Origin: Dehalococcoidia bacterium
GTDB taxonomy: Bacteria > Chloroflexota > Dehalococcoidia > Lucifugimonadales > UBA3495
Direction of reading: 5' to 3'
NCBI GenBank assembly: GCA_965224325.1
Contig: CBDCYT010000006.1
Span: forward strand, 45,286 to 109,285
Length of the DNA: 64,000 nt
The stretch's first letter is position 1, and the number at the start of each line of letters is the position of its first letter. Position numbers and translations under genes: made by a program. Positions 1-64,000 of this stretch are shown here, in pieces. The notes under the pieces are model-generated. The model had not been told where the DNA came from. It saw only the letters and a list, made by a program, of their open reading frames with translations, and made no database searches.

Positions 1-12
1 CATGTCCATGGG

Positions 13-936
13 CTAAAGGTTCGAGGTAAAAGCTAAGGGGTCTTCCATGAACTCAATGTTCTGTAACTCCGCCCGGGCCATCTCTTCCAGCGCGGCGTCA
101 CCCTCTTTTGCGCAGTGGCCCAACGCCTTTTTGGCCAAAGGGCCTCCGATACTACCCAGGGCTTTTACGCCGGCCATCTGCACCTGATAGTCCTCGTCGT
201 CCAGCAGCGATATGAGGTGGAGAACAGCGTCCTCCTCCCCGAGCTCGCCGCAGGCGTTGGCTGATTCGTAGCGGATGGCCGGCTCCGAATTCTGAAGTTC
301 CCTAATCAATACTGGCAACCAGCCAATCTCACCAGTGCGGCCCATGGCAAAGATGGAGCTGGACTTTAGCGACAGATCGTCACTGTCATACGCCCAGGAA
401 ACCAAGTTCTTGATCTTGCCGGTGTTGAATGGTGCGATGGCCTCGAGGCTGCGGCGCCTGACGTCCACGTGCTGATCGGGGTCTTCCAGGATAGCCATCA
501 AACTATCGTGGATGGATTGCCGGTCCTTAGGCAGCAGCTTGCCCTCTTGGACCAGTGCGCTGAACTTACCCAACGCCAAAGCGGCGGCGGAGCGCACCTG
601 GACGCTAGTGCCGGAATTCAGCACGTCTATGAGGCCCGGGACTATGGAACGGTCCTCATGTTCCCACAAGCCTTCTATGGCCTTTTCCAAGACTACTTCG
701 TCTTTATTTTTCAAGCACATCTTGAACACGGCCCAAAAATCCAGCTCCGGGTTATCTTCGGCCAACTCTATCATGGTGGATATCAGCCACCGCTGGCGCT
801 CCACGTCTATAGAGTTCCAGGTACGGGCGAAGAGGCCCAATTCATCGGGCAGCATGTCCGATAGCTCGATGAACTCACTCAACGGCATTTGGGCGGAGTT
901 GTCCGCCACAGTTTCGAGGACACTCTCCAGCGACAT
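13..936 (-). CDS. HEAT-repeat (PBS-lyase HEAT-like) protein
   Basis: 307-aa ORF with recurring helical-repeat motifs (VRSAAALALGKF, VRRRSLEAIAPF, IRYESANACGELG, VQMAGVKALGSIG); AGGAG 5 nt upstream of ATG at 936. Confidence 0.7.
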   Translation of the reverse strand: MSLESVLETVADNSAQMPLSEFIELSDMLPDELGLFARTWNSIDVERQRWLISTMIELAEDNPELDFWAVFKMCLKNKDEVVLEKAIEGLWEHEDRSIVPGLIDVLNSGTSVQVRSAAALALGKFSALVQEGKLLPKDRQSIHDSLMAILEDPDQHVDVRRRSLEAIAPFNTGKIKNLVSWAYDSDDLSLKSSSIFAMGRTGEIGWLPVLIRELQNSEPAIRYESANACGELGEEDAVLHLISLLDDEDYQVQMAGVKALGSIGGPLAKKALGHCAKEGDAALEEMARAELQNIEFMEDPLAFTSNL

Positions 937-969
937 CCCGACTCCTAACTAAACTTCCGCATATGAGAG

Positions 970-1216
970 TGTCTCATAAAGCTGAGTCCTCCAGCATCCT
1001 ATCTTTCTGGATTCCCGCGAAAGCGGGAATGACGGGTTATTGAGTCTGGATTCCCGCTCCCCGATCGGGGTCGGGGACAAGCTTCGCGGGAATGACGGAT
1101 TAGTGAGCGGCATTCAATACTGGTTTAGCCGGTCAATAATTGGTATAGGCAGTTAATAATAGTAACCCGTCAGGTTGCGTCCGCCCAAAATCGTGAGCGG
1201 AGACTTCTGAGACGGG
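970..1216 (-). mobile_element. type I mosaic MITE-like element, copy A (reverse orientation)
   Basis: Reverse complement matches the left arm, one long plus one short hairpin module and the right arm of copies B, C and D; no clear target-site duplication found for this copy. Confidence 0.6.
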
Positions 1217-1597
1217 CTCCTATCCGGGCAGACTTGGGGACGGCGCCGGTCCATTCCCATCACGTGGTCAGGGATAGTTGTCCGCATGTCAGGCTTGTTA
1301 AACATTACGCAACGGGATTCAACTCGGCGGGCCTCGGGTCGGCGCCCAAAACGGAGGTGACGTATCATCCAAATCCGGACCTGCCGTCCACGAGCCTTGA
1401 ATGCCGTCTCCCGCGCCAACCGTCAATCGAGTTGCTATATGCCTTTCCATGATATCAAGGGTCTTGTTTAGGCCTGGAGGACTGTATTTTTCGCAACCCG
1501 TAAGAGGCCGTTGGCCGGAATTTGCCAACCCTGAAAATTTTGATGGAAGTATAGCATATGAGTGTCACGAGACTTCCGGGACCAAAAGGGCCGTGTT

Positions 1598-3166
1598 TCA
1601 TCTATGGGCCTCCGCCCTAAGCCCGTTTATGGCAATAGGCAGACCTTCCATCAAGTCCGAAGCCACCATTCCGGCGTCGCCCGAGCGGTCTCGCACTTCC
1701 TCGGCAACTTGCCCGTGAAGGTACACGCCGCAGGATGCCGCGTCATCAGGCGAGAGGCCCTGAGCCATTAGCCCCGTGATGATTCCGCTCAGCACGTCAC
1801 CGGTGCCTCCGGAGGCCAAACCGGGGTTGGCGAAGGGTGAGATTCGGACCATGCCGGCCGGTTCGGCGATTACGGTGTGGGCTCCCTTGAGAGCCACGGT
1901 AACTTTCCAGCGGGTGGCCCAATGTCGAGCGGCCCCGGTCCGGTCCTGCTGCACTTGGGTGGTCCCATGTCCTGTCAAAGTAGCCATTTCCCCGGGATGG
2001 GGAGTGAGTAGCGTCGGCCTACGCAAACGCTGCCACCAATCGGCTAGTTGAGACAAGTTGTTCAGGCCGTCGGCGTCTATTAACGTGGGCATGTTTGAGT
2101 CTTGGTCCAGAAGCAACCGCTCCAGGAAGCCCGCGGTCCCCGGCGACCATCCAAGACCGCATCCCACTAGCAGCGCGTCGCAGCGGTCCATGTACGGCGT
2201 GATTATGCCGGCGGCGTCGACATGAATGCGGCCGTCGGCGTCCTCGGGGAGCGGCAGGTGAATTACCTCGGTAAGCTTGCCGGCGGCGATGGCGTAGACA
2301 CTTTCGGGGGAAGCCAGGGTTACCAGCCCAGCTCCAACCCTCAAGGCGGCTTGGGAAGCTAAGAAGGCCGCACCTATATAGTTTCTCGATCCCGCCACTA
2401 CCAACGCGTGGCCAAAGGTGCCCTTGTGGGAATCCGCGGGCCGGTGTGGCAGGCGCCGCCCGGCCCCATCAGGGGTTAGAAGCTCCAGGTCAATTTCCTG
2501 CTCTTCCCTTAGATCCGGAGGGAGGCCAATGTCCGCTACCTCCAGCTTGCCCACACGGGCGGCTCCCGGGAAGGCCAGCAACCCGGCCTTGGGTCGTCCC
2601 AAGGCCAGGGTTAGGTCTGCGATGGGGCACACCGGGTCAACCTCTCCCGAATCGGCATTGAGCCCGGTGGGGAGGTCCAAAGCCAACAGCAAAGGCGGCC
2701 GGGGCTTCTCCCGGACTTCCCGCAAGCGCAAGAGAGCGTCTTTGACAAGCCCTTGCAACGGCCGCGCCCGCCCGGTGCCCAAGACGGCGTCTATGACCAG
2801 GTGGGAACGGGCCAGAAGCTTGTCCAGCCAGTCCAGACCGGGGTCGCCGGCGGATTGGACCACCTGGACGCCGTAGCTGCGGGCCAGGTCCATCTTGGGA
2901 TCGCCGGTGGGGCGGCCGGCGATTACGTAGGCGGTGACCTCGGCTCCCCAGCGCCGCAAATGACGAGCGCTAACCAGCCCGTCGGCGCCGTTGTTCCCCG
3001 GTCCAACCAAGACTAGGACCAGCGCTCCGGCAGCCCGTCCCATCATGCGGCGGGCAGCCTCGGCTACTGCCAACCCGGCGTTTTCCATGAGAGCGTCCGT
3101 GCTGACTCCCCGATGCTGGGAGGCCTGCTCCAGCATGGTCATTTGAGCCGCGGTGACCACCTTCAT
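1598..3166 (-). CDS. nnr: bifunctional NAD(P)H-hydrate repair enzyme (epimerase / ADP-dependent dehydratase)
   Basis: 522 aa; YjeF_N-like N-terminus (LVLVGPGNNGADGLV) and carbohydrate-kinase-like C-terminus (GGTGDVLSGIITGLMAQG); its ATG overlaps the acpS stop (ATGA). Confidence 0.9.
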   Translation of the reverse strand: MKVVTAAQMTMLEQASQHRGVSTDALMENAGLAVAEAARRMMGRAAGALVLVLVGPGNNGADGLVSARHLRRWGAEVTAYVIAGRPTGDPKMDLARSYGVQVVQSAGDPGLDWLDKLLARSHLVIDAVLGTGRARPLQGLVKDALLRLREVREKPRPPLLLALDLPTGLNADSGEVDPVCPIADLTLALGRPKAGLLAFPGAARVGKLEVADIGLPPDLREEQEIDLELLTPDGAGRRLPHRPADSHKGTFGHALVVAGSRNYIGAAFLASQAALRVGAGLVTLASPESVYAIAAGKLTEVIHLPLPEDADGRIHVDAAGIITPYMDRCDALLVGCGLGWSPGTAGFLERLLLDQDSNMPTLIDADGLNNLSQLADWWQRLRRPTLLTPHPGEMATLTGHGTTQVQQDRTGAARHWATRWKVTVALKGAHTVIAEPAGMVRISPFANPGLASGGTGDVLSGIITGLMAQGLSPDDAASCGVYLHGQVAEEVRDRSGDAGMVASDLMEGLPIAINGLRAEAHR

Positions 3167-3561
3167 GGTTGGGGCGCCAGCCTCACCACCACAAAGGCAA
3201 CGGCGTATTCACGGGAGTGGGAGAGGCTCACGGAAATTTCCTCGACGCCAAGGGCCTGCGCCCGGGTCTTGGCCCGGCCTTCGAGCCGGATGGCGGGCGC
3301 TCCGCTTTGGTGCCGGACCACCTCGATGTCTTTCCAACCCACGCCGCGGACCCCGGTGCCGAGGGCTTTCATGGTGGCCTCTTTGGCGGCGAAACGGGCT
3401 GCCAAGTTAGGAGGCCGTTCCCGGCAATATGCTATCTCGCCGGGAGTGTAAACGCGGTCTAAAAACCGCTGTCCGTAGCGCTCCAAGACCTGCTTCACCC
3501 TAGATATCTCTATGATGTCGACCCCGGAGCCTAGGCTTGCGGCTGGTTGGGACCGGTTCAT
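3163..3561 (-). CDS. acpS: holo-[acyl-carrier-protein] synthase
   Basis: 132 aa; GVDIIEISRV...FAAKEATMKALG...SLSHSREYAVAFVVV is the classical AcpS pattern. Confidence 0.9.
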   Translation of the reverse strand: MNRSQPAASLGSGVDIIEISRVKQVLERYGQRFLDRVYTPGEIAYCRERPPNLAARFAAKEATMKALGTGVRGVGWKDIEVVRHQSGAPAIRLEGRAKTRAQALGVEEISVSLSHSREYAVAFVVVRLAPQP

Positions 3562-3642
3562 GCTGTTATGACGGCCATCCCGGAGCGGAGCGGCAACCGG
3601 GGGAGAGTATTGTGGATCCCTCCAGCTATGGCCTTCTCTCCA

Positions 3643-4524
3643 TCAACCGTGATCAGTATGTCCGGGCAGGTCTAGATTGGTCAGGATCTTGGAAACCGAA
3701 TAGCTTCTGTTGAGCACGTAGAAGTGGATACCGGGCGCCCCGGACTCCCAAAGCTCTCTTACCTGGCCGGTGGCGTAATCCACCCCAAGCTCCCGGACCG
3801 CATCGTCGTTATCGGCAAACTTTTCCAGTTGCCGGTCCAAAGAAGGGGGAATCTTGGAGCCACACAGCGAGGTGAACCGGCGGATCTGCGGCGTGCTCAG
3901 TATTGGCAGCACTCCCGGGATTATGGGAACGTCTATACCGGCCCGCTTCGCCCGGTCTGAGAAGTCGAAGTAGTCGCGATTGTCGTAAAACAGCTGAGTG
4001 ATAAGAAATTCGGCGCCGTGCGCTACTTTTAGCTTGGTGTACTCCAGATCAGCGGCCAAGTCGGTGGACTCGGTATGGCCTTCAGGATAGCAAGCGGCTG
4101 CTATGCCCAACTGGAAATGCTCCCGAATGTGGCCGATCAAGTCGGTGGCGTGACCGAACCCATCTGCAACCGGCTCTTGCTCAACCGGTCCCTGGGGTTG
4201 GTCCCCCCGGAGAGCAATGACGTTCTCGATTCCGGCGGTTTCCAACCTTTGGAGCACTCCATGGACCGCTTCTTTGGTTTGCCCCACGCAAGTCAGATGC
4301 GCCATCACCTCCAGGGCCGCTTCCGCCTTGATACGCAGTGTGATGTCCTCGGTGAACGCCCTGGTGGAGCCGCCCGCTCCGTAGGTGACCGACACAAAGT
4401 CGGGACGAAACGCCTTTAGGCGCTCAACAGTCCGAAATACTGCCGGGATCCCGTCCTCCGTCTTCGGCGGAAAAAACTCGAAGGAAATCGTCCGTGTCTT
4501 TGTTAAAATATCCTTGATTCTCAA
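3643..4524 (-). CDS. metF: methylenetetrahydrofolate reductase
   Basis: 293 aa; SFEFFPPKT...VSVTYGAGGSTR...HLTC...IENVIALRGD motifs; TTG start codon. Confidence 0.9.
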   Translation of the reverse strand: MRIKDILTKTRTISFEFFPPKTEDGIPAVFRTVERLKAFRPDFVSVTYGAGGSTRAFTEDITLRIKAEAALEVMAHLTCVGQTKEAVHGVLQRLETAGIENVIALRGDQPQGPVEQEPVADGFGHATDLIGHIREHFQLGIAAACYPEGHTESTDLAADLEYTKLKVAHGAEFLITQLFYDNRDYFDFSDRAKRAGIDVPIIPGVLPILSTPQIRRFTSLCGSKIPPSLDRQLEKFADNDDAVRELGVDYATGQVRELWESGAPGIHFYVLNRSYSVSKILTNLDLPGHTDHG

Positions 4525-4709
4525 CGTAACTGCCTATGCTCAGAACGGTGGCCGATAAGCAAATGCTCTCCCGGAGCCTGTACCCGAGACCCGGCGAGGC
4601 CAAGGACCGCATTTAACCAATCTCGGAATGGAACGGAAACCAAGCTCATGCCCAAGGGTGCGAACTCAGGTCTCCCTACGAAATTAAAGCCCAAGCAACA
4701 ATTAGCCCC

Positions 4710-4739
4710 ATCATAGCATTGGGCAAATTAGCTGTCTAA
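4710..4739 (-). promoter_or_regulatory. possible sigma70-type promoter for metF (TTAGAC-18 nt-TATGAT)
   Basis: Read by eye on the minus strand; would give a ~175-nt leader before the metF TTG start. Confidence 0.3.
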
Positions 4740-4744
4740 CCGGG

Positions 4745-5524
4745 TCAAAATAGTGGCTGCCGTTTTTCTTTGAACGCTTGGATCCCCTCAGTGGGATGGG
4801 GTGAGGTAGCCACGTACTGCGCAAAAGCCAGTCTCTCCAACGCCACTCCGTCCCGCAAGGATAGGCCCTGGCCTCTGAGAGTCACCGACTTGATCCAGCC
4901 TAGGCCGGGACGGCTCTTGGTCCGAAGTTGGGCCAGCAACTCTTCCAACTGCCCGTCCAACTCTTCAGCGGGCGCCGCCCGCAACACCAGTCCCCATTGG
5001 GCTGCGTCCGCCCCGGAAAGCCAGCGTCCGGTGGTCAGCAGTTCCATCGCCCGCTGCGACCCGATGCGCCGGGGCAGGCGTTGCGTGGAGCCTCCGCCGG
5101 GCATCAAACCGAAGTTAACGTGTTGGTCGCCTATGCGGGCGTCATTAGCCGCGATGGCCAGGTCGCACGCGAGCATCAGCTCCAGACCGCCCGCCAAAGC
5201 GAAACCATGGACCAAGGCTATGACGGGAACCGGCAATTCCTCCAACCGGAACAGAACGTCGTTCATGAGGCGTAGATAAGCATCGAGCTGGTCCGGGACG
5301 GCGAAGGAGTCCCCCAAGTAAGTGAGGTCCGCCCCGGCGCAAAAAGCCCGGCCCTCGCCTCGCACTACCAGGGCCTTGATTGCTAAGTCCGCGTTCACCT
5401 CGGCCACGGCGTCCGAGAACTCCTCGAGAAGTTGCAGACTCAGAGCATTTAAGGCGTTCGGCCGGTCCAGGCGGATAGTGGCCACCGCGTTTTCCCTTTC
5501 CAGTTTGATGTTGGTATACTTCAA
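4745..5524 (-). CDS. enoyl-CoA hydratase/isomerase family protein
   Basis: Crotonase motifs (RAFCAGADL, GFALAGGLELMLACD) lie only in the C-terminal 259 aa of the 444-aa ORF; in-frame TTG at 5524 with AGGAG 11 nt upstream; the upstream extension is Pro/Arg-rich and non-protein-like. Confidence 0.85.
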   Translation of the reverse strand: MKYTNIKLERENAVATIRLDRPNALNALSLQLLEEFSDAVAEVNADLAIKALVVRGEGRAFCAGADLTYLGDSFAVPDQLDAYLRLMNDVLFRLEELPVPVIALVHGFALAGGLELMLACDLAIAANDARIGDQHVNFGLMPGGGSTQRLPRRIGSQRAMELLTTGRWLSGADAAQWGLVLRAAPAEELDGQLEELLAQLRTKSRPGLGWIKSVTLRGQGLSLRDGVALERLAFAQYVATSPHPTEGIQAFKEKRQPLF

Positions 5525-5810
5525 TTGGTCTCTCGCTCCTCGGCCATCGTTCCGGATAGTCCACGGAATAACGCATCCGGGATAATATATCAGACCCTTA
5601 CACTCCTTACACCCCGGCCTAAGACGATTGCATGACGATGTTGGAGCTGCCTCCACCGCTGCAGGCAAGGGCCATTCCAAGAGACCTGACCGGCTGGAAC
5701 GTCTTCCTCCGGCGTTGCAGTCCAACCAAAGGTCCCAACCCAGGCGACAGCCCCTCATGGAGGGCCGAGACACGGCCAGAATTGGACTTGAGCCGGTCAG
5801 GGGAAGGGTA

Positions 5811-6128
5811 ATGCCACTTAAGCAAGAAAGGCCCGTGGCCGCCTCTACCCGCCCCGGTGCCTTGATCAACGTGCGGGTGCACCCCCGGGGAGGTTGCGAC
5901 CGCGTGGAAGGGTATCGCGGAGGCGCTCTACGTGTGCGCGTGACCGCGGCGCCGGAGGACGGAAAAGCGAACTCCGCGGTGGTTTCTCTTCTAGCCAAAA
6001 CGTTGGGCGTCGCTAAAAGCAATGTGCAAATTCTTCGAGGGCATGGGTCAAGGGATAAAGTGGTGGCCGTGGAAACCATCAGCCAAGAATACGTAGAACG
6101 TCGTCTGACAGCGCATTCCGGTCCATGA
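5811..6128 (+). CDS. DUF167 (YggU-like) protein
   Basis: INVRVHPRGGCDRVEGYRGGALRVRVTAAPEDGKANSAVVSLLAKTLGV is the YggU pattern; ATG 5811 preceded by GGGAAGGG; the longer ORF from 5628 was rejected. Confidence 0.75.
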   Translation: MPLKQERPVAASTRPGALINVRVHPRGGCDRVEGYRGGALRVRVTAAPEDGKANSAVVSLLAKTLGVAKSNVQILRGHGSRDKVVAVETISQEYVERRLTAHSGP

Positions 6129-6173
6129 TCCTCACCCTAAGGCAACCGGACGCCTCGACGTGGAGCCTCTAGC

Positions 6174-6635
6174 GTGGAATATTTGAACTTCAGCTGGGTC
6201 ATCCACGGCTCGCTGGCCGGAGCCCAAGGGCCTGTCCAGAACCGCGATCTGGTGTTCCTCAAGCTGCAGGATGTCCGGGCTATCGTGCGCATGGACAGTC
6301 AGACTGTCTCGGGGGAAAGCGCCGAGTTGGTGGACTTTTTCGAACCGGTGCCGGATTTTACCGCTCCCAGCCTACATCAGATAGAACTCATAGTCGGCTT
6401 CATATCTCAACAAATCGAAACGTGGGAGCGGCCTGTGGTGGTAACCTGCCGCGCGGGGTTAGGCCGCACCGGCACTGTGCTGGCTTGTTACTTGGTGCAC
6501 GAGGGTTACTCGGCAGACAAAGCCATCAACCTGGTCCGTGAGCTGCGCCCCAATTCAATTGAGACGGGAAAACAGGAAGACGTCGTGCATCAGTATGCGG
6601 AGTCGCTGCGGTCCAAAGACCGGGAAAGCCGGTAA
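6174..6635 (+). CDS. dual-specificity / tyrosine protein phosphatase
   Basis: 153 aa with a CX5R P-loop (VVTCRAGLGRTGT). Confidence 0.75.
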   Translation: MEYLNFSWVIHGSLAGAQGPVQNRDLVFLKLQDVRAIVRMDSQTVSGESAELVDFFEPVPDFTAPSLHQIELIVGFISQQIETWERPVVVTCRAGLGRTGTVLACYLVHEGYSADKAINLVRELRPNSIETGKQEDVVHQYAESLRSKDRESR

Positions 6636-6745
6636 TTATTATGCTGGAGCCTGCGGAGCGGTAAAGAAGCGGCAGGGTACGGACGGTGTGCCCCGGTAAA
6701 CCGACAGGCGTGGGTGCATACGGCAGGATCAGAAGGGAGGCGTCT

Positions 6746-7159
6746 TTGGCGCAGATTGAAGGACGATTTGTAGACGAGATGGTGACCCACGCCCGTGAGG
6801 ACCTCCCCAACGAGTGCTGCGGCATTCTGGCCGGGACGGAGGGACGGGTCTCCAAGCTTTACCGGATGACCAACGTGGAGGCGAGCCCATTCCGCTTCTC
6901 CATGGACCCGAGGGAGATTGTCAAAGTGGACCAGGAGGCGGGAGACAACGGATGGGACCTTATGGCCATCTACCACTCCCATACCCGCAGTGAAGCTTAC
7001 CCTTCGGATACCGACGTTCGCATCGCCCGCGGCACTGAAGAGCTTTGGCCGGATGTTGCCTACGTCCTAGTGTCTCTGATGGATGAAAAGGACCCGCAGG
7101 TACGCATCTTTCTCATAAACGCCGGTGTGGTCACCGAAGAACCCCTGGACGTCATCTGA
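6746..7159 (+). CDS. JAMM/MPN+ (Mov34) metallopeptidase
   Basis: E..CG..G ... HSHTRSEAYPSDTD JAMM motif; in-frame TTG at 6746 with AGGGAGG 5 nt upstream (longest ORF starts at 6686). Confidence 0.8.
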   Translation: MAQIEGRFVDEMVTHAREDLPNECCGILAGTEGRVSKLYRMTNVEASPFRFSMDPREIVKVDQEAGDNGWDLMAIYHSHTRSEAYPSDTDVRIARGTEELWPDVAYVLVSLMDEKDPQVRIFLINAGVVTEEPLDVI

Positions 7160-7350
7160 TTGCCCACGGGACTGCTTTTGGAACCTCAGGCCTTCCGTCC
7201 GGTCAAATGGAGCTGTTGCCGTGCCCGTCGGCCGGATACCAAGGGAAAGTTAGCCGAAAGTTCCCTGTTCCTGGCCACCATGGCAGCAGCAGAGCCTACC
7301 GTTTCCCGCCACAGGACCCCTCGTGGGTATGCAACGCATCTTACCGGGGG

Positions 7351-8415
7351 CTATTTCTGAGGGTTTGAGGGAATGTCCTCTGCGGTGTAGGCCGCGGTCT
7401 GGCCCACGCTTTGGTCTTCCGCTGCCCCCAATACAGTCACAGCCGCGGCCCCGGCAATATAGACCGACGCCATAGCTGCCAGACCGGCGGCAACGACGAC
7501 CTTATGGATCCTATCACGCCCCAGTATCAACACCAGCGCCGTCAGGATGAGGCCTAATGCAACCCCGCCGGCTGCGAGATGGGCCGGCTCGGCCTGGTTC
7601 ACCAAAATGCCTTCTCGGTAGAAGATGTCCGCGAAAAACAAAATAATGGTGTTAAAGGCGCAACTGCCAAAGAGGCCGGCAACTCCCAGGTCCGCCGCGC
7701 CGATCCGAGCCGCGGCGATGGTGGACGTCGCCTCAGGCATGGTGGTTACCAGAGAGACGGCAATAATGCCCAGAGTGCTGGAAGCGACTCCGGTGATATC
7801 CGCTATTTCGTCTGTGCTCCAGGCCAGAAAAATTCCCGCCACTACAACACCCACCGAGGACAGACTAAACAGCAGCCAGGCTTTCCTCAAAGTGACGTCC
7901 TGAACGTCGCTCTCACCTTCGGTAGTCTGAGGGCGAGTCACGTAAATCACCCGCGTGGATGCCAAGAACATAACTAAGAGGATTGTCGAGGAGAGCCCTA
8001 TCTGCCAGGCTTGAACGTCCATCTTGACCGCAGCGAAGATCACTGCTGCGGCCGTCATGATGGCTGCCACCGCGATGAGGTAGCCTTGTTCCGGGGCGAT
8101 CTGCTGTAAAAACCGTTTGCCGCCAAAGGTCAGGGCCACCACAGCTAGGGTGAACATGTTGAGCATGTTGGCGCCTAGGACGTTTCCCACCGATAGGTCC
8201 GGGTTGGGTGGTTCCAGACGCACCGCCGAGATGTTGGTGGTAAGTTCGGGCAACGACGTGACCAAGGCCAGCAGCAGGCTTCCAACGAATACCCGGCCCC
8301 AGCCGGTCAAGCCGGCTATGGCGTTGCCGTATATGGCCAGCTTGTACCCAAAGAAAATTACCGCCATGGCGCTAACTGCGAATACAACGATCGCTATCGC
8401 TAGGTCAACGCCCAT
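7351..8415 (-). CDS. Ca2+/cation antiporter (CaCA, YrbG-like) membrane protein
   Basis: 354 aa, polytopic; two alpha-repeat-like motifs (GSLLLALVTSLPELTTNI and AVSLVTTMPEATSTI). Confidence 0.8.
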   Translation of the reverse strand: MGVDLAIAIVVFAVSAMAVIFFGYKLAIYGNAIAGLTGWGRVFVGSLLLALVTSLPELTTNISAVRLEPPNPDLSVGNVLGANMLNMFTLAVVALTFGGKRFLQQIAPEQGYLIAVAAIMTAAAVIFAAVKMDVQAWQIGLSSTILLVMFLASTRVIYVTRPQTTEGESDVQDVTLRKAWLLFSLSSVGVVVAGIFLAWSTDEIADITGVASSTLGIIAVSLVTTMPEATSTIAAARIGAADLGVAGLFGSCAFNTIILFFADIFYREGILVNQAEPAHLAAGGVALGLILTALVLILGRDRIHKVVVAAGLAAMASVYIAGAAAVTVLGAAEDQSVGQTAAYTAEDIPSNPQK

Positions 8416-8462
8416 GCTGTTGTGTCCCTTGTATCATTCCTGTTATTTCAATACAGTGCGCT

Positions 8463-9554
8463 TCACTCCAGGGCGGATGCTATCAGATCGCCCATTCGGG
8501 CGGACCCGACTTGCGGAGAACCTGGAATGGCGATATCCGCCGTACGGTGATTTTGAGACAACACCTGCTCGACCGCCCGTTCTATGCCCGCCGCCTCCTC
8601 GGTCAGACCCAAGGAGTAGCGGACCATCATGGCGACGCTAAGCACGGATGCTATGGGGTTGGCGATGCCTTGGCCGGCAATGTCCGGCGCTGTGCCGTGA
8701 ATAGGCTCGTATAGCCCTGGAGTCTTTTTGCCCGCCACCGGCACTTCCGTCAGGCTGGCCGACGGCAGCAGGCCCAATGAAGCCGCCAGCACGGAAGCTT
8801 CATCGCTCAGAATATCGCCGAAGGTGTTTTCGGCCACTATAACGTCGAACAACGCCGGACGCTGTATCAGTTGCATGGCGCAATTGTCCACCAGAATGTG
8901 TTCCAACTCTACGTCGGGGTACTCCTCCGCCAACTGAATCGCCACACGCCTCCACAACCGTGAGCACTCCAGCACATTGGCCTTGTCCACCGAGGTCAGT
9001 TTTCCTCGCCGCCCTCGCGCCACCTCGAAACCCACCCTCAAGATGCGCTCTATTTCCGCCTCGCTGTAGCGCATGGTGTCCACCGCGGCCCAGCCTTGAG
9101 GAGTCTCGTGGCGGTTCTTGGGTTCGGCATAGTAAAGGCCGCCGGTGAGTTCCCGCACCACCACCATGTCGACGCCTTCCAGGATCTCCGGTTTCAGGGG
9201 GCTGGAGTCGGCCAGCCAAGAATGGACTTTCACCGGCCGTATGTTGGCGAAGACGCCCATGTGAGAGCGTAACTGGAGTATGGCGTCTTCAGGATGCGCC
9301 GTCGCTGCCGGATCGTCCCACTTAGGGCCGCCGACGGCGCCGAACAGCACCGCGTCGGCCTCCTCGGTCAAGCTGCGCACCTCCTGCAAAAGCGGTGCTC
9401 CGTGTTTGTCTATGGAGATTCCTCCCACGTCCCCGTACTCCAGCTGAAACTGGTGTCCAAAGGCCCTGCCTAAAGCCTCCAGCACCTTGACGCCCTCGGC
9501 AGTCACCTCCGGGCCGATGCCGTCGCCAGGTAATACTGCGATTTTGAACTCCAT
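8463..9554 (-). CDS. leuB: 3-isopropylmalate dehydrogenase
   Basis: 363 aa; IAVLPGDGIGPEV ... NLFGDILSD-type motif (ENTFGDILSDEASVL). Confidence 0.95.
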   Translation of the reverse strand: MEFKIAVLPGDGIGPEVTAEGVKVLEALGRAFGHQFQLEYGDVGGISIDKHGAPLLQEVRSLTEEADAVLFGAVGGPKWDDPAATAHPEDAILQLRSHMGVFANIRPVKVHSWLADSSPLKPEILEGVDMVVVRELTGGLYYAEPKNRHETPQGWAAVDTMRYSEAEIERILRVGFEVARGRRGKLTSVDKANVLECSRLWRRVAIQLAEEYPDVELEHILVDNCAMQLIQRPALFDVIVAENTFGDILSDEASVLAASLGLLPSASLTEVPVAGKKTPGLYEPIHGTAPDIAGQGIANPIASVLSVAMMVRYSLGLTEEAAGIERAVEQVLSQNHRTADIAIPGSPQVGSARMGDLIASALE

Positions 9555-10097
9555 AGGTCTACTCCCTCATTAGACTAAAATACCGGCTCCAACGGACAAC
9601 AAATATACTCGTGTCAGTAAAGGTGAATGAACCCCACGCTCTGTAGAAATAATCCTGATGTTCATTGTTACGGCCGGTTACGGCCGTCATTCGCCGGCGG
9701 TTATGATTTGAAAGCCATTTTTGGACCGCCGGCGCGGGGCGCGAACGGGAGGCGAGGGTCACCACCGGGGACGGGCGCTTCCCTGTGCTGCTCCCAGCGG
9801 AAGCGTACCAGGGGCGGCCTCCAAGCCGTGCGCGGCGCGGCATGGCGGCGTTCTTAAGCAAAGCGCCCAGTTGTTACATGGAGGGCTGCGTTTTTAGACC
9901 GGGTCACTTTTTTCAACTCGCCTTGCTGCTGTCTTGGGAGCCGCTTTCATAGACACAAGTGTGCGTAGGCATTGGCCTACGATGCACGGGACTCCGTGAT
10001 GGTTGCCGGACCGTTTGTCTCGTCCATTATCGCCAGACCTGAAGATGGCGTGTCAAGACCCGGAGGCTATTCCGTGGCGAGTATGGCGCCGCATGGC

Positions 10098-10106
10098 TGA
10101 TATAAT
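10098..10106 (+). promoter_or_regulatory. extended -10 element (TGaTATAAT)
   Basis: Exact TGnTATAAT directly upstream of the MIP-channel ORF. Confidence 0.3.
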
Positions 10107-10109
10107 GCT

Positions 10110-10844
10110 GTGACGGCAGAAATAGCTTCCGCAGCGCAACTGCCGGTTGGTCCGGCGGAGCGAGGGTCTGTTCGAGTTGTGCTAAATCGGTGTGTCGCCG
10201 AATTCATTGGCGCCTTTGCGTTGGTTTTCGCGGGCACCGGGGCGATCATAATCGACGAACTGTCCGGAGGCCAGGTGACCCACGTGGGAGTGGGAGCCAC
10301 CTTTGGGCTAATCGTAGCAGCCATGGTCGTGGCCACCGGGCATATCTCCGGCGCCCATATTAACCCCGCGGTCACTTTGGGTTTCGTGTTGGCCCGGCAT
10401 TTCCCCTGGAGAGAAGCGCCTTTCTTCTGGGCGGCACAACTGGCCGGGGCGGCCGCGGCCAGCTTGGTGCTGCGAGGTCTCTTTGGCCTGGTGGCGGACA
10501 TGGGCGCCACCCTTCCCGCCGGAGACCCTTACCAGTCCTTAGGGCTAGAGGTCCTGCTCACCTTTTTCCTCATGTTTGTGATCATGGCGGTGGCTGCGGA
10601 CAGTAGGGCCGCGGGGCAGGGGGCGGCTTTGGCCATCGGTGCGACAGTGGGGTTGGAAGCTATATTCGCCGGCCCTATCTCCGGGGCCTCCATGAACCCC
10701 GCCCGCTCCTTCGGGCCGGCATTGGTGGCTGTCAACTGGACTGCCCACTGGGTCTATTGGGCTGGGCCCCTGGCGGGAGCGGCAGCCGGCGCCGTGGTCT
10801 ATAGATGGCTGCGAGACAACGGGAAGGCGGCGCCCCAGCCGTAA
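10110..10844 (+). CDS. MIP-family channel (aquaporin/glyceroporin-like)
   Basis: Two NPA boxes (HISGAHINPAVTLGF, ISGASMNPARSFGPA). Start is uncertain: GTG 10110 sits only 3 nt after TATAAT; in-frame GTG 10179 (GAGGG upstream) gives an AqpZ-like N-terminus. Confidence 0.9.
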   Translation: MTAEIASAAQLPVGPAERGSVRVVLNRCVAEFIGAFALVFAGTGAIIIDELSGGQVTHVGVGATFGLIVAAMVVATGHISGAHINPAVTLGFVLARHFPWREAPFFWAAQLAGAAAASLVLRGLFGLVADMGATLPAGDPYQSLGLEVLLTFFLMFVIMAVAADSRAAGQGAALAIGATVGLEAIFAGPISGASMNPARSFGPALVAVNWTAHWVYWAGPLAGAAAGAVVYRWLRDNGKAAPQP

Positions 10845-10964
10845 GCCCCGGAGGGACGGGTTCTTCGTCCGCCGGGCCATTGGACTGGGAGGGTTGGAGC
10901 CCGCCACCGCCAAAACCGGTATTACGCCGGCGGGATAGGTGATGGTGCATTGAGCTAGCGGGTC

Positions 10965-11720
10965 CTATTCTGCGGTGGTCCCACCGTCTATCCCCAGTTC
11001 GGACCCGGTCATGAAGGACGACTCGTCGGAGGCTAGAAATAAAACGCCGTAAGCGATGTCTTCCACCGTGCCGAGTCTGCCCAAAGGCACCCGGTCCAAC
11101 CGTCTTTGCAGACGCTCCGGATCGTCCAGCATCTCTTGAATGAACGGGGTATTCACGGGGCCGGGGTGGACCGAGTTGCACCGGATATTGTCATGCGCGT
11201 ACTGGATGGCGGTTGACTTGGTCAAGAGCCTCACCGCCCCTTTGCTGGCCGTATAGACCGCCGAACGGCCTATGGCCACGATGCCGGCGGTGGAGGATAT
11301 GTTGACAATGGACCCTCCTCCACTGCGGCGCAAAGCGGGGATGGCCTGCTTGGAGCCCAGGAACACGCCTTTGGCGTTGATATCCATAACGCGGTCCCAG
11401 TCCTCCCCGCTGGTCTCTTCGATGCTCCGGGAACCGATGGTGATTCCCGCATTGTTTACCAGGATGTCCACCTTGCCGTACTTGCTTTCGGCGAGCTCGA
11501 CAATTGTTTTCCAGTCCTCTTCCTCGGTGACGTCAAGGTGGTTGTAGGTGACGTCTCCCCCTAGCTCTCTGATTTGAGCCTCCAGCTTTATCCCATCCTC
11601 ATCCAATATGTCGCCGAAGCAAACCTTGGCGCCCTCCATGGCGAAGAGCCGGACTTCCTCGGCGCCTTGACCACGGCTGCCGCCGCTGATGATGGCAACT
11701 TTACCCTCTAGCCTGGCCAT
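10965..11720 (-). CDS. SDR-family oxidoreductase
   Basis: 251 aa from ATG 11720 (GGGAGG upstream); GKVAIISGGSRGQG, NNAG and YTASKGAV motifs. Confidence 0.85.
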   Translation of the reverse strand: MARLEGKVAIISGGSRGQGAEEVRLFAMEGAKVCFGDILDEDGIKLEAQIRELGGDVTYNHLDVTEEEDWKTIVELAESKYGKVDILVNNAGITIGSRSIEETSGEDWDRVMDINAKGVFLGSKQAIPALRRSGGGSIVNISSTAGIVAIGRSAVYTASKGAVRLLTKSTAIQYAHDNIRCNSVHPGPVNTPFIQEMLDDPERLQRRLDRVPLGRLGTVEDIAYGVLFLASDESSFMTGSELGIDGGTTAE

Positions 11721-11839
11721 AGTTGGACCTCCCGAATTGTCAGTGTGGATTCTGAATTTCCGATGCGCACCGGAAACGCTAATGGGGCCAGCAGCGCCAT
11801 TAACGCTTAATGCGGCCGGCAGCCTTGGCCGTAGATGGG

Positions 11840-12727
11840 CTAGCTCGCGACCACATCCTTGAATCGTTGGATGGCGTCGATGTGGTCTTGGGGCGACTGG
11901 AGTCCCGCCCCCATGGTGTTGACCGAGATGTGGGTTGCCCCTAATCCCTGCCAGGCGGCGGCTTTTGCCTGCCAAAATTCCGGATCGCCGTCGGTAACGT
12001 TAATCAGGGCGTCCATGCCAATGGCGGAAGGGTCCCGTCCGGCTTCCCTGGCAAGTTCCTGGACCTTGGCTATTCTAGCCCGCCCTGTGTCATCTGGCAG
12101 GAACCGAGGGAACCAACCGTCGGCCAAGCGGGCCACCCTCCGTAACACCCTGTCGTTCGACAGCGGGTTGCTGCGGCCGCCCACTCCCATCCAAATGGGT
12201 ATTGGCCGCTGCACCGGAAGCGGGCTGATCCCAGCGTGGGTTACCCGGTCCCAACGCCCCTGAAAATTGACCACGTCTTCAGTCCACAAGGACCGCAGAA
12301 GCTCGATTTGTTCCTCGTTGCGCTTTCCTCGGTCCTGAAAGCTCTTACCCAGAGCCTCGTACTCCACGTGGTTCCAACCCACTCCTACTCCCAGCCGGAG
12401 ACGCCCCCCGCTGAGCACGTCCACCTCCGCCGCTTGCTTAGCCACGAGGGCGGTCTGCCGCTGCCCCAGGATGATTACCGCAGTCACCAACTCGAGTTTA
12501 GTGGTGATGCCCGCCAGATAGCCGAACAGGACGAACGGCTCGTGGAACATGTGCTGGGAAGTATAGGTTGCTGGCCAATTCGAGTGATGCCGGGTATCGG
12601 CGCCCAACACGTGGTCATAGGCAATTACGTAGGAGTACCCTAAGTCCTCAGCCGCTTGCGCGTATTCCCTGACCGCGCCAGGGTCGGAGCCGATTTCGGT
12701 TTGGGGGAACACGACGCCAATATTCAT
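11840..12727 (-). CDS. LLM-class (luciferase-like) F420-dependent oxidoreductase
   Basis: 295 aa; TIM-barrel LLM pattern (LSGGRLRLGVGVGW, PIPIWMGVGG). Confidence 0.85.
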   Translation of the reverse strand: MNIGVVFPQTEIGSDPGAVREYAQAAEDLGYSYVIAYDHVLGADTRHHSNWPATYTSQHMFHEPFVLFGYLAGITTKLELVTAVIILGQRQTALVAKQAAEVDVLSGGRLRLGVGVGWNHVEYEALGKSFQDRGKRNEEQIELLRSLWTEDVVNFQGRWDRVTHAGISPLPVQRPIPIWMGVGGRSNPLSNDRVLRRVARLADGWFPRFLPDDTGRARIAKVQELAREAGRDPSAIGMDALINVTDGDPEFWQAKAAAWQGLGATHISVNTMGAGLQSPQDHIDAIQRFKDVVAS

Positions 12728-13049
12728 TGCCTTCTCCTTCGTGTTTTAGTTCTGATGGTTACCTGGGTTGTTTATAGAGGACTTGGTGAAGCCCAGACAG
12801 AGGATAGGATATCCGACCAAGAATCACCCTGATGGCCCGGTGGGGTATCCTTGTACAAAGCGCGGTAAGACGGACAAACGGATGGCCAATCGCTCAGCGG
12901 ACAACTAGGTAGGGTTGGCCGTCACCGGTGCGGCGGCCCGGCGCGCCTGAATGCCTCAGCGGCCTACATCTCCAACTTAGGTGTCCGGCGGGTTTCCTGA
13001 CATTATATGGCGTTGGGATGCGTCGTCAATGCCCGTCGGCGGGCCCCGC

Positions 13050-13544
13050 GGGGCCTTTTCGTTTTCTGGGTTGGCTCGCATAGTTCCCGTCATTCCCGCG
13101 ACAGCCGTCATTCCAGCGCCTTCCGTCATTCCCGCGGAAGCGGGAATCCAGAGACCTTTGCGACAGGAAGGCTGGCATTGGACGGACAACCTTAGATTCC
13201 CGCTTTCGCGGGAATGACGGTAGGTGGGAACGACGGGACGGGGGAATGACGGAAGGTGGGAATGACGGTAGGTGGGAACGACGGGAGGGGGGAATGACGG
13301 AAGGCGGGCATGACGGGAGGGGGGGAACGACGGAAGGCTGGAATGACGGGAGCGGGGAACGACGGAAGGCAGGAACGACGGAAGGCAGGAACGACGGAAG
13401 GCAGGAATGACGGAACGCAGGAATAACAGAAGGCAGGAATGACGGGTAAGGCGGGAACGACGGAAGGCAGGAATGACGGAGGGCGGGAACGACGGAAGCT
13501 GGGAATGGCGGAAGGTGGGAATGACGGAAGAATCACCGGGCCCT
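13050..13544 (+). mobile_element. type II mosaic MITE-like element, copy a
   Basis: Flanked by an exact 12-bp direct repeat GGCGGGCCCCGC (13038-13049 and 13545-13556); same architecture as 43958-44244. Confidence 0.65.
13210..13530. repeat. ~20 tandem copies of a 16-nt unit (GGGAAYGACGGRAGGY)
   Basis: Read directly; the unit is the GGGAATGACGG half-site of the hairpin module. Confidence 0.85.
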
Positions 13545-13952
13545 GGCGGGCCCCGCCATCCATGAGCGTTCGTCGACAAGAAGCTTGCGCCTCCCAAGGG
13601 ATAATTGCTCCTTGACCGCCTACTATAGGGCCACTAAAATCGATTATAACCATCGAGATTCTTTTTGGACTTCGTCCAAGATGGCCGCGTTAACGGTGCC
13701 GTCGGGCTACCGGAATCGACATGGCCATCGAGGTCCTTTCTGTCGCTAGGACCCACTCGGAGTGGAGTTGGGGACTTTTTGGATGCAATCCGGGCTGAGG
13801 CCCGAGGGGCTAGACCTTCGTAATGAGGCGAACGGCATATAAAGACCCTCAACCGGCCGGTGGGGGACTTGAGTGCTCCTCCGTGCTCCGGCAATCTGGT
13901 GGTATGCGGTTACTGGCCGACTTGGATCTAAGCTTGAAGGAGGGATACACCA

Positions 13953-14945
13953 ATGACGCAATCGAGTGATCTCCATCGCAGGTTATACGTCGGGACCGTT
14001 GACGGGGTATGCGCCCTAAGCAGTTATGACGCCGGGCGCACCTGGGAACAGGGCAACATGACACCGTTGGACCATGCGGCCGCTCGGTTGTCGGTCAGCG
14101 CCGCAGAGCCGGGCGTGGTTTACCTGGCCGCCTACGAAGCGGGCGTGCTCAGGAGTGACGACAGCGGCGCTACGTGGCGCCAACTCCCTTCTTATCCCAC
14201 CGGCTACGCCCATAGCGTGACGGCCCATCCCGATCAGCCGGGAGTCGTGTTCGTGGGCAGCGAACCGGCCGCCATTTTCCGCTCTAATGACGGCGGCGAG
14301 AACTGGGAGGAATCTGAGAGTTTCCGTCAAGTGCCTGAGTCCAGCCGTTGGAATTTTCATGGGGACCGTCTTTCCCACGTGCGTGAATTACGGATGGCGC
14401 CGGGCGACCCTGACACAATGTTTGCCGGGATTGAGGTTGGAGGGATGGTCCGTTCCGATGACGGCGGAGAGAGTTGGAAGCAACTGGAGGGCACCCACGA
14501 CGACATTCACTTCGTAAACGTGAGCAGGGTCAACCCGCGACGCGTGTACGTGGCCACGGCCGAAGCGCCGTTTCGCAGCGACGATGGCGGGGAGCACTGG
14601 GAAAGGATCAACGATGGGCTGGAACGGCGCTACACTTTGCACATCACCGCGGCTCCCACGGATGCCGACCTAGTGCTGGTGACGGTTTCCAGCAGCGCCG
14701 GGCGCAACAATCCTCAGTTCTACCGCTCGACGGACGGCGGCCACCATTGGAAGCTGGTTGAGCAAATAGGCCAGGACGGAGACATGGTTGTGGCCATCGA
14801 TTGGGACCCGGCCAGCCCGGGCCGAGTCTATGCAGGCACGGACAAGGGGAAAATTTATTGCAGCGAGGACGGTGGTCAAGGGTGGCAGCCGGTGGAGGCC
14901 GACCTGGCTACAATTGCCATTGGCGCTTTAGTGGTGGGCGCCTAG
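13953..14945 (+). CDS. BNR/Asp-box repeat (sialidase-fold / Ycf48-like beta-propeller) protein
   Basis: 330 aa with repeated S-x-D-x-G-x-x-W boxes (SDDSGATW, SNDGGENW, SDDGGESW, SDDGGEHW, STDGGHHW, SEDGGQGW). Confidence 0.7.
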   Translation: MTQSSDLHRRLYVGTVDGVCALSSYDAGRTWEQGNMTPLDHAAARLSVSAAEPGVVYLAAYEAGVLRSDDSGATWRQLPSYPTGYAHSVTAHPDQPGVVFVGSEPAAIFRSNDGGENWEESESFRQVPESSRWNFHGDRLSHVRELRMAPGDPDTMFAGIEVGGMVRSDDGGESWKQLEGTHDDIHFVNVSRVNPRRVYVATAEAPFRSDDGGEHWERINDGLERRYTLHITAAPTDADLVLVTVSSSAGRNNPQFYRSTDGGHHWKLVEQIGQDGDMVVAIDWDPASPGRVYAGTDKGKIYCSEDGGQGWQPVEADLATIAIGALVVGA

Positions 14946-15128
14946 TCCAGCGCAGATCCACGCGCGTCCAGGAAATCCGTTCCGGCGAGTCGGCTACTCC
15001 GGGCGGCGAAGGCGCCGCGACGGTTGCAGGGCCCGGCTGGATAACGGCCGCTAAACATCCTACCGGTCAACTTGATTGTCCAAGTTGGCGGGCAAGTTGG
15101 CCGGTGGCTACACTGCAGGTGTCTTTAA

Positions 15129-15776
15129 TTACGTTGCATCAGGTGCATTCTTGACCCGAGAGCGAAACTGGCGGTCGTCCACCACTACGGTCTTGACTAT
15201 CTTGTCATGAAGGGCCTGCCGGTCTCGGTCCCAAAAGGCCCATAGGCCGTCCAGAACCGATCCGAGGCCCAATGTCACGGAGTCAATCGCCAGCCCAATG
15301 ATGCCGAACTTGATGACGACCTCCCGGATGAAGGTCCACCCCCAGTCGGAAGGACTTCCATCGCAGCGGATAACGCGGATGCCCAGGACTTGCTTGCCCG
15401 GGGTCTGGCCGTGACTCAAAGAGAAGCCTAGCCAAATAACGTAACCGATCACCAGAGTGAGCAAGAGGAGTAGCGCTTCCAGCAGGTAGGCCACAACACG
15501 CCGCGTAATACTGGCTGCTTTGACTCCTACCGGGCCGTTGAGGAACTGCTGACACCATGGGCAAAAAAGCCCGTCACCGTCAAAACCTCGTTGGCAGTCG
15601 GGACAACCGGTGAGCATAGTGGCCCCGCAATAGTTGCAAAAACCGACACCACCGGGGTTATCTTGGCGGCACGCCGGGCACGTGACAGTATCGACACGGG
15701 AAGCCAGCGCCGTGCCGCAATTGCCGCAGAAACGGGCCTCCGGAAGGTTATCGTTTCCACAATTCGGGCAGTTCAC
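15129..15776 (-). CDS. zinc-ribbon / RDD-family membrane protein
   Basis: N-terminal CPNCG...CGNCG, CPAC...CNYCG, CPDC...CPWC ribbons followed by an RDD-like hydrophobic domain. Confidence 0.75.
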   Translation of the reverse strand: MNCPNCGNDNLPEARFCGNCGTALASRVDTVTCPACRQDNPGGVGFCNYCGATMLTGCPDCQRGFDGDGLFCPWCQQFLNGPVGVKAASITRRVVAYLLEALLLLLTLVIGYVIWLGFSLSHGQTPGKQVLGIRVIRCDGSPSDWGWTFIREVVIKFGIIGLAIDSVTLGLGSVLDGLWAFWDRDRQALHDKIVKTVVVDDRQFRSRVKNAPDAT

Positions 15777-15814
15777 ACCAAGTCTCCAATGCTGTGGCTT
15801 CTACTCAAGCCACC

Positions 15815-16657
15815 TCAGATCAACTTGGCGTACTCGTCTATGAGGGGCAGTACCTCCTCCCGTTCCACCGATGGCAACGAGAATACCACTCGTTCCACGC
15901 CCGCCGCTTCCATTCCGCGTATTATGTCCGGGTCCGGTTGGGTGCCGAAAGAGGAGATCGAAATCGACGCCGGGTCCCTCCCGGCCTCGGAAGCTTGGCG
16001 CTTGAGCAAGGCGATTTTCTCCGCCATGCTGGGCCCTCTGGGTGCTCCACTCCCTACTGGCATCCAGCCGTCACAATACTCGACTACCCGATCAAAGGTC
16101 GTCGCGCCATCGCCGCCCATGATTATGGGCGGGTGAGGCTGTTGCACCGGTTTGGGGTAGGCCCAGATTTTGTCGAAGTCGACGAATTCTCCGTGGTATT
16201 CGGGCTCGTCTGCGGTCCATATCTCTTTCATGGCCAGGATTCGCTCGCGGAGCAGGCGCCAGCGGCTCTTGAAATTGGTCCCGTGGTTGCCCATTTCCTC
16301 AGAGTTCCAGCCTCCGCCTATCCCGAACAGGAAGCGCCCGCCGGATAACCTGTCCAGGCTGGCAACCTCCTTGGCGGTGACTATGGGGTCGCGCTCGATC
16401 ATCAAGCAAATTCCTGTTCCCAGCTTCAGGTTGGTGGTTACAGACGCGGCGGCGGTCAAGGCCAAGAAGGGATCGTACGTGTGCCAGTACATTTCCGGGA
16501 GATCGGTGCCTCCGGGAAATGGAGACAGTCTGCTGGCGGGTATGTGGGTATGTTCAGGCACCCACATAGACCCGAATTCCCGGTCTTCCAACAAGCGGGC
16601 CAGGTCATCCGGCCGGATGGAATAGTCGGTGCAAAACATGTAGGCTCCAAATTCCAT
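15815..16657 (-). CDS. LLM-class F420-dependent oxidoreductase
   Basis: 280 aa; LSGGRFLFGIGGGW, PHPPIIMGG; GGGAGGA upstream of the ATG. Confidence 0.85.
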   Translation of the reverse strand: MEFGAYMFCTDYSIRPDDLARLLEDREFGSMWVPEHTHIPASRLSPFPGGTDLPEMYWHTYDPFLALTAAASVTTNLKLGTGICLMIERDPIVTAKEVASLDRLSGGRFLFGIGGGWNSEEMGNHGTNFKSRWRLLRERILAMKEIWTADEPEYHGEFVDFDKIWAYPKPVQQPHPPIIMGGDGATTFDRVVEYCDGWMPVGSGAPRGPSMAEKIALLKRQASEAGRDPASISISSFGTQPDPDIIRGMEAAGVERVVFSLPSVEREEVLPLIDEYAKLI

Positions 16658-16959
16658 GGCTTCCTCCCAACGGGTTAATCCCGGACAAGTATTGAGTAAT
16701 TATACTATCACGAGCGGCAACGCAAAGGGGAATTACAAGAGTTGTCTTCGGCTCCCAGGCTCCCCAGCCGCAGACGTAGGGGCAGCCAATCCTTCACCAA
16801 AGAATGCCATGTCCTCAGCAGCGGGTGTGGGATGTAGGGGCGGCCCTTGTGGCCGCCGACGGCGGAGAATGGAAAGGCCCAGGGGGCGGTTGAAGTTGCG
16901 TGGCTAGCGTGGTGAGACGGACCCCGGCAACCGGCGTGCTGACCTGAGGTCCTCAGCGC

Positions 16960-17412
16960 TCATTCCTCCGGGTCCATGTAGGCATTGGGGACAATTGCGC
17001 TTCCTTGCCCAATGCCGGTCGTGTCCCCGTTTTGGTTGATAACTTGGATGTCCAGCGACACTTTGGCGCCATTGGGCTCCCGAGAGGTTGCGGATATTTT
17101 CCCCGAAAAGGTAATTGTGTCACCGGGGCGCACCGGCCGCAGGAATCGCAGGTCAACCACTCCGGTGTGATTAAAGACGTCGCCGCCGAAGTGACGCCTC
17201 AGCATCTCCATGGCGAAGGCCAACGACATCCTGCCCGAAGCTACGGTGCCCTGGGTTCCCAAGGTCTGCCTGGCGGTTTCCACGTCGGTGAACTGAGAAG
17301 GGCTTGTTTGACCGGCGCTGCCCTCAAACAGGTTGATGGCTTCCTGGGTCATGTGTTTAGTTAGGGGTGTAAGCTCGTCGCCCACCTGGTAGCTCCTCGT
17401 TAGTCTCCCCAT
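16960..17412 (-). CDS. MaoC-family (R-specific) dehydratase, hot-dog fold
   Basis: 150 aa; typical MaoC C-terminal hot-dog pattern (LRFLRPVRPGDTITFSGKI). Confidence 0.8.
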   Translation of the reverse strand: MGRLTRSYQVGDELTPLTKHMTQEAINLFEGSAGQTSPSQFTDVETARQTLGTQGTVASGRMSLAFAMEMLRRHFGGDVFNHTGVVDLRFLRPVRPGDTITFSGKISATSREPNGAKVSLDIQVINQNGDTTGIGQGSAIVPNAYMDPEE

Positions 17413-17819
17413 TTCTTGCCCACCTCGGAGGGCTGCTTCAACTCATGGGTGATGACCCGGTCTATCAAACGTCCGTCTTCATCAACCGAAACCGCCTCGG
17501 TAACGATGTAATTTTTGCCCCTTCTCAGGTATTTATCAGCAATCCAGGCCCTGACCGTTATGGTTTTACCAGACAGGGGAGGGTTGTAACAATGAAAAGT
17601 GCAGCGGGCGTTTACGGAACCGTTGTCCCGGTACTTTGCGTTGTACTGCTTGACGTCCACTTTGTGGGAGATAGTGGGAAAACCGGCTTCGGGGTCCGTC
17701 ACACCTTGTCTGTAGGCGTCGATCATATCCTGGGTCAAGACATACTGGTGCTTCTCAAAGGTTTCGCCGACCTCCAAGGCATCCCAGTCAAGTAGTATCC
17801 GGCCGTCAGTATCTGCCAT
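17400..17819 (-). CDS. MaoC-like/FAS1-like dehydratase N-terminal hot-dog subunit
   Basis: 139 aa; overlaps the downstream MaoC gene by 13 nt, suggesting a heteromeric hydratase. Confidence 0.65.
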   Translation of the reverse strand: MADTDGRILLDWDALEVGETFEKHQYVLTQDMIDAYRQGVTDPEAGFPTISHKVDVKQYNAKYRDNGSVNARCTFHCYNPPLSGKTITVRAWIADKYLRRGKNYIVTEAVSVDEDGRLIDRVITHELKQPSEVGKKWGD

Positions 17820-17900
17820 TTGGGGACCGTCCTATGTCACTTCTAGGGTCAATTAGCGAGCAGTTCCGTGGGCTGACATCTTTGCGGCGTTAACCACAGG

Positions 17901-18995
17901 CTAAGCCGGCGCGGCGGCTTTTCCCTCCGCCGAAGCTTGGCGAATAGTGTCGATAAGATGGTGCAGTTCTACCGCGGTGTCGAAGTCGGGATGGCTTGTT
18001 TGGTCCGACCGGATAGCCTCACCGAACATGTAATAAAGTTGGCCTACGTTGTAAGCCGGTCCCTGGGGCATGCCTTCCAACACGTAGGTGTGCTTGTCCG
18101 GGATATCCAGGTCTCCCAGGTCGTCTCCCATTTGAGACCCTTGTATCCGCACCGGCCCCAACTGGGGGGAGTCTTCAGAGGTAGCCACGAGGGTGCCCTC
18201 CCGGCCGTAGATTTCCATGCGGTAGCCGCTCCCGGCCCAAGGGATACTGGCAACGTGGGCTGACACCACCGCTCCGCCGGCTAGCCGGCCGCTAATCAGT
18301 ATATTGTCCGGGGCCGTGACATCCAGCAGTTGTTGCGTGTCGGTTTCCAACCACTGGCCGCACTGAGTGGACACCACCGAGGAGACCTCGCTGAATTCAC
18401 CGAGCACGAACCGCAGAGCATCCAACGAGTGGCCGGCCGCGATGGTGAGGGTGGTGGCGCCCAGGGCGTCGTCTCGCTGCCAAGTCCGGCCCGATGGCCT
18501 GGCAAGCACTCCTCCCCGGATCAAGCTCATCGAGCAGGACATGACTTCGCCGATGTACCCGTCTTCAACCAGTTCCTTAAGATAATTCAAGGCGGGGGCC
18601 GCCCGTGCTTGCAACCCAACGACCACTTTCAGGCCCTTGGAGCGGGCCAGGCCGGCCAGTTCTTGAGCTTCGTCGATGTCTTTACCCAGCGGCCACTCGG
18701 TAAAAACGTGCTTGCCCGCCTCCAAAGCGTCTTTGGTGATCTGGTAGTGGGAGGGTACGCGCAGCACCACCGCCACTGCGTCGATGCCCGGGTGAGCCAG
18801 CATGTCGTGATAATTGTCGAACGCCAACTTGGCGCCGAATTGGCGAGCCGACTCACTGGCAGTCTCCATGCGGGTGGTGCAGACCGCGGTCAGCTCAAAC
18901 TCGGGGCTGGCGGCGATGGCAGGCAGATGGGAGCGATGGGCCCAACCCACCGTGGGGCTTGCTCCAATAATTCCCAGACGTATGGGATCAGGCAT
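17901..18995 (-). CDS. Gfo/Idh/MocA-family oxidoreductase
   Basis: 364 aa; N-terminal Rossmann (IRLGIIGAS) and the EWPL motif characteristic of the family. Confidence 0.85.
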   Translation of the reverse strand: MPDPIRLGIIGASPTVGWAHRSHLPAIAASPEFELTAVCTTRMETASESARQFGAKLAFDNYHDMLAHPGIDAVAVVLRVPSHYQITKDALEAGKHVFTEWPLGKDIDEAQELAGLARSKGLKVVVGLQARAAPALNYLKELVEDGYIGEVMSCSMSLIRGGVLARPSGRTWQRDDALGATTLTIAAGHSLDALRFVLGEFSEVSSVVSTQCGQWLETDTQQLLDVTAPDNILISGRLAGGAVVSAHVASIPWAGSGYRMEIYGREGTLVATSEDSPQLGPVRIQGSQMGDDLGDLDIPDKHTYVLEGMPQGPAYNVGQLYYMFGEAIRSDQTSHPDFDTAVELHHLIDTIRQASAEGKAAAPA

Positions 18996-19170
18996 GAGTT
19001 ATCTCCCTGGGGGCGAGTGTCAGATGAGTATTAGGGGTGGGTGTTGTTGAGCGGGCTGCCGCAGTTAAGCCGCCGAGGTCAGGCCCTGGACCAATTCCAG
19101 CAGACACAGTTGACCGCCAGGGGAGATACGGGGACTGGCTTAGCCCCGGAACGTGCAGGGCTGATTCAGG

Positions 19171-19209
19171 CCCAGCGGCTGTGACCTTCGCCACAGCCGC
19201 TGGGTTTTG
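19171..19209. terminator. perfect 13-bp-stem hairpin; T-tract only on the + strand
   Basis: CCCAGCGGCTGTG-accttcgc-CACAGCCGCTGGG followed by TTTTGT; lies 46 nt downstream of the stop of the minus-strand amidohydrolase gene. Confidence 0.5.
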
Positions 19210-19254
19210 TCCGTCTCCCCGAAGTAAAGACCGAGGAGGCCAGCCGTTACAGCT

Positions 19255-21027
19255 CTACCGGTCTCCCTGATACAGCGGGCCCCGGAGGACCTGGCCAGGC
19301 AGCGCCCCGGTGTGCTCCCCGTTTTCCAACAAGACTTGACCATTGACAATCACGAAGTCTATGCCAACGGCGCCCTGTTTCACGTGCATCTCTCCGCCGG
19401 GGAAGCTATGCATGGGCTCCCGTGGCGCGGGGGCGATGGTGTCAGGGTCAAAGATAGTTATATCGGCGGCTTTACCCGCCGCAATGAAGCCCCGGTCGTG
19501 GAGATCGTGCATCAGTGCGGTCTTGCCCGTCATTCGGTAGACGGCGTCTTCTAGGGACATGACGCCCTCTTCCCGGACCCACTTGCTCAGCAGGTCGGTG
19601 CTATAGGTGGTGCGGTCCCCTTTGTCGGGCCGGGCGCCTCCGTCGGTGGTGCCGATAACGGTGTACGGTGAGCCCAGTATTTGCCGCTGCGATTCCGAGT
19701 CGCTGTTCCTATCCACCACTTGGAAGCTGGTGCGCAGATCGTCGTCCAAGACCAGGTCCAGGAAGGCGTCCATGATGCCTTTGCCCTGCTCCTGGGACAG
19801 TTGCTCTATGCTCTTGCCGCCAAACTGCCTGTTCCTCTCCTCGTGGGCCATGTAGACCTGGACCAAGTCCCAGCGCCGGTTGAAGCTCATACGCCTGGTG
19901 CCGCGCTCAGGTTGGTAGGAATGGGCGCCTTCCGCCTCCACCGCTTCGAGGCTCAAGGCCTTGCGAATCTCGGGGTCACGGAAGGACTGTATTCTCTCCT
20001 GGACCGGCTGGGCCATTACCGAGTCCCAGGTGGGCATGCCTTGAAACACCGTCGCGGGGTTGATGGTGTCTTCGTCCTCCAGCCCGGCTAATCCCGCTCG
20101 CAAGTCGAAGATTGGCCCGGCGGTGGCGGACAAGCACGAAGCGTAGGACCTGGCGCCGGACTTGAACGCCTCTTCTATCATCTGAAGGTGCTCTACCCAC
20201 TCTTCCGGCTTGTTCAGTTCCTGGGATAGCAGGTTGTACATGGCGGGACGGCCTGTCCTGCGAGAGAGCTCTTGAGCGATGCGGGCCGGCTCCGTGTACC
20301 CGCCGGCAGCGCCGCCGCTGACCTGGAACACGCCGGTGCCCAACTCGCCCAACACGCTGCCCAGGGCGTACCACTCTGCATCGGTGGCCATGGAGGAAGG
20401 GACTTTGACCCCGAAAATCTCCTCACCTTGGCCGGCGAAGTTACCGATGCTGAAACCCAAAGCGCCAGCCAGCATCCCTTCTCTGACCAGGCCTTTCATA
20501 GCGTCGATCTCTTCAGAGGTGGCGTTCCGTTCTTGGCAGTCTTGGCCCATGACGTAACGCCTTACTCCGGAGTGGCCTATCAACGCGCCTACGTTGATAC
20601 CGCGGTTCCTGCCGAGGGCGTCGAGGTATTCCGCGATGGACTCCCAAGCGAAATCTACTCCCGCACGTTGCGCCTGCAGGGGGATTCCCTCCATCCTGTT
20701 GAACATCTGGAGGTACCAATCGCCGTCACCAGGACGGGTAGGGGCCAACACCAGCCCGCACTGCCCGACGATTATCGAGGTGTTGCCGTTTAGAGACGTG
20801 GAGTTAACGATGGGGTCCCACATGCACTGGGGATCGAAGTGGGTATGGTGGTCAATAAATCCAGGAGCAACCACTCGGCCATCAGCGTCAATGGTGCGGG
20901 CGGCGGGCTCGTTGAACTTGCCGACTCCCACAATTTTGCCGTTGGCCACCGCCACGTCGGCGTAGAAAGCGGGTTCACCCGAGCCGTCGATCACTCGGCC
21001 ATTCTTGATGAGTAGGTCATACGCCAT
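19255..21027 (-). CDS. N-acyl-D-amino-acid deacylase (D-aminoacylase) family amidohydrolase
   Basis: 590 aa; DLLIKNGRVIDGSG...ADVAVANGKIVGVG...APGFIDHHTH. Confidence 0.85.
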   Translation of the reverse strand: MAYDLLIKNGRVIDGSGEPAFYADVAVANGKIVGVGKFNEPAARTIDADGRVVAPGFIDHHTHFDPQCMWDPIVNSTSLNGNTSIIVGQCGLVLAPTRPGDGDWYLQMFNRMEGIPLQAQRAGVDFAWESIAEYLDALGRNRGINVGALIGHSGVRRYVMGQDCQERNATSEEIDAMKGLVREGMLAGALGFSIGNFAGQGEEIFGVKVPSSMATDAEWYALGSVLGELGTGVFQVSGGAAGGYTEPARIAQELSRRTGRPAMYNLLSQELNKPEEWVEHLQMIEEAFKSGARSYASCLSATAGPIFDLRAGLAGLEDEDTINPATVFQGMPTWDSVMAQPVQERIQSFRDPEIRKALSLEAVEAEGAHSYQPERGTRRMSFNRRWDLVQVYMAHEERNRQFGGKSIEQLSQEQGKGIMDAFLDLVLDDDLRTSFQVVDRNSDSESQRQILGSPYTVIGTTDGGARPDKGDRTTYSTDLLSKWVREEGVMSLEDAVYRMTGKTALMHDLHDRGFIAAGKAADITIFDPDTIAPAPREPMHSFPGGEMHVKQGAVGIDFVIVNGQVLLENGEHTGALPGQVLRGPLYQGDR

Positions 21028-21542
21028 TGCGTTTCTTTCTCCCTCCCCCGCCTAACGCGAGGCAACCTCTACCGGTCCAAGCATGTACGATGGATGTCTA
21101 ACCCGGACCTGAGGACGCAGTATTATGGATGATGTGACTGCACTCTACGATACAGGAGGGCTTTGGTCAAGGGAGCATTCCCCGGTGACGGATGGCTAGA
21201 GGCTTCCTTGGACCAGAATTCGACGAACACTGGGCATAGAAAGGTAAGTAATCGTTTCAAACGGCTTATTATATGAAGCTCTTAGGGTTGTGCTGGTGCG
21301 GAGCCTGCGCTGGCGTAGGTCCAAGTTGCTCAGCTCTTCGGTGTCAGGCGTATGGCTGCCCCAAGCTCCCAGTAATTGTCTACTTAAACCGGCTCAAATG
21401 AGTGGTGTCTACTCAGGGACCGGTAACTTTTGGGCCTTGAGGACGCTCCTTCAACTCCTAGGCAATTCCTTTAAGGCCTCGGGGCGCTGTGTTATACTCC
21501 TTGCCGTCGTAAAGCTGGATTTGTGCCCAGGGGGTTGCCCAA

Positions 21543-22760
21543 ATGGCAAGTCAAATCAACCTGGTGGAAGGTGGTACGGTGACCGCCGCCCGGGGTTTCA
21601 TGGCCGGGGCCACGTTTGCCGGGTTGAAAACTTACGCCGAGGACAAGCTGGACTTGGGCCTGCTGTGGTCCGAGGCGCCTTGCGCCGCCGCCGGCGTGTT
21701 TACCACCAGCAGCATCAAGTCGCCCTCGGTGACGGTAACCAAGGAGCACGTGGCCCGGAACCCAATAAGGGGGTTGGTGGTCAACGCGGGCATTGCCAAT
21801 GCGTGTGTCGGCGACCAGGGGTATAAGGATGCCAAGGAGATGACTGTCCTGGCCGGGGCCCGGCTAGGCGCACGTCCTGAAGAGGTCCTAGTTTGCAGCA
21901 CCGGCATCATTGGTGTCGAGCTTCCCATATCGCTCATCAGTTCCGGACTGGAGAAAATCAATCTATCCACCGACGGCGGCCATGCCCTGGCCCGGGCTAT
22001 GATGACCACCGACACTAGGCCCAAGGAGGTGGCAGTCACTTTCGAAGTCGACGGCCGCCGGGCGCACATGGGAGGCGTCACCAAGGGCTCGGGCATGATC
22101 CACCCTAACATGGCCACCATGCTGGCCTTTGTGACCACCGACGCCGCCGTGGAGCCGGGCTTCTTGGACGCCAGTCTGCGGGAGGTTGCGGACTCTTCCT
22201 TTAACATGCTGAGCGTAGACGGAGACACCAGCACCAACGACACCTTGCTGGTGCTGGCCAACGGGTTGGTGGAAAATCAGCCCATCGCCGCCGGTTCCCC
22301 CGACGCCCAGACCTTCGCGGCCGCCCTCAATGAGGTGTGTGTCCACCTTACTCGGGAAATGGCCCGGGACGGCGAGGGAGCCTCCCGGTTGATCGTCGTG
22401 GAGCTTTTGGGAGCTAGAGACACGGCGGACGCCCGAAAAGCAGCCCGGACCATCGCCTCTTCCAACTTGGTGAAGTCGGCGGTGTACGGGGCCGACCCCA
22501 ATTGGGGCCGGGTAATGATGGCCCTTGGCATGAGCGGAGCGGCCGCGGAAGAGACAAAGGTCGACCTGTTTGTGAACGGCGTCTGCATCATGCAGGAAGG
22601 CAAACCCATTCCGTTTCATCGCGATGCCGTCGTAGCGTTGATGCGGGGCCCAGAGGTTACTTTCCGTCTAGACCTCAACCTGGGAGACGGAGCCGCCACC
22701 GCGTGGGGCTGCGACCTCACCGAAGAATACGTGATTATTAATAGCGCGTATACCACCTAG
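21543..22760 (+). CDS. argJ: bifunctional glutamate N-acetyltransferase / amino-acid acetyltransferase
   Basis: 405 aa; autoproteolysis-site context ATMLAFVTTDA and C-terminal EEYVIINSAYTT. Confidence 0.95.
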   Translation: MASQINLVEGGTVTAARGFMAGATFAGLKTYAEDKLDLGLLWSEAPCAAAGVFTTSSIKSPSVTVTKEHVARNPIRGLVVNAGIANACVGDQGYKDAKEMTVLAGARLGARPEEVLVCSTGIIGVELPISLISSGLEKINLSTDGGHALARAMMTTDTRPKEVAVTFEVDGRRAHMGGVTKGSGMIHPNMATMLAFVTTDAAVEPGFLDASLREVADSSFNMLSVDGDTSTNDTLLVLANGLVENQPIAAGSPDAQTFAAALNEVCVHLTREMARDGEGASRLIVVELLGARDTADARKAARTIASSNLVKSAVYGADPNWGRVMMALGMSGAAAEETKVDLFVNGVCIMQEGKPIPFHRDAVVALMRGPEVTFRLDLNLGDGAATAWGCDLTEEYVIINSAYTT

Positions 22761-22943
22761 TCACAGCCTAATCACAGCGCCAGGGGGCCTTGGCAGGAAG
22801 GCCAAGCAGGATACGGCGCCAGCCGTTTCTCATCACCGCATGTTTGCTCCCTATTTTTTGTTTTCACACAGGCTTCAGGTTATGGCGTCTTCACCTAACA
22901 GCTACATTGGTCCGAAGTTTGTTTTTGCCTGGACCTCTTATGA

Positions 22944-23753
22944 ATGCCAGAGGAGGCTGGGGTGCCTGGGCCGCCGATAGTCGTGAAAATCGGGGGCAGT
23001 ACGTTGGGCAGTCACGACACCAGTTTAAAAGACCTGGTCACTCTTCAACGGGAGGGCGCCGACGTGGTGGTGGTCCACGGCGGGGGCAACGTGATATCCC
23101 AATGGATGCAACAACAGGGCATACCTCCCCGCTTCGTAAACGGCTTGCGGGTCACCGATGCTCCCAGCTTGCAAATCGTGGTGGCGGTGTTGACCGGGCT
23201 GATCAACAAAGAGCTGGTTTCCGCCCTCCACCTTGGAGGAGGCCGCGCCATTGGAATCAGCGGCATCGACGGCGGGCTTTTGGAAGGCCGGATTGCCCAG
23301 CCGGAATTGGGTTATGTGGGAGAAATTTCCCGAGTAAACGACGGACCGCTGCGGACCATCTTGGATGCCGGTTACATCCCCATGGTCGCTCCTTTGGCCA
23401 TGCATGCCGACGACGGGTCTGAGAACGCCGGTTCGCCCCTCAACGTCAACGGCGACACCGTGGCTGGCGAGTTGGCCCATGCGCTGAACGCCCAAAGGTT
23501 GGTTTTCTTGACCGACGTGGAAGGCATCATGGACGGCTCAAACCGGGTAATACGCCGCCTTGACCGCGGACGGGCCAACATCCTTTTTCAATCGGGGGTT
23601 GTGCGCGGAGGCATGATCCCCAAGCTGGCTGCCAGCCTCCGCGCGCTGGAGCGATCGCCCATGGTCAACGTTATCGACGGGCGCAGCCCCGGCGCTTTGC
23701 TTGACTGCCTTCGCGGAAAGTCCACCGGCACCACCATCGTTGGGGAGAGATGA
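22944..23753 (+). CDS. argB: acetylglutamate kinase
   Basis: IVVKIGGS...VVVHGGG; alternative in-frame GTG 22962 has a better-placed GGAGG. Confidence 0.95.
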   Translation: MPEEAGVPGPPIVVKIGGSTLGSHDTSLKDLVTLQREGADVVVVHGGGNVISQWMQQQGIPPRFVNGLRVTDAPSLQIVVAVLTGLINKELVSALHLGGGRAIGISGIDGGLLEGRIAQPELGYVGEISRVNDGPLRTILDAGYIPMVAPLAMHADDGSENAGSPLNVNGDTVAGELAHALNAQRLVFLTDVEGIMDGSNRVIRRLDRGRANILFQSGVVRGGMIPKLAASLRALERSPMVNVIDGRSPGALLDCLRGKSTGTTIVGER

Positions 23754-23955
23754 AGGGTTGGAACGGTCTTGAATTACATCCCCAACAGTGTCAAAGTAAC
23801 CGGTGGCCCCTATAATGAGTAGGCTCGGTCCTGGGCGCTGAAGCCGGCAATTTGGACGGCCCAGTTTCCGGTTAAGTTTTCCGGTCAAGCAAAGGGGTGG
23901 ATAAGCCCCAGACAGCTACGGCGGAGCTGGGCGAATCTGTTGGAGGTGTCTCACA

Positions 23956-25146
23956 GTGACCAAGAGCAGCGATTGGATCGACGTCGAGAAGAAGTATTAC
24001 GCTCAAACGGTGCGGCGTCAGCCGGTGGTCATCGTTCGAGGTCAAGGCGCGGAGGTGTGGGACGCCGACGGTAAGCAGTACCTCGACTTTGTGGCCGGTT
24101 GGGCGGTAAACCAATTGGGCCACAGTCACCCCGTAATTACGCAAGCCATCGCCGACCAAGCGGCGACGCTGATCCAGACCTCCAACCAGTTCTACACCGT
24201 CCCCCAACTGCAATTGGCCGAGATTCTCATCGAGAACAGTTGCTTGGACCTGGTGTTCTTCGGCAATAGCGGGGCGGAGGCGGTGGAAGGCGCGATGAAG
24301 CTGGCCCGACGCTATGGTAAGTTACACCGCGACGGCGCCTACGAAATTATCACCGCCCTCAATTCCTTCCACGGGAGGACGCAGGCCACGGTGGCCGCCA
24401 CCGGCCAGCCCCACTACCAGGAGAACTTCGCCCCCTTGCTTCCCGGCTTCGTTCACGTCGATTACAACGACGTTGAAGCCGTGATGAACGCCACCACCGA
24501 CAGCACCGCGGCCGTGATGGTTGAGCCGGTCCAAGGAGAGGCCGGGGTTGTCATTCCCGACCACGATTATCTGCAGCGTCTCCGGGAGTGGTGCAACCAG
24601 CAGGGAATCTTGCTCATCCTGGACGAGGTCCAGACGGGGATGGGCCGCCTGGGCAGTCTGTTCGGCTATCAGGAGTACGGCGTGGAGCCCGACGTCATGA
24701 CCTTGGCCAAGGGTCTGGGCTACGGTGTGCCCATCGGCGCGTTCCTTTCCAAGGCGCACTGTCAAGCCCTGGTGCCCGGTGACCATGGATCGACCTTCGG
24801 CGGCAACGCTCTGACCACCGCGGCCGCCTTCGCAGGGACCCAGTACCTCATCGATAACGACATCCCGGGGCGCGTCAAGGAGATGGAAAGCCACCTGTTG
24901 GGCGCTCTTAACGGTCTCAAGTCCCGCTTCTCCTTCATCTCCGAGGTCCGGGGCAAAGGGTTGCTGGCCGCAATGGACTTTGACAGCAACATTTCCGGCC
25001 AAGTGCTGGCCAACGCCAACGAAGCGGGTATTCTGTTGAACGCCCCCCGTCCCCATACGGTGCGCTTCATGCCTCCCCTCACGGTGACCAAGGCTGAGAT
25101 AGACGAGGGGGCTGAGCGCCTGGGCGTCGCGTTGGGGAAGATTTAA
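23956..25146 (+). CDS. argD: acetylornithine aminotransferase (class-III PLP)
   Basis: 396 aa; LILDEVQTGMGRLG and TLAKGLG (PLP lysine) motifs; GTG start with GGAGG upstream. Confidence 0.9.
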   Translation: MTKSSDWIDVEKKYYAQTVRRQPVVIVRGQGAEVWDADGKQYLDFVAGWAVNQLGHSHPVITQAIADQAATLIQTSNQFYTVPQLQLAEILIENSCLDLVFFGNSGAEAVEGAMKLARRYGKLHRDGAYEIITALNSFHGRTQATVAATGQPHYQENFAPLLPGFVHVDYNDVEAVMNATTDSTAAVMVEPVQGEAGVVIPDHDYLQRLREWCNQQGILLILDEVQTGMGRLGSLFGYQEYGVEPDVMTLAKGLGYGVPIGAFLSKAHCQALVPGDHGSTFGGNALTTAAAFAGTQYLIDNDIPGRVKEMESHLLGALNGLKSRFSFISEVRGKGLLAAMDFDSNISGQVLANANEAGILLNAPRPHTVRFMPPLTVTKAEIDEGAERLGVALGKI

Positions 25147-25334
25147 CCCTGCTCCCATAGGGTGAAACCGTCAGCGCAAAACGGGACTTCTGCGCCGTAA
25201 TCGAGAACGCCGGGATGGGATGTTCATAGGTGAGGCGCGGCGGCTACGGTAAAACACTCGACGAATTGATGGGAAACACGAAGGATGTCACCCTATTGCG
25301 CTTGGATGACAATCTGGGGGTCGGCGAAAAAGGC

Positions 25335-25620
25335 TGTCTCAGAAGTCTCCACTCACGATTTTGGGCGGACGCAACCGGACGGGTGACTATTATTAACCGC
25401 CTAAACCAGTATTGAATGCGGCTCAATAACCCGCCAGTGCCATGAAAATAGCCGTTTTCATATCCATACGAGGCTCATAGGGCCATCCGCAATTCCCGCG
25501 AGGCTTGTCCCCGACCCCGATCGGGGAGCGGGAATCCAGACTTAATAACCCGCCATTCCCGCGAAAGCGGGAATCCAGAAAGGTAGGATGATGGAGGACT
25601 CAGCTTTATGAGACAACCTC
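25335..25620 (+). mobile_element. type I mosaic MITE-like element, copy B
   Basis: Flanked by an exact 10-bp direct repeat CGAAAAAGGC (25325-25334 and 25621-25630); lies between argD and argG. Confidence 0.75.
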
Positions 25621-25763
25621 CGAAAAAGGCCGCCCCACGGAATTCGTAGGAGTTCAGAAAACCTAAGTCTAGCTTTGCATGGTCCGGCTGTCATCTGTCC
25701 GGGGTAGGGAGATCGTCCGAGCTTTCCACGTAGCTACATTCAAGCGGAGCTTTCAACAACAAA

Positions 25764-26954
<1,191 letters not shown>

Positions 26955-27596
26955 GACAGATCCGGCGTGTCGACTACGGACGTCGTGCCTCTCAAAGCGA
27001 GGGATAACGTAGTCCATCAATCCAAGCTTTGGTCCGGCGATACGTGAGGTCCGGCGGGACCACTTAAATGAGCCACCGGGACGTTATACAGCCGCAATGA
27101 GGTTGACGCCTTGTGAGGAAGCCGAGCCCCTTCCAACCGCCTTTTGGGAAAGTCCGGCGCTTTCCAAGCGGCTTCCGAGGACGTCCGGTGAGTCAAAGCG
27201 TCGTTAGCGCCGCCATGACCTCATAGAAAACCCGCCGGGAAAACCGGCCGGCTTGTGGCGGCGTTTATGGCTTATCAACCCGAAGGTATCACCTATTTGG
27301 CTCCACGGCTCATGGTGACGATGACTAGTACAGCGATGTTGGCTTGATAGCTATCAACGAAATCGATCGACGGCCCATTTATTGGTCCTTCAAGGTTATG
27401 AATTTTCTGCCCAAAGATGTATCAACTGACGCTTTGGTGTACACTCCCAAGAGTTCCAAACTATTCGAGATTTGTAGTAACCCGTTCATCGAACGAGTCC
27501 TCAAAGACGCCATCTTTCTCTATGAAAACACCCCTGGCAACGGCTAGACGCGGGCCGCCGCAGGCTAATCGCAGCCTGGGCGCAACCCGGCTTGTG

Positions 27597-27932
27597 ATGG
27601 AAGACCCCCTTTGGCCAGAGGCGTGTCTTCAGGCTGAGCAAACGCCCAAACCGTCCCTCAAGACGTACCTTTGCTTCGACGGCCGGCGCCGCGTCACGAT
27701 TCATCCCCTGCGCGTCCTGGTCCAAGAATGCAGCACCGAAGACGCCCGGTTGCAGACCTTCACCGGCCATGACGCAGCCCTGGACTACCGCTATCTGCAG
27801 ACCCGGCGCCCGGACGCGCCAACTGCCCCGGCAGTCGCCTTTGAGTACTTCACCGGACCCGAGGCCCGTCAGGGCCCAGACCACGCCACCGAAACGGCGA
27901 AGTTGGTCCAAGCTGAAGAGCCTGCCCAGTAA
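27597..27932 (+). CDS. hypothetical protein (weak call)
   Basis: 111-aa tail of ORF 27417..27932 is protein-like and stops 10 nt before the aminotransferase ATG; no clear RBS and no recognisable family. Confidence 0.25.
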   Translation: MEDPLWPEACLQAEQTPKPSLKTYLCFDGRRRVTIHPLRVLVQECSTEDARLQTFTGHDAALDYRYLQTRRPDAPTAPAVAFEYFTGPEARQGPDHATETAKLVQAEEPAQ

Positions 27933-27942
27933 GGGAGAGTGT

Positions 27943-29118
27943 ATGACCGTCGCCGCTAGAATGATGAACCTGGGCACGGAGACCGCCTTCGAGGTGCTTG
28001 CTAAGGCCAGAGCCCTGGAAGCTCAAGGCAAGGAAATCATTCACCTTGAGATCGGTGAACCCGACTTCGATACGCCGCCCCATGTCGTCGAAGCGGGTGT
28101 GGAAGCCCTGCGCCAGGGCTACACTCACTACGGACCCACGCCCGGGCTGCCCGAGCTTCGGGAAGCCATCGCTCGCAACAACCGGGAAATCCGAGGATTG
28201 GACACCCAGGCCGCGCAAGTGGTGGTTACCCCCGGGGCCAAGCCCATTATGTTCTACGTTATTCTGACTCTGGCCGAACCGGGGACCGAGGTTATCTACC
28301 CCAACCCCGGATTCCCCATCTATGAGTCCATGATCAAATTCTCTGGCGCCACCCCGGTGCCAATGCAGCTGTTGGAGGCCACCGGCTACCACCCAGACCT
28401 GGAAGAGTTGGCCGCCAACGTTAACAGCCGCACCAGGCTGATTATCCTAAACTCTCCCGAAAATCCCTGCGGCTCCGTCCTGACTAGAGCCGAGCTACAG
28501 AGGATTGCCGAGATCGTCAAAGAAACGCCCGATTTATACGTCCTGGCCGACGAGATCTACAAAGATATTCTTTATGAAGGGGAACACCACAGCATCGCCA
28601 CTTTCCCCGGTCTCGCGGAGCGCACTATCATCCTGGACGGGTTTTCCAAGAGCTACGCTATGACCGGCTGGCGGTTGGGCTATGGAATTATGCCCGAGGA
28701 GCTGGCGCCTCACGTTACCAGGCTGGCCGTAAACAGCGTGTCCTGCGCGGCCACCTTCAGCCAGCGAGCGGCCATCGCCGCTCTTGAAGGACCCCGTGAC
28801 CAGGTGGAGGCCATGGTGCAGGAATTCAACCACCGCCGCCGCCTGATAACCGACGGCCTGCGCAGCATACCGGGAATCAGCTGCCCGGAGCCCGAAGGTG
28901 CTTTTTATGCATTCCCCAGTATCCGGGAAACCGGTCTTAGCAGCGGGGAATTCGAAGAGCGGGCCATGAACGAAGCCGGAGTAGCCTTGTTGTCCGGCGC
29001 CGCCTTCGGCCAATATGGCGAAGGGTACGTCCGCTTATCCTACGCCAACTCCCAAGAGAACATTCAGAAGGCGTTGGAGCAATTGGATACCTTCGTTCGG
29101 AGCATCAACAGAGCGTAG
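27943..29118 (+). CDS. class-I PLP-dependent (aspartate-type) aminotransferase
   Basis: 391 aa from ATG 27943 (AAGGGAGAG upstream); SKSYAMTGWRLGY PLP-lysine motif. Confidence 0.9.
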   Translation: MTVAARMMNLGTETAFEVLAKARALEAQGKEIIHLEIGEPDFDTPPHVVEAGVEALRQGYTHYGPTPGLPELREAIARNNREIRGLDTQAAQVVVTPGAKPIMFYVILTLAEPGTEVIYPNPGFPIYESMIKFSGATPVPMQLLEATGYHPDLEELAANVNSRTRLIILNSPENPCGSVLTRAELQRIAEIVKETPDLYVLADEIYKDILYEGEHHSIATFPGLAERTIILDGFSKSYAMTGWRLGYGIMPEELAPHVTRLAVNSVSCAATFSQRAAIAALEGPRDQVEAMVQEFNHRRRLITDGLRSIPGISCPEPEGAFYAFPSIRETGLSSGEFEERAMNEAGVALLSGAAFGQYGEGYVRLSYANSQENIQKALEQLDTFVRSINRA

Positions 29119-29268
29119 CCTGGCCGTTCCTTGAGGCAATTTCTCCTTTGGGCTATACTAGCCTCGCTTTGGCAGCGTTGCGTCTGGATGGTCCCGCGAC
29201 ACGCCTCGCGCCTGATATTTCACCGCTCACGGCTAACATCTGATTCATTAGACGCTTGGGAGGAAAAG

Positions 29269-30414
29269 ATGGACCTAGGTTTAAGCGAAGTGCAGCAGAT
29301 GTTAAAAAGCAGTGCGGAGGAATTTTTATCCCAGGAGTGCCCTCTTACATTGGTCCGGGAGATGGAGGAGAACGACAAAGGCTATACGGATGAGTTGTGG
29401 CGCAAGATGGTAAGCCTGGGCTGGACCGGCTTGGCGTTTCCGGAGCAATACGGCGGCGCCGGAGCCAGCTTTTTGGACTTGGCAGTGCTCCTGGAGCAGA
29501 TGGGGCGCGCCCTGGTCCCCAGTCCCTTCTTCGCCACGGTGGTGCTGGGCGGCCTGACGGTGCTCGATGCCGGGACGGACTCTCAAAAACAGGACATTCT
29601 TCCCCGGATATGCTCCGGTGAGTTGATGATGACCCTGGCGCTGACCGAGCCTTCCGCCACTTACGAACCTTGGGGAATTGAGACCCTTGCAGAGTGTCAA
29701 GGCGACAGCTACGTGCTCAACGGCAGCAAGCTTTTCGTGGAGAATGCCCAGGCCGCGGACCTGATAATCGTGGCGGCCCGGACCTCGCCGGTGGGCGGCG
29801 CGGCAGACCCGTCACAAGGAATCACGTTGTTTTTGGCGCCGGCGGGCAGCCCGGGGCTAAACATACGCCCCCTCAACACCATCGCTTCGGACCGCCAGTG
29901 CGAAGTCACGTTGGAGAACGTAAGTGTACCGATCACCTCTGTTCTGGGTGGGATGGGAAGTGGGTGGCCCGTCGCGCATCGCGCCATGCAACGGGCGGTA
30001 GCGAGTAAGTGCGTTGAAATGTTGGGCGGCGCCGACGCCGTAGTCGCAATGACATTGGAGTACGTCAAGCAGCGGACTCAGTTCGGGCGCCCCATCGGGG
30101 GTTTTCAAGCAGTGCAGCACCACTGCGCCGACATGGCCACCGACGTCGAAGGGTCCCGCACCATCGCGTACCAGGCTGCCTGGCGGGTGTCTGAAGGGGA
30201 AGCCGCGGATAGAGTGGTTTCCATGGCTAAAGCCTGGATAAGCGGCGCGTACGGCCGGGTTTGCGCCACCGCCCATCAATGCCACGGCGCCATCGGCTTC
30301 ACCAAGGAACATGACCTTCAGCTTTACACCAGGCGGGCCAAGGTCCTGGAACTGACCTACGGAGACCAAAATTTCCACAAAGAGCTGGCGTTGCAGCACT
30401 TGGACCAAGAGTGA
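29269..30414 (+). CDS. acyl-CoA dehydrogenase
   Basis: 381 aa from ATG 29269 (GGGAGGAAAAG upstream); ACAD N/M/C pattern, QFGRPIGGFQAVQH. Confidence 0.9.
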   Translation: MDLGLSEVQQMLKSSAEEFLSQECPLTLVREMEENDKGYTDELWRKMVSLGWTGLAFPEQYGGAGASFLDLAVLLEQMGRALVPSPFFATVVLGGLTVLDAGTDSQKQDILPRICSGELMMTLALTEPSATYEPWGIETLAECQGDSYVLNGSKLFVENAQAADLIIVAARTSPVGGAADPSQGITLFLAPAGSPGLNIRPLNTIASDRQCEVTLENVSVPITSVLGGMGSGWPVAHRAMQRAVASKCVEMLGGADAVVAMTLEYVKQRTQFGRPIGGFQAVQHHCADMATDVEGSRTIAYQAAWRVSEGEAADRVVSMAKAWISGAYGRVCATAHQCHGAIGFTKEHDLQLYTRRAKVLELTYGDQNFHKELALQHLDQE

Positions 30415-30534
30415 CACCGGCTGGGGCTTAGTTGGCTTTTCAGTCCAGGGAGTTGTGTTGGACCGCCGCGGTTGAAAACGCCGCCGGCCCGCCCTTATTC
30501 TCCTCAACCGGTTTGACACGGAGGTGTAGTTAGC

Positions 30535-30882
30535 GTGACCACCAGGGAGTGCATCTTTTGCAGCATGGCCCGAGACTCGCTCCACGAGTCCCCCATCTAT
30601 CGAGACGATCAAGTTTTCGTGGTCCGGGACATCGATCCCAAGGCCCCGGTCCACCTGTTGATAGTCCCCAATGCCCATCTTGCCTCGTTGGCTTACGTGG
30701 GTCCGGGCCAGGAGCCCATTATGGGGCACATGTTCGTCGTGGCCGAAGAGATGGCGCGGCGTGAGGGGGTCACCCTGAGCGGCTACCGGCTCTCCCTAAA
30801 CCAGGGTGAGGACTCGGGGCAGGAAATTGAACATCTGCATCTACACCTCCTCGGCGGTCGCCAGCTAGGGGCAATGGGCTAG
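30535..30882 (+). CDS. HIT-family (histidine triad) protein
   Basis: 115 aa; HLHLHLLGG triad. Confidence 0.9.
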   Translation: MTTRECIFCSMARDSLHESPIYRDDQVFVVRDIDPKAPVHLLIVPNAHLASLAYVGPGQEPIMGHMFVVAEEMARREGVTLSGYRLSLNQGEDSGQEIEHLHLHLLGGRQLGAMG

Positions 30883-30885
30883 CGG

Positions 30886-31503
30886 GTGGAGGACTTGCGC
30901 AGCCGAATTGAACGGCGGGTCAGCGCCTTGCCCAGCGGCTTGAAGAAGCATATACAGCGGGTTGACACCATAGCCCGGGAGTTGGCGCCCCGTTTCGGAG
31001 TGGCTGAAGACCGGGCCTCCCTAGCCATGATAGCCCACGACGTAGCCCGGGCCATGGGCGACCAGGAGTTGCTGTGGAGAGCCGCGCAGTTGGGCCTTTC
31101 AGTGGGGGACGTGGAGCGGGCTAACCCGTTGCTATTACATGGACCGGTGGGAGCCGAGTTGTTGGGCCGAGAGGACGGCCTGGCCGATCCCTCGATTCAC
31201 CAGGCGGTTTATTGGCACACCACCGCCCACCCCTCTTTGGACACCCTGGGCAAGGTCGTATTTCTGGCCGACAAGCTGGACCCCTTGAAGGCCGCCGCCT
31301 ATCCCTATCAGGCCCGGCTGTACGAGCTGGCCGAGGTAGACTTGGACCGTGCCATACTGGAGTTTTTGACCCGTCAAACCGCCGCTTTAATTTCCCGCGG
31401 CCTCATGGTCCATCCGGCGGCAATCGAGACGCGGAACCGCCTCTTGGCCGGGTTGGGCCCGGCCGAACTCTCAGTGGCGAGTGTTCCGATGGCCCATAAT
31501 TGA
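30886..31503 (+). CDS. yqeK: HD-domain bis(5'-nucleosyl)-tetraphosphatase, YqeK-like
   Basis: 205 aa; HD motif (IAHDVAR), HGPVGAELL, FLADKLDP. Confidence 0.75.
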   Translation: MEDLRSRIERRVSALPSGLKKHIQRVDTIARELAPRFGVAEDRASLAMIAHDVARAMGDQELLWRAAQLGLSVGDVERANPLLLHGPVGAELLGREDGLADPSIHQAVYWHTTAHPSLDTLGKVVFLADKLDPLKAAAYPYQARLYELAEVDLDRAILEFLTRQTAALISRGLMVHPAAIETRNRLLAGLGPAELSVASVPMAHN

Positions 31504-31622
31504 TGTAGAATAGGGTATCAGGCTCCCTCTCGTGATCGCCACAGCGGGGTTTAAGCCAGAGTTAAAACCAGTCCTGTCAGGCGTTCACCGCACCCATCCT
31601 AGAGGGCAACTGGGGTGATTCA

Positions 31623-31943
31623 ATGCACGTGACACTTAGCGAGAAAGCAAAAGCCCACATTCGGGAGAAAGGCGGCGTTGCCGCCGTTGACCTGGTCTCT
31701 CTAGCCACTTGATCCGGGTCTAATGCTCGGGTATCGGTCGATACCCGCGTTAGCCGACGGAACCTCACGGCGTACCGGGCCGTCAAACTTGAGGATATTC
31801 AGCTAATGGTAATGCCGGGCTTGGTCCGGCGTACCGAGAATATGTATATCGACCTCAAGGAGTCCCTGTTTTCTCGCAACCTCGACGCTACGCTGGTGTT
31901 TGCCGGGGGTATCGTCCTGGGACGCCGGGTCCCTTTGTCCTAA
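31623..31943 (+). CDS. candidate selenoprotein (small IscA/HesB-like or CC/Se-motif-like protein), in-frame TGA at 31710-31712
   Basis: ATG 31623 (GGGGTGA upstream), then 29 codons, TGA, 76 more sense codons and TAA 31941. Read-through product: MHVTLSEKAKAHIREKGGVAAVDLVSLAT-U-SGSNARVSVDTRVSRRNLTAYRAVKLEDIQLMVMPGLVRRTENMYIDLKESLFSRNLDATLVFAGGIVLGRRVPLS. A SECIS-like hairpin starts 8 nt after the TGA. Confidence 0.6.
31720..31753 (+). promoter_or_regulatory. bacterial SECIS-like stem-loop
   Basis: Lower stem CTAATGC/GCGTTAG (one G-U pair), 5' bulge TC, upper stem GGGTATC/GATACCC, apical loop GGTC. Confidence 0.55.
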
Positions 31944-32270
31944 TCAAGGCTGTCCGGACGCGGCGCTCCCGACCTCGCGTGTCTCGCTGACTTAACCGGA
32001 CTTGGGGCTCCTGTCCTAATGGAGACCAATCCGGTGGCGCGTTCCGGACCCTTCGTGTCTCGCAGGCTTAATCAAACCCGAAGCGCTTGCCTCAGTCAAA
32101 GTTGTCCCTGCGCCTCGCTCCGGACCCTGCGGGTTCAACTGACTTAACGGGACCTGGAGCGCCTGTCTCAATCAAGGCTGTCCCGATGCGGCGCTCCGGA
32201 CCCTGCCTGTTAAGGTCACTTGACCTGACCCGGAGCACCTGTCTTAACGGAGACGCCGCGGGCTTACGGC
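31932..32270. repeat. ~4.4 degenerate tandem copies of a 72-80-nt unit
   Basis: Units start near 31932, 32010, 32090, 32162 and 32239; shared blocks CCTGTCYTAATCAAGGCTGTCC, GCGCTCCGGACCCTG, GACTTAAC. Confidence 0.6.
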
Positions 32271-32327
32271 TTGGTGACGGCGCGGGGCCCTACCGCCGTT
32301 CACAATGCCGCGCCTACACCGCCCCGA

Positions 32328-32774
32328 TTAAAATCCGCTGATAAGTTCCAGGATGGCGCCATCCGGGTCTTTAAAGCAGACCACCCCTATTTCGTTTCCG
32401 TCAGCCCCATTGAGCTTGTGCAGCGGCGCGACGAACTCCACATTTTTTTCCTTCAACTGTTGGTAGGCCTTGTCAATGTCCTCGACGGTGAAAGCGATGC
32501 GGCAGATACCGATGTTGTTGAGCGTGGGATAAGGCTCACCCTGCGTGGGAGGATCAATAAACTGCACCAGGTCCAGCACCGGCGAGTTGGGATCATCGCC
32601 CAGACGCATGAAAACCCCTCGCAGCTTGTTCGCTTTCACTCCCAGGGCGTCACCCGCTGCGGGATCTTCCATTATAAAATCGTTGACCGTCTTGAAACCC
32701 AGGTCTTGGTAAAAGGCGACAGATCGATCCATGTCTTTGACACAGATGTTTACATGAAATAACTTCTCTAACAC
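32328..32774 (-). CDS. VOC-family (glyoxalase/bleomycin-resistance/dioxygenase fold) protein
   Basis: 148 aa; HVNICVKDMDRSVAFY and ICRIAFTVEDID beta-alpha-beta-beta-beta modules. Confidence 0.85.
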   Translation of the reverse strand: MLEKLFHVNICVKDMDRSVAFYQDLGFKTVNDFIMEDPAAGDALGVKANKLRGVFMRLGDDPNSPVLDLVQFIDPPTQGEPYPTLNNIGICRIAFTVEDIDKAYQQLKEKNVEFVAPLHKLNGADGNEIGVVCFKDPDGAILELISGF

Positions 32775-32942
32775 GGCTATTCCTCCTTATTTGTGCTCTC
32801 TTATTTATTTATTTTGTGCCGTTTCTATCGCCACGCCTCGGCGGGTAGCTCACGAGACACCAACGTTAAGACTATCAGCGCCTCATCTCCAATTACAACC
32901 CCGTTCGCTATCAGAGGTCCTTTCGGGTGAACCCGGCCGCTT

Positions 32943-33731
32943 TTACTTGGCCCGGTATTGAGGTTGCCGCTTGTCCACGAAAGCCTGGCTGGACTCCTTG
33001 AAGTCTTCAGTGAGGTGGAGCTTCAACGACTGGATGAACATGTCCGCACCCGCCGTTGGCTGGACCCATTGGCGGCGGGCCAGGTGCACCCCGGCGCGGG
33101 AGGCCAGAGGAGGCGCTTTGAGCACCTTCTCAGCCAACTCTTGGGCCACCTCCAAGTGCTGGCCGGTAGGCGCCAAACGGTTGATGAGTCCAAGGCGGTA
33201 GAGCTCAGGGGCGGCCACGGGCTCACCGGTGATGACCAACTCGCTTAAGATCTTGGAAGGCATGAAGGCGTTAAGCTTGGCCCAGACTCGACCTCCGGGC
33301 AGTCCCCGCCGGGTTTCGGCAATACCGAACTGGGTCTCTTCCGAGGCCACGATCAGATCGCATTCAGCGGCGATAGCCATGCCGTAGCCCAGGGCGTAAC
33401 CGTGGACCGCGGCAATCACGGGTTTCCAATGGATGGAGCGGCCCAGAAAGCCTTCCGGGTTATAGCCTCCTTCCCGCGCCGCCCGCTGCTGGGGCGTCAT
33501 GTTGACGAAGCGCTGCTTGACGTCTGCGCCGGCGCAAAAACTGCGGCCTGCCCCATGGATAATGGCTATCCAAGCATCTTCGTCGACGTCGAACTCCAGC
33601 AAGGCGGCATGAAGATCGCGCTCGAACTGGTCATTGACCGCGTTGAGCGCCTGAGGACGGTTGAAGGTAATGTAACCGGTTTTTGCCGTCCTGCTGTAGA
33701 CCATGGTCTCGTATTCAGCCATGTGGAACAC
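32943..33731 (-). CDS. enoyl-CoA hydratase/isomerase family protein
   Basis: 262 aa; GAGRSFCAGADV, HGYALGYGMAIAAECD. Confidence 0.9.
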   Translation of the reverse strand: MFHMAEYETMVYSRTAKTGYITFNRPQALNAVNDQFERDLHAALLEFDVDEDAWIAIIHGAGRSFCAGADVKQRFVNMTPQQRAAREGGYNPEGFLGRSIHWKPVIAAVHGYALGYGMAIAAECDLIVASEETQFGIAETRRGLPGGRVWAKLNAFMPSKILSELVITGEPVAAPELYRLGLINRLAPTGQHLEVAQELAEKVLKAPPLASRAGVHLARRQWVQPTAGADMFIQSLKLHLTEDFKESSQAFVDKRQPQYRAK

Positions 33732-33850
33732 CTCCGGGCTTGGGTTTCATTGGTCCTTGGCCCGACTACTGGGGAGTCCGGATGGGCCTCGGATCACCAT
33801 TCTACCAGCAAGCTGTCGTCGGCGGCTCCTGGGCCGCCGGATTTGCCTGG

Positions 33851-34039
33851 GCCATTTAGTTATCGCGACGACTCCTGTTTTCCCATGCACTTTGGGCTTG
33901 TCCAATGGCAGTGCAACATCAAGAACGCATGGATTCCCGCTTTCGCTGGAATGACGGGTGAGCCGCGGGAAAGGCGGGTGAGCGGTGGGCATGACGGGTG
34001 AGCGGCGGGTATGACCGGCGGCACACAATTAACACACCC
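33851..34039 (+). repeat. type III mosaic element, copy a
   Basis: Shares GCCMTTTAGTTATYGCGACGACTCCTGTTTTCCCATGCACTTTGGGYTTGTCCAATGGCAGTSCAACATCAAGAACGYATGGATTCCCGCTTTCGC... and ...GGCGGCACACAATTAAMACACCC with 34977-35385. Confidence 0.75.
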
Positions 34040-34343
34040 CGGGGTGATAGGCGGCCCAGGGGAGGAGGGCGCGAAGGAGGCGCTCCGGGCTGGGTTCCTG
34101 ACGGATAGAGGCGCAGCGTTCAAGGTAGCGGGCGGCAACGGAGAAGGTCGGGAGAAGGAAACCCGCGGCGGCGACCCGGCGAACGAAGGCCTGGGGAGAA
34201 GGTGTGGGCCGCTTATCCGCCTGGGCGCGAGCCCATGGGGTGCAGAGGTCGCCGGCCGCGCGTTGGACCATGAGCTGGGCGTAGGGCAGAGCCAATCTCC
34301 GGCGAAGGGAGCGGATGCGGGCCCGCAAAGAGCTAATGTTCAT
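34029..34343 (-). CDS. hypothetical 104-aa protein (cargo of the composite insertion)
   Basis: ATG 34343 with GAGGAGA 7 nt upstream; protein-like, GC3-rich sequence MNISSLRARIRSLRRRLALPYAQLMVQRAAGDL...; stop codon lies inside the end of type III copy a. Confidence 0.5.
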   Translation of the reverse strand: MNISSLRARIRSLRRRLALPYAQLMVQRAAGDLCTPWARAQADKRPTPSPQAFVRRVAAAGFLLPTFSVAARYLERCASIRQEPSPERLLRALLPWAAYHPGVC

Positions 34344-34410
34344 ACAGATTTCTCCTCGTGATTCGAGAGCCTCACCACGAACGGGGAAGGGCGCCCCGCG
34401 TGAGCGATGT

Positions 34411-34861
34411 TCATACGGATTTCTCCCGGGCGGTCCAAAGGGGCAGGGCGGCCTCCAGGGTCTGGACCTGGTCATGCAGGTCTTGGATTTCGGGATTTCG
34501 GGATTTCGCCAAATTTGGCGGAGTAATTGAGGACGGCGCGAATGGCGCGGAGGCGGATTTCCGGGTCTTGATTCTCCGGGTCTTGATTCTCGGGTTTTGA
34601 TTCTCGGGGAGGTTGCCGGGGTGAATGACAGCTTGAAAGGTGAGGCTTTGGAGGCAGCCTTTGGCGAGGTCGGCGGACTGGCGCTGCAGTTGGGCAAGTT
34701 GGTCGCGGAATTCGGGGTCCTGGAGTCAACGGTGCAAAGTGCGGCGGCCCACTCTGGAGAAGCGGGAGGCCTGGGCAATGGGCGGCGACGAGAATGGGGA
34801 GCGCCGATTGCTGGCGTGGAGAGAGGCCGGAGTTTTTTATTTCAGGGCCGTTGTGAGCCAT
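34411..34861 (-). pseudogene. decayed HTH-type (phage/plasmid-style) regulator gene
   Basis: The protein-like reading alternates between two frames. Segments are MAHNGPEIKNSGLSPRQQSALPILVAA | PIAQASRFSRVGRRTLHR-TGA-LQDPEFRDQLAQLQRQSADLAKGCLQSLTFQAVIHPGNLPENQ | PEIRLRAIRAVLNYSAKFGEI | QDLHDQVQTLEAALPLWTAREKSV. Two of the three frame switches coincide with tandem duplications. Confidence 0.5.
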
Positions 34862-34894
34862 TGCCTCAGTGGCCGTTTGATAGATTTGGCAGGG

Positions 34895-34916
34895 TGCTAA
34901 TAGCTGCCTATTAGCA
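34895..34916. promoter_or_regulatory. AT-rich perfect palindrome TGCTAATAG-ctgc-CTATTAGCA (operator-like)
   Basis: 9-bp inverted repeat about 35 nt upstream of the pseudogene ATG; compositionally unlike the GC-rich surroundings. Confidence 0.3.
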
Positions 34917-34976
34917 GCGTAGGGAGTGGTCGCCGGAGGGGTCAAGGGCGAAGTGTCGGGAGTTTAGGACGAGGGG

Positions 34977-35385
34977 GCCCTTTAGTTATTGCGACGACTC
35001 CTGTTTTCCCATGCACTTTGGGTTTGTCCAATGGCAGTCCAACATCAAGAACGTATGGATTCCCGCTTTCGCGGGAAAGACGGGGGAGCGGCGGGATGGA
35101 TTCCCGCTCCCCGGTCGGGGCCGGGGACAAGCTTCACGGGAATGACGGGTGAGCGGCGGTATGGATCCCCGCTCCCCGATCGGGGCCGGGGACAAGCTTC
35201 GCGGGAAAGACGGGTGAGCGGCGGGATGGATTCCCGCTCCCTGATCGGGGCCGGGGACAAGCTTCGCGGGAAAGACGGGTGAGCGGCGGGATGGATTTTC
35301 GCTCTCTAATCGGGGCCGGGGACAAGCTTCGCGGGAAAGACGGGTGAGCGGCGGGTATGACGGGCGGCACACAATTAAAACACCC
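34977..35385 (+). repeat. type III mosaic element, copy b
   Basis: Same arms as 33851-34039 but with an expanded hairpin-module array. Confidence 0.75.
35098..35357 (+). repeat. 4 tandem copies (~64-nt period) of the long hairpin module plus linker
   Basis: GGATTCCCGCTCCCCGATCGGGGCCGGGGACAAGCTTCGCGGGAAAGACGGGTGAGCGGCGGGAT repeated with starts near 35098, 35163, 35227 and 35293. Confidence 0.85.
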
Positions 35386-35453
35386 TGCCGTATTTACCTG
35401 GCGCGCGGCGCGGGGCAAAGCGGATTTGGTTGCCAAACCGCCGTCAAAAGGTA

Positions 35454-35483
35454 TTGACGGTACAAGAACAGGCGTTCTATAAT
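35454..35483 (+). promoter_or_regulatory. near-consensus sigma70-type promoter (TTGACG-18 nt-TATAAT)
   Basis: Read directly; about 35 nt upstream of the Cys-rich HTH ORF. Confidence 0.5.
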
Positions 35484-35520
35484 CGTCGCAATATTAGAAC
35501 GTATGTTTCGGAGGATGGCC

Positions 35521-35865
35521 ATGACTACGTCCCAACTAGCCAAGCCCCGGCCCGCTGATTCCACGGCGGACGCCATTCCGGAGTATTACCACTATGAAGA
35601 CACGGGGTGTGAAATATCTCCTTCCTGTCTCAACTGTCCCTTGCCCCAGTGCAAGTACGATGATCCCGGTTGGTTTCAGAGGAGCCGACGGATGGCCCGG
35701 GACTTGAAGGTTTGGTCGACGATCCAATCGGGAGGTCTAACGGTGGAGGAAGCGGCGGAACACTTTTCAGTGACGGTGCGGACGGTTTTCCGGATCATGC
35801 GCCGCTGCCGGGACGTGGCGGGGGAGACCGACGCCGCAGCATTAGCGGCCTTTGCCGCGGACTAA
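35521..35865 (+). CDS. small Cys-rich HTH protein
   Basis: ORF 35503..35865; ATG 35521 has GGAGG 6 nt upstream. N-terminal C-x5-C-x2-C-x4-C (CEISPSCLNCPLPQC), C-terminal HTH-like LTVEEAAEHFSVTVRTVFRIMRR. Confidence 0.6.
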   Translation: MTTSQLAKPRPADSTADAIPEYYHYEDTGCEISPSCLNCPLPQCKYDDPGWFQRSRRMARDLKVWSTIQSGGLTVEEAAEHFSVTVRTVFRIMRRCRDVAGETDAAALAAFAAD

Positions 35866-36017
35866 CGGTCTGGGTTTGACGGGACCATGGGAGAGGACTT
35901 CTCTCGCATAGGTCTACGGGCGCGGTCCCCGGACGCCACCTGAAGCACCCGCGTGCGGCCGACTGGTCCTGGCTAGTCCCTTGGGTCAGCCGGACGCCCC
36001 GGAATTTACGAACGTCC

Positions 36018-37193
36018 TTAGCCCCTGGGTAAGCCCAGCCCTCGACCGGCGATGATATTCCGCTGGACCTCCGATGTCCCCGCGGCGATCTTGTGAGAGA
36101 AGCTGACCATCCAATTTTCCTGGACTCGGCCATTGAGGGGGGCCCATTTTTCGTCCCGGCCCAGTGCGCCGTACATACCCAGGACGTCCAGTCCGGTCGA
36201 GGTGACCCTTTGCAGGGTCTCGCTGCCGAACACCTTGCTCATGGACGCTTCTTTGTTGGGCACCAGGCCCTCTCCCTGCATGTAGGCAACGTTGTAGGCC
36301 ATTAGGCGGGCTACTTCGCACTCGATGTACCGGTCCGCCAGCACGTTTCGCACCCATGGAGTCTCGATCAAGGGCGTACCGTTCCGTTTCGTCTCAACGG
36401 CGTGCATTCGGGTTTCATCCAGCAAGCGGCGGGCCATGGCCGAATAGTCGATGCCGGAGCGCTCAAAGTCCAACAGGGTCACAGCCACATACCATCCCCG
36501 ATTCTCTTCTCCCACGACGTTCTGGCGCGGCACCCGCACGTTATCGAAATTAATTTGATTGAACTCGTGCCCATTGGCCATATTAATGATGGGCCGGACT
36601 TCGATGCCGGGACTTTTCATGTCCACCAGCATGAAACTGATTCCCCGGTGTTTGGCCGCGTCGGGGTCAGTGCGGGTCAGCAACATTATCCAGTCGGCCC
36701 TATGGGCCAGGGTAGTCCAAATTTTACTGCCGTTCACAACGAAATCGTCGCCGTCCTTGACGGCGCGGGTGTTGAGGGACGCCAGGTCAGACCCCGACTC
36801 GGGCTCGCTGTAACCCTGGCACCATTGCACTTCTCCCCGGGCGACGGGTGTCAGGTGTGTCTGCTTTTGCTCTTCGGAGCCGTGGATCATCAGGGTGGGT
36901 CCCAACATGCGGACACCGAAAATGTCGCGTCCCGGGGCGCGCATGTAAGCCATTTCTTCATTGAAGATGGCCGAGCGGATCGGCGAAGCGTTCTGGCCGC
37001 CGTACTCTTGGGGCCAGTGCATGGTCAGCCATCCCCGGGCAGCCAGCTTCTTGCGCATCTCGCGGGTCAGCTCCCAATCGCCCTCTTCGGGCCAACGGCC
37101 TCCGCCCTCCCACTCGGCAGGAAGAGCCGAGGCTACGAACTCTCGCAGTTCATGGCGGAAGGTCTCGTCACCGGGGCTGAGCTTAAAGTCCAC
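36018..37193 (-). CDS. acyl-CoA dehydrogenase
   Basis: 391 aa; ACAD pattern (GYSEPESGSDLASL, IAAGTSEVQRNIIA). Confidence 0.9.
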   Translation of the reverse strand: MDFKLSPGDETFRHELREFVASALPAEWEGGGRWPEEGDWELTREMRKKLAARGWLTMHWPQEYGGQNASPIRSAIFNEEMAYMRAPGRDIFGVRMLGPTLMIHGSEEQKQTHLTPVARGEVQWCQGYSEPESGSDLASLNTRAVKDGDDFVVNGSKIWTTLAHRADWIMLLTRTDPDAAKHRGISFMLVDMKSPGIEVRPIINMANGHEFNQINFDNVRVPRQNVVGEENRGWYVAVTLLDFERSGIDYSAMARRLLDETRMHAVETKRNGTPLIETPWVRNVLADRYIECEVARLMAYNVAYMQGEGLVPNKEASMSKVFGSETLQRVTSTGLDVLGMYGALGRDEKWAPLNGRVQENWMVSFSHKIAAGTSEVQRNIIAGRGLGLPRG

Positions 37194-37260
37194 GGTCCTA
37201 CTCCTGATTGCGGACGGTTGAACGGTGTGCTGAAGGCTGTCTTGGGAGGTGGTGGTCTCG

Positions 37261-37497
37261 CTAAGACCCGACCGCCACGCAGGTCACGGTCCGGACTACT
37301 CCCGTAACCGTGTGTATGTGCCCGGTCACCAGGTTTCCTACCACGGTCATGTCGTCAGCGCTGATCAGCGCGATAATATCGTAGGGACCGGTGACCACGT
37401 CCACCGACTCGATGCCTTCCAGCCCCTGTAGTGTGCTGGCCACGTCCCGGGTCTTACCCACCGCTGTTTCCACCAAAAGGTATGCTCTAGTTGCCAT
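37261..37497 (-). CDS. stand-alone Lrp/AsnC ligand-binding (RAM) domain protein
   Basis: 78 aa from ATG 37497: MATRAYLLVETAVGKTRDVASTLQGLEGIESVDVVTGPYDIIALI... Confidence 0.8.
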   Translation of the reverse strand: MATRAYLLVETAVGKTRDVASTLQGLEGIESVDVVTGPYDIIALISADDMTVVGNLVTGHIHTVTGVVRTVTCVAVGS

Positions 37498-37923
37498 CCT
37501 GCCCCCTCGGCGCCGGCGCCGGGTTTGAAGCTCGGTTCCTGGTAAACGCAAATGCCAGTTGGGACGCTTCCGGGCGAACCGGACTACTGGTTGATATGCG
37601 CACGGCCCATTCTACGGCCCGGATTTTGGGCTGTCAATTCGGCCCATTCTCCGCGCGAACTTACCTGATGGCGTCACGATGCCCGGCCGCCGGAGCTAGG
37701 CCATAGGCCCATGCCTCCTGGAGGGCGGCTTGTCCGTCGCCTCCGTTAGCCGACCTCGTAAACACAAGGTCTGTCCTTCACAAGGATGGACAACTGCTCT
37801 ATTTACGCCGGGCAAATTATAACGGGCAAACTCGCGGCGGGCCGGAGTGAACTCGCCAACGCCCGATGAGCATGGACAACCGCTCTGTTTACACCGGGCA
37901 GGCTCACAGCGGTGAGCTTCCAG

Positions 37924-37974
37924 GTTGTCTGGATTCACCAGTTGTCCGGATTCACCGGTTGTCCGGATTCAGTA
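37924..37974. repeat. 3 tandem 17-nt units (GTTGTCYGGATTCACCR)
   Basis: Read directly; the last unit overlaps the SDR stop codon; GGACAAC, the complement of GTTGTCC, recurs at 37788 and 37874. Confidence 0.8.
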
Positions 37975-38787
37975 GTAAACCGCGTTGCCGGTGCCGCCTC
38001 CGGCCGCGATAACCTCACCGGTAACGGCCCAGGCTTTGTCGGAAGCTAGGAATGCCGTTAGATAGGCGATCTCGGACGCATCGACCATTCGGCAGATTGC
38101 GTTGCCCCGGGAAGAGCCGGGCGTGAAGTCTTGCTGCTCCATTTCCTCCGCTGAAATGCCAATTTCGGCGGCCCGGGAGGCTAACATACCCGGCGTGCGT
38201 TCAGTTCGGGTGGTCCCGGGATGGATGCAATTGACCGTGATCCCGTGCCGTCCCACGTGGTTTGACAGAGTCTTGGTAAGATGCACCATAGAAACGTTGC
38301 GCGCTCCACCGCTCAGATTGCCGGCGTTGCGGGCGTTGCCGCCACTGATATTGATGATGCGGCCCCATCCCTGCTCATTCATGAATGGAATGGCAGCGCG
38401 AGCGCAGCGCAACGCTCCCACGTACTTCACGTCGAAGTCATTGATCAGGTCATCCTCGTTGACGGTTTCAATAGGTCCGGTTGCGGAAGCCGCTCCGCCC
38501 GGATGCGAGCCGCTATTTACCAGGATATGCAACCCGCCAAGTTGCTCCGCCGCCTCGGCCACGACCCGGTCCACCTGCTCCCGACTGGTCACGTCAAGGG
38601 GCATGGGAATCACTCTCTGGCCGGTCTCGTCCTCGATTTCCCGCGCCGCCGCCTCCAAATCAGCCAGGGTGCGGGAGGCGATGGCCACACCAACCCCTTC
38701 CCGGGCCAGCTCTCGTGCGATGGCCTTGCCGATGCCCCGGCTGCCCCCGGTCACCAGCGCTTTCTTACCTTGCAGTCCTAAGTCCAT
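37969..38787 (-). CDS. SDR-family oxidoreductase
   Basis: 272 aa; VTGGSRGIGKAIA, NSG, catalytic region present. Confidence 0.9.
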   Translation of the reverse strand: MDLGLQGKKALVTGGSRGIGKAIARELAREGVGVAIASRTLADLEAAAREIEDETGQRVIPMPLDVTSREQVDRVVAEAAEQLGGLHILVNSGSHPGGAASATGPIETVNEDDLINDFDVKYVGALRCARAAIPFMNEQGWGRIINISGGNARNAGNLSGGARNVSMVHLTKTLSNHVGRHGITVNCIHPGTTRTERTPGMLASRAAEIGISAEEMEQQDFTPGSSRGNAICRMVDASEIAYLTAFLASDKAWAVTGEVIAAGGGTGNAVYY

Positions 38788-38980
38788 GTTGACCTTCTCC
38801 CGTATCTAATGTGGGTTGCCAGGGACCCGCACATGCGGTATTCGACTTAATCCAGGCTTTATTCTTGCCAAACTCTCGAGGCAAGAGGCACTCGGCCCGA
38901 CCCCTCCAATCTCGCGGTTGTTCATACGGCTTGCCGGCATACGCCGCGGGGCGTAACCGTCGGTGTGGTGAGGAGAGACT

Positions 38981-39910
38981 TTATGGGGAATCCGGGAAGT
39001 GGGAATCCGGGAAGTAGGGCATCACCTCCTGGGCAAAGGTGTCCATGGCACTCCAAAGGGTTTGCACGTCCTCCGCCCGGAAGTTGCAAACCACAGCCGG
39101 AATTCCCAGGTCCGAGTAGTTGCTCATGTCCTCGCGGACTTGCTCGGAAGTCCCCTGCCCAAGGCGGCGGTTACCGGTATCGTTGCCGCTCTCCTCACCC
39201 CCTGCAGCCAGCCGGATGCCCTGGTGGACGGTCACCTGGGGCCCATTGGCGCGTCCCGCCTCCGCGGCCAATTGACGCAACCGGGTCATCCTCTCTTGAA
39301 GGTCGGCCAGAGGCATGGAGGTGGGATGCCAAGCCTCTCCCCAGGCAACCGCACGTTTGAGTGCGGCGTCACTTTTTCCACCTACCCAGATGGGAGGATG
39401 AGGGACTTGCCGCGGCTTTGGTTGGAACCGTACGCCCTCAAAAGAAAAGTAGCGCCCGCTAAAGGTGGTGGGGTCCTCGGTCCAAAGGGCGATCATCAAC
39501 CTCAAGTACTCGTCGGTCCTCCGCCCCCGTTCATTGGATGGGATCCCCAGGGCTTGGAACTCGTCCGGGGCTCCTCCCGCTCCAACGCCGAAGATGACCC
39601 TTCCTTCGGACAAAGTGTCCAACGTAGCCAGCATCTTTGCCGCCACCAAAGGATTTCTGTATGGGACCACGATAACCGTGCTGCCTAACCTGATGGTCTG
39701 GGTGAAGGCAGCCGCATAGCTAAGGACTACAAAGGCGTCGTAAAAAGTTGGTCCGAAGGCGGGCAGAAGATGTTGGGGAGTGACCACGTGGTCACTTACC
39801 CAAACCGAGTGGAAACCCAGGGCCTCGGCACGTTGCGCGGTGATCCGAAGATCATCGGTGGATACTGTTTTACCGTAGTGGGGAAGGCACACGCCAAATT
39901 GCATCTTCAC
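38981..39910 (-). CDS. LLM-class F420-dependent oxidoreductase
   Basis: 309 aa; LSEGRVIFGVGAGG, PHPPIWVGG; C-terminus FPDSHFPDSP is encoded by a 15-nt tandem duplication. Confidence 0.85.
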   Translation of the reverse strand: MKMQFGVCLPHYGKTVSTDDLRITAQRAEALGFHSVWVSDHVVTPQHLLPAFGPTFYDAFVVLSYAAAFTQTIRLGSTVIVVPYRNPLVAAKMLATLDTLSEGRVIFGVGAGGAPDEFQALGIPSNERGRRTDEYLRLMIALWTEDPTTFSGRYFSFEGVRFQPKPRQVPHPPIWVGGKSDAALKRAVAWGEAWHPTSMPLADLQERMTRLRQLAAEAGRANGPQVTVHQGIRLAAGGEESGNDTGNRRLGQGTSEQVREDMSNYSDLGIPAVVCNFRAEDVQTLWSAMDTFAQEVMPYFPDSHFPDSP

Positions 39911-40280
39911 ACCAAAGCGCGTTTGATTCGTTCACGGCGGCCTCCCACGGGGATTGCACGGACTCACGGCATAGACCGGTCCCGGACCCCGCCGGAGGAA
40001 GCGCCGTGACACCTAAAATCGACCGCCAATCGGCTCTATCGCCACCGGCCAAGGCTGATTAGTTAGTCCACTCGAGCCGGAGCGCCGCAGGCGGTGCTGC
40101 CAGGACCCCACTAGGAGGCGCTAGCCGGTTATTTCCCCGGTTATTTTCCCGGAACCAGGCGCCGAAGCAGACGCCCGCGGGCGACGCGGCAGAGTCGCGG
40201 CCAACGGGGAGACGCCGGCGCTGCACTTCGTTGTCGCCTGCAGAGTGCCGGGGACTACGGGGCCTCGACCCCGCTCCGGG

Positions 40281-41387
40281 TTAACCGGCGCCCAGGCCAG
40301 CTAGCTGGGGCATGACCTCTTCGGCCAGAAGACGCATAGACTTTTCGTAGGCCGGCCTATTGTCCGAGTGATCGTAGGTGAGCCATAGAAGAGTGCCGAA
40401 CCCGCCCACCATCTCGTACAGGTCCCGGATTTTGTTGGTGACTGTGCTGGGAGACCCCACCAGCCACAGGCGGTCCGCCAGGTACTCAAGGGTTACGGCC
40501 TCGTCCGGAATACTCTCGTCGTGCTTCATGGAACGTAGGAAGGGATAGGCGCCAAAGGAGAAAAGGGGATGCAGGTATTCTCGCCAGACCCGGCCCTGCA
40601 TACTGTTCAACGCGCCGTCGAGGGCTTCCTCGTCCGTGTCTGCAATCCAGACATCTCTAACGATGCGCCAGTCGCCCCGGGAAGGGGCTGGACGGCCGGC
40701 ATCGGCGGCGCCCTTTTCCACGGCGTCCCAATGACTCGCCACATACACCGCGTTCAGGCCCAGGCTCATGGGAATGTAGCCTCGTTCTCCCGCAATCTTA
40801 AGCGTCTCCGAACTGGGGCTGGCGGCGGCGACCCCGATGGGCGGATGAGGCTTTTGAAACGGCGTCATGAAGGTCCGCAGGTTGGCGAACTCGGTATTCT
40901 TGGGATCGGGAATGTTGAAGTTCCAGTACTTGCCTTCGTAATGAAAGGGGCCGTCCGGGTGCTCCCATATTTTCAGGATGATGTCCAGGGATTCTCTGGT
41001 CATCTCCCTATGCTGTCCGGCTTCCATGTTTACGTTGAACATCTCGTGATCGGTGGGGAGCCCTCCCGACCCGATGCCGAACATAAACCGGCCCTGCGCC
41101 ATGTGGTCGAGGTATGCCACCCGGTGGGCCAATTCGACTGGGTGGTGGAACGGGAGCAGGTGGGCGCCGGTTCCCAGCTTGATGTTCTCGGTCCGGGTCA
41201 ACGCTTGAGCAATCAGCAGGTCGGGAGCGGGAACAGGTTCCCATGGCGCGGTGAAGTGCTCTCCTACCCACGCTTCACTGAATGCCAGCTTGTCCGCTTG
41301 GGAGATAACATCCAGGTCCCACCGGAGTGCCTCAATCGGCGCCCGTTCCGGCGGATGTGACGGCATCAAAAATAGACCGGCTTTCAT
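40281..41387 (-). CDS. LLM-class flavin-dependent oxidoreductase/monooxygenase
   Basis: 368 aa from ATG 41387 (GGAGGG upstream); MAQGRFMFGIGSGG, PHPPIGVAA. Confidence 0.85.
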   Translation of the reverse strand: MKAGLFLMPSHPPERAPIEALRWDLDVISQADKLAFSEAWVGEHFTAPWEPVPAPDLLIAQALTRTENIKLGTGAHLLPFHHPVELAHRVAYLDHMAQGRFMFGIGSGGLPTDHEMFNVNMEAGQHREMTRESLDIILKIWEHPDGPFHYEGKYWNFNIPDPKNTEFANLRTFMTPFQKPHPPIGVAAASPSSETLKIAGERGYIPMSLGLNAVYVASHWDAVEKGAADAGRPAPSRGDWRIVRDVWIADTDEEALDGALNSMQGRVWREYLHPLFSFGAYPFLRSMKHDESIPDEAVTLEYLADRLWLVGSPSTVTNKIRDLYEMVGGFGTLLWLTYDHSDNRPAYEKSMRLLAEEVMPQLAGLGAG

Positions 41388-41537
41388 GTGCCCTCCACGT
41401 TTAGCGAATTGGATTCCATTTAACCATGTATGGCTAGCCATCTGGGGCGCGTCGGGACGCGCGCAGCCACGTCGCCCGGTCTTGATTCAGCGAAGTCCTA
41501 TTATGTTCCTCCTGTTGTCGCCCCCAGCCCGCCCCGG

Positions 41538-42389
41538 CTAACGGAGCAGCGCCTCGGCCATCCTCTCAAGTTGCTCATCCATCTCGGCCTCGGTGTCGCA
41601 GTGCTCAGGCCACACGGCTACCCGGTCCGCGCCCGCGTTTAGATAAGCTTGTATTTGCCCCCTGTCGGTGTCCGGGGGCAGACCGAACGCGGATATGGTA
41701 AGAGAGGCCGGGTCTCGTCCTCTTTCAGCAGCCAAGGTGTCTAGGATTTTGCGGCCGTCTTCTATCTGGCTGGGAGTGGCGCGAGTGGGAAGCCAACCGT
41801 CACCCCACCTCACGACTCGTTGCAGTACGTTCCGAGCGTTACCGCCCAGGAGCACCGGCGGGTGGGGCTTCTGCGCGGGTTTGGGATAACAGTAAACCGG
41901 GGGGAAATCATAATACCGGCCGTGAAACTCCGCTTCATCCTCCGTCCACAGCTTTTTCAACACCTGGACAGCTTCCTGGGTCTGGGTCCAACGGTGGTCG
42001 AAGTCACCTCCCATTATGGTGGTTTCCTCACGGTTCCAACCGGCGCCGATTCCGAACACAAACCTGCCGCCGCTATATTGGTCCAGGGCCGAAATTGCCT
42101 TGGCCAGTTCCAGGGGATTGCGCTCGGGAACTAGGGTGATGCCCGTGGCTAACTTTATTTTGCTGGTGACGGCCGATGCTCTGGCCAAGGCGATGTACGG
42201 GTCGGTGAAGTGGCGGTAGGTCTCCGGGATGGGGCCACCGGTCAAGGGAAAGGGACTGTCACTGTGCACCGGCAGTATGGGGTGCTCATGATACCAGAGG
42301 GACTCGAAGCCCAATTCCTCGGATTTGCGAGCGATAAAAGCCGGGTCTATGGTGTAAGCGGGCAGGGGTACGACAATTCCGACGGACAT
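41538..42389 (-). CDS. LLM-class F420-dependent oxidoreductase
   Basis: 283 aa from ATG 42389 (GAGGAG upstream); YSGGRFVFGIGAGW, PHPPVLLGG. Confidence 0.85.
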   Translation of the reverse strand: MSVGIVVPLPAYTIDPAFIARKSEELGFESLWYHEHPILPVHSDSPFPLTGGPIPETYRHFTDPYIALARASAVTSKIKLATGITLVPERNPLELAKAISALDQYSGGRFVFGIGAGWNREETTIMGGDFDHRWTQTQEAVQVLKKLWTEDEAEFHGRYYDFPPVYCYPKPAQKPHPPVLLGGNARNVLQRVVRWGDGWLPTRATPSQIEDGRKILDTLAAERGRDPASLTISAFGLPPDTDRGQIQAYLNAGADRVAVWPEHCDTEAEMDEQLERMAEALLR

Positions 42390-42425
42390 GTGAATTACTC
42401 CTCGAAGCCGGTAGCGAGCTACCTT

Positions 42426-42497
42426 CTTAAATCCGGTCTCCTTAGATGCAGTCCCAAGGGGCTTAAATGGGGTCTCCTTAAATTCAATCCCAAGGGG
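42426..42497. repeat. 2 tandem 36-nt units (CTTAAATSSGGTCTCCTTARATKCARTCCCAAGGGG)
   Basis: Read directly in the intergenic region just upstream of the LLM start at 42389. Confidence 0.8.
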
Positions 42498-42524
42498 GCC
42501 CAAGCGCGGTTGGCAGGGCGGCGT

Positions 42525-43493
42525 TTAGTTACCAAATCCCCGGGCATATAGCTCCCGGAGGAGGATCAAGTGTTCCGGTGGTATGGGCGGCAGATCGACG
42601 CAACCGGCGATTTCTTGGGTCTCTGCCAGGTTCTTTACCCCCGGAACCGTAGTGTGGATGTCCTGGTTCATCAGACTGAACACCATGGCTGCTTGAGACA
42701 GATTGCGGATGGGTCCTTCCAGCAAAAAGCCTAAAGTCTTTGAGCTGGCCGCATCTTGCGCCAGCAAGCTGCCGGGCGGGACCGGGCGGTCCACCTCTTC
42801 ACTCAGGGCCCCCGCGGCGTGGGACCGGATGCCAATGACTCCCATGTTCAGCGATTTTGCCAAGGGGATAATCTGTCCGTTGTCGAAAATTGACACTCCG
42901 GCCGGCGGCGGCTCTTGCGCCGTGAAGTTCAATAGGTTGTAATAGGCCAGCACGGTGTCATAGTGGCTGCTTTCCATGATCCGCTTCATTGTGGGGATGT
43001 GGGGTTCCATCGCCGACAGACCGATGAACCTGGTTTTGCCTGCTCGCTGCGCGTCAAGGAAGGCCTTCAGCACGGGGCCCAACGCGTCGTCAGCGGAAAG
43101 GGAATCGGGAGAGTCGCCGCGGTGCTCGGTAAACCGGTTGTGCACGTGCAGCACGTCCACGGCGTCCATTCGCAAGCGTCTCAAGCTGGTGTCCACCGAG
43201 CGGCTGACGGCGGTTTTAACGTCGCCCATCTCGTCGGCCCGGAGCCGCACTTTGGTGGCCACGATAGCCTGGTCCGGGCGGCCGTGGAGCGCAAGGCCCA
43301 GCGCCTCTTCAGCCTTGCCGTCACCATAGGCAGGCGCCACGTCGAAGAAGTTGATCCCCAGGTCCAAGGCGCCGTGAATGGCCCGCACTGACTCCTCTTC
43401 GCTGGTAGGACCCCAGACTTGGCCGATGCCTCCGCCGCCGAAGCCGGCTCGTGACACTCGCAGGCCGGTGCGGCCCAGTGTGGCGTAATCCAC
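42525..43493 (-). CDS. aldo/keto reductase
   Basis: 322 aa; GINFFDVAPAYGDGKAEE and other AKR signatures. Confidence 0.9.
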   Translation of the reverse strand: MDYATLGRTGLRVSRAGFGGGGIGQVWGPTSEEESVRAIHGALDLGINFFDVAPAYGDGKAEEALGLALHGRPDQAIVATKVRLRADEMGDVKTAVSRSVDTSLRRLRMDAVDVLHVHNRFTEHRGDSPDSLSADDALGPVLKAFLDAQRAGKTRFIGLSAMEPHIPTMKRIMESSHYDTVLAYYNLLNFTAQEPPPAGVSIFDNGQIIPLAKSLNMGVIGIRSHAAGALSEEVDRPVPPGSLLAQDAASSKTLGFLLEGPIRNLSQAAMVFSLMNQDIHTTVPGVKNLAETQEIAGCVDLPPIPPEHLILLRELYARGFGN

Positions 43494-43957
43494 AGGTGTC
43501 CACCCCCTTCTGTTGGAGATTGGAACGCCGGCGCATCGGGCCGGGACCTTCAGACCAAAAGCCTCGCACCGCGCGGGGCTGCGTTTCCAGCCTGGCCCCG
43601 CACAGGGCTAACATTCTGTCGTGTTCAGTTGTAATTCGTCGGGTTGCCTTCGGAACAGATGAGCAGCGCGGCCCCAAGTTGGCTGCCCTGCCAATAATCA
43701 ACACCAGCTAGAAGGAGAAGCGGGCTTCCCTCTGCCGGTCGCCGAATCAACGCGTGTCCCTGATTTTGGACCCAACTTAGCAAGACGCTGTCACCGGAAG
43801 GCGTCCTTTACGATGTTCTTCAGGTGTTTTTCGCGGGTGGTTACTCAACAATCCCGATAACAACGCTGTGGATATCGACGTTTGGGCCGCTAGGACGCTA
43901 TGATGGCGCATTATACTCGGGTCAAATTACCCGGGCAACTTGACGTATAGCTGTGGC

Positions 43958-44244
43958 AGGGCCTTTTCATTTTTGGGCTGGCTCGCATAGTTCCCTTCTC
44001 CGGGTTGACTCGCATGGTTGCCGTCTCTGGTTTGGCTCGCATGGTTCCCGTCATTCCCGCGAAAGCGGGAATCCACTACGCCCTGCCATATGACAAACTC
44101 CCGGGGCAAGGCGGTATGGATTCCCGCTTTCGCGGGAATGACGGAAGGCGAGAACGACGGAAGGCGGGAATGACGGAAGCGCGGGAATGACGGAAGCGCG
44201 GGAATGACGGAGGGCGGGAATGGAGGAGGAATGAAAAAGCCCTG
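43958..44244 (+). mobile_element. type II mosaic MITE-like element, copy b
   Basis: 10/11 direct repeat at the ends (ATAGCTGTGGC 43947-43957; ATAGCTGTAGC 44245-44255). Terminal inverted repeat AGGGCCTTTTCATT / AATGAAAAAGCCCT (13/14). Contains 3 x 27-nt units, two opposed hairpin modules and about 6 x 16-nt units (44134-44232). Confidence 0.7.
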
Positions 44245-44489
44245 ATAGCTGTAGCGCCCGCCGCATCCAGAAATATCGCCGGCCGCCAGCCCCACGAAAG
44301 CAAGAGTCCAAAAAGCCGGCCCATGGGTTTCCATCCTCGCGCTTCGCGGGACGAATTTATCGAGCACCCGCATATGCGCATGATTATGCGTATGCTCCGT
44401 CCGGGTTGCTGTTTTTGAGTGATATACTCGTCTCTGGAACGTCCCGTTTATTCGTTACAAATCTACGGAGAGACAGGAGAGCAACGGAA

Positions 44490-44993
44490 TTGATTCGGCG
44501 AATGATAGGCGTTGCGCTGCTACGCGTAGAAATCTATGAAGAGGTTGAGGAGGACCGCAACGCGACACTACAAGCGTTGGCGATCGTAATACTCGTCGGC
44601 CTTGCAACGGGTATAAGCAACCTGGGAGGCGGGAACGCGACCGGATTCGCGGTCGGCCTGGTGATATCGATTGCCGGCTGGGCCTTGTGGGCCTGGCTCA
44701 CCTATTTCATAGGCACAACCATGCTGAGAACCGCCGACACACATGCGAACTGGGGACAGCTGGCGCGGACCTTGGCTTTTGCCCAGTCTCCCGGAATACT
44801 GAAAGTCCTCGGACTACTACCGGGCATTGGCCCTGTATTGTTCGCTTTGGTGTCAATCTGGCAGTTGGTGGCTATGGTCATCGCCATCAGGCAGGCCCTA
44901 GACTACACCTCCACCATGCGAGCCTTGTTGGTGGCGGTGATCGGCTTCATTGCGTACGCCGTGATGACCAGCTTAGTGTTAGCGTTTCTATGA
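44490..44993 (+). CDS. Yip1-family membrane protein
   Basis: Polytopic; N-terminal EIYEEVEEDRNATLQAL and multi-TM core typical of Yip1-domain proteins. Start uncertain: TTG 44490 has AGGAGA 9 nt upstream; ATG 44502 and the longest ORF from 44406 are alternatives. Confidence 0.6.
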   Translation: MIRRMIGVALLRVEIYEEVEEDRNATLQALAIVILVGLATGISNLGGGNATGFAVGLVISIAGWALWAWLTYFIGTTMLRTADTHANWGQLARTLAFAQSPGILKVLGLLPGIGPVLFALVSIWQLVAMVIAIRQALDYTSTMRALLVAVIGFIAYAVMTSLVLAFL

Positions 44994-45184
44994 GCCGGCC
45001 GGCCGGGTAATCTTTGGCCGCCGCCGGGGTGCTGGCAAGGGGTCACGGTCCGCCGGGCCTGAGAACAAGGTGTGCGTGCGGCGGTCCTCCGGCGTCCCGC
45101 CTGCCGCCATGATTCGGACAGGGGCAGTCCATTCCAGGCAAGGATTCATCCCGATGGGCGCCCCTAGCCTCGTGGTTCCGCGCC

Positions 45185-45481
45185 TTACTCTTGGTAAATG
45201 ACTTCGAGGTATTCCACAGTGGGAGCTTCGGTAATAACCGCGGCAACCTTGTCGATTTGGGAACTGAATGAACCCTGACTGCTCTCTACCGCCCGGGCGT
45301 CGGACTCGCTTTCCCACAAGCTCATCCCAATAGCCCGGTTCGTGTTACGGTCCGTCAGCACCATGACTCCTTTGAAGCCTTGCTGCGCCCTAGCTGGGGG
45401 CACCATGGAATCGCGGAAAATCTGGACAAACTCGTCCATCTGGCCGAATTTAACTTGAATCACACCAAATCTTGCCCACAT
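45185..45481 (-). CDS. ABM/Dabb-fold (antibiotic-biosynthesis-monooxygenase-like) protein
   Basis: 98 aa; ferredoxin-like pattern with GMSLWESESDARA. Confidence 0.55.
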   Translation of the reverse strand: MWARFGVIQVKFGQMDEFVQIFRDSMVPPARAQQGFKGVMVLTDRNTNRAIGMSLWESESDARAVESSQGSFSSQIDKVAAVITEAPTVEYLEVIYQE

Positions 45482-46015
45482 GCTTGTTCTCCTACTGGGT
45501 AACTAGGCTTCGGGTTATCGCCCCGTCCCGCCAACGGAATTATAGACAGTGTGCTGTGCAACGCCAAGTTGACCTGGGGTGCGTTGCGAGCCGTCTAGCC
45601 AGCTGAATTCATCCGCAGGAATCCCTTTAGAGCGACGGGTTGGAACGACGGGTTAAGGCCTATTCTACCGGCGGCCCGTTTCACGGCTCCCGCCTATCAT
45701 GGGCAAGCTTAGCTGGGAGCTAACGCAAATCGTCCATGATCACGGTCTTGGGTAAATCGCTAAGATCTTGCTTTAGCTGGGAGGCGATCTCCGCTGAGTA
45801 GAAACACCGTCGCTGAGATGACTCTTGGCGGGTGAGAATAGAACGGCCAACCCTGGAAGAGTCGGCTTGGAGCATTGTCCCAGACGTGATCAGGCCCGAA
45901 CCGTAACTGCTCGCGTCCCTTCTAGAATCCGTCCGCCGGACCAGTATCCGCAGACCGTACCGGATGTCGGGGCAACATAGGCGCCCCCGGATATTGGACT
46001 CTCAGCGTGGACACC

Positions 46016-46045
46016 AAAGAAAAAGACCACGAATGACGCGGTCTT
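46016..46045 (-). terminator. intrinsic terminator downstream of tRNA-Pro
   Basis: Minus-strand RNA AAGACCGC-GUCAUUC-GUGGUCUU followed by UUUCUUU. Confidence 0.6.
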
Positions 46046-46076
46046 CAGATAAGGCTTGGGCTTTTTCCCGGTTGTT

Positions 46077-46153
46077 TGGTCGGGGCGCCCGGATTTGAAC
46101 CGGGGGCCCCCTGCACCCCATGCAGGTGCGCTACCTGGCTGCGCTACGCCCCG
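46077..46153 (-). tRNA. tRNA-Pro (anticodon GGG), CCA encoded
   Basis: Hand-folded cloverleaf: acceptor CGGGGCG/CGCCCCG, D arm GCGC..GCGC, anticodon arm CCTGC-AT GGG GT-GCAGG, T arm CCCGG-TTCAAAT-CCGGG. Confidence 0.9.
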
Positions 46154-46403
46154 ACGGGAGCCATTATATACCATGGGAGGTTCACCTGGCACCGGGCATA
46201 CCTGCACCCACCGCTAAGAGCCCTCCAAAACTGGCGATTCCGGGCCCGTCGCGCCTATAATTACGGCCACATACCGGCAGAAGCCCCGTTCCTGGTCCGT
46301 ATTCGTATCGAATCCTTCACAGACGTTGCGCTTGGTCCCGCCTCGGCAGGGCAAGGGGCGGCCGGAATCGGGAGCCGGACAAGCTAAGACAGGGAGGTTA
46401 CTG

Positions 46404-47675
46404 ATGGGCGGACCATTGGCCGGGGTGAAGGTGTTGGATTTCACCGAGGTTATCGCTGGCCCTCTAGCCGGGAGATTGCTGGCGGAGATGGGCGCCGAAG
46501 TGATCAAAATCGAGCCTCCTTGGGGCGACCCGTGGCGAACGACCCAGCCGTTCATGCCCCAGGAGAGCCGTTCCTTCATTACCTACAACCGAGGGAAGCG
46601 CAGCTTGCCCCTGGACCTGACCAAGCCGGAGGCTCAAGAGGTCCTGGGCCGGTTGGCGTCCGAGACGGACGTGGTCCTGGTCAACTACCGTCCCGACGTT
46701 GCAGTCAAGCTGGGAGTGGACTACGACACCCTGGCCCAGGTGAATCCCCGCCTCATCTACTGCGAGATGACCGCCTACGGCCGGCAGGGACCGGATGCCC
46801 ACCGGCCTGGCTACGACATGATCCTTCAGGCCATGACCGGAATGATGGCCGCCGAGAATAAGACCATCGACGGCATTCCGCAGTGGGTCTGGTCTAGCCC
46901 GGTCATAGACACCACCTCTGGAATGTGCATGGCCTGGTGCGTGTGCGCGGCTTTGTTCGCCCGGGAGCAAACGGGCCGGGGCCAAAAAATAGAGACCTCT
47001 CTCCTGGCGTCGGCTCTATTCTTGATGGGGTCCCGATTGCTCCAGGTGGAGGACAGGGACCAAGAAGCTCGCGCGGAGGCGCTGAAGGAAATCACCGCCG
47101 GACGCGCCGCCCAGGCTCCTTTCGAAGAGCTGGTGGCGATCTCGCCGGGCAGCCGCCGCTTGCTTTACCACGGGAACGTTTACTACCGGGTTTACGATAC
47201 CAAGGACGCCCCCATTGCCGTCGGCTGTCTCAGCGACCCTTTGCGACGCCGGTTGTTGGATGCCCTGGGCCTCACGGACGTCAATCTGGAATCGGGTTAC
47301 GACCCCAATACCCCCGAGGCCCAGGAGTACGTTCATTCGCTATTGAAACGGGCCGAAGCCGTGTTTCGCCAGAAAACCTCCGGGGAGTGGCTGGCGCTAT
47401 TTGAGCAGCAAAGCATCCCGGCCGGACCGCTGCGGTTCGTGGAGGAGTTGATCGAAGACCCCCAGGTCCTGGCCAACGGCCTGCTGGTTGAGGTGGAGCA
47501 TCAAGCCGCCGGAAGGTTGAAGACACTGGGGCCGGTAGCCCAGTTTAGCGAGACGCCTTTCCCGTCTGCCTCCTCCTCTCCCACCTTGGGTCAGCACACC
47601 GCGGAAATCCTCAAGGAACTGGGTTACAGCGATGAAGACATCCTGAGGTGGCGCCAGGCTGGAGTAGTAAGTTAG
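46404..47675 (+). CDS. class-III CoA-transferase (CaiB/BaiF family)
   Basis: 423 aa from ATG 46404 (AGGGAGG upstream); GVKVLDFTEVIAGPLAGRLLAEMGAEVIKIEPP. Confidence 0.9.
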   Translation: MGGPLAGVKVLDFTEVIAGPLAGRLLAEMGAEVIKIEPPWGDPWRTTQPFMPQESRSFITYNRGKRSLPLDLTKPEAQEVLGRLASETDVVLVNYRPDVAVKLGVDYDTLAQVNPRLIYCEMTAYGRQGPDAHRPGYDMILQAMTGMMAAENKTIDGIPQWVWSSPVIDTTSGMCMAWCVCAALFAREQTGRGQKIETSLLASALFLMGSRLLQVEDRDQEARAEALKEITAGRAAQAPFEELVAISPGSRRLLYHGNVYYRVYDTKDAPIAVGCLSDPLRRRLLDALGLTDVNLESGYDPNTPEAQEYVHSLLKRAEAVFRQKTSGEWLALFEQQSIPAGPLRFVEELIEDPQVLANGLLVEVEHQAAGRLKTLGPVAQFSETPFPSASSSPTLGQHTAEILKELGYSDEDILRWRQAGVVS

Positions 47676-47943
47676 CGTTGGGTCCACGGCCCCAAGCGCA
47701 CCTTCAGCCCGAGCGTACCTTCGAACCGAGAAAGCGCCGCGCTAAAGCATGGCCTAGCGCTAAGTTGACGGCCCGCAACCGCGTCCTAGCATGGCGGCGG
47801 CGGGCTCTTACGTAACCCCACCCGGAGTGGCTTGAATACAAGGCCGGAGCCGGGGGTTCGCCGGCGCCTCGCCCGGTTGGTTATCAGCCGGCCATCTTTG
47901 GGTCTTCCGCCGGTCCTGCCCGGCTGGAATGGGCGAGTTTGTC

Positions 47944-48741
47944 CTAACTCAGACCAGCCAGGAACTCCGCCACCACCCCATGGAACTCCTCGGGCTTTTC
48001 GATCTGGGGGGAATGACCGCAGTGGTCGATGACCTTGAGCGTGGCGCGGGGAAGCGCTTGTTGGTACAACTCTCCACATTCAGCGGGAACGATGGCGTCT
48101 TGCTTGCCCCAAACGATCAGCGCCGGAGTGGTTACTTTTTGCAGATAATGGGGCAGGCTGGGGTTGTTCATGTAGGGGCGCCAGCACAGGCGGGAGGCCA
48201 TCTCCCGGTTGGAGTGGTCCAGGTTCATCTCTTCCTGAGTCATCTCCCGGGCATATTGTTCGTAGTTAGCGACCTGTGAAGGGTCGTAGAACCGTTGCTT
48301 TAAACGGGTGTCGGCCCCAACCATGAAAATCTCCGCAATCTCTCCCTGTTGAGGTTTGATGCCCACGGGATCGATCAGGACTAAACCCTTGAGTTGGTGA
48401 TCGTTCATGGCCGCCATTTCCGCCGAGACCCATCCTCCCATGGAGGAGCCCATTAGGATGAACTGGTCCAAGCCGAGGGTTCCAACCACTTGCTGGGCAA
48501 AGTGGGCGACGTCGGTAATGGTGCTAATCCATGCGGGATTGGGGGTGCCGTTGAATCCGGGCAATGACGGCGCGTACACCCGGTAGCTCTTGGCCAACTC
48601 TTCGTGATACGGCTGCCATCCCGGATTGCCCCCAGCTCCGTGAAGGTAGAGCAGCCCGGGCCCGGAGCCGCCGGAGAACATCTGTACTTGGGCGCCGCCC
48701 ACCGTTAGTGTGGACTCGTTAGCACTCTGGGTGGTTGTCAT
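47944..48741 (-). CDS. alpha/beta-fold hydrolase
   Basis: 265 aa; HGAGG oxyanion region, GSSMGG nucleophile elbow, C-terminal GH. Confidence 0.85.
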   Translation of the reverse strand: MTTTQSANESTLTVGGAQVQMFSGGSGPGLLYLHGAGGNPGWQPYHEELAKSYRVYAPSLPGFNGTPNPAWISTITDVAHFAQQVVGTLGLDQFILMGSSMGGWVSAEMAAMNDHQLKGLVLIDPVGIKPQQGEIAEIFMVGADTRLKQRFYDPSQVANYEQYAREMTQEEMNLDHSNREMASRLCWRPYMNNPSLPHYLQKVTTPALIVWGKQDAIVPAECGELYQQALPRATLKVIDHCGHSPQIEKPEEFHGVVAEFLAGLS

Positions 48742-49100
48742 GGAGTTAACCTCGTCTTCGTTATTAACCTTCTGCGTCTAATGGGTCGCTGGGGCGCCGC
48801 CGCTACCGGGCGCGCCCGCCCAAGCGCATATCCGCAGCAGTATGGCGCCTAACCGATTCTGGTGTAAAAGCATAATGTTGTCAAGCTGGGCTCGACGCCT
48901 GCCCGGGGCAGCGGTGTAGCATCCGTGTTAATACCCCGTTAATACCCCCGTTCGTTAGCAATGGCCGGAAGAATGCCTGGAAGCATGGCTGGGAAGGGCG
49001 CTAAACCGGTGCTGTATCTGCCGGTTGCCGGGGAGAGAATGTATTCGTGGCCGTGCCAGACGTTCCAACGACGGGCGGAACGATGGCCGCCTCCTCAAAG

Positions 49101-49291
49101 ACCCCGTCTCGGAAGTCTCCCCTCACGATTTGGGCGGGCCCAACCTGACGGGTTGCTAGTATTAACCGCCTAAACCGGTATTGAATGCGGCTTGATAACC
49201 CGTCATTCCCGCGAAGCTCGTCCCCGACCCCGACCGGGGAGCGGGAATCCAGAAAGGTAGGATCCTGGAGGACTCAGCTTTATGGGACAAG
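49101..49291 (+). mobile_element. type I mosaic MITE-like element, copy C (single long hairpin module)
   Basis: Flanked by an exact 10-bp direct repeat CTCCTCAAAG (49091-49100 and 49292-49301). Confidence 0.75.
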
Positions 49292-49352
49292 CTCCTCAAA
49301 GTCCTCGCCTTTGTTAAGAAGCGTCTAAGAGGCGATGGCCCTGCCGCACTTC

Positions 49353-50216
49353 TCAGCCGAGAAAATCGGCGGTCCAGCGGCTGTAGTCGCTCCGGCGGGT
49401 GACTTGGTCCATCAACTCCGAGGAGGCCAATTGGGGGCCAAGGTCTGAGGGAGCGACGCCGTCGCGCAGCGCCTTCAGGGTGTCATGCACCGCTTTCACG
49501 GCGGCCTGAAAGGGCAGGTGTCCCTGCAGGGCAATACGCACGCCTTGAGCCGCGAGAAATTGGGGGTCTCCCAGGTCCAGCCCCCCGCCTCCCAGCAGCA
49601 GGGGAATGTCAACTTCGGCGTGGACTGCCTGCAATTCCTCTTTGGTCCGCGCCCCAACAAGGAACATGGCGTCGACCCCGGCGTTTTGATACGCCCTAGC
49701 CCGTTTGACGGCCTCGGGTATCCCACCAGAGCGCAGGGCGCTGGTACGGCCTGCGATGACCAATGCGGGGTCTTGCCTGGCTGCCAGGGCCGCCTTCATC
49801 TTCCCGACGCCCTCCTCCAGGGAGATCAATTGCTCCTCGCCATTCGCTCCGAAACTTCGAGGCAGAACGGTGTCCTCGATGGTCAGCCCCGCTACGCCCG
49901 CAGTCTCCAACTCCTCCACGGTGCGCATCACGCTTAGGGCGTTGCCGTAGCCGTGGTCGGCGTCAACCATGAGACTCAGGTCCCCGGCCCGGCAGATGCG
50001 GTGAATCTGTTGAGCAAACTCGGTCAGCGTCAGGACTATTAGATCGGGGGCGCCCAGCACCGTACCGGAAGCGATGGAGCCGGCAAACATCCCCACTTCG
50101 AAGCCCAGGTCTTCAGCTATCCGGGCTGAAATGGGGTCGAACACCGAGGCTGGGTGAACGCACTGATGGCCCTCGATAATGGACCGGTACCGCTGGCGTC
50201 TCTGGGTTAAGTTCAT
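49353..50216 (-). CDS. isocitrate lyase / PEP mutase superfamily enzyme (oxaloacetate decarboxylase or methylisocitrate-lyase-like)
   Basis: 287 aa; VDADHGYGN, AGLTIEDT. Confidence 0.8.
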   Translation of the reverse strand: MNLTQRRQRYRSIIEGHQCVHPASVFDPISARIAEDLGFEVGMFAGSIASGTVLGAPDLIVLTLTEFAQQIHRICRAGDLSLMVDADHGYGNALSVMRTVEELETAGVAGLTIEDTVLPRSFGANGEEQLISLEEGVGKMKAALAARQDPALVIAGRTSALRSGGIPEAVKRARAYQNAGVDAMFLVGARTKEELQAVHAEVDIPLLLGGGGLDLGDPQFLAAQGVRIALQGHLPFQAAVKAVHDTLKALRDGVAPSDLGPQLASSELMDQVTRRSDYSRWTADFLG

Positions 50217-50454
50217 GGGGCCCCCTCAAGTCCGCAAGCCTGCTGTATACTGGTGATCCGCGCCTGCGACCGTCGCCCATTCTATCACAAGGGCGCCTGG
50301 GCACCTGGACACAAGCCACCCATACATGGCCGTCAGTAAATTTCTCCGCCGCCTGTTCTCCGGGGCATGGGTCTGAGCAACTTGACGGACGTCGAGCAAC
50401 CCAGGACGGCCGGTGGGACCACTCATTCGCTTCTCGAGGGCGGCCTCCCTCTAT

Positions 50455-50547
50455 GAACGAGAAATCCAGAACGAGAAACCCAACGAGAAAACCTCTGGGC
50501 AACTGAGCAGGCCAGTTGTTCGAAATATCCCAGGTTTTCGAAATATC
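50455..50547. repeat. iterated motifs in a divergent intergenic region: 3 x GAACGAGAAAYCCA (14-nt period) and 2 x TTCGAAATATC (18-nt period)
   Basis: Read directly between the PEP-mutase-family gene (-) and the DUF429-like gene (+). Confidence 0.8.
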
Positions 50548-50574
50548 TAAGAAGCACCTGGTAAATAGGGCGTT

Positions 50575-51486
50575 TTGGAGCCGGAGTTGCAAATCTTAGG
50601 AGTGGATTTCAGCGGCGCCAAGACCGACGACCGCACGTGGGTGGCGCAGGGAGCATTGAGCGCCGGCGTATTGGCCCTCCACGACTGCGCTCCGATGGGC
50701 CGGGCGAAGCTCTCAGAGACTCTTTCGTCCTTGCCCGGAGGCTCGGTAGCCGCCTTGGACTTCCCCTTCTCCGTCCCCGAGAGCTTCGCCCGCTTCTGGC
50801 AACCGGAAGCCGTCAATATGCCGGACTTGTGGGCCGCCGCCGCCGCCATGGATCTGGGCCAGTTCCTGGTCCTGCGAGACCGGTTCGTTGCCCGCTGGGG
50901 CGAGCCCAAGCGTCGCGGCGACCTGAACTTTCCTGAGTGTTACTCCTGCCTGCACCAGGCCAACCCCAACATGGTGCCCATGACGTTTTACGGCATGCGG
51001 ATGCTGGACTCCCTGTGGCGGGCCGGTTGCTCCGTCCCTCCATTGGAGTCCCACATGGAGTCCCACATGGACTCGCCGTTGGAGTCCCCGGGAAAGTCAG
51101 ACGGTGAGCCGGACCGGGATTCAACCGGCGGCAATAGGCCCGTCTTGTTGGAAGCGATGCCCGGCGCAGCCCTCAAGGCGCTGCAATTGCCCCATAAGGG
51201 ATACAAGAACGGGGCCAACGCCCACCGGTTGCGGCAACGTATCCTCGAGGGTTTGGAAGCTCGGTCCGGGGTAGAAATTGAGAACTTGGACCCTTACAGG
51301 GACCTCTGCCTGGAAAGCCACGACTGCTTGGACGCGGTAGTGGCCGCGGTGGCCGCCTCTCTTTGGGCCGGCGGCCCCTCGGTCTTCCTGAGGCCTTGCG
51401 TGGCCGGTCCCAATGCGCCGGATAGGGTGGCTCTACTGGAAGGCTGGCTGTACGCGCCCACCTCGCTGGGCCGGTCCGGCCCCTGA
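50575..51486 (+). CDS. DUF429-like (predicted RNase-H-fold) protein
   Basis: ILGVDFSG N-terminus and HDCLDAVVAAVAA C-terminal motif resemble DUF429; start may be TTG 50587; in-frame 12-nt duplication gives ESHMESHM. Confidence 0.45.
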   Translation: MEPELQILGVDFSGAKTDDRTWVAQGALSAGVLALHDCAPMGRAKLSETLSSLPGGSVAALDFPFSVPESFARFWQPEAVNMPDLWAAAAAMDLGQFLVLRDRFVARWGEPKRRGDLNFPECYSCLHQANPNMVPMTFYGMRMLDSLWRAGCSVPPLESHMESHMDSPLESPGKSDGEPDRDSTGGNRPVLLEAMPGAALKALQLPHKGYKNGANAHRLRQRILEGLEARSGVEIENLDPYRDLCLESHDCLDAVVAAVAASLWAGGPSVFLRPCVAGPNAPDRVALLEGWLYAPTSLGRSGP

Positions 51487-51802
51487 ACGAGCTCGAGACG
51501 CGGGGTCCCTGCGCTCCTTAGGCTGCCGGCGGGATAAACGGCTTTGCCCGTTTCCCGCGCGCAAAAGCTTGCCGCATTTCTTACAGCAGTTAATGCCTGG
51601 ATTTTCAGTGCCATGCCCAGGTTGGCCATGCCCAGGTTGCCCGCCCCTTGGGAATCCGTTAAGCTGGGGGACAGCCTGGACCAGGCTCCCCTTTGCGGAT
51701 GGAACATTAGCTGGAACACTCGTGGGGACACCGGTGTCGCACCTCTCGGGGTGTGTTTGGGCAATACGCCCGGAAGACCGGGCGGGATCGGGAGGCTTTT
51801 GA

Positions 51803-52141
51803 ATGGGTATCTACCGGCTGTACACCGGTCAGGACAGCCAGTCTCACGTAGAAGAGCTGGCCCTGGCTTCCCACCCGGCATTGGCGGAGGGCCAGGATAC
51901 GAAAGACATCACCTTTCGGGAGTGGCCGGCCGGCCACTTCATTGACTGGCATCCGGCGCCGCGCCGTCAGTACGTTATTTCCCTGTCGGGCCAGATCGAG
52001 ATAGGTTTGGGGGACGGGACCACCAGCCGTTACGGTCCCGGCGACGCCCGCTTGGTGGAAGACACCACCGGGCAGGGTCACACCACCAGGGTGGTCGGAG
52101 ACCAACCCAGTATCACGGCGGTGATTCCCCTGGCGGACTAG
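51803..52141 (+). CDS. small cupin-like protein (paralogue 1)
   Basis: 112 aa; shares HPAPRRQYV..LSG....G.GDG......PGD..LVED.TG.GH with 52374..52712. Confidence 0.55.
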   Translation: MGIYRLYTGQDSQSHVEELALASHPALAEGQDTKDITFREWPAGHFIDWHPAPRRQYVISLSGQIEIGLGDGTTSRYGPGDARLVEDTTGQGHTTRVVGDQPSITAVIPLAD

Positions 52142-52373
52142 ACCCACCTCCGGGAATGCGCCGAAAGTGAGACGGGCCCGGCTGGAAGGATGGCGTCCGC
52201 ACCCCGGGCAGGCGCACGGGAACGATTCTAGCCCGGTGAGTTTTGGCCGGGTAAGTTTTGGCCCGGTAAACTTTGGCGCCGAAGACCGTGGGTAGCCGCG
52301 GAGCGCCGTGTTGGTTAGCTTAGTTATGAAATCGGCCTGTAAGACAGCCGTGTAAGACCTTGAAGGAGACAAC

Positions 52374-52712
52374 ATGCAGATAGTCAGAGTTTATTCCGGC
52401 AGCGATGGTGAGTCCTATTTCGAAGACCTGACCGCGGAGCAGTTCGCCGAGATCGTCAACCGGGTTGGCGAGGGCGACGTCACCCTCATGCAACGGACTT
52501 CCCCTTCCTTCATGGACTACCATCCGGCGCCCCGGCGCCAGTACGTGGTGAACCTGTCCGGGACCGCTGAGTTCGAGACTGCCGATGGGTCGGTGCGGCG
52601 CTTGGTTCCGGGCGACGTCCTGGTGGCCGAAGACGTGACCGGTCACGGGCACATCGCCCGCGCCATTGGAGACGAGTTGCGGGTATCCTTGGCGGTGCCC
52701 CTGGCCGAATAG
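52374..52712 (+). CDS. small cupin-like protein (paralogue 2)
   Basis: 112 aa, same length and motif set as 51803..52141; GAAGGAGA upstream. Confidence 0.55.
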   Translation: MQIVRVYSGSDGESYFEDLTAEQFAEIVNRVGEGDVTLMQRTSPSFMDYHPAPRRQYVVNLSGTAEFETADGSVRRLVPGDVLVAEDVTGHGHIARAIGDELRVSLAVPLAE

Positions 52713-52867
52713 CCCCACGACTCGGTTAGCTTCCTTCGTGACGTCCTCGCGGAGTCCTGCCCCAGCCAAAAAAGGGCCAATTCTCCCTTTTGTGGTAGGC
52801 GGGAGAGTATGCGGGTCCCGTTGTACCCGTGTGCCCGGCGAAACGGCTCCGCAGGGGCGTGGTGGGC

Positions 52868-54298
52868 TTACCCGGCTCCCAATAGCACCGAGTGAAGGTG
52901 CAGTAGGCCTTGCTGGCGGCGCGCGCTGTTTACTACCGCCAGCCAAGACGGTTCCAGCAACTGCTCCCGCATCTCCCGGATTAAGTTATTGTCCTGCAGC
53001 TTGCCGAACCGTTGGTACGTCTCCAAGTAATTCCCGGCGTCTCCGGCGCCGCTTTGGGAAATGCCGGCGCCGGCCCAGGCGTTCAGGAAGGGCAGCACTC
53101 CATTGACCGCCAAGTCTGCGGCCCGTCCTTTTCCGATGTAGGCCTGTCCTTGACTCTGGCCGTCCCCCACCGTAAGGGCTTCCGTGAGCCGGCGGGGGCT
53201 GCCTTGGTCCGCAGCCTGGCGCAAGCCGGCGGCCAGGCCTTGGTCGAGGAAGCGGTCCAGCAATCTCGCTGCCCCGGCGATACGGCGGCGGGGATGGTTG
53301 GAGGGGCGGAGCCGGAAGCAGTGCCACTCCTGAGCGGCCATGGCGGTCCCGAAGCCGGCCTTGGGCGGAGGCCTAGTCGGCTTGCCGTGCCCGGTCGAGT
53401 CAGTCCCGGGCAACTCGGGCGAAAACCCGGCAAGGTTGAACAACCACCCCTCCAACGCCTGTGCCCGGTTTTCATGAAATCCCGGAACTCCTGGAAAACC
53501 CGGAAATCTTGGCACACGGAGCGCCGTCACCAAAGCTGAGTATGGAGCCCTTCCCTCCAGCTTCAAAAAAGGCTGCTGATTGGCGTGGTACCCCAAGCCC
53601 TCCATTATTCCTTCGTATAGGGTTTGGTCGGGGTCCTGCTCCGAAAGCAGCGTGGAAAGGTAGGCGCTTTTGACCAAAAAGCGGCGGTCGCCGGCCTGGT
53701 CCAATAGGGCGGCCGCCTCGCCGGAGGTCTCCGGACGGCAGTAACCCTGCCGCCCAAGCACCTCCCATAGAGCGCCGTTGGGACCGGCCTCCGGCGGCTC
53801 CGGAGTCCCGAGCAGCGGTTCGAGGGAGACTACGTGAGCCTGTTGGCCGCTCCTCAAGTCCGTGGTTGACGACTCTACCTTCAGTGCTGCGTGAAGCACC
53901 ACGCCATTGTAATTGGGGTCCTGGCCGTGACCGTGATGGCGCCAGTCGCTCTGGCGGACGTGAATTTCAACGTCGCCCCGGACCAGTCCCACACCCTCCA
54001 CTTCCAACAACGCGTCCAGGAAATCCGGTCCGGCGGCTGTGCCGGACCGTCCCGGATAGATTACCCGGACCAGGCGTCCCGCTTCGGTATGAAAAGACCT
54101 TTGACGGGCCGCTCGTTTCTGCCACAAGCGCGCCAGCAACACCTCGGGAATGCGGGAGTTTCCCCCCGAGCGCCGGCCATTCGGCCGGGACAACCGGTAA
54201 GAGTCCTCCGCCGGTCCCTCCCGCAGGACAGTTCGGGTCACTGCATCTCGGGTCATCACATCTACCATGGGAGCGACGATAACATATTTTAGCCCCAT
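52868..54298 (-). CDS. DUF2851-family protein
   Basis: PGRSGTAAGPDFLDALLEVEG...GDVEIHVRQSDWRHHGHGQDPNYNGVVLHA matches my recollection of DUF2851; start uncertain. Confidence 0.55.
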   Translation of the reverse strand: MGLKYVIVAPMVDVMTRDAVTRTVLREGPAEDSYRLSRPNGRRSGGNSRIPEVLLARLWQKRAARQRSFHTEAGRLVRVIYPGRSGTAAGPDFLDALLEVEGVGLVRGDVEIHVRQSDWRHHGHGQDPNYNGVVLHAALKVESSTTDLRSGQQAHVVSLEPLLGTPEPPEAGPNGALWEVLGRQGYCRPETSGEAAALLDQAGDRRFLVKSAYLSTLLSEQDPDQTLYEGIMEGLGYHANQQPFLKLEGRAPYSALVTALRVPRFPGFPGVPGFHENRAQALEGWLFNLAGFSPELPGTDSTGHGKPTRPPPKAGFGTAMAAQEWHCFRLRPSNHPRRRIAGAARLLDRFLDQGLAAGLRQAADQGSPRRLTEALTVGDGQSQGQAYIGKGRAADLAVNGVLPFLNAWAGAGISQSGAGDAGNYLETYQRFGKLQDNNLIREMREQLLEPSWLAVVNSARRQQGLLHLHSVLLGAG

Positions 54299-54500
54299 CC
54301 AGCAGACCCGGCTCTTCTTGGGCCGGGTCTCGAAGGTTGCTGTTGCAGACCCGCGGGAGATTCAGGGCGACGACGTCCGAGACGACCCCGGGGATCATTC
54401 TCTTGCTCTTTCTGGGGCCGGGTCGTAAAATGGCCCACAATCGCGATCCTATATATAATAGTGTTTCTTAAAATCGCTGTTTTAAAGAGGTTTAACGATC

Positions 54501-55715
54501 ATGGCAAGCCTCAAACATCCGCTGGAAGACATTCGGGTTATTGATTTGGGCCGTCACCAAGCGGGCCCCAGATGCGGTCAGGTGCTGGCCCGCATGGGCG
54601 CCGAGGTCATCAAAGTGGAAAGGCTGGGGGGCGAAGAGACCCGCTATCATGGGCCGTGGGTCCGCAAGCAAAGCTCCTACTGGGTCCAATACAATTCAGG
54701 CAAGAAGAGCCTGAGCATAGACATGCGGAAGGACAAAGCTAAAGAGGTGCTCCGCAAGCTGGTGGAGGTTTCCGACGTGCTGGTGCAGAACTTCCGTCCG
54801 GGGACCATCGAGAACATGGGTTTCGGCTACGACGTGCTTAGGGAGTTGAACCCCAGGATCATAATGGTCAACGTGTCGGCCTACGGCCAGTTCGGGCCCT
54901 ACAGGGACAACATAGGATACGATCCCATCGGCCAGACCATGTCGGGGATCACCATGGTTACCGGCGAAGAAGGCATGCCTCCCATACGCACCGGGGTGCC
55001 CATCATCGATCGTATCACGTCCCTCCACGCCGCCATAGGTACGCTTTCCGCCCTGCATGAACGCCAGATCTCCGGTGAGGGCCAGTCCATGGACGTTTGC
55101 CTGGCCGACACCGGTTACAGTATGACCGAGATCCCAATAACCGCTTACCACGGCACCAAGATTCCTCCCAAGCGGGGCGAATCCACTGCTCCGCCCAGCG
55201 GCATTTACCCTTGTAAGGGGGGCTGGGTGTTGTTGTCCGCTGGGGACCAGCATCACTGGCACCGGGTGTGCAACGCGCTGGGGAAGCCGGAGTGGTTGGA
55301 GGACCCTCGCTTTACCACTCGCCACGAGCGGTCCAGCAACCGCGTGTTGGTCGACGACGCCTTGAAAGAACTGCTATCCGCCATGACCATGGAGCAGGCC
55401 ATCAGCCACTTTACTCAGCACGACGTGGTGGCCGCGCCGGTCAACACCATCCCCATGGCCGCAGAAGACCCCCACCCCTGGGAACGCGGGACCATGGTGG
55501 AAGTGCCTGACTTTCTGGCGGGGGACATCGCGGTTTCCGGGGACTACTGGCACTTCAGCCGTACCCCGGTGGTGGTGGGCTCAACGCCTCAAGTTGGCGA
55601 ACACAACGATGAAGTCCTTTGCGATATGCTGGGCTATTCGACGGAGGAAGTAGCACAGATGCGCGCGGAGCAAGTCATCGGCGAGGCCCACGAGTATGAC
55701 CAAATACCCGGTTAG
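54501..55715 (+). CDS. class-III CoA-transferase (CaiB/BaiF family)
   Basis: 404 aa; IRVIDLGRHQAGPRCGQVLARMGAEVIKVE. Confidence 0.9.
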   Translation: MASLKHPLEDIRVIDLGRHQAGPRCGQVLARMGAEVIKVERLGGEETRYHGPWVRKQSSYWVQYNSGKKSLSIDMRKDKAKEVLRKLVEVSDVLVQNFRPGTIENMGFGYDVLRELNPRIIMVNVSAYGQFGPYRDNIGYDPIGQTMSGITMVTGEEGMPPIRTGVPIIDRITSLHAAIGTLSALHERQISGEGQSMDVCLADTGYSMTEIPITAYHGTKIPPKRGESTAPPSGIYPCKGGWVLLSAGDQHHWHRVCNALGKPEWLEDPRFTTRHERSSNRVLVDDALKELLSAMTMEQAISHFTQHDVVAAPVNTIPMAAEDPHPWERGTMVEVPDFLAGDIAVSGDYWHFSRTPVVVGSTPQVGEHNDEVLCDMLGYSTEEVAQMRAEQVIGEAHEYDQIPG

Positions 55716-56101
55716 ACACATCCCCCGTTAGGCAGATGCCCGGCTAGGCCGGCTGCCGCCGGCGGGCCCTCTCCAAAACCGCGGGACAAGAACGGTCTGG
55801 CACCGAAATACCGAAATAAGGAGAAGGCGGCCGACGGCCTTCTTCCGCTCCGGTCAGGGACCCAACTCCGGAATCTTTTGAATTCCAGTAGGTGTGTGAT
55901 ATGCTGGCGCCGTCTGAACAGCCTCGTTTTTAAGCCGCGTCACCGCCGGAAAGCTTCACCCGCGCGGTTTCTATTTCAACCGGCAACGGGTCCAACCGGC
56001 GACGGGTCCAACCGGCGCCGGGACCGGCGGCCAACGTCCCCAGCGTTCAAGAATAGCAGTCGCCGGTCGCTATGCGGATGCTGGGAAGGAGGTGAGAGCG
56101 G

Positions 56102-57163
56102 GTGGTTATCCTTTGGACGCTCGCAGCCTTGGGCGCCGGAGGTTTTACGGTTCTCGGCTGGACATCAAGAGTAATTATTTCCGAATTGTCCTCTAATGAG
56201 GAACGGTGTTTACCAAACGGGGTGTCCCTACCCCTCACTGCGCTGCCGGTTGGAGCCCATTTTGCGTCTCACTTTACGTTGAAGCCCTGGCGCAAAGGCA
56301 GCGATTACATCAGTTCCATCCCCGGCTCCACCTTGATCAGTGGCACCGCGGGGCTGCTGGTGGGTCTGGTGGTGGCCTCGCTGATATCGATCCCCCTCTA
56401 CAGCTTTAGCGGATGGCAGGGGTGGGGCGTGCCCATCATAGTGAGCGCGGTCCTGGGAATTGGCGGCCTTTGGGTCGGGGCGAGCCGGAAGGGGGACGTG
56501 CAGGCCGTCTTCCCGGCGCTGGAGGCCAGCAATGGAACGGGAAGCCCGCCTGCCGGGCGCACCCGCAACCGGAAGATCCTGGTGGACACCAGCGCTATCA
56601 TCGACGGACGCATGGCAGACCTGAGCACTACCGGGTTCCTTGAGGGAGTCCTGGTTGTCCCCAGGTTTATTTTAGACGAGTTGCGCCACATCGCTGATTC
56701 CGCGGACCCCTTGCGGCGCGCCCGTGGGCGCCGGGGGTTGGAAGTGCTGGGGCGCCTGCGGAAAGATAACTCCATCCCAGTGGAGGTCCTCGACGTGGGG
56801 GTCAGCCCCGGCGAGGAGGTTGACTCCAGTCTGGTGCAGTTGGCCCGCAGCATGAAATCCCCAATCCTTACCACCGACTTCAACCTCAACCGGGTGGCCG
56901 AGCTTCAGGGAGTGCAGGTGCTGAACGTCAACGAGCTGGCCAACTCCCTCAAGTCCATCGTCTTGGCCGGGGAAGAATTGCGGGTGAACATCATCCAAGA
57001 GGGCAAAGAGGCGGGCCAGGGCGTGGCGTACTTGGACGACGGGACCATGGTGGTGGTGGATGGGGGCCGGCGCTACCTCAACGCCTTCCACGACGTGGTG
57101 GTGACCCGGGTGCTCCCGACCGCTGCCGGCCGGATCATATTCGCTCAACCCAAGGGTGGTTGA
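56102..57163 (+). CDS. yacL: PIN + TRAM domain membrane-anchored protein (YacL-like)
   Basis: 353 aa; N-terminal TM segments, PIN core (ILVDTSAIIDGR), C-terminal TRAM; conserved yacL-ispD-ispF-cysS order. Confidence 0.8.
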   Translation: MVILWTLAALGAGGFTVLGWTSRVIISELSSNEERCLPNGVSLPLTALPVGAHFASHFTLKPWRKGSDYISSIPGSTLISGTAGLLVGLVVASLISIPLYSFSGWQGWGVPIIVSAVLGIGGLWVGASRKGDVQAVFPALEASNGTGSPPAGRTRNRKILVDTSAIIDGRMADLSTTGFLEGVLVVPRFILDELRHIADSADPLRRARGRRGLEVLGRLRKDNSIPVEVLDVGVSPGEEVDSSLVQLARSMKSPILTTDFNLNRVAELQGVQVLNVNELANSLKSIVLAGEELRVNIIQEGKEAGQGVAYLDDGTMVVVDGGRRYLNAFHDVVVTRVLPTAAGRIIFAQPKGG

Positions 57164-57884
57164 TCCTTTCATGCCTTCATCCTCGGGTCAGCCTCAGGAA
57201 ATCCCTCCCGTGGTCAGGATTGGGGCCGTTGTCGCGGCGGCAGGCAAAAGCAGCCGGATGGAAGGCGCCGACAAGACCTTTGCCCTAGTTCAGGGCGTTC
57301 CTCTCATCGCCCATACCCTTGACCGGTTGGAGAGTTTCCCCCCGGTCTCGGAAATCGCCCTGATGCTGGCCGAGACCAACCTGGAGCAGGGCAAGACACT
57401 GGTCCGGCAGCGCGGTTACGGCAAGGTTTCCCAGGTCCTCCTTGGAGGCGCCAGACGCCAGGACTCGGTGCGATGCGGAATCGAATCTCTGGCGCCTTGC
57501 GATTGGGTCATAATCCAGGACGGGGCCCGTCCCTGCCTGGACCACGCCATGCTGCGGCGGGGCCTTGAAGCCGCCCAGGAGTCAGGAGCCGCGGTGGCCG
57601 GAGTGCCGGTCAAGGACACCATAAAGGTTGTATCCTCCCAAGCCGTGGTGAGGGAAACTCCGCCGAGAGACCGGCTCTGGGCGGCCCAAACTCCTCAGAT
57701 ATTCCGTTACTCTCTGTTGGTGGACGCCCACCGGCGCTGCACCGAACCGGTGACCGACGATGCGGCTATGCTGGAAGGGCTGGGGCATCAGGTCAAGATG
57801 TTCCTGGGTTCCTACGAGAACCTTAAGGTGACTACACCCGAAGACCTGGCGGTAGCCGAGATCTTTCTCAGGTCCCGCACTTGA
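57156..57884 (+). CDS. ispD: 2-C-methyl-D-erythritol 4-phosphate cytidylyltransferase
   Basis: AVVAAAGKSSRM, IQDGARP motifs; start is either GTG 57156 (overlaps the yacL stop) or ATG 57171. Confidence 0.9.
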   Translation: MVDPFMPSSSGQPQEIPPVVRIGAVVAAAGKSSRMEGADKTFALVQGVPLIAHTLDRLESFPPVSEIALMLAETNLEQGKTLVRQRGYGKVSQVLLGGARRQDSVRCGIESLAPCDWVIIQDGARPCLDHAMLRRGLEAAQESGAAVAGVPVKDTIKVVSSQAVVRETPPRDRLWAAQTPQIFRYSLLVDAHRRCTEPVTDDAAMLEGLGHQVKMFLGSYENLKVTTPEDLAVAEIFLRSRT

Positions 57885-57885
57885 G

Positions 57886-58225
57886 CCCGTCTCAGAAGTC
57901 TCCACTCACGATTCTGTGCGGACGCAACCTGACGGGTGACTATTATTAACCGCCTAAGTCGGTATTGGCTGCCTGAACCAGTATTGAATGCGGCTCAATA
58001 ACCCGTCATTAACCCGTCATTCCCGCCTTCCGTCATTCCCGCGAAGCTCGTCCCCGACCCCGATCAGGGAGTGGGAATCCAGACTCAATAACCCGTCATT
58101 TCCGCGAAGCTCGTCCCCGATCCCGATCGGGGAGCGGGAATCCAGACTCAATAACCCGTCATTCCCGCGAAAGCGGGAATCCAGAAAGGTAGGGTGCTGG
58201 AGGACCCAGCTTTATGAGACAAGCT
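57886..58225 (+). mobile_element. type I mosaic MITE-like element, copy D (two long plus one short hairpin module)
   Basis: Flanked by an exact 8-bp direct repeat CACTTGAG (57878-57885 and 58226-58233); the left repeat contains the ispD stop codon. Confidence 0.8.
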
Positions 58226-58339
58226 CACTTGAGGCCCTTGGGTGCTCCTACGCCTGTAGCAAGCGGCAAGGCCAGGCGCGATGAACACAGGCATCTCCAA
58301 TTGGGCGTCTGTGACTAATAAATGTAGGCGGATAATTTC

Positions 58340-58840
58340 ATGCCCGAAAGCAAGCCCATGAACTTCAGAGTCGGCATCGGGTTCGACGCCCATCCTTTGG
58401 TCCCCGGCCGCCCATTGGTGTTGGGCGGAGTCACCATTCCCTACCATCTGGGCCTGGCAGGCTATAGCGATGGGGATGTGCTGGTCCACGCCGTCATGGA
58501 CGCTCTGTTGGGGGCTGCCGGACTGGAGGACAAAGGGTCGCATTTCCCCTCTGACGACCCTGATTACAAAGATATTTCCAGCCTGCTGCTGCTTTCCGTC
58601 ACGGCAGGCTTGGTTCAGGCCGCCGGTTGGCACATTTCCAACGTCGATGCTACAATGTTGGCGCAAAAGCCCAGGTTGGGGGCCTTCCTATGGACAATGC
58701 GCGGGCAGTTGGCCGCGGCCGTCGCCGCTCCTTCCGATCTCATTAACATAAAAGTTACCACCACCGACTACCTAGGGTTCATTGGGCGGGAAGAGGGCAT
58801 CGCCGCCGTAGCGGTGGCATCGCTGATCACAGGGATATGA
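58340..58840 (+). CDS. ispF: 2-C-methyl-D-erythritol 2,4-cyclodiphosphate synthase
   Basis: RVGIGFDAH...GHSDGDV-type motif (GYSDGDVLVHAVMDALLGA). Confidence 0.9.
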   Translation: MPESKPMNFRVGIGFDAHPLVPGRPLVLGGVTIPYHLGLAGYSDGDVLVHAVMDALLGAAGLEDKGSHFPSDDPDYKDISSLLLLSVTAGLVQAAGWHISNVDATMLAQKPRLGAFLWTMRGQLAAAVAAPSDLINIKVTTTDYLGFIGREEGIAAVAVASLITGI

Positions 58841-60243
58841 GGCTTTACAGCACGCTCACCGGCCAGACCCGAGACTTCATCCCCGCTGACGGCAAACACG
58901 TCAAAATGTACGTGTGCGGTGTAACCCCCTACTCTTCTACTCACGTGGGCCACGCCCTCAGCTACGTGGTGTTCGACGTCTTGCGCCGGTACCTGGAATT
59001 CCAGGGCTACGAGGTGCGCCACGTCCAAAACTTCACCGACATAGACGACAAAATCATCCAGAGGGCCCAGCAACAAGGGATTGGCGTCGAGGAGTTGGCG
59101 GAACGGTATATTGAGGACTTCTTCCGCACCATGGACGCCCTAAACGTGACGCGGGCCCACGTGTATCCCCGGGCCACCCAGGAGATTCCCCCCATTATCA
59201 ACTCCATCCGGAGTCTGGTGGACAAAGGCTTCGCCTACCCTGCCGGGGGAGACGTGTTTTTCCGGGTGAACCGCAGCCAGGATTACGGCCAGCTAAGTCA
59301 CCGCACTCTAGATGGAATGATTGCCGGCGCTAGGGTGGAGGTGGACCAATATAAAGAACATCCCATGGACTTCGCTCTGTGGAAGGGCGCCCGGCCCGGG
59401 GAGCCCGCCTGGGACAGCCCCTGGGGGCCGGGAAGGCCGGGCTGGCACATTGAATGCACCGCAATGTCCACCACCTACCTGGGACAGTCCCTGGACATCC
59501 ACGGGGGCGGCCAGGACTTGATCTTTCCCCATCATGAGAACGAGATCGCCCAGAGCGAAGCCGCCACCGGCAGTAAGCCCTTCTCGCGCTACTGGGTCCA
59601 CAACGGCTTGCTCCAGTTGGGGGACGACAAGATGAGCAAGTCCTTGGGCAACCTGATTTCGGCGGAAGAGGCCTTGGAGCGCCACGACCCTGACTGTCTG
59701 CGCCTTTATTTTCTCAGTTCCCACTACCGTAGCCCGCTGCAGTTCAGCGACGAGGGCTGCAACGCTATGGAACGGAGCGCTCAGCGGCTGCGCCACGCCC
59801 TGGACCGGGAAGGCGGGGACGGGGAACCCGCTCTTATCGCCAAGGATTACGAGACTCGATTCCTGGAGGCCATGGACGACGATCTAAACACTCCCAGGGC
59901 GCTGGCGGCGCTTTTCGATTTAGCCCGGGAGATTAACCGCGCCCATGACTCCGGCCGCGGCGTTCAGCAAGCCCAAGCCACCCTTCGCCACCTGGGAAGC
60001 ATATTGGGACTAACCTTCCGGAACCAGCCGCAAATGGGCATGGAACACCTGGCGGCCAAGCCGTTTATCGAGCTGTTGCTGGATACGCGGGCCGAGCTCA
60101 GGGGGGCGCAGCAGTACGCTTTGGCAGACCGCATAAGGGTGGGCCTGGAAGGGGAGGGAGTGAGCGTTGAGGACACCCCTGAGGGACCCAAGTGGCATTA
60201 CCGGCCCCAACACGAGCAACCGGCGTGGGAAGACGGCGAGTGA
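58837..60243 (+). CDS. cysS: cysteine--tRNA ligase
   Basis: 468 aa; HVGH (HIGH-type) and KMSKS motifs; ATGA overlap with the ispF stop. Confidence 0.95.
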   Translation: MRLYSTLTGQTRDFIPADGKHVKMYVCGVTPYSSTHVGHALSYVVFDVLRRYLEFQGYEVRHVQNFTDIDDKIIQRAQQQGIGVEELAERYIEDFFRTMDALNVTRAHVYPRATQEIPPIINSIRSLVDKGFAYPAGGDVFFRVNRSQDYGQLSHRTLDGMIAGARVEVDQYKEHPMDFALWKGARPGEPAWDSPWGPGRPGWHIECTAMSTTYLGQSLDIHGGGQDLIFPHHENEIAQSEAATGSKPFSRYWVHNGLLQLGDDKMSKSLGNLISAEEALERHDPDCLRLYFLSSHYRSPLQFSDEGCNAMERSAQRLRHALDREGGDGEPALIAKDYETRFLEAMDDDLNTPRALAALFDLAREINRAHDSGRGVQQAQATLRHLGSILGLTFRNQPQMGMEHLAAKPFIELLLDTRAELRGAQQYALADRIRVGLEGEGVSVEDTPEGPKWHYRPQHEQPAWEDGE

Positions 60244-60323
60244 CCCGGTGTTTCCCGCGATCACCAGCGGTACGCACCAACCCCGGCCCCTTGCTCAAGC
60301 CTAGTCTCAGGCGATAAAAGAAC

Positions 60324-61712
60324 GTGCTGGATAGCTCCACCCTTGAGTCGTTGGAAAAGATTGTTGGGAAGGACCACGTCCTCACCGGCCCGTACGACCT
60401 GGACCGCTACTCCGGCGACGCGCTGACGCCGTTTCGGGCCTTCAGTGCCGCGGGAGACTTAGACCACACGGCGGACGTGGTGGTGCGGCCGGGCTCCGCC
60501 GAAGAAGTTTCAAGAATCGTCGTCTTGGCCAGCGACCGCAAGACACCGGTGGTGCCCTATGGAGGCGGCACCGGCGTCATGGGCGCCATCGTGCCGGTCC
60601 AGGGCGGCATCATCGTGGATATGGGCCGGATGAACCGGGTCTTGGAGGTGAACACCGCCAACCTCACCGCCCGCGTGGAAGCCGGCGTCGTGTTGCAGGA
60701 CCTGGTGGACGCGCTGGCCGAACACGGCCTCATGCCGGGACACGACCCCTACAGTGTGCCCATTGCTACGGTTGCCGGAGCTATATCCACCAACGGGGTC
60801 GGCTACCGGGCTGCGGCGTTTGGTCCCATGGGAGACCAAGTAGTGGCCCTGGAGGTGGTGCTCCCCGGGGGAGAGTTGCTCAGCACCCGCCCGGTGCCAA
60901 AGTACTCCTCAGGACCCAACCTCAACCAGTTGTTCATCGGCTCTGAAGGCGTCTTGGGCATCATCACCCAAGCAACCCTCAAAGTGTACCGTCTTCCCGA
61001 ATCCCAAGCTTTTGCCTCGGTCTCCTTTGAAAGCTTCGACCAGGGTTTCCATGCCGCCGCGGAGCTCCTCGCTTTGGGCATCCGGCCGGCTTTGCTGGAC
61101 TTGACCGAAGAACCGGACGGCATAAACCTGCATCTGCTCTTCGAGGGATTCCGGGAAGGGGTGGCCGCTCAGGAACACCGGGCCAAACAGGTGTGCGCTC
61201 AGTTAGGAGGCCGAGACGCCGGCTCCGAGCTCACGTTGTCTTATTGGCGGGAACGGCATCAGTCCGGAATAAATTACAAGCGAACCGCCCTCGGTAAGCC
61301 TCGCAAGGTCCGGTGGGACCGGAGCGTTGGGCGAGGGTTCGACTACCTTCATCTGGGATTGCCGACGTCAAGGGTGCTGGAATACCGTAAGCGCTGCGAT
61401 GAAATCATGGCCGGCAGCGGCGTAAAGACAGTGGAGTACGCTATCTGGAGCCGTCCGGAAATGTTTTCGATGCTAATGGTCGCAGAGCAGGACGATCAGG
61501 ACAATTACCGGGATAACCTGGCTCAGGTGGTTGAGCGGGTGCTTATCTTGGCGCAGGAAATGGGCGGGGTGATGGAGTATTGTCACGGAGTTGGGGTAAA
61601 GCTGAACCATTTACTGGCGGCGGAATTGGGCTCCGGGCACGACGTTATCCGGGCCATCAAACAGGCGCTGGACCCCGCAAATATAATGAATCCGGGGAAG
61701 CTGGGCCTTTGA
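60324..61712 (+). CDS. FAD-linked oxidase (GlcD-like)
   Basis: 462 aa; FAD-binding PCMH-type N-terminus (PYGGGTGVMGA), C-terminal LDPANIMNPGK. Confidence 0.85.
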   Translation: MLDSSTLESLEKIVGKDHVLTGPYDLDRYSGDALTPFRAFSAAGDLDHTADVVVRPGSAEEVSRIVVLASDRKTPVVPYGGGTGVMGAIVPVQGGIIVDMGRMNRVLEVNTANLTARVEAGVVLQDLVDALAEHGLMPGHDPYSVPIATVAGAISTNGVGYRAAAFGPMGDQVVALEVVLPGGELLSTRPVPKYSSGPNLNQLFIGSEGVLGIITQATLKVYRLPESQAFASVSFESFDQGFHAAAELLALGIRPALLDLTEEPDGINLHLLFEGFREGVAAQEHRAKQVCAQLGGRDAGSELTLSYWRERHQSGINYKRTALGKPRKVRWDRSVGRGFDYLHLGLPTSRVLEYRKRCDEIMAGSGVKTVEYAIWSRPEMFSMLMVAEQDDQDNYRDNLAQVVERVLILAQEMGGVMEYCHGVGVKLNHLLAAELGSGHDVIRAIKQALDPANIMNPGKLGL

Positions 61713-61786
61713 TGGCTTCATCCCGCATCCGGCCGCGCTATTCCCCAAGTAGCTAGCACCCCTTGGGACAGGAGCGCCGTAGAGAC

Positions 61787-62779
61787 ATGGACAGACCCAG
61801 GGCTTTCGTCACGCGGCAAATCTTCCCCGAAGCCGTGGAGTTGATCGAACGGGCGGCCCAGGTGGAAGTGTGGCCCAGCGAGCGGCCCCCAAACCGGGAG
61901 GAGCTGGCCGGTAAGATTGCCAGCTGCGACGGCGTATTGACCAACATCATGGACCGGGTCGACGCTTCGCTGCTGGAGGGCGCAACCCGGCTAAAGGTCA
62001 TCAGCCAACTGGCAGTAGGCCTGGACAACATAGACGTGGCCGAAGCGTCTCGCCGGGGCATTCTAGTGGGCAACACGCCGGGAGTGCTGGCCAAAGCCAC
62101 GGCGGACTTGGGCTTTGCGCTGTTGATGTCCGCGGCCCGGCGCGTCAGTGAGAGTGAACGGTGGGTGCGGGCGGGGCGGTGGGAGATGGCCTTCCATCCC
62201 ATGTACTGGTTGGGCGTCGACGTGCACGAAGCCACACTGGGCATCGTTGGTCTGGGCCAAATAGGACTGGAGATGGCCAAGCGAGGCCTGGGCTTTGGTA
62301 TGAAGATCATCTACTATTCCCGGAACCGCAAGCCGGACCTGGAGCAGCGCTACGGCTTGGAGTACGTCGCGGCTGATACTCTTTTCGGCTCCGCCGACTT
62401 CGTTTCCCTGCACGTTCCGTTGACGCCTGAAACCCGCCACTTCATCGGAGAGCGGGAGCTCCGCATGATGAAACCCACCGCCGTCTTGGTCAACCTGGCC
62501 CGCGGCCCGGTGGTGGATGGGGAAGCGCTGTACACTGCGTTGAGCGAAAATTGGATTCGGGCCGCCGCTTTGGACGTGACCGACCCAGAGCCGATTCCCC
62601 TGGACCACCCGCTGCTGACCCTGGACAACCTCGTAATATCTCCCCACATCGGCAGCGCTTCTTTGACCTCTCGCCGCGAAATGTGCCTGCTGGCCGCCCG
62701 CAACTTGGTGGCCGGGCTGGAGGGACAGCGCTTGGAGCATTGCGCTAACCCGGAGTTGTATGCGTCCAAAGGACTGTAA
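61787..62779 (+). CDS. D-2-hydroxyacid dehydrogenase (glyoxylate/hydroxypyruvate reductase-like)
   Basis: GIVGLGQIG NAD motif, catalytic R..E..H context (ISPHIGSAS); ATG 61787 preferred over 61763. Confidence 0.85.
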   Translation: MDRPRAFVTRQIFPEAVELIERAAQVEVWPSERPPNREELAGKIASCDGVLTNIMDRVDASLLEGATRLKVISQLAVGLDNIDVAEASRRGILVGNTPGVLAKATADLGFALLMSAARRVSESERWVRAGRWEMAFHPMYWLGVDVHEATLGIVGLGQIGLEMAKRGLGFGMKIIYYSRNRKPDLEQRYGLEYVAADTLFGSADFVSLHVPLTPETRHFIGERELRMMKPTAVLVNLARGPVVDGEALYTALSENWIRAAALDVTDPEPIPLDHPLLTLDNLVISPHIGSASLTSRREMCLLAARNLVAGLEGQRLEHCANPELYASKGL

Positions 62780-62826
62780 AGAGACCGGCTTGGGGGGGTT
62801 AAAGGGATGGAGCCTCGAGAAGACGG

Positions 62827-62914
62827 CGGAGAGGGCGGGATTCGAACCCGCGAGAAGCTGTTAACCTCTACGCGATTTCCAGTCGCGCCCGTTCGGCCGC
62901 TCCGGCACCTCTCC
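62827..62914 (-). tRNA. tRNA-Ser (anticodon GGA), long variable arm, CCA not encoded
   Basis: Hand-folded: acceptor GGAGAGG/CCTCTCC+G, anticodon arm CGCGA-CT GGA AA-TCGCG, T arm GCGGG-TTCGAAT-CCCGC. Confidence 0.9.
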
Positions 62915-62999
62915 AACACCACTGCAAAACCCGGGCCGGGTCCCTGACGTCAGGCAAGCCGCGTGTCCCGATTCCAGGCAGGGCGTAAAGCCATGCGCA

Positions 63000-63029
63000 A
63001 TTATATTCAACGGACAACGCGCCTGTCCA
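63000..63029 (-). promoter_or_regulatory. possible promoter for tRNA-Ser (TGGACA-18 nt-TATAAT)
   Basis: Read by eye on the minus strand, about 80 nt upstream of the tRNA 5' end. Confidence 0.3.
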
Positions 63030-63553
63030 CCGCTTTACTTTGAAGCTTTTAAGCAACTGTCCAGAGTTGGCGAGTCCAATTCGCCGAAAGCGGCTTGATA
63101 ATCACCGGCCTGAGCTTCAACAGCAGAGATTAAACCTCTGATTACCAGCCGTCAGGTACTCGGCTCCCCTCAAGCTTGAACAGCTACGCTTTCGATAGAC
63201 GAGGTCATTTGTGGCCCAGGAACCCCCCGGCAATGGGCACTCCGGCCCGCTCCGGACATGCCCGTGGACCCGTGGGCAAGCACCTATGGTCCGCCTTTGG
63301 CGAATGCGGGTCAGGGGAGGTGTGCTCCGACGTCTGCAAGCAGACGGTTACCAACAAAAGGTCCTGTCAATCAACCCTGTTTCAATCGTCGCCCTATGTA
63401 CTCTATAATATCCCCAGCTCATGGGGTGGTCGTTGACGTTGTGGCCCCTATCGAGCCGGAGTTGGGATGCAGGGCGGCCGGGCTGGTTCCCATGAACTTC
63501 ACGTCGCGGCGGCATCTTGTCCCAAGCAAACCTCATAAGGAGTTGAGCATTAT

Positions 63554-63877
63554 ATGGCCGAGTCAGGCTTTGTGAAAATTGCTGAAATGGGCGATCTTTC
63601 ACCGGGTGAAATGATGGCGGTGGACGTAGGAGACCAGCGGATATTGCTGGCCAACGTGGATGGGAACGTGTGCGCCATCGACGATACCTGCACCCACGCC
63701 TACGCTTCTCTATCCGACGGGGACCTAAGCGGGAACGAGGTGGAATGCCCGTTGCATGGCGCAACGTTCAACGTACACACGGGTGAAGTGTTAACGCCTC
63801 CGGCCCCCGATAGTGTCAAGGCGTACGAGCTGCGCATCGAAGGTCAAGACATCCTGCTCGGTCCGTCAAAGGCGTAG
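63554..63877 (+). CDS. Rieske [2Fe-2S] ferredoxin (oxygenase ferredoxin component-like)
   Basis: 107 aa; CTH...17 residues...CPLH Rieske ligands; AAGGAG upstream. Confidence 0.85.
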   Translation: MAESGFVKIAEMGDLSPGEMMAVDVGDQRILLANVDGNVCAIDDTCTHAYASLSDGDLSGNEVECPLHGATFNVHTGEVLTPPAPDSVKAYELRIEGQDILLGPSKA

Positions 63878-64000
63878 TCTGGCTAGATAGGCGCTTTGGC
63901 TGGGCCGTCGGGCACATTCCGACAGGCCGTCTAGCCAGCTATCCGGCACCGCACCCGTGGCTGAGAGGCAGGCTGAACGTCTTCGCCCGGTCTAGTGTCG

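Follow-up and report, generated by a model that had tools for sequence, protein, structure and literature searches.

Mobile insertion cassettes (MICs), for example MIC231 of Bacillus cereus, consist of passenger genes that lie between IS-type inverted ends. They are named in the work on TIME-COMP elements, which are composite non-autonomous transposons formed by two Tn3-derived MITEs, both in the same orientation in the case of TIME-COMP2 (Szuplewska et al. 2014, PMC4133298). The block considered here, which we analysed in a window of 64,000 nt (the whole stretch of DNA under study) from a Dehalococcoidia bacterium, resembles TIME-COMP in several respects: two MITEs flank a core without transposition genes, a target duplication bounds the whole unit, and a second MITE would have landed near resident DNA that was then mobilised by a transposase provided in trans. 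However, the block is of the ISAs1 type (CAGGG ends and a 10-bp duplication), whereas TIME-COMP is of the Tn3 type (38-bp inverted repeats and a 5-bp duplication); it is chromosomal, belongs to an uncultured member of the Dehalococcoidia, is present in seven copies and has visibly damaged inner ends; and its mobility is read from its anatomy, while TIME-COMP was trapped experimentally.

MICs likewise possess no transposase and have passenger genes that are mobilised in trans, but their passenger genes are enclosed by a single pair of ends, whereas here a complete MITE stands on each side of the cargo, in a composite geometry. As in Tn5 and Tn10, two copies of an element bracket passenger DNA, with the outer ends apparently used and the inner ones disfavoured, although here the flanks are non-coding MITEs of 0.2-0.4 kb that invariably point the same way and carry no transposase gene. 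The ISAs1 family of insertion sequences has inverted repeats of 14-22 bp that start with CAGGG, and a 10-bp direct repeat (PMC11946415; ISArsp11 in PMC6305408); the block has such termini and such a repeat, and nearly identical ends are found in related genomes, but it contains no transposase gene and its interior, a left arm and hairpin arrays, is unrelated. We consider it probable, at roughly 0.7, that the block is a composite, non-autonomous transposon built from two ISAs1-type MITEs. In the following, G000 is the genome under study, G001 and the other G numbers are its relatives, and C numbers are contigs of G000.

Limits of the block and its MITE family

The 1.54-kb block is made up of a cargo of 0.93 kb between two direct copies of one MITE. 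Two directly repeated mosaic elements had been described here in an earlier note on this DNA, and both are present: the copies share a left arm of 122 nt with 93% identity (33849-33970 vs 34975-35096) and a right end of 53 nt with 92% identity (33987-34039 vs 35333-35385), and repeat probes of 30 nt and 23 nt each had two exact matches in the window, with none expected. The flanking repeat that had been proposed as a duplication (ATTTGCCTGG / ATTTACCTGG) also exists, but the ends assigned to the element had to be moved, the outer ends lying 4 nt further left (CTGG) and 2 nt further right (TG), so that the block extends from 33847 to 35387. The consensus at its left tip is CAGG, of which CTGG is a degenerate form. 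We fixed the register of the duplication from 13 solo MITEs with duplications of 9-10/10, and in this register the left copy CCGGATTTGC (33837-33846) matches the right copy CCGTATTTAC (35388-35397) at 8/10 positions, for which, with the register fixed, we calculated a chance probability of about 4e-4. A 14-nt reading gives a match of 12/14, between CCGGATTTGCCTGG at 33837-33850 and the sequence at 35388-35401.

The short copy, MITE1 (33847-34041, plus strand), begins with the left inverted end CTGGGCCATTTAGTTAT, followed by a left arm of about 110 nt, one ATTCCC-N8-GGGAAT-type hairpin (33930-33955), 20-nt repeats (33944-34015) and the right end …GGCACACAATTAACACACCCCG, whose inner terminus reads CCCCG in place of CCCTG. 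MITE2 (34976-35387, plus strand), composed of a left arm, a hairpin array and an intact outer right end (…GGCACACAATTAAAACACCCTG), is longer because it contains 4.4 copies of a 65-nt hairpin unit (35068-35355); at its inner left end the first 3 nt or so of the inverted repeat are missing (GGGGGCCCTTTAG vs the consensus CAGGGCCCTTTAG). No transposition genes were found by profile searches of the core between the two copies (34042-34975).

To judge from its ends and its distribution, the flanking repeat is a true MITE. About 60 copies are present in the genome (about 60 left ends and at least 38 right ends), and at least 41 full-length copies of the left arm occur genome-wide with 89-94% identity. 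The inverted ends are CAGGGTCTTTTAGTT…AATTAAAACACCCTG, and the terminal inverted repeats agree at 15/17 positions (CAGGGTCTTTTAGTTTT vs the reverse complement of the right end, CAGGGTGTTTTAATTGT). Solo copies show target duplications in one fixed 10-nt register, perfect in seven cases and 9/10 in six; they are typically 133-409 nt long and contain no ORF that matches a family. A search of 40 relatives found the MITE to be restricted to the species of G000. Other kinds of repeat were considered and rejected: an integron attC or cassette array on account of the dispersed copies, the inverted ends, the 10-bp duplications and the same cargo every time; an IS200/IS605-type palindrome element on account of the target duplications; and the repeat pair of a diversity-generating retroelement on account of some 60 copies and no reverse transcriptase. 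As a non-coding RNA, the repeat had no Rfam match at E ≤ 1.

CAGGG ends together with a 10-bp duplication are hallmarks of the ISAs1 family, which would thus be the source family of the MITE. Full-length ISAs1 elements of 1.23-1.27 kb, with ends CAGGG[TC]CTTTTCATT, are present in three relatives (G012, G023 and G019), one of them with a duplication of 9/10, and CAGGGYCTTTTCATT-type ends occur on those of G012 and G023. The ends of these full-length elements are identical to those of a sister 'type II' MITE, while the closest of them (…TTTTCATT) agree with the ends of the present MITE (…TTTTAGTT / …TTTTAATT) at only 13/15 positions. Within G000, the C-terminus of an ISAs1 transposase directly abuts the end CAGGGCCTTTTCATT in a remnant at C7:509752. 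An intact cognate transposase was not found in the G000 assembly, where we detected three ISAs1 fragments, none of which reaches the NF033564 cut-off; a piece resembling ISAs1 on C5 has decayed, and no transposase adjoins the variant CAGGG ends. When the whole genome was scanned for CAGGG…CCCTG pairs separated by 0.7-3.5 kb, only MITE pairs around ordinary genes were returned, and the ends of the 19 multi-copy DDE elements of G000 are all different. With no transposase in the block and only sub-cut-off fragments in the genome, the element is therefore a dependant of ISAs1 and not a member insertion sequence. Since only such fragments are left, the composite is probably immobile in G000 now.

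The captured module and its genes

The cargo (34042-34975, minus strand) is the captured part of a module, here called X, and comprises a promoter region, ORF1 and a 3'-truncated ORF2. Its first 10 nt (GGGTGATAGG) and its last 10 nt (AGGACGAGGG) correspond to the duplications of two original MITE insertions at the founder locus discussed below. X is an old chromosomal two-gene module that is conserved across several genera of Dehalococcoidia. It occupies at least 13 loci in G001 and also occurs in G009, G015, G020 and G028; in G001, G009 and G015 it occurs without these MITEs, and in distant relatives the gene pair is found in ordinary chromosomal contexts. The cargo is consequently not the orphan, unique sequence for which it had been taken, being conserved in this way and having seven full and several partial copies in G000 itself.

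ORF1 (34411-34861, minus strand) is the decayed HTH gene recognised from the sequence before, and is indeed a pseudogene. Its intact form has 136 aa, with an N-terminal HTH and then a long helical hairpin, a small-terminase-like layout that is also seen in its structural model (pLDDT 85.9). The window copy carries a 5-nt deletion, a TGG-to-TGA change and an expansion of a 14/15-nt repeat (34556-34609), and the 8-mer GGATTTCG is found in three copies at 34485-34508 vs one in G001; the gene is frameshifted in all seven G000 copies. Against Pfam PF13022 (small terminase / HTH_Tnp_1_2) ORF1 scored 17.7-18.3 bits, below the cut-off of 27.9, and some of its distant homologues carry a precomputed match to this family; against the PHROG small terminase the E-values were 2.7e-4 to 5.3e-4, again below threshold. 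Foldseek gave weak matches to 2ao9 (probability 0.96-0.99, E 0.02-0.05, TM 0.3-0.5) and to the TerS of phage E217 (E 0.7). A phage- or plasmid-like nature had been proposed for the module; it comes down to this weak small-terminase-like resemblance of the HTH protein, and a tblastn search with the cargo proteins had no match in 50,697 phage records.

ORF2 (34029-34343, minus strand) encodes a 104-aa protein, predicted to be all-helical, without a match to any known family. MITE1 supplies its last codons (…GVC-stop) together with the TAA stop, which had correctly been said to lie in the element end; the gene is 3'-truncated by the MITE, and its C-terminus is longer in relatives. It is intact in six of the seven G000 copies, with a dN/dS of 0.3-0.6, and its homologues form 35 clusters, none of them named. 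No match was found for ORF2 in Pfam, NCBIfam, PADLOC or PDB sequence profiles, and its predicted structure (pLDDT 75.6) had no fold match in Foldseek; for the two proteins together, Pfam, PHROGs, PADLOC and NCBIfam gave nothing above threshold and PDB sequence profiles nothing significant.

Like ORF2, the 24-codon mini-ORF (34340-34414, minus strand) is a real reading frame, as had been reported. It lies inside a spacer of about 71 nt bounded by two 20-nt copies of the ORF1-stop/ORF2-start junction (34336-34355 and 34407-34426), which are the two occurrences, 71 nt apart, of the RBS-ATG junction described before. The same spacer is seen in G001, of the same genus, but G009 and G015 do not have it, and their ORF1 directly overlaps ORF2. 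Upstream of ORF1 the palindrome TGCTAATAG-CTGC-CTATTAGCA (34895-34916), also listed before as part of the cargo, can be read from the sequence; it is perfect only in the window copy and in the founder copy, and may serve X as an operator or a promoter element.

The layout of ORF1 and ORF2, taken alone, is similar to that of a toxin-antitoxin system (HTH gene first, overlapping stop and start, upstream palindrome). Assignment to the type II toxin-antitoxin pairs was not supported, ORF2 having no match to a toxin or antitoxin family in Pfam, NCBIfam, PADLOC or the PDB.

Copies of the unit and the founder locus

The left neighbour of the block is an enoyl-CoA hydratase gene (32943-33731, minus strand; PF00378, E=9e-38), whose start codon is 116 nt from the insertion, and its right neighbour consists of a strong promoter-like site (35454-35483, 11/12) and the gene of a 120-aa HTH protein (together 35454-35865, plus strand). 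Given the strands of the two genes, the insertion lies in a divergent intergenic region. In four relatives, from four genera (G001, G009, G015 and G012), nothing stands between the hydratase and small regulator genes, an emptiness that holds at the level of the locus, the intergenic region of G001 being shorter and its sequence near the insertion point too diverged for an exact alignment. We found no relative that carries the interior genes at this locus without the flanking elements.

The MITE–cargo–MITE unit is present in seven full copies at seven loci on six contigs of G000, the cargo with 90-96% identity, besides the several partial, internally deleted copies of the cargo. In all seven the inner MITE/cargo junctions are identical, and the cargo sequences group together as a single clade when set against G001 and G015. 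The outer duplications are 8/10 in the window, 9/10 on C17 and 10/10 on C20, while the flanks of the single MITEs in these three copies do not match each other; the duplications of the window and C20 read as 13-14 nt instead of 10. Three of the seven copies miss one recognisable outer end. These last two features, like the 13/15 agreement with the closest ISAs1 ends and the lack of an intact cognate transposase, speak against the composite reading. The earlier proposal that the block was inserted as one unit, bounded by a pair of MITEs, is nevertheless supported by the flanking duplication, by the empty site in the four relatives and by the same unit at six other loci, some of which have duplications of their own.

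One copy is different. At C7 each MITE has its own duplication and a duplication at the level of the composite is absent; homology to G001 runs colinearly through both MITEs, with a subject overlap of 10-19 nt at each; and the flanks, into which the cargo continues, show synteny to G015 at the left and to G001 at the right. These features mark C7 as the founder locus, and the capture happened there and not, as had been supposed, at the window locus.

Movement of the unit and alternative explanations

Two MITEs inserted independently and in the same orientation at the resident C7 locus, each with its own 10-bp duplication, one into the 3' end of ORF2 and the other just upstream of the promoter region of X. 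In the mechanism that we propose, an ISAs1-family transposase acting in trans would then have used the two intact outer ends and moved MITE1, cargo and MITE2 in one piece, with a new 10-bp duplication at each move. The use of the outer ends is expected from the damage to the inner ones (about 3 nt missing on the left, CCCCG for CCCTG on the right). Such moves would have produced the seven full and several internally deleted copies, among them the one now between the hydratase and HTH regulator genes. In three copies the cargo is 99.4-99.8% identical while the outer MITE1 segments are only 83-94% identical, which requires gene conversion or another copying route, and some cargo copies have probably been homogenised later by gene conversion.

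That last observation is also part of the case for homologous recombination, which we regard as unlikely. Here the direct MITEs would loop out a circle (the cargo plus one hybrid MITE) that enters a solo MITE elsewhere or, in a variant, a gene-conversion tract would enter a solo MITE, and the flanking duplication would be that of the old solo MITE. The MITEs are always in direct orientation, around 60 solo MITEs are available as targets, and the near-identity of the three copies runs only from about 55 nt before to about 110-170 nt after the cargo. The outer left arms look heterogeneous (their first four bases are CTGG, CGGG, CCGG, CAGG, CATC or GAAG, and the seven are not clearly monophyletic), which counts against the composite reading as well, although the sister copies on C6 and C17 have derived sites in common in this arm. 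Hairpin arrays and MITE lengths vary between copies (173-1288 nt and 151-411 nt), but the number of array units varies in solo MITEs too. With recombination, the last 20 nt or so of the outer right end would be those of the resident MITE, mostly the common CAGACA, whereas all five outer right ends found with cargo have the minority CACACA/CGCACA, common to the founder, vs about 12/48 among the other right ends, and we calculated the probability of this by chance as roughly 0.001.

In G001, X occurs within different CAGGG-ended composites, with duplications of 10/10 and 8/10, and a second MITE family abuts the same end of X. That X, its upstream palindrome included, is a selfish two-gene module (for example for addiction or exclusion) that repeatedly hitch-hikes inside CAGGG-ended, ISAs1-type elements would account for its high copy number and for its presence, in two species of the genus, within MITE composites that arose independently, and we mention it as a speculative and rather improbable possibility. 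More doubtful still is that X is itself mobile, its HTH and 104-aa proteins being mobility functions that insert it into or beside CAGGG-type MITEs. This would explain its multi-copy and MITE-associated state in the two species, and the copy number in G001, its presence in four further relatives and the composites just described are in its favour. However, no catalytic domain was found: ORF2 has neither an invariant acidic triad nor an HUH motif, and no transposase or recombinase model matched either protein above threshold. The unit spread although ORF1 is broken in every G000 copy, X itself lacks both inverted ends and a duplication, its limits in G000 being exactly the two MITE insertion points, and ordinary chromosomal contexts are where the gene pair stands in distant relatives. 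The cargo genes thus have no demonstrated part in movement. Finally, that the cargo was native to the window locus and that two MITEs inserted independently on either side of it, as they did at C7, is already refuted by the empty sites and by inner junctions that match those of C7 base for base, and here the outer flanks form a duplication into which the cargo does not extend.

Read as a composite transposon, the block is a tidy example of a known, TIME-COMP-like process and not a new kind of element. It indicates that short non-coding MITEs can capture and amplify a chromosomal gene module, with a founder locus that keeps both original insertions; to our knowledge, such founder loci are rarely preserved. 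With it, the range of MITE-pair composites takes in the ISAs1 family and uncultured Dehalococcoidia, and it brings to light an unstudied, lineage-restricted two-gene module, encoding an HTH and a 104-aa protein, that recurs in mobile contexts. It also accounts for the seven 'orphan' ORF copies and the several broken HTH genes of this genome.

MITEs flanking the insertion and their putative transposase

The region 33600-35700 of the window contains the same repeat twice in direct orientation, and the two elements proposed in the earlier note indeed agree at 93% over a left arm of 122 nt and at 92% over a right end of 53 nt. Probes from either repeat end have two exact matches each in the 64-kb window and none in shuffled sequences. 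A 65-nt hairpin unit, present 4.4 times in MITE2 (34976-35387), makes it longer than MITE1 (33847-34041). The genome to which the window belongs spans 3.76 Mb on 21 contigs; at least 41 full-length left arms (110 nt, 89-94% identity) were counted in it, and a finer scan gave about 60 left and at least 38 right ends. Aligned with their flanks, the solo copies are a classical MITE, with inverted ends CAGGGTCTTTTAGTT… and …AATTAAAACACCCTG matching at 15 of 17 positions. Duplications were scored in a fixed register (10 nt, CAGG…CCCTG, 10 nt), where seven solo copies have a 10/10 duplication and six 9/10. From this alignment and these duplications it follows that the element begins 4 nt before and finishes 2 nt after the ends first assigned to it; the repeat pair and the flanking near-repeat stand, but those end coordinates do not.

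Hairpin units, variable in number, sit between left arm and right end, giving copies of stepwise increasing length, about 145, 205-216, 275 and 334 nt. The full-length left arm was found in this genome and in none of the 40 relatives searched; the only part common to other genera is a hairpin of about 30 nt (GGATTCCCGC-TTT-CGCGGGAAT, of the form ATTCCC-N8-GGGAAT; window 33930-33955 and 35068-35355), which has many copies there (G012, G018, G020, G021, G035 and others) and which may resemble the dRS3 motif of Neisseria. Head-to-tail arrays of three to four MITEs, with an identical 13-14-nt spacer between neighbours (GGACATCCTAGACG; CGGATCCCCTAAA), occur on two contigs of the window's genome, at C20:158057-158753 and C7:103021-103665, an arrangement that suggests tandem amplification of the MITE plus its duplication via unequal exchange.

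The ISAs1 family is recognised by ends starting with CAGGG together with a direct repeat of 10 bp (PMC11946415); ISArsp11, for example, is 1,306 bp long, with IRL CAGGGCTGATGC… and a 10-bp DR (PMC6305408). The genome has about 100 DDE_Tnp_1 matches, the ends of the multi-copy IS elements examined in it differ from those of the MITE, and ISAs1 transposase is represented by three fragments only, all below the family cut-off. One of these fragments, near the end of contig C7 (509752-510110), is a decayed transposase C-terminus that borders directly on CAGGGCCTTTTCATT; this end belongs to a sister MITE family ('type II') found elsewhere in the window and matches the ends of the MITE under study at 13 of 15 positions. 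The fragment is likely what is left of the autonomous partner on which these MITE families depended. Homologous full-length ISAs1 elements of 1.23-1.27 kb occur in three genomes of related genera (G012, G023, G019), both ends being CAGGG[TC]CTTTTCATT…; one of them has a 9/10 duplication and further elements of the family have perfect 10-bp duplications. From these matches we infer that an ISAs1-family transposase would mobilise these MITEs in trans.

Copies of the cargo and the founder locus

The cargo, whose 104-aa ORF the earlier note called an orphan, is not unique: the 937 bp between the MITEs recur as seven full copies on six contigs, beside several internally deleted ones, at 90-94% BLAST identity (92-96% ungapped). 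Its boundaries are identical in every copy (…ACACCC/CGGGGTGATAGG… and …AGGACGRGGGG/GCCYTTTAG…, the slash marking the junction), and therefore the composite was built once. At about C7:122,100-123,460 a MITE-cargo-MITE unit lacks a composite-level duplication and is colinear across both MITEs with one cargo copy of G001, a genome of the same genus. G001 positions 3955-4039 correspond to the flank left of MITE1, 4021-4934 to the cargo and 4925-5031 to the flank on the right of MITE2; the 10-19-nt overlaps in G001 are each MITE's own duplication, GGGTGATRGG (9/10) and AGGACGRGGG. Synteny links 780 nt of the left flank to G015, a relative from another genus, and the right flank to G001. Colinearity, separate duplications and flank synteny therefore indicate that two MITEs inserted into a module that was already resident there and vertically inherited. 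After both insertions, all DNA between them would have been mobilised; every copy has changed inner MITE ends (the left lacks about 3 nt of CAGGG, the right reads CCCCG), which would explain why the outer ends are used. About 2 kb from the founder, C7:120225-120642 carries a second, truncated cargo end with a MITE and a right flank (AGGATGAGGGGGGG…) resembling the founder's, and may have arisen when part of the founder was duplicated locally.

Probable movement of the composite

That the whole composite (33847-35387) inserted as one unit, as the earlier note proposed, is supported by duplications on three copies and by the lack of an insert between the same neighbours in relatives. These copies keep both outer ends, each with its own flanking duplication: 8/10 in the window (CCGGATTTGC/CCGTATTTAC), 9/10 on C17 with the register shifted by one, and 10/10 on C20 (TTACCGGAGT). 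With the joined flanks of the window copy as query, the two neighbouring genes, for an enoyl-CoA hydratase and a 120-aa HTH protein, adjoin in G001 with a 78-bp gap and lie side by side in G009, G015 and G012; the empty site is found at the level of the locus, the intergenic region of G001 having diverged too far for one exact to the base.

Alternatively, solo MITEs already in place might have acquired the composite through homologous recombination or gene conversion, as the outer left arms of its copies are not clearly a single clade, MITE lengths vary from copy to copy, and three cargos that are 99.4-99.8% alike (C15:103515-104442, C7:342212-343139, C12:66557-67484) are far less alike in their outer parts, with MITE1 segments just 83-94% alike. 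Each of the three lacks one recognisable outer end, and it looks as though gene conversion between scattered copies has recently homogenised their central part. However, recombination predicts the resident MITE's last 20 nt or so at the outer right end, whereas a minority C[A/G]CACA variant occurs on all five outer right ends against about 12 of 48 others, and the sister copies C6 and C17 have derived outer-left-arm bases in common. The favoured reading is unit transposition with later gene conversion between certain copies.

Composite copies differ in the four bases that open the outer left end (CTGG, CCGG, CGGG, CAGG, CATC, GAAG). These bases match the four bases past the right duplication at 4/4 in the window (33847-33850 versus 35398-35401), 3/4 on C20 (368250) and 3/4 at the founder MITE1 (C7:123463), so that here the duplication reads 13-14 nt; most solo MITEs have a 10-nt duplication and about 1/4 match at the following four bases. 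The window insertion lies in a divergent intergenic region (33732-35502), 116 nt upstream of the hydratase start codon and about 65 nt upstream of a strong promoter-like site (35454-35483) for the HTH protein, and may have split the hydratase gene from shared regulatory DNA.

Cargo genes and related composites

In relatives the intact module consists of ORF1 (136 aa) and ORF2 (about 104 aa), which overlap in G009 and G015 and are separated by a spacer of about 70-160 nt in the genus of the window's genome and G001. In the window's genome the spacer is a mini-ORF bounded by a duplicated junction; the 20-nt RBS-ATG junction repeated 71 nt apart, the 24-codon mini-ORF and the 104-aa ORF are present as earlier described. 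ORF1 is weakly small-terminase-like: its model combines an N-terminal HTH with a long helical hairpin (pLDDT 85.9), matches to PHROG small terminases are weak, the best fold matches (2ao9 and phage TerS) have marginal E-values, and the PF13022 score is below cut-off. An extra 8-mer, GGATTTCG, breaks ORF1 in 7/7 copies of the genome (three units in the window, at 34485-34508, and two in the other six), while G001 has a single unit and an intact ORF1. In addition to its third unit, the window copy shows a TGG-to-TGA change and has lost 5 nt. ORF1 had already been inactivated by short-repeat expansion when the composite spread. ORF2 is all-helical, has no match in family and fold searches, and belongs with 35 homologue clusters, none of them named; its dN/dS between genera is 0.3-0.6. 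Its stop codon does lie inside the element end, MITE1 having removed the last codons and supplying the stop. Any function ascribed to the cargo genes is putative, and the cargo has no match among phage genomes, defence-system models and Rfam.

The ORF1-ORF2 pair is confined to Dehalococcoidia MAGs, and in more distant Dehalococcoidia it stands in ordinary chromosomal contexts. G001 has at least 13 module copies, two of them enclosed by different composites that have CAGGG ends and duplications of 10/10 and 8/10 (positions 1702-2998 of locus L101, which is OZ244707.1:618549-623857, and positions 1180-3003 of locus L094), built from other CAGGG-ended MITE families than those of the window's genome; one is 1,297 bp long with a perfect 10-bp duplication (AGGGCGGGTA). 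A MITE in G001 abuts the same module end as MITE2.

Among elements already described, the nearest are TIME-COMP composites from Pseudomonas, where two Tn3-derived MITEs mobilise a core without transposition genes; in TIME-COMP2 the MITEs have the same orientation, and it originated when a MITE transposed beside resident DNA (PMC4133298). The window composite, whose movement we infer from its sequence, would work similarly, but its MITEs are of ISAs1 type, it now numbers seven copies and its founder locus survives. It would thus add to an already known, TIME-COMP-like kind of element.
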